Assembly (NCBI GenBank): GCA_041615815.1
Contig: JBFJCP010000051.1
Coordinates: 1 to 16,642 of the forward strand
DNA length: 16,642 bases
Direction of reading: 5' to 3'
Source of the DNA: Gemmatimonadales bacterium
GTDB lineage: Bacteria > Gemmatimonadota > Gemmatimonadetes > Gemmatimonadales > GWC2-71-9
Shown: in pieces, positions 1 to 16,642 of the stretch
How the letters are laid out: each line of letters opens with the position of its first letter
Position numbering within the stretch: position 1 is the first letter of the stretch
Notes under the pieces: generated by a model
Database searches by the model: none
What the model was told of the DNA's origin: nothing
Seen by the model: only the letters and a program-made list of their open reading frames with translations
Translations under genes and position numbers: made by a program

Positions 1-122
1 ACAACACGAAGATGACGATTGAGTTGATCACGCCGATCGCGATGGAGGAGGGGCTGCGCTTCGCGATTCGGGAAGGCGGCCGCACCGTCGGCGCCGGCGT
101 GGTCACCAAAATACTGGCCTAG
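1..122 (+). CDS. tuf: Elongation factor Tu, copy 1 (3' end only, truncated by window start)
   Basis: Frame starting at nt 3 reads [42 protein letters not shown](120-122), the conserved EF-Tu C-terminus; position before rpmG-secE is the usual tufB-like locus. Not in the ORF track. Confidence 0.97.
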
Positions 123-146
123 CACCACCGAACCGCCGGGTAGGTT

Positions 147-299
147 ATGCCGAGAGACAAGGTCATTCTCGAGTGTACCGATTGTAAGAATCGGAACTAC
201 CACACGACGAAGAACAAGCGCAAGCATCCGGAACGAGTCGAGCGGCGCAAGTTCTGTCCTCGGTGCGGACGCCATCAGGTCCACAAAGAGACGAAGTAG
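147..299 (+). CDS. rpmG: 50S ribosomal protein L33, zinc-binding (C+) form, 50 aa
   Basis: ATG147..TAG299 translates to [50 protein letters not shown]; two CxxC pairs, RNY-TTKN and H-ETK motifs; AGGT just upstream. Too short for the ORF track. Confidence 0.97.
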
Positions 300-301
300 C
301 C

Positions 302-583
302 GTGGATCTGCCGTTGATCATCGGTGCTGGCGTGGTCGTGCTTCTGGCCGGCGTGTTGGCGGTTTGGCGTGAGCCCATCATGGCGTTCGCGCAGCGCAGT
401 GCGATTTTCGTGCAAGACGTGCGCGGGGAAGTCCGCAAAGTCACGTGGCCGACATGGGAGGATCTGCGGAAGTCGACGGTCGTGATCACGATTCTGGTGA
501 TCGTGATCGGCATCGTGATCGGCATTATGGACTTCCTGTTTTCGAAACTGTTGATCGATTTTCTGGGACGTGTCTTCGGGTGA
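302..583 (+). CDS. secE: Preprotein translocase subunit SecE
   Basis: Contains EVRKVTWPT followed by a hydrophobic helix ending in ...GIMDFLF; located between rpmG and nusG. Start uncertain: GTG302 (2 nt after the rpmG stop, 93 aa) or ATG380 (67 aa). Confidence 0.93.
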   Translation: MDLPLIIGAGVVVLLAGVLAVWREPIMAFAQRSAIFVQDVRGEVRKVTWPTWEDLRKSTVVITILVIVIGIVIGIMDFLFSKLLIDFLGRVFG

Positions 584-594
584 TTGAGACCGCG

Positions 595-1137
595 ATGGAA
601 CACAAGTGGTACGCGATTCAGACGACCGCCGGCCATGAGAATAAAGTGCGGTCGCTGATCGAGCGTCTCATTGCCAACGATCAGCGTGCGGAGGAGGAGA
701 AGCCGATCCGGCAGGCTCTGGTTCCCACGCAGCAGGCCGTCGAGATCAAGAACGGCAAGAAGGTCACGGTCGAGCGAAAGGTCTTTCCCGGATACGTGTT
801 GGTCGAGATGGTGCTGAATCAGGAGACTAGCCATCTCATCAACAGCGTTCAGGGTGTGATCAAGTTCGTGGGACAGGGGTGGACGCCACAGCCTTTGCGG
901 CAGGAGGAAGTCAACCGGCTCCTTGGGGTCGAGGTCGAAGCAGAGGAAGAGGAGCCGCGGGAAGAAATCCCCTTCATTCCCGGTCAGGTGGTCGAGATCA
1001 CGGAAGGGCCGTTTTCGGACTTCAGTGGGACCGTGGAGGAGGTGTTGTCGGACAAGGGCAAAGTCCGGGTGAGCGTCAGTCTGTTTGGACGTCCCACGAC
1101 GGTCGAGCTGGACTACTTACAGTTACGCGCCCACTAA
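595..1137 (+). CDS. nusG: Transcription termination/antitermination factor NusG
   Basis: MEHKWYAIQTTAGHENKV..., FPGYVLVEM, KOW domain GQVVEITEGPFSDFSGTVEEV, FGRPTTVEL. ATG595 chosen; in-frame GTG580 overlapping the secE stop (GTGA) is an alternative. Confidence 0.97.
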   Translation: MEHKWYAIQTTAGHENKVRSLIERLIANDQRAEEEKPIRQALVPTQQAVEIKNGKKVTVERKVFPGYVLVEMVLNQETSHLINSVQGVIKFVGQGWTPQPLRQEEVNRLLGVEVEAEEEEPREEIPFIPGQVVEITEGPFSDFSGTVEEVLSDKGKVRVSVSLFGRPTTVELDYLQLRAH

Positions 1138-1155
1138 CCAATGGCGCGCGTGTAG

Positions 1156-1189
1156 GACGTCGCCAACCACGGCGTTACGTGGGAGCGTT
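1156..1189 (+). promoter_or_regulatory. Candidate L1-binding autoregulatory RNA element in the rplK leader
   Basis: CCACG(1167-1171)/CGTGG(1178-1182) stem, then GA opposite a C/A-rich strand, then a second helix GACGT(1156-1160)/GCGTT(1185-1189); contains GTGGGAG as in L1 target sites; about 12 nt before the rplK SD (GAGGAG 1201-1206). Confidence 0.5.
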
Positions 1190-1214
1190 ACCAACGCGTT
1201 GAGGAGTCGTATGT

Positions 1215-1649
1215 ATGGCTGCACCAAAGAAGAAAGTCACTGCCTTTGTGAAGCTGCAGGTTCCGGCTGGGCAGGCGACACCGGCGCCGCCGGTGGGGAC
1301 GGCGCTGGGTCCGCACGGCGTGAACATCATGGATTTCTGTAAGCAGTTCAACGCCAAGACCCAGAGCGAGCCCGGGATGATCATTCCTGTCGAACTCACG
1401 ATCTATCAGGATCGGTCGTTCTCCTTCATTACCAAGACACCGCCCGCGGCGGTGTTGCTGAAGAAGGAGGCAGGTCTCGAAAAGGCGTCCGGCATGCCCA
1501 ACCGAGACAAAGTCGGGAAGGTGACGTCGGCACAGGTTCGCAAGATCGCCGAGCTCAAGATGCCGGACCTCAACGCCAACGACGTCGAAGCGGCGATGAA
1601 GATCATTGCCGGCACCGCGCGTTCGATGGGTGTCGAGGTGGAGGACTGA
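1215..1649 (+). CDS. rplK: 50S ribosomal protein L11
   Basis: [20 protein letters not shown]...[11 protein letters not shown]...KTPPAA...GTARSMG; SD GAGGAG 8 nt upstream of ATG1215. Confidence 0.99.
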
Positions 1650-2338
1650 TGGCGGGCGGGGGGAAGAAATATCGATCGGCCGCCGCCACGATCGACCGAG
1701 AGCAGCTCCACGAGCCGGCCGGGGCCGTCGCGGCCGTGAAAGATGCCGCCTTTGCGAAGTTCGACGAGACCGTGGAGATCGCCGTCAACCTCGGCGTTGA
1801 TCCCCGTCACGCGGATCAGATCGTGCGGGGGACGGTCGTGTTGCCGCACGGAACCGGGAAGACGGTCCGCGTGCTCGTGATCGCTCAGGGCGACAAGGCG
1901 AAAGAGGCCGAGGCCGCCGGTGCGGATTTCGTTGGTCCGGATTACATCGAGCAGATCAAAGGTGGATGGTTGGACTGCGATGTCGTCATCGCCACGCCGG
2001 ACATGATGGGCAAAGTGGGACCGCTGGGCCGGATTCTCGGACCGCGAGGTCTCATGCCCAATCCCAAGTCGGGGACCGTCACGATGGACGTGGGTCGAGC
2101 GGTGAAGGACGTGAAGGCAGGAAAGATCGAGTTTCGCGTGGACAAGACCGGCAACCTGCACGCACCGATTGGCAAGGTGTCCTTTGGCGCCGGGCCGTTG
2201 GCCGAAAACCTGACGGTCTTCATGGAGGCGGTCGTCCGCGCCAAGCCCTCGGCAGCGAAAGGCACGTATGTGCGTTCGGTGACCGTCTCCAGCACGATGG
2301 GACCGGGCGTTCGGATCGATCCGGCGGTGTTCCGATGA
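1649..2338 (+). CDS. rplA: 50S ribosomal protein L1
   Basis: AKFDETVE...[24 protein letters not shown]...[16 protein letters not shown]...SSTMGPG; TGATG overlap with the rplK stop. Confidence 0.99.
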
Positions 2339-2856
2339 ACAAAGGCAAGAAGATCGAGGCCGTGGATACACTCGCCACACGGCTGGCGGCGTCGCCCAAC
2401 TTCTACCTCACGGACTTCACCGGCATCGCGGTAAAGCCGATGACCCAATTGCGTCGGCAGCTGCGCGAAGCCGGCGGTGAATACGTCGTCGTCAAGAACA
2501 CATTGGCCCTGCGCGCGTTTTCGAGCACCGCGGTGGAAGGACTGGACGATCTCTTCAAGGGTCCCACGGGCGTCGTGTTTGCCGGGGCGGATCCGCTGGT
2601 TGCGGCGAAGGTCCTCGCCGAGTTTCAGAAGGACCACGAGACGCTCCTGATCAAAGCGGGGCTCATCGACGGTCGCGCCATGACGGCAGCGCAAGTGAGC
2701 CGGCTGGCGTCGCTGCCGCCGAAGGATCAGTTGATGGGGCAACTTGCCGGCACGTTCCAGGCCCCACTCCAGGGGTTCGTTGGGGCGCTCAGCGGCCTGT
2801 TGACGCAAATGGTGGGTGCCCTCGAGGCGCTCCGTCGTCAGCGCGCAAACGGGTAA
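2335..2856 (+). CDS. rplJ: 50S ribosomal protein L10 (173 aa)
   Basis: [10 protein letters not shown]...LRRQLREAG...VVKNTL...GPT...[13 protein letters not shown]2335 overlaps the rplA stop (ATGA). The 123 aa upstream in the ORF track is alternative-frame sequence inside rplA. Confidence 0.97.
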
Positions 2857-2878
2857 CATTCTTCACAGCGAGATAACG

Positions 2879-3268
2879 ATGGCAACGAAGACCCTCAGCA
2901 AGGACGATATTCTCGACGCGATCGGCAACATGTCGGTCACGGACCTGGCGGACCTGATCGAGGCGTTCAAAGAGAAGTTCAACGTCACGATCGCCGCCGC
3001 GCCGGTGGCCGCCGCGCCGGCCGCTGGGGCTGGTGCCGCTCCTGCGGAAGAGGAGCAGAGCGAGTTCACGGTCGTCCTCAAGGATGTCGGGTCCAAGAAG
3101 ATCCAGGTCATCAAGGCTGTTCGGGAAGTCACATCGCTGGGGTTGAAGGAGGCCAAGGATGTGGTCGACTCGGCTCCCGGAACGCTGAAGGAAGGCGTAT
3201 CCAAAGAAGAGGCGGAGACTATCAAGAAGAAGCTCGAAGAGCAGGGCGCAACCGTCGAGCTGAAGTAG
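2879..3268 (+). CDS. rplL: 50S ribosomal protein L7/L12 (129 aa)
   Basis: [10 protein letters not shown]...Ala/Pro hinge...[10 protein letters not shown]...[18 protein letters not shown]...GATVELK; ATG2879. Confidence 0.99.
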
Positions 3269-3278
3269 GCCGGACACG

Positions 3279-3300
3279 GCCCACCCGCACACGGGTGGGT
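3279..3300 (+). other. GC-rich stem-loop just after the rplL stop (stability/pause hairpin; no U-tract)
   Basis: GCCCACCCG-CACA-CGGGTGGGT, 9-bp stem with a terminal G-U pair. Confidence 0.55.
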
Positions 3301-3368
3301 GCCCACTGGCCACCTCAGCTGAGACGGTATGCTCGAACTGACGATCGATCCCTGCTGTTTAACCACTC

Positions 3369-3419
3369 GCCCCGCCGCCCGCCGGCTCTCGGCCGGCTGC
3401 GGCGCCCGGGGCTCTTTGT
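3369..3419 (+). terminator. Candidate attenuator/leaky intrinsic terminator upstream of rpoB
   Basis: Long imperfect hairpin: GCCC(3369-72)/GGGC(3409-12), CGCCGC(3373-78)/GCGGCG(3399-3404), GCCGGC(3381-86)/GCCGGC(3392-97), followed by TCTTTGT. Position is analogous to the rplL-rpoB attenuator of E. coli. Confidence 0.45.
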
Positions 3420-3437
3420 GCTGCGTGAGGATTGGCG

Positions 3438-7934
<4,497 letters not shown>

Positions 7935-7944
7935 GAGACGACCG

Positions 7945-10900
7945 ATGATCGATTTTCGCAGCGCACGCGATACCCGAGGCTCCAGCTTCGATTTCATTCG
8001 GATTCGCATCGCGAGCCCGGAGGAGATTCGCGGACCCCGCGACCCGAAGGAACGGGAGCGGCTGGCCCTGCAGGGTCAGCGCACCTGGTGGTCGTGGGGT
8101 GAGGTGACGAAGCCCGAGACCATCAACTACCGGTCGTTCAAACCGGAGAAAGATGGCTTGTTCTGCGAGCGCATCTTCGGGCCGGTCAAGGACTGGGAGT
8201 GTCACTGCGGTAAGTACAAGCGGATCCGGTACCGGGGGGTTGTCTGCGACCGATGTGGCGTCGAGGTCACGCTCTCGAAGGTCCGGCGGGAACGCATGGG
8301 CCACATCGAGCTGGCAGTGCCGGTGGCGCACATCTGGTTCTTCAAGACCCTGCCCAGTCCCATGGGCAATCTGCTCGACTTCACGCTCCGTGACCTCGAG
8401 CGCGTCATCTACTATACCAACTACGTCGTCATCGATCCGGGCGAGCAGGAGGTCAAGGAGCGAGAGCTGCTCGACGAGGAAACGTACCTCGAGCTCCGTG
8501 CCAAGGCGAAGGCGGAAAAAGACACCGCATTCAACGCGGACATCGGGGCACCAGCGGTGCGAGAGCTGCTGAACCGGCTCGATGTGGACAAGCTGTCCGA
8601 GGACCTCCGGAAGGGCATCGTCGACGAGACGAGCCAGCATCGCAAGAAGCAAATGCTCAAGCGGTTGAAGATCCTGGACGCATTCCGCAACTCCGGGGAT
8701 ACGGACGAGCGGAACAACCCAGCGTGGATGATCTTGGATGTGGTCCCCGTCATCCCGCCGGACTTGCGACCGCTCGTACCGCTCGACGGAGGGCGGTTTG
8801 CCACGAGTGACTTGAATGACCTCTATCGGCGGGTGATCAACCGGAACAACCGGTTGCAGAAGCTCATCCAGCATCGTGCGCCGGAGGTCATTCTGCGCAA
8901 CGAGAAGCGGATGCTGCAGGAGGCCGTCGATGCATTGTTCGACAACGGTCGACGCTCGAAGGCCATCCGCGGACGGGGAAAGCGACCCCTGAAGTCGTTG
9001 TCGGACATGCTCAAGGGGAAACAGGGGCGGTTCCGGCAGAATCTCTTGGGCAAGCGGGTGGATTACTCCGGCCGATCGGTGATCGTCGTTGGACCGGAGC
9101 TCCGCTTGCATCAATGTGGTTTGCCGAAGACGATGGCGGTCGAGCTCTTCAAACCCTTCATCATTCACAAGCTCGTGGAGAAGGGCATTGCCGAGACCGT
9201 GAAGCGTGCCAAGAAGATCGTGGAGCGCGAGAGTCCTGAAGTGTATGAGATTCTCGAGGAGATCATTCACGATCATCCAGTCCTCTTGAACCGTGCCCCA
9301 ACCCTGCACCGCTTGGGCATTCAGGCGTTCGAGCCGGTGCTGGTGGAGGGGAAAGCCATCCGGATTCACCCGCTCGTGTGCGCAGCGTTCAACGCGGACT
9401 TCGACGGCGATCAGATGGCGGTCCACGTTCCCCTGTCGTTCGAGAGCCAGCTGGAAGCGCGCGTGTTGATGATCTCCAGCAACAACATCCTGAAGCCGTC
9501 CGACGGTAAACCCGTCGCCGAGCCGAGTCAGGATATGGTGCTGGGTTGCTATTTCCTCACCAAGACGCCCGACGACTTCGAGGAGTTGATCAACGACGCA
9601 CCGCGGGTCGGGTCGCTGGCCGAAGTGGAGAGCGCGGTCGCAGCGGGGCGGATGACGTTCCATTCACCCGTCCAGTTCTGGTACCAGCCGCCGCCAGAGG
9701 CCGAGGATCAGACCGGCGGGTGGATTCCCACCACGGCGGGCCGAGTCTTATTCAACAGTATTCTCCCGCGACAGGTCATTGCGGAGTGGGGCTTTCAGAA
9801 CACCGTCACCCCCAAGCGGAGGCTTTCGCAACTGGTCTTCGAGTCCTACCGGTGCGGCGGATTGGCCGAGACGGTCCAATTCCTCGATCGCCTCAAGGAG
9901 TTCGGTTTCCGGTACGCGACCGTCGGGGGCGTATCGATTGGCGTCGAAGATCTGGAGATCCCGCCAGAAAAAGAGGACATTCTTAACGACGCCACGACGC
10001 GCGTAGAGCGATTCCAGAAAGCGTACGCCACCGGCCAGATCACCTTTGGCGAGCGGTACAACAAGGTGATCGATGCCTGGACTCACGCGAACAACGACAT
10101 CGCGGAGGCGATGGTCCGCAACCTCGGCCGGGCGCGGCAAGGGTTCAATCCGGTGTACATGATGTTCGATTCGGGCAGCCGGGGGAGCCGGGACCAGATC
10201 CGTCAGCTGGCTGGGATGCGAGGTCTGATGGCCAAGCCGCAGAAGAAGCTCACCGGTGGGATCGGTGAGGTGATCGAAAGCCCCATCCGGTCGAACTTCC
10301 GCGAAGGCCTCTCGGTGCTCGAGTACTTCATCTCGACTCACGGTGCTCGGAAAGGTCTGGCCGACACGGCGCTCAAAACCGCCGACGCCGGGTATCTCAC
10401 CCGTCGCCTCGTTGATGTTGCACAGGACGTCACGGTTACCGAGGAAGACTGCGGGACGATTCTCGGGCTCGAGATTTCAGCGCTCAAAGAGGGCGAAGAT
10501 ATCATCGAGCCACTGCGGGAGCGTATCGTGGGCAACGTCGCGGCCGACGACGTGTTCGATCCGCACGAACGCGACGAACACGGCGATCCCAAGTTGCTGA
10601 TCGCCGCCGGCAGCCTGATCGATGAGGAAACCGCCGCCGGCATCGAGGATTCGGGCATCGAAAAGGTCAAGATCCGCTCGGTCCTCACCTGTGAGGCGCG
10701 ACGCGGCATCTGCCGGATGTGTTATGGCCGTAACCTGGCCACCATGCAGATGGTGGATCTCGGAGAGGCGGTCGGTATTCTGGCCGCTCAGTCGATTGGT
10801 GAGCCGGGAACGCAGCTCACACTGCGAACATTCCACATTGGCGGAACGGCCGCCCGTATCGCCGAACAGACCGCGCGGAAGACCAAGCTGGAGGGCGACC

Positions 10901-12231
10901 TCAGTTACGGCGAACGCCTCCAGGTGGTGGAGGTCCCGGACGAGAACAAGAGCAAGATCGTGACGGGCTACGACGGCGAGCTGATTCTAAAGGACCCCGA
11001 CGGTCACGTGCGCTCGAGGTTTCAAGTCCCGTTGGGGGCCACGCTCAAGGTGCACGACGGAGACCACGTCAAGCGGGACAGCCTCTTGTTCACGTGGGAT
11101 CCGTACAGCAATCCCATCATCACGGACGTTCCGGGCCGGGTCCGGTTCGTGGACATCATCGAGGACGAGACGGTTCGAGAGGAGCTCGACGAGATTACGG
11201 GGCTGCGGCAGCGGGTCATCGTGGAGGATCGCGAAAAGAAACTGCACCCGCACATCGAGATCGTCCAAAAGAAGGGTGACAAAGAACGGAGGATTCGGGA
11301 CTACGTCATCCCCGAAGGTGCACAACTGACCGTTGAGGATGGCGAAAACGTACACGCCGGGCGCACGCTGGCCAAGATCTCGCGGGAGGCGTACAAGACC
11401 CGGGATATCACCGGCGGGCTGCCGCGCGTCGCGGAGCTGTTCGAGGCCCGACGTCCCAAAGACCCGGCCACCATCTCCGAAATCGATGGAGTGGTCAAGT
11501 TCGGAGACATCAAACGAGGCAAGCGGGAGATCTTCGTGCACCCCGACGCCGGCGAGCCCCAGCTCTACGAAGTGCCCGCCGGGAAACACCTTCGCGTCCA
11601 CGAAGGTGACAAGGTTCGGGCTGGCGACCGGCTGACCGAGGGTCCCGTCAACCCGCACGACATTCTGCGGATCAAGGGTCCCCGCGCCGTCCAGGAGTAT
11701 CTCCTGAATGAAGTGCAGGAGGTGTACCGGCTCCAGGGTGTGAAGATCAACGACAAGCACATTGGCGTCATCGTCCGTCAGATGCTGCAAAAAGTGCGGG
11801 TGCTCGACCCCGGGGATACGGATTTCTTGGAAGGCGAGAACGTGGACAAGGTGGTCTTCCGGGAGAAGAACGAACGCGTCGTGGTCAAGGGTGGGAAGCC
11901 ATCCACGAGCGAGCCGTTGCTCCTGGGTATCACGAAGGCGTCGCTCACGACCCAGTCGTTCATCTCGGCCGCCTCCTTCCAGGAGACCACCCGCGTGCTG
12001 ACCGACGCGGCCATCCGCGGGGCCCGGGATGATCTCTTGGGTCTCAAGGAGAACATCATCATCGGGCACCTGATCCCAGCCGGCACGGGGATCTACCGGT
12101 ATTCCGAGATCGAAATCGAGCCACCGGCGGGGTTCGAGGCACCGGCGCCTCCCGAGGTCGAGGAGACCGAGGGTGCGCCCAGCCCGTTTGTCGCCCCCCC
12201 AGCCAAGGAACCGGCCGAGGCGGAAGCCTAA
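7945..12231 (+). CDS. rpoC: DNA-directed RNA polymerase subunit beta' (1428 aa)
   Basis: Zinc finger CHCGKY...CDRC, catalytic NADFDGD (9391-9411), bridge helix [26 protein letters not shown], trigger loop [13 protein letters not shown] with an ~180-aa beta'i6/SI3-type insertion before [16 protein letters not shown] 7933-7937. Confidence 0.99.
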
Positions 12232-12288
12232 CCGTCCCAGGCCCCTCGAGCTGGCGGGGGGGTGAAGTGGCAGAAGATGGGCCGGCCC

Positions 12289-12317
12289 TTGACGTTAGGG
12301 GTCGGCCCCTCTACGTT
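12289..12317 (+). promoter_or_regulatory. Sigma70-type promoter for the str operon (rpsL-rpsG-fusA-tuf)
   Basis: TTGACG (12289-12294), 17-nt spacer, TACGTT (12312-12317); predicts a start near 12323-12325, about 50 nt upstream of rpsL. Confidence 0.75.
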
Positions 12318-12322
12318 CCCTA

Positions 12323-12366
12323 GGCTATGGCCGATCCGTTTGTGTGATTGGCTGCCCGAGTTTTTT
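12323..12366 (+). promoter_or_regulatory. Hairpin plus U-tract in the rpsL 5' leader
   Basis: GGCCGATC(12329-36)/GATTGGCT(12346-53), extended by GGC(12323-25)/GCC(12354-56), then T6 at 12361-12366. Confidence 0.4.
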
Positions 12367-12375
12367 GCGAGTGTC

Positions 12376-12747
12376 ATGCCGACGATCAACCAGTTAGTCC
12401 GTCAGGGACGTAAAGCGGTTCCCAAGGTCGAGAAAGCGCCCGCGCTCAAGGGAAATCCCCAGAAGCGCGGGGTGTGTACGCGGGTGTATACCACCACCCC
12501 CAAGAAGCCCAACTCGGCGCTCCGGAAGGTGGCCCGGGTCCGGCTGACCAATGGGTTCGAGGTGACGAGCTACATCCCGGGGGAAGGACACAACCTCCAG
12601 GAGCACAGCATCGTCTTGATTCGGGGCGGACGGGTGAAGGATCTGCCCGGTGTGCGCTACCATATCATCCGGGGCACGCTGGACGCGGCCGGCGTGGCGG
12701 ACCGCAAACAGAGTCGGTCCAAGTACGGGGCCAAGAGGCCCAAATGA
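12376..12747 (+). CDS. rpsL: 30S ribosomal protein S12 (123 aa)
   Basis: MPTINQLVR...[27 protein letters not shown]...[13 protein letters not shown]...[10 protein letters not shown]; true start ATG12376, not 12262. Confidence 0.99.
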
Positions 12748-13214
12748 GCCGGCGGCAACGAGCGATCCGGCGTCCTGTCCCGGCTGACCCGCGGTATGAC
12801 AGCCAGACGGTCACGAAGTTCTTGAACAAGCTGATGTACGACGGAAAAAAGTCGACGGCTGAAGGCATTTTCTACAGCGCCATGGATCTGATCGAGCAAC
12901 GCACGGGTCAGCCGGGCGTGCAGGTGTTCAAACAGGCGGTGAACAACGTCAAGCCGGTGTTGGAGGTCAAGAGCCGGCGCGTGGGCGGCGCCACTTATCA
13001 GGTCCCGGTGGAGGTCCGCCCGGATCGCCGCACGTCACTGGCCATGCGGTGGATCATCGGGTTCACCCGCAGTCGCAGTGAGAAATCGATGCCGGAGCGA
13101 CTGGCGGCGGAGCTGATTTCCGCCTCCAAGGGTGAGGGCAACGCGATCAAGAAGAAAGAGGATACGCACCGGATGGCGGAGGCGAACCGCGCCTTTGCGC
13201 ACTACCGGTGGTAG
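12744..13214 (+). CDS. rpsG: 30S ribosomal protein S7 (156 aa)
   Basis: MSRRQRA...DGKKSTAE...[18 protein letters not shown]...[19 protein letters not shown] overlap with the rpsL stop. Confidence 0.99.
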
Positions 13215-13226
13215 CGTAGATAAGTG

Positions 13227-13432
13227 TGAGGTGCGAGGGGATGGGGTAGCCGAGCACGTGGCGGCCCCAAGCCGAGCGCCTCGAACCGGAAACCTCTAAA
13301 CGATATCCGGAGCCGCCCCCGCGGGCGCCCGGCGGTGCAGGGTTGAGACCCGGCCGAATGCGGAGCGAGACCTGTCCTGCCTCAAGGATGACGGTCGCCC
13401 CGCTTTTGTACTGCCCTGCAAGGCAGGCGTAC
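13227..13432 (+). ncRNA. Putative structured cis-regulatory RNA/leader between rpsG and fusA (family unknown)
   Basis: 254-nt non-coding spacer with six consecutive hand-folded stems, one followed by TTTT (13404-13407); no credible ORF; matches no RNA family I recognise. Confidence 0.45.
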
Positions 13433-13468
13433 CAGGAACCCGACGTGTGAGCGGAAGTGCATACAGCA

Positions 13469-15559
<2,091 letters not shown>

Positions 15560-15600
15560 AGCGTCCCGACCATTGAGCTTTACGACACGAGGACACGACC

Positions 15601-16642
15601 ATGGCGAAGGCGAAGTTTGAGCGGACGAAGCCGCATGTGAATGTGGGGACGATTGGGCATGTGGATCATGGGAAGACGACGTTGACGGCGGCGATCACGT
15701 TGGTGCAGTCGAAGAAGGGGTTGGCGGATTTTGTGGCGTTTGACTCGATTGACAAGGCGCCGGAGGAGAAGGAGCGGGGGATTACGATTGCGACGGCGCA
15801 TGTGGAGTATCAGTCGGAGGCGCGGCACTATGCGCACGTGGATTGTCCGGGGCATGCGGATTATGTGAAGAACATGATTACGGGGGCGGCGCAGATGGAT
15901 GGGGCGATTTTGGTGGTGAGTGCGGCGGACGGGCCGATGCCGCAGACGCGGGAGCATATTTTGTTGGCGCGGCAGGTGAATGTGCCGTACGTGGTGGTGT
16001 TTTTGAACAAGGTGGACATGGTGGATGATCCGGAGTTGTTGGAGTTGGTGGAGTTGGAGGTGCGGGAGTTGTTGAGCAGTTATGAGTTTCCGGGGGATGA
16101 GATTCCGGTGATCAAGGGGTCGGCGTTGCAGGCGTTGGAGCATCCGGAGGATGGGGAGAAGACGGCGTGCATTCAGGAGTTGATGGAGGCGTTGGACAGC
16201 TACATTCCGGTGCCGGAGCGGGAGGTGGACAAGCCGTTTTTGATGCCGGTGGAGGATGTGTTTTCGATTACGGGTCGCGGGACGGTGGCGACGGGGCGGA
16301 TTGAGCGGGGGCGGGTGAAGGTGCAGGAGGAGGTGGAGTTGGTGGGGTTTGGGGCGGACAAGAAGACGGTGGTGACGGGGGTGGAGATGTTTCGGAAGTT
16401 GTTGGACGAGGGGGTGGCGGGGGACAACGTGGGGTTGTTGTTGCGGGGGGTGGCGAAGGAGGAGATTGAGCGGGGGATGGTGTTGGCGCAGCCGAAGTCG
16501 GTGACGCCGCACACGGGGTTTGAGGGGGAGGTGTACGTGTTGACGAAGGAGGAGGGGGGCCGGCACACGCCGTTTTTCAAGGGGTATCGGCCGCAGTTTT
16601 ACTTTCGGACGACGGATGTGACGGGGTCGGTGGAGTTGCCGG
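15601..16642 (+). CDS. tuf: Elongation factor Tu, copy 2 (truncated by window end)
   Basis: [33 protein letters not shown]...RGITI...[21 protein letters not shown]...NKVD...[34 protein letters not shown] about 7 nt upstream; open to the window end and so absent from the ORF track. Confidence 0.99.

What the first reader, a model, noticed from the sequence alone, without database searches (positions are those of the whole stretch)
13215..13468. 254-nt structured rpsG-fusA spacer with switch-like alternative folds: candidate novel EF-G/EF-Tu leader
Seen, hand-folded: H1 GAGGTGC(13228-34)/GCGCCTC(13276-82) with tandem GA/GA and inner TGGGGT(13242-47)/GCCCCA(13264-69); H2 CCGGA(13286-90)/TCCGG(13306-10) with a 15-nt A/C-rich loop; H3 GCCGCC(13312-17)/GGCGGT(13331-36); H4 GGGT-TGAG-ACCC(13340-51); H5 GCGG..GACC..TCCT/AGGA..GGTC..CCGC (13360-13403) followed by TTTT; H6 CTGCC/GGCAG (13411-26). 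Alternatives that break H5: TGAGG(13227-31)/CCTCA(13380-84) with GGATGGG(13239-45)/CCTGTCC(13371-77), or CCTGCCT(13376-82)/AGGCAGG(13421-27). This is the longest spacer in an otherwise very compact cluster. Inference: an attenuator, riboswitch-like element, S7/EF-G-responsive leader or processed sRNA controlling fusA-tuf. Caveat: high GC makes chance stems common.
Basis: partly seen in the sequence, partly recalled or inferred. Interest (0 to 1): 0.7.

Follow-up and report, generated by a model that had tools for sequence, protein, structure and literature searches.

The report
S8-site mimic attenuator before fusA
A short folded RNA just ahead of the EF-G gene is conserved across one bacterial order (Gemmatimonadales); it resembles the spot on ribosomal RNA where protein S8 docks and ends in a run of U's, so surplus S8 likely uses it to stop transcription of a roughly 25-gene ribosome and elongation-factor block early.

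Summary
The 254-nt spacer as a whole is unremarkable (z -0.83; no Rfam hit). H1, H2, H3, H6 and the proposed switches lack comparative support. A 115-nt part (13299-13413) is a real conserved leader: two hairpins, then hairpin H5 plus a U-tract. A model of H5 finds it in 143 of 151 genomes of the order and 0 of 106 from other orders of the class, just upstream of fusA wherever checked, even where rpsG is separated and a new promoter-like site precedes it. Its invariant nucleotides and two bulges match the uS8 site of 16S helix 21 (A642, G597-C643, A640-U598, variable 641, paired 594:645), arranged as in the E. coli spc operator. One defining feature departs: position 595 is C/U, not A. rpsH lies downstream in a same-strand fusA-tuf-S10-spc run. 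Best reading: uS8-dependent attenuation (S8 binding about 0.7; binding plus termination about 0.5). No conserved antiterminator was found; binding and termination are untested. Not in the papers searched. The scan earlier noted S8 mimics on other DNA (before rpsH in Gemmatimonadota; with a terminator in CPR), but not this element.

The parts
12744..13214 (+). rpsG (uS7), upstream gene
   Evidence: ORF translation; tblastn of relatives
   Evidence: 0 of 22 relatives with z>3
13299..13306 (+). A/C-rich single-stranded lead-in (ACAA-like in relatives)
   Evidence: alignments A2, A3; ACAA-like word in 56 of 71 leaders by a loose pattern
13307..13332 (+). hairpin HA (variable sequence, conserved position)
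   Evidence: 79-88% of cells paired, with two-sided changes
   Evidence: basal helix 91.9% paired, two-sided changes G-C/A-U and U-A/G-C; for family f2
   Evidence: helix 98.6% paired, two pairs change on both sides in 23 of 70; mean z -2.4 over 71 homologues, -2.1 here; model R1
13365..13373 (+). 5' strand of the uS8-like core (helix-21 equivalents 637-645; 13369 = 641, 13370 = A642)
13391..13398 (+). 3' strand of the uS8-like core (equivalents 594-601; 13392 = bulged 595, 13394 = G597)
13404..13413 (+). U-tract with U at +9 and usually G at +10; predicted termination or pause point
   Evidence: 5-6 U in the first 8 nt and U at +9 in 71 of 71; U at +9 in 56 of 56 independent hits
   Evidence: 0 of 22 relatives with z>3; hairpin-to-start distance 21-130 nt in relatives
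13469..15559 (+). fusA (EF-G), first gene downstream of the leader
15601..16642 (+). tuf (EF-Tu), runs off the contig; G000:C45 begins with a tuf C-terminus followed by rpsJ ... rpsH ... secY
   Evidence: contiguous in 7 of 7 relatives

Best explanation
The conserved part of the spacer (13299-13413) is a three-hairpin leader found across the order Gemmatimonadales directly upstream of fusA; its last hairpin carries an internal loop shaped like the uS8 site of 16S helix 21 and likely works as a uS8-dependent transcription attenuator. Shown: conservation, pairing pattern, position before fusA, U-tract, and rpsH downstream in one same-strand gene run. Inferred: free uS8 binds the loop as the RNA emerges and stabilises an imperfect terminator hairpin (4-bp base, a mismatch, two bulges) at a pause about 8-9 nt past its base. 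Termination then rises, and fusA, tuf and the S10/spc genes (including rpsH) are transcribed less when S8 exceeds new 16S rRNA. No antiterminator is needed, by analogy with L4 at the E. coli S10 leader.
For: Distribution: 143 of 151 order genomes; 43 of 44 order genomes vs 0 of 106 other-order genomes of the class; single copy in G000. In a partial GTDB pattern scan, 65 of 120 hits had fusA directly downstream; 64 of these are titled Gemmatimonad* and one 'bacterium'. It travels with fusA: in family f2 rpsG is often far away, and 20 of 23 leaders have a TTG(A/C)..TA..T promoter-like site 119-320 nt upstream. Invariant columns include the helix-21 equivalents 639, 640, 642, 643, 644 and 596-599. 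Position 641 varies G37/U32/A2; it is A in the E. coli spc site and U641 in helix 21 per PMC4176348. 645:594 pairs in 57 of 71 (U-A, G-C, A-U; shuffled mean 32, max 45) and in 48 of 56 independent hits (mean 35.8, max 43), leaving a 1-nt bulge at 595. A literature-based descriptor recovers the E. coli spc site, 10 of 17 relatives' 16S helix 21 and 57 of 71 leaders, but only 5 of 10650 shuffled hairpins at equal energy cost. Helix 21 ranks 1 of 1612 candidate two-strand sites in one relative's rRNA operon. G596-C644 occurs naturally in 16S (81 distinct sequences). fusA-tuf-rpsJ...rpsH is contiguous on one strand in 7 of 7 relatives, with no sense-strand terminator-like site before rpsH in the two scanned. 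No supported S8 core at the rplE start in 8 of 8 nor before rpsH in 0 of 19 own-family genomes. The host S8 keeps the Ser and Tyr named as contacts in PMC4176348.
Against: Position 595 is C in 52 and U in 16 of 71 leaders, whereas natural 16S with G596-C644 has A in 76 of 81 and C in 0, so the 595-(596-644) triple departs from the natural site. Sequence similarity to helix 21 alone is not significant: score 12.2 vs shuffled best mean 14.6, and in a second relative helix 21 is not in the top 6. The 645:594 covariation rests on few events (parsimony: 5 changes at 645, 9 at 594 over 53 taxa), and 10 of 71 are G.A mismatches. The core pairs are invariant and so carry no covariation; the MFE shows the 2-nt-bulge register in only 3 of 71. 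In family f2 the 16S has C-G or G-C at 598-640 while the leader keeps U-A (descriptor 0 of 7). Family f2 also has a second S8-core hairpin before rpsH (6 of 8), so a fusA site would be redundant there. The basal stem is predicted to form without ligand (P>0.8 in 52 of 71). The terminator scan does not flag it. The descriptor was written after I saw the motif and was relaxed once so that the E. coli control passed. Co-transcription to rpsH (about 10 kb) is inferred only.
Confidence: 0.5

Rival explanations
1. uS8 binds the leader but acts after transcription (changing processing, stability or translation of the fusA-tuf-S10-spc mRNA); the U-tract is only a pause or folding aid.
For: Known S8 control in E. 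coli is translational, with retroregulation by mRNA destabilisation (PMC10931766 passages). The tail has only 5-6 U in 8 nt and the stem is imperfect. No antiterminator found.
Against: The hairpin ends 21-130 nt before the fusA start and does not overlap it. The U-tract sits exactly at the hairpin base in all homologues, and U at +9 is invariant.
Confidence: 0.2
2. An attenuator or r-leader read by another protein encoded downstream (e.g. uL4, uL3, uS10, uL2, EF-G or EF-Tu), possibly through HA-HB; the S8 likeness is coincidental or vestigial.
For: HA and HB are conserved too, with many invariant letters in family f2, which an S8 site alone does not explain. The 595 triple is not matched. Families f7 and f8 have other hairpin+U-tract elements at the same place without the S8 loop.
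Against: The invariant letters and both bulges coincide with the published S8 core. The f2 leader core (GGAUAC/GUCC) equals the core of the separate hairpin before rpsH in the same family.
Confidence: 0.2
3. A ligand-independent leaky terminator or pause, or a processing/stability hairpin, that sets fixed ratios between rpsL-rpsG and the downstream genes.
For: The hairpin is predicted to form unaided; no switch found.
Against: It persists in f2 behind its own promoter-like site, where there is no upstream gene to separate. A plain terminator would not need invariant bulged nucleotides.
Confidence: 0.08
4. One reading: a 254-nt switch with H1/H6 alternative folds responding to S7 or EF-G.
For: The stems exist in this sequence.
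Against: z -0.83; H1 and H6 regions not conserved (0 of 22); the element separates from rpsG in f2.
Confidence: 0.02

Closest known systems
E. coli / Gammaproteobacteria spc-operon uS8 operator at the rplE start (PMC3616713 section 15; PMC10931766 section 2.6)
   Same: Same internal-loop core and the same circular permutation relative to 16S: the A642 strand comes first (E. coli sequence; descriptor match). The ligand gene rpsH lies downstream.
   Different: Lies in an untranslated leader before fusA, about 10 kb upstream of rpsH, not over a start codon. It is embedded in a hairpin with a U-tract. 596-644 is G-C and 595 is C/U, instead of A-U and A. Found in Gemmatimonadales; the review says spc regulation outside gammaproteobacteria remains unknown.
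uS8 primary binding site, 16S rRNA helix 21 (PMC4176348)
   Same: 7-nt asymmetric loop topology; A642, G597-C643, A640-U598; in family f3 the 16S strands share GCGAGAC and GUCGC with the leader.
   Different: Permuted; third base of the 595 triple differs; family f2 16S has diverged at 598-640 while its leader has not.
E. coli S10-operon L4 attenuator (PMC3616713 section 14 passages)
   Same: Multi-hairpin leader ahead of a long r-protein operon; bulged hairpin with an imperfect U string; the r-protein is proposed to stimulate termination.
   Different: Different ligand, sequence and position (rpsJ vs fusA); the functional analogy is inferred.
[quoted passage not shown]
   Same: Same intergenic position, predicted premature terminator.
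   Different: Other phyla; S7 was discussed as partner and antiterminators were predicted. Sequences were not compared here; Rfam gave no match.

Membership tests
uS8-binding RNA site (helix-21 type) | Asymmetric internal loop: 2-nt bulge (641, 642) opposite, 1-nt bulge (595), two pairs between | tested here: met
   645:594 paired in 57 of 71 and 48 of 56 independent hits; few independent events; register costs a median 2.5 kcal/mol over MFE, vs 2.1 for the E. coli site
uS8-binding RNA site (helix-21 type) | Invariant A642 | tested here: met
   A in 71 of 71; all 75 order loci examined carried the motif, so none were dropped
uS8-binding RNA site (helix-21 type) | G597-C643 pair with 641 as third base | tested here: met
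   G-C in 70 of 70; 641 G/U/A, as also seen in natural 16S
uS8-binding RNA site (helix-21 type) | 595-(596-644) base triple | tested here: inconclusive
   596-644 G-C is natural, but 595 is C/U in 68 of 71 leaders vs A in 76 of 81 natural 16S with that pair; whether a C/U triple forms needs a structure
uS8-binding RNA site (helix-21 type) | Binds uS8 specifically | not testable with these tools
   needs a binding assay
E. coli-type spc operator | Overlaps the rplE start and blocks its translation | tested here: not met
   site is 65 nt before fusA; no supported core at rplE in 8 of 8
Ribosomal leader (r-leader) | Conserved structured RNA in the 5' region of an operon encoding the ligand | tested here: met
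   co-transcription to rpsH inferred from gene order
Ribosomal leader (r-leader) | Represses downstream genes when the ligand is in excess | not testable with these tools
   needs a reporter or in vitro transcription
Intrinsic terminator / attenuator | GC-rich hairpin directly followed by a U-tract | tested here: met
   5-6 U in 8 nt in 71 of 71 (three U were required by the search pattern); stem imperfect, not flagged by the simple scan
Intrinsic terminator / attenuator | Conserved mutually exclusive antiterminator | tested here: not met
   upstream partners inconsistent; best candidate costs a median +7.3 and +9.3 kcal/mol
Intrinsic terminator / attenuator | RNA 3' ends at the U-tract | not testable with these tools
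   no run holds this stretch (best share 0.07)
Known Rfam family | cmscan match | tested here: not met
   none at gathering; only E 8-10 chance hits; none relevant in 13 relatives' loci
Dispersed repeat (REP/MITE) | Multiple genomic copies | tested here: not met
   one copy by blastn, nhmmer and model R1; one match in 141 of 143 matching genomes

The most novel reading that the evidence does not exclude
uS8 acts here as a transcription-termination factor: a permuted helix-21 mimic is built into the terminator stem itself, so one primary 16S-binding protein gates the whole fusA-tuf-S10-spc block, elongation factors included. It replaces the separate S7, L4 and S8 circuits of E. coli, and in Gemmatimonadaceae works together with a second, translational S8 site before rpsH.
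Probability: 0.4. Interest if true: 0.75.

Novelty: new variant of a known kind. Interest (0 to 1): 0.6.

Why it matters
A 2024 review states that how the spc genes are regulated outside gammaproteobacteria is unknown (PMC10931766). This gives an order-wide, base-resolved candidate with a named ligand, a predicted stop point and single-base tests. If right, it extends S8 control to a new phylum, a new place (ahead of EF-G and EF-Tu) and a new level (transcription), and shows a terminator tuned by protein binding inside its own stem.

Tried and rejected
Whole-spacer structure: z -0.83. H1, H2, H3, H6 and the three alternatives: not conserved or in conflict with the comparative fold. Rfam: nothing. 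Repeat: single copy. Promoter inside the G000 spacer: none by simple scan. Antiterminator: RNAalifold on truncated f2 leaders suggested that the 3' arm of HB could pair with the 5' base of HC, but it costs a median +9.3 (f2, 21 of 23 scored) and +7.3 kcal/mol (f1/f3, 35 of 48 scored) and is within 2 kcal/mol of the intermediate's MFE in only 2 of 56; upstream partners vary between sequences. Unbiased rRNA scan: helix 21 ranks first in one operon, is absent from the top 6 in another, and scores below shuffled bests, so it is not used as proof. The first descriptor failed its E. coli control because it demanded a 638-600 pair and was relaxed. mis-anchored three rows (54 of 71); one search is the corrected count (57 of 71). 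Prediction that leader 641 follows the host's 16S 641: not borne out. Prediction that orders lacking the fusA element all carry the rpsH hairpin: only partly (f8 3 of 3, f4 2 of 4, f6 0 of 6, f7 1 of 10). Expression data: 13 RNA runs with share 0.07 or less; four laid, essentially no cover over the spacer, reads from other organisms, no evidence either way. G000 has no assembled 16S, so relatives' 16S were used. PMC11633770 (rRNA mimicry review) was not held.

Full report
Context. The window is the secE-nusG-rplKAJL-rpoBC-rpsL-rpsG-fusA-tuf cluster. Pattern hits carrying the same element are titled Gemmatimonadales, Gemmatimonadaceae, Gemmatimonas or Gemmatirosa, so I place the genome in the order Gemmatimonadales by inference. 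Families are coded f1 (own), f2 (inferred Gemmatimonadaceae, from titles of hits with the f2-type stem) and f3.

Observation check. Against 22 relatives' spacers, 13215-13298 and 13414-13468 show no similarity (0 of 22 with z>3 each), while 13299-13413 does in 22 of 22. Spacer lengths run from 118 to 1115 nt in the 50 loci where rpsG was in view.

The conserved element. I examined 96 fusA-upstream loci. All 75 from the order carried the hairpin, and none of the 21 from families f4, f6, f7 and f8 did. Three loci were duplicates and one came from unpublished genome G016; these four were left out, giving 71. One more (L029, long insertion) was left out of alignment A1 (70 rows). The main helix is 98.6% paired, and two pairs change on both sides in 23 rows, which is one clade-level event. 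The 71 hairpins have mean z -2.4. Model R1 matches 143 of 151 order genomes. Five of the 8 misses show only paralogue-level fusA scores and one had no match; G105 and G121 have fusA but no match. In a class-wide sample it matches 43 of 44 order genomes and 0 of 106 others. These tallies include unpublished G082 and G175; no claim depends on them. A GTDB-wide pattern scan covered about 5 of 64 parts: 65 of 120 hits had fusA downstream (64 titled Gemmatimonad*, one 'bacterium'), 2 Gemmatimonadota hits were cut by contig ends, and none of the other 53 had fusA downstream. Upstream lie two more conserved hairpins, HA and HB, with two-sided changes (A3 used 37 of 48 f1/f3 leaders, chosen for having these parts, so it overstates their generality).

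It belongs to fusA, not rpsG. In f2, other DNA separates rpsG from fusA (for example 1115 and 1044 nt in L012 and L023), the element stays within about 30-100 nt of the fusA start, and 20 of 23 f2 leaders have a promoter-like site 119-320 nt upstream (no shuffle control run). Downstream, fusA-tuf-rpsJ...rpsN-rpsH...secY-adk-map is contiguous on one strand in 7 of 7 relatives. In G000 the run is split inside tuf between C51 and C45. A simple scan shows no sense-strand terminator-like site before rpsH in two relatives, but it also misses this bulged hairpin.

What the core resembles. PMC4176348 (passages) defines the uS8 site as a helix with a seven-nucleotide internal loop, a (G597-C643)-U641 triple, invariant A642 and an A595-(A596-U644) triple, and names Ser and Tyr contacts. 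In the leader the invariant core columns are the equivalents of 639, 640, 642, 643, 644 and 596-599, and 641 is the variable one. The next pair, 645:594, is formed in 57 of 71 with three pair types and in 48 of 56 hairpins not used for training, leaving one bulged base at 595. The arrangement has the A642 strand first, as in the E. coli site at the rplE start (PMC3616713 section 15, read whole). A descriptor of this core finds the E. coli site, 10 of 17 relatives' 16S, 57 of 71 leaders and 5 of 10650 shuffles at equal energy cost (75 of 10650 without the energy filter). The host S8 is ordinary and keeps the first Ser and the Tyr. There is no supported core at rplE (8 of 8) or before rpsH in the own family (0 of 19).

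Against. Position 595 is C or U in 68 of 71, whereas 76 of 81 natural 16S sequences with G596-C644 have A and none has C. Similarity to helix 21 is not significant by sequence alone. The 645:594 signal rests on roughly four compensatory events by my reading of the tree, and one clade has G.A. The MFE seldom shows the register (3 of 71), though it costs about as much as in the proven E. coli site. In f2 the 16S differs at 598-640 from the leader. However, the separate hairpin before rpsH in f2 (6 of 8) has the same GGAUAC/GUCC core as the f2 leader, which suggests both keep a preferred S8 core independent of 16S drift (inference). The descriptor was made after seeing the motif.

Mechanism. The hairpin does not touch the fusA start (65 nt here, 21-130 nt in relatives). 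A U-tract follows at once (5-6 U in 8 nt, 71 of 71; three of these U were required by my pattern), and U at +9 is present in 71 of 71 and 56 of 56, usually followed by G. This would fit a pause or termination point (the pyrimidine-then-G pause consensus is recalled, not from a call). No conserved antiterminator was found. I therefore propose that uS8 raises termination by stabilising an imperfect terminator, by analogy with L4 at the E. coli S10 leader, where a bulged hairpin and NusA-dependent pausing precede termination (PMC3616713 passages). Binding, termination and co-transcription are inferred, not shown. Public RNA data were uninformative.

Prior knowledge. Seven literature searches found no description of this element. 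PMC10931766 (passages) says spc regulation outside gammaproteobacteria is unknown. PMC7247131 (passages; supplements searched, file 2 cut when stored) has no hit for fusA or Gemmatimonad-. [quoted passage not shown] Subscription papers and large motif supplements that I could not see may contain it. The scan's earlier notes list S8 mimics on other DNA, including one before rpsH in Gemmatimonadota, which I checked, and one followed by a terminator in CPR bacteria, which I did not check; none matched this sequence. I had reached the S8 reading before consulting them.

Verdict. A real, order-wide cis-leader that is smaller than reported and different in kind: a likely uS8-responsive attenuator of fusA-tuf-S10-spc. 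New variant of a known kind; interest 0.6.

Noticed in passing
L381, L382, L383, L386, L388, L398 (f2); L354, L360 (f4); L350, L352, L353 (f8), directly before rpsH: A second S8-core hairpin in 16S orientation whose flanks could pair with the rpsH Shine-Dalgarno; absent in own family f1 (0 of 19). In f2 it co-occurs with the fusA element.
   Followed up: partly
rpsH of G000:C45:6871-7266 and relatives: The S8 RNA-contact motif is S-T-P in all 23 f1/f3 genomes checked but S-T-S or S-T-N in f2 and S-T-S in the other families; the families with Pro are those lacking the rpsH hairpin.
   Followed up: no
L110, L112, L114, L116-L119 (16S of family f2): Helix 21 has C-G or G-C at 598-640 instead of U-A in all 7 f2 16S sequences seen.
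   Followed up: partly
L069-L071, L073-L077 (f7) and L065, L087 (f8), before fusA: Other hairpin+U-tract elements sit at the same place without the S8 loop; f8 keeps the same basal stem and tail. Possibly attenuators with another ligand; no Rfam match in those scanned.
   Followed up: partly
L012:1017-1358, L023, L090-L106 (f2): The f2 leader is longer, has its own promoter-like site and a near-invariant HB region; other DNA is inserted between rpsG and fusA in this family.
   Followed up: partly
L004, L008, L019, L022, L028, L128 spacers: Short tandem or palindromic repeats fill the variable parts of rpsG-fusA and fusA-tuf spacers in several relatives.
   Followed up: no
window 1649-2856: rplK-rplA and rplA-rplJ overlap by one base, leaving no room for an L10 leader; Rfam finds no r-leader anywhere in the window.
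   Followed up: no
window 3432-7934: The RpoB ORF is 1500 aa, longer than usual by recall, apparently with an extra segment near the C-terminus.
   Followed up: no
window 15601-16642 and G000:C45:1-122: tuf is split across two contig ends and only one copy is assembled, suggesting collapsed duplicate tuf genes.
   Followed up: partly

What the first reader, a model, noticed from the sequence alone, without database searches (positions are those of the whole stretch)
15601..16642. tuf is near-completely recoded to G (else T) at synonymous sites, starting exactly at its ATG
Seen: hand count of third positions over all 347 codons gives G 264, T 55, C 28, A 0. Fourfold-degenerate sites are G with only three exceptions (GGT-CGC near 16273-16278, GGC 16558-16560). 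Every Leu is TTG, and T/C-ending codons favour T about 2:1. Neighbouring, also highly expressed genes (fusA, rplL, rpoB/C) freely use GGC, GTC, ATC, ACC, CTC/CTG, GAA, AAA. GGG/TTG/ATT/TTT are not the codons normally favoured by translational selection in high-GC bacteria. Inference: a strand-asymmetric G>C, T>C, G>A force confined to the duplicated gene, e.g. biased mismatch resolution during repeated tuf-tuf gene conversion or repeat-targeted mutagenesis. Concerted evolution of tuf pairs is established, but I know of no described mechanism for this directionality. From memory Thermus thermophilus tuf has a similar G-ending bias, so the phenomenon may be wider (not verified).
Basis: partly seen in the sequence, partly recalled or inferred. 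Interest (0 to 1): 0.85.

Follow-up and report, generated by a model that had tools for sequence, protein, structure and literature searches.

The report
Directional gene conversion rewriting duplicated tuf
The gene for the cell's most abundant protein (EF-Tu) uses G at almost every silent position, most likely because its two copies keep overwriting each other by a process that favours G over C on the leading DNA strand, which offers a testable cause for a published but unexplained kind of skewed repeat.

Summary
The counts are exact. tuf is the top outlier of 3,330 ORFs (4-fold G 0.98, mean 0.39). A second, identical copy is collapsed in the assembly. The protein groups with its kin.
Across the phylum the skew tracks copy state: median (G-C)/(G+C) is 0.81 for 47 near-identical pairs, 0.19 for 5 diverged pairs and -0.06 for 27 single copies. 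It stops about 60-75 nt short of the 3' end of identity. An unrelated duplicated domain in this genome shows the same skew and gap.
In a relative, an 8-copy family coded on the lagging strand is C-rich instead, and a mixed-orientation pair is half C, half G. So the sign appears to follow replication, on few cases.
Best reading: biased gene conversion. The link to MutS missing C:C mismatches is inferred, not shown. It works like GRINS but fails the TA-skew criterion (0.094). Counter-examples exist.
This scan found skewed tuf before on other DNA. The copy-state and strand tests were not in the notes I saw.

The parts
15601..16642 (+). tufA (EF-Tu) coding sequence, codons 1-347, cut by the contig end; effectively the collapsed sequence of both copies; G plateau
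   Evidence: E. coli match annotated tuf
15598..15724 (+). 5' edge of the repeat: 127 nt identical to the second copy (C20:127-1), which lies behind a tRNA cluster (tufB context); identity starts 3 nt before the ATG
   Evidence: the tRNA names Thr-Tyr-Gly-Thr were read by eye here and called by ARAGORN in relatives
16273..16278 (+). Exceptions GGT CGC
16558..16560 (+). Exception GGC; GGG here would make a run of seven G (longest run in the gene is six)
   Evidence: the link to run avoidance is inference
3..53 (+). Last skewed codons of tufB (all four-fold and two-fold purine sites end in G)
54..122 (+). Unskewed 3' tail of tufB, identical in tufA (C45:54-122): homogenised but not skewed
123..141 (+). 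Non-coding end of the identity block; the copies first differ at 142 (tufB goes on to rpmG-secE-nusG, tufA on C45 to rpsJ)
   Evidence: neighbour gene names recalled from the protein sequences
13469..15559 (+). fusA, single-copy co-transcribed control: 4-fold G174 C119 T40 A26
   Evidence: name recalled from the sequence

Best explanation
The two tuf copies, about 17 kb apart in direct orientation and on the leading strand, are kept identical by gene conversion. Every new silent mutation must therefore be fixed or erased by a conversion event, and these events are directional: on the leading strand G beats C strongly, and T beats C and G beats A moderately. SHOWN: the skew tracks near-identical repeats, decays when copies diverge or one is lost, is independent of the encoded protein, and stops 60-75 nt short of one boundary. 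SHOWN ON FEW CASES: the sign and the gap follow replication direction. INFERRED: the heteroduplex usually pairs the recipient's leading-sense strand (the lagging-strand template, exposed in gaps at or behind the fork) with the donor's opposite strand, and MutS/MutL rejects or undoes events it can see. A donor G over a recipient C gives C:C, which MutS misses, so it converts; the reverse gives G:G, which is caught. My odds: conversion-linked and non-selective 0.85; replication polarity 0.7; the MutS C:C step 0.45.
For: Copy state: skew median 0.81 (range 0.22-0.99) in 47 near-identical pairs, 0.19 (0.05-0.38) in 5 pairs with 84-169 differences, -0.06 (-0.27 to 0.23) in 27 single copies. On an EF-G tree, 5-6 independent pairs go the same way and none the other way, but the sign test median p is 0.06. 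G265 lost tufB and keeps a partial skew of 0.41 against 0.69-0.75 in its genus. Same genome, other repeat: the duplicated C9 domain is G103/C10 inside the identity block and G84/C49 outside, with an unskewed last ~64 nt; its homologues in 7 other genomes have G 0.36-0.59. Polarity: in G255 the origin is marked by dnaA and by a skew flip near 1.36 Mb; all 8 copies of a lipoprotein family are lagging-coded and C2103/G450, their divergent ends are G481/C501, and their first 21-35 codons are neutral. A pair with one copy on each strand is C-rich in its 5' half and G-rich in its 3' half. A G139 pair, both leading-coded, is G-rich and fades at the 3' end. Spectrum: a toy stationary model with raised C-to-T leaves G at 0.43, whereas a C/G filter of odds 11 plus T>C and G>A of odds 4 gives G 0.81, C 0.105, T 0.07, against 0.79, 0.10, 0.07 observed. 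MutS found in G000, MutL in 50 of 50 genomes, NucS in 1 of 50. Literature passages: C-C unrepaired, G-G reduced about 10-12-fold (PMC5021808); lagging-strand oligos up to 30-fold favoured (PMC3167615); mismatch type shapes tuf conversion tracts in Salmonella (PMC5485169, section 8).
Against: Two near-identical copies are not sufficient. G088 and G171 (2 of 47) sit at single-copy level (0.22). G012 and G025, left out of the classes because their copies are collapsed or cut, have two gene starts and no skew (G 0.53 and 0.45). E. coli tufB is G 0.29, C 0.20, T 0.42 despite conversion and MutS. A Nitrospira nxrAB pair, 94-100% identical, is unskewed. G201 is uniformly G although one copy would be lagging if dnaA marks the origin; its origin could not be confirmed. 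An IS21-like repeat in G170 is G-rich then C-rich, the reverse order of the mixed pair. The polarity claim rests on one family and one pair in a single genome. The neutral start of that family overlaps a signal peptide. The tail tracks downstream identity only weakly (G35/C51 against G74/C271, but Spearman 0.27, p 0.07), and the step is sharper measured from the stop codon than from the end of identity. G000 implies odds near 96, above the 10-12-fold lab figure. No repair gene tested separates skewed from unskewed genomes. No conversion event was observed.
Confidence: 0.6

Rival explanations
1. Conversion-coupled mutagenesis: recombination exposes single strands (C-to-T and A-to-G deamination) or uses error-prone synthesis, the kind of cause proposed for GRINS, so repeats mutate asymmetrically.
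For: T>C (odds 6.0) and G>A (3.4) are the deamination directions. Lower-GC relatives such as G035 and G153 gain T. It equally predicts confinement to repeats and strand polarity.
Against: The largest shift is the C-to-G transversion (8.8 overall, 13.4 in family f7). Raising C-to-T in the toy model raises T to 0.26-0.44 and leaves G near 0.43-0.45. It also needs local mutation rates 10-50 times background from rare events, whereas a conversion filter acts on every mutation whatever the event rate (inference). The toy model is crude.
Confidence: 0.2
2. The process is conversion-linked but oriented by transcription (R-loops, or RNA invading the other copy), so G sits on the coding strand.
For: Every skewed repeat in G000 has G on the coding strand. 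G201 keeps uniform G with a possibly lagging copy.
Against: In G000 coding and leading strands coincide, so those cases do not discriminate. The lagging-coded G255 family is C-rich, and the mixed pair changes sign along one reading frame.
Confidence: 0.1
3. Selection on tuf mRNA (weak folding, escape from Rho, translation speed) favours C-poor codons.
For: The most skewed tuf genes fold less stably: G000 -24 kcal/mol per 100 nt and four other skewed genes -28 to -35, against -34 to -38 for five single copies.
Against: Single-copy tuf carries the whole load yet is unskewed in 27 genomes. Ribosomal-protein genes here have G 0.35-0.53. The same pattern lies in a lyase-like domain, a DNA methylase and a lipoprotein, with opposite sign when lagging-coded.
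Confidence: 0.07
4. tuf is foreign DNA or an assembly chimera.
For: EF-Tu and EF-G trees disagree elsewhere in this order. No read-level check was obtained.
Against: G000 EF-Tu groups with same-family G185/G015/G160, G139, G153 and G084 (support 96), which are skewed too. G185 and G139 are also in its EF-G group (support 93). Both ends join two native loci exactly. Long single-contig relatives hold both copies intact.
Confidence: 0.03

Closest known systems
[quoted passage not shown] 2021, PMC8256042; parts 1-4 of 5 read, one supplement file searched)
   Same: Near-identical repeat over 500 bp, intense skew strongest at third positions, abrupt edges, linked to gene conversion; both signs can occur on one strand, as in the G255 mixed pair.
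   Different: Mean |TA skew| is 0.094, below their 0.15 cut-off, and GC-TA correlation is 0.37 against 0.70. The gene is a core housekeeping gene, not a PKS or transposase. They propose that skew promotes conversion and arises from tautomer or deamination errors; the data here point to conversion producing the skew, oriented by replication, with a 60-75 nt one-sided gap.
tufA/tufB concerted evolution (PMC5485169 abstract, sections 8 and 10; PMC6053082 passages)
   Same: Same two loci (str operon and tRNA cluster), identity bounded by the gene, MutS affects tracts.
   Different: Their model is symmetric, with uniform initiation and equal spread both ways, and names no base preference. E. coli tufB is not G-skewed. 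PMC6053082 has no occurrence of 'skew' and its phylum list lacks this group.
Oligonucleotide recombineering biases in E. coli (PMC3167615, PMC5021808; passages)
   Same: Lagging-strand preference plus escape of C:C from MutS would favour G on the leading strand.
   Different: Laboratory process with phage annealases and supplied oligos; not shown for natural conversion between chromosomal copies.
GC-biased gene conversion and ordinary leading-strand GC skew (recalled)
   Same: Biased resolution of mismatches; same sign as the leading-strand skew.
   Different: gBGC treats G and C alike. Replication skew here is about +0.05/-0.07 against 0.98, and tuf skew does not correlate with that of its neighbours (rho -0.03).

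Membership tests
GRINS | Duplicated region longer than 500 bp | tested here: inconclusive
   In G000 only 127 nt (5') and 141 nt (3') of the second copy are assembled. Full 1.19-kb pairs seen in 47 relatives.
GRINS | More than 80% identity between copies | tested here: met
   100% over the assembled parts; 0-12 differences in 47 relatives.
GRINS | Mean absolute GC skew above 0.15 (150-nt windows, step 30) | tested here: met
   0.505.
GRINS | Mean absolute TA skew above 0.15 | tested here: not met
   0.094, although third positions alone are T55 to A0.
GRINS | Correlated GC and TA skews; strongest at third positions | tested here: inconclusive
   r = 0.37; third-position concentration is clear.
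tufA/tufB concerted evolution | One copy after fusA, one after the tRNA cluster | tested here: met
   C51/C45 and C20/C51 junctions.
tufA/tufB concerted evolution | Paralogues closer to each other than to orthologues | tested here: met
   Identical ends here; 0-12 differences within genomes, against at most 90% protein identity of G000 to other genomes.
tufA/tufB concerted evolution | RecA-dependent non-reciprocal transfer observed | not testable with these tools
   One recA in 40 of 40 genomes; no event observed.
NucS/EndoMS-directed repair | nucS present | tested here: not met
   PF01939 in 1 of 50 genomes, a single-copy one; not found in G000, 95.7% complete.
Translationally selected codon bias | Shared by other highly expressed genes and by single-copy tuf | tested here: not met

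The most novel reading that the evidence does not exclude
Many bacteria carry an undescribed, replication-oriented drive: whenever two copies of any sequence are being homogenised, MutS blindness to C:C in lagging-strand gap recombination fixes G over C on the leading strand, with odds from 10 to 100. It overrides codon selection in the most expressed gene, pushes amino-acid changes (Asp to Glu in EF-Tu), leaves a 60-75 nt footprint at the origin-distal boundary, and is the general cause of GRINS, their sign changes included.
Probability: 0.35. Interest if true: 0.9.

Novelty: new variant of a known kind. Interest (0 to 1): 0.77.

Why it matters
The origin of GRINS-type skews is published as unknown, and bacterial gene conversion is modelled as symmetric. 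tuf gives a natural experiment with repeated losses of one copy, and the strand and boundary rules turn the question into a simple marker assay. If right, silent-site skew becomes a sequence-only sign of long-running conversion, visible even in collapsed assemblies. It also warns that tuf can be a bad reference for optimal codons, and possibly for trees, in two-copy lineages across many phyla.

Tried and rejected
NucS model: rejected, gene found in 1 of 50. Loss of RecBCD/AddAB as the switch: G000 has no RecC or PD-(D/E)XK hit and has RecF, but 23 of 40 genomes have the nuclease domain, many strongly skewed. Duplicated recA: single in 40 of 40. G-quadruplex motifs: 0 in G000. G-run avoidance as the cause of the tail: the tail is unskewed in Thr, Val, Ala, Glu and Lys too. 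TC-context (APOBEC-like) signature: the shift occurs in all contexts. Locating the G201 origin from 16 windows: inconclusive. Nitrospira nxrAB as a second multicopy test: negative in one genome, partly skewed in another whose copy number I did not establish. Periodic G/T pattern scans: productive in G255, G139 and G170, but mostly low-complexity hits in the others, and listings were cut at the first rows. Other repeats in G000 at 80-91% identity show no overall skew. Sequencing runs: five marine DNA runs from two studies hold 78-84% of the sampled words; one may be the source, so this is not used as support, and no read-level check is available. Literature: ten searches found no paper on G-skewed tuf or on strand polarity of GRINS; the library lacks most subscription journals, and GRINS supplementary tables beyond the one file held could list tuf. 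PMC9001825: abstract only, not used.

Full report
Observation. The hand count is exact: G 264, T 55, C 28, A 0; four-fold G 161 of 164; TTG 27 of 27. tuf is the first of 3,330 ORFs from my own caller, at 0.98 against 0.39 +/- 0.06. The window is contig C51 of a 4.19-Mb, 73-contig assembly. It is probably a Gemmatimonadota genome: the closest named EF-Tu proteins, at 83-84%, are mostly from that phylum. Gene names other than tuf are recalled from the protein sequences.

Anatomy. A second copy starts on C20 behind a tRNA cluster and is identical for the 127 nt assembled, from 3 nt before the ATG. Window 1-141 and C45:1-141 are identical and hold the last 40 codons of tuf; they lead to rpmG and to rpsJ. 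The order is therefore tRNAs-tufB-rpmG...rpoBC-rpsLG-fusA-tufA-rpsJ, direct copies about 17 kb apart, as in intact relatives. About ten codons are missing from the assembly. The skew ends at about window 53-71, some 70-88 nt before identity ends at 141.

Vertical origin. EF-Tu groups with same-family genomes (support 96), two of which are also in its EF-G group. No read-level check was obtained.

Copy state. From 31 relatives and 301 phylum genomes I fetched tuf for 121; one gave no sequence. I classed 47 as near-identical pairs, 5 as diverged pairs and 27 as single copies in assemblies of at most about 20 contigs. G137, G221 and G265 were treated apart, and 38 were left out for unresolved copy number or odd pairs. 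Four-fold skew medians are 0.81, 0.19 and -0.06. Loss of either copy removes it: G077 lost tufA, G058 and G075 lost tufB. G265 lost tufB and keeps 0.41. On an EF-G tree copy state changes at least 11 times; 5-6 independent pairs agree and none disagree, median p 0.06, so the phylogenetic test is suggestive only. Against: G088 and G171 have near-identical copies and skew 0.22, and the left-out G012 and G025 have two starts and no skew. The unpublished G016 and G167 are in the tables and the EF-Tu tree but in none of the three classes; no conclusion rests on them.

Footprint. In the 26 most skewed pairs, G is 0.80-0.95 from about codon 6 to 378, then 0.21 in the last 18 codons, though the copies stay nearly identical to the stop. 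Per amino acid, the plateau is shifted in every family that has room to shift, and the tail is unshifted or slightly reversed (Lys G 0.70 against 0.96). Longer shared downstream flanks go with more G in the tail (35/51 against 74/271), but the rank correlation is weak and the step is sharper measured from the stop codon.

Not specific to EF-Tu. The second outlier, C9:2068-3546, is skewed only in a duplicated polysaccharide-lyase-like domain (weak Pfam match): G103/C10 inside, G84/C49 outside, starting about 15-20 nt inside the 5' boundary and ending about 64 nt before the 3' one. Its second copy is likewise seen only at its two ends. Homologues in 7 other genomes are unskewed.

Which strand. 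In G000 all skewed repeats are coded on leading-like strands. A periodic G/T pattern found more repeats in near-complete relatives. In G255, skew flips at dnaA. Eight 90-94% identical lipoprotein genes are all lagging-coded and C2103/G450 over 600 codons, neutral in their divergent ends and in their first 21-35 codons. A 97.6% identical methylase pair with one copy on each strand runs C90/G24 in its 5' part and G133/C34 in its 3' part. A leading-coded pair in G139 behaves like tuf. Homogenised copies are not independent, so this is one family and two pairs. G201, the G170 IS21-like element and Nitrospira nxrAB do not fit.

Breadth. Of 80 tuf starts scored (79 plus E. coli), 42 were incomplete, mostly at contig ends, and 38 full; pooled plateau G 0.73/C 0.13, tail G 0.28/C 0.54. 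This set is selected for G. E. coli tufB is unskewed.

Mechanism. Odds ratios of pairs against singles: G/C 8.8, A/C 8.1, T/C 5.9, G/T 1.5, G/A 1.1 at four-fold sites, and G/A 3.4 at two-fold sites. A deamination-only toy model cannot raise G; a fixation filter dominated by C/G can. With identical copies every mutation passes through a conversion, so a per-event bias sets the composition whatever the rate (inference). MutS and MutL are present and NucS is not found. In E. coli, C-C is not repaired and G-G is (PMC5021808, PMC3167615, passages), and MutS most likely destroys mismatched tuf conversion events (PMC5485169, section 8). If the recipient's lagging-strand template pairs with the donor's other strand, G wins on the leading strand. 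This step, the cause of the 60-75 nt gap and the reason some lineages escape are inferred or open.

Known systems. It works like GRINS (PMC8256042) but fails the TA-skew criterion, so I do not file it as a member. It is a member of tuf concerted evolution, whose symmetric model does not predict it. Ten searches found no description (listed under Tried and rejected). Earlier notes of this scan report skewed tuf in other genomes, one the unskewed last 21 codons, and one the GRINS lead with a mismatch-repair idea; I took GRINS from there and tested it.

Verdict. Real, native, widespread and tied to homogenised repeats; a new variant of a known but unexplained kind, with new handles on its mechanism. 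Interest 0.77.

Noticed in passing
G000 C9:2087-2773 (L168) with C9:1-113 and C17:1-102: Duplicated polysaccharide-lyase-like domain shared by two neighbouring genes, with the same G plateau and 3' gap as tuf.
   Followed up: yes
G000 C59:1-163, 2096-2906, 4765-5575: Three tandem kinase genes, 87% identical; C-rich at the start and G18/C2 within a 97% identical block.
   Followed up: partly
G000 C46 end and C5 start: Ig-like repeats that turn G-rich (31/10, 21/1) towards the contig break, suggesting a collapsed identical unit.
   Followed up: partly
G000 C35:22600-22760 (minus strand): C-only stretch (34 of 40 four-fold sites) in a gene with no second copy found; unexplained or chance.
   Followed up: partly
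EF-Tu tree against EF-G tree: Two EF-Tu length classes (397-398 and 400-403 codons) are interleaved across families of this order, pointing to old paralogue sorting or transfer; G137 carries the other class from its genus.
   Followed up: no
EF-Tu proteins, family f7: Two-copy genomes have Glu/(Asp+Glu) 0.62 against 0.53 in the single-copy genus; the difference is small in the other clades.
   Followed up: partly
G255 C1 (L384-L389): At least eight ~1,540-aa lipoproteins with CarboxypepD_reg repeats, all coded on the lagging strand, with shared fronts and divergent ends.
   Followed up: yes
G255 C1:351196-353564 and 1251905-1254273: DUF1156 DNA methylase pair with antisymmetric skew.
   Followed up: yes
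G170 C1:428773-431066 (L397) and two more copies: IS21-like element (name recalled) that is G-rich in its first ORF and almost purely C-ending in the second.
   Followed up: partly
G000 whole genome: No RecC and no PD-(D/E)XK (AddAB-type) match; RecF present and on a different contig from dnaA.
   Followed up: partly
window 300-370: ARAGORN finds no tRNA in the window; a tRNA-Trp between rpmG and secE is usual in many bacteria (recalled).
   Followed up: no
G000 C65:202-1287 (minus strand): Integron-integrase-like gene on a 4.2-kb contig with mild G and T excess (G 0.56).
   Followed up: no
L341 (Nitrospira, G327 C2): nxrA-like gene G-skewed in its 3' third (27/2, 20/4) and fading at the end.
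   Followed up: no
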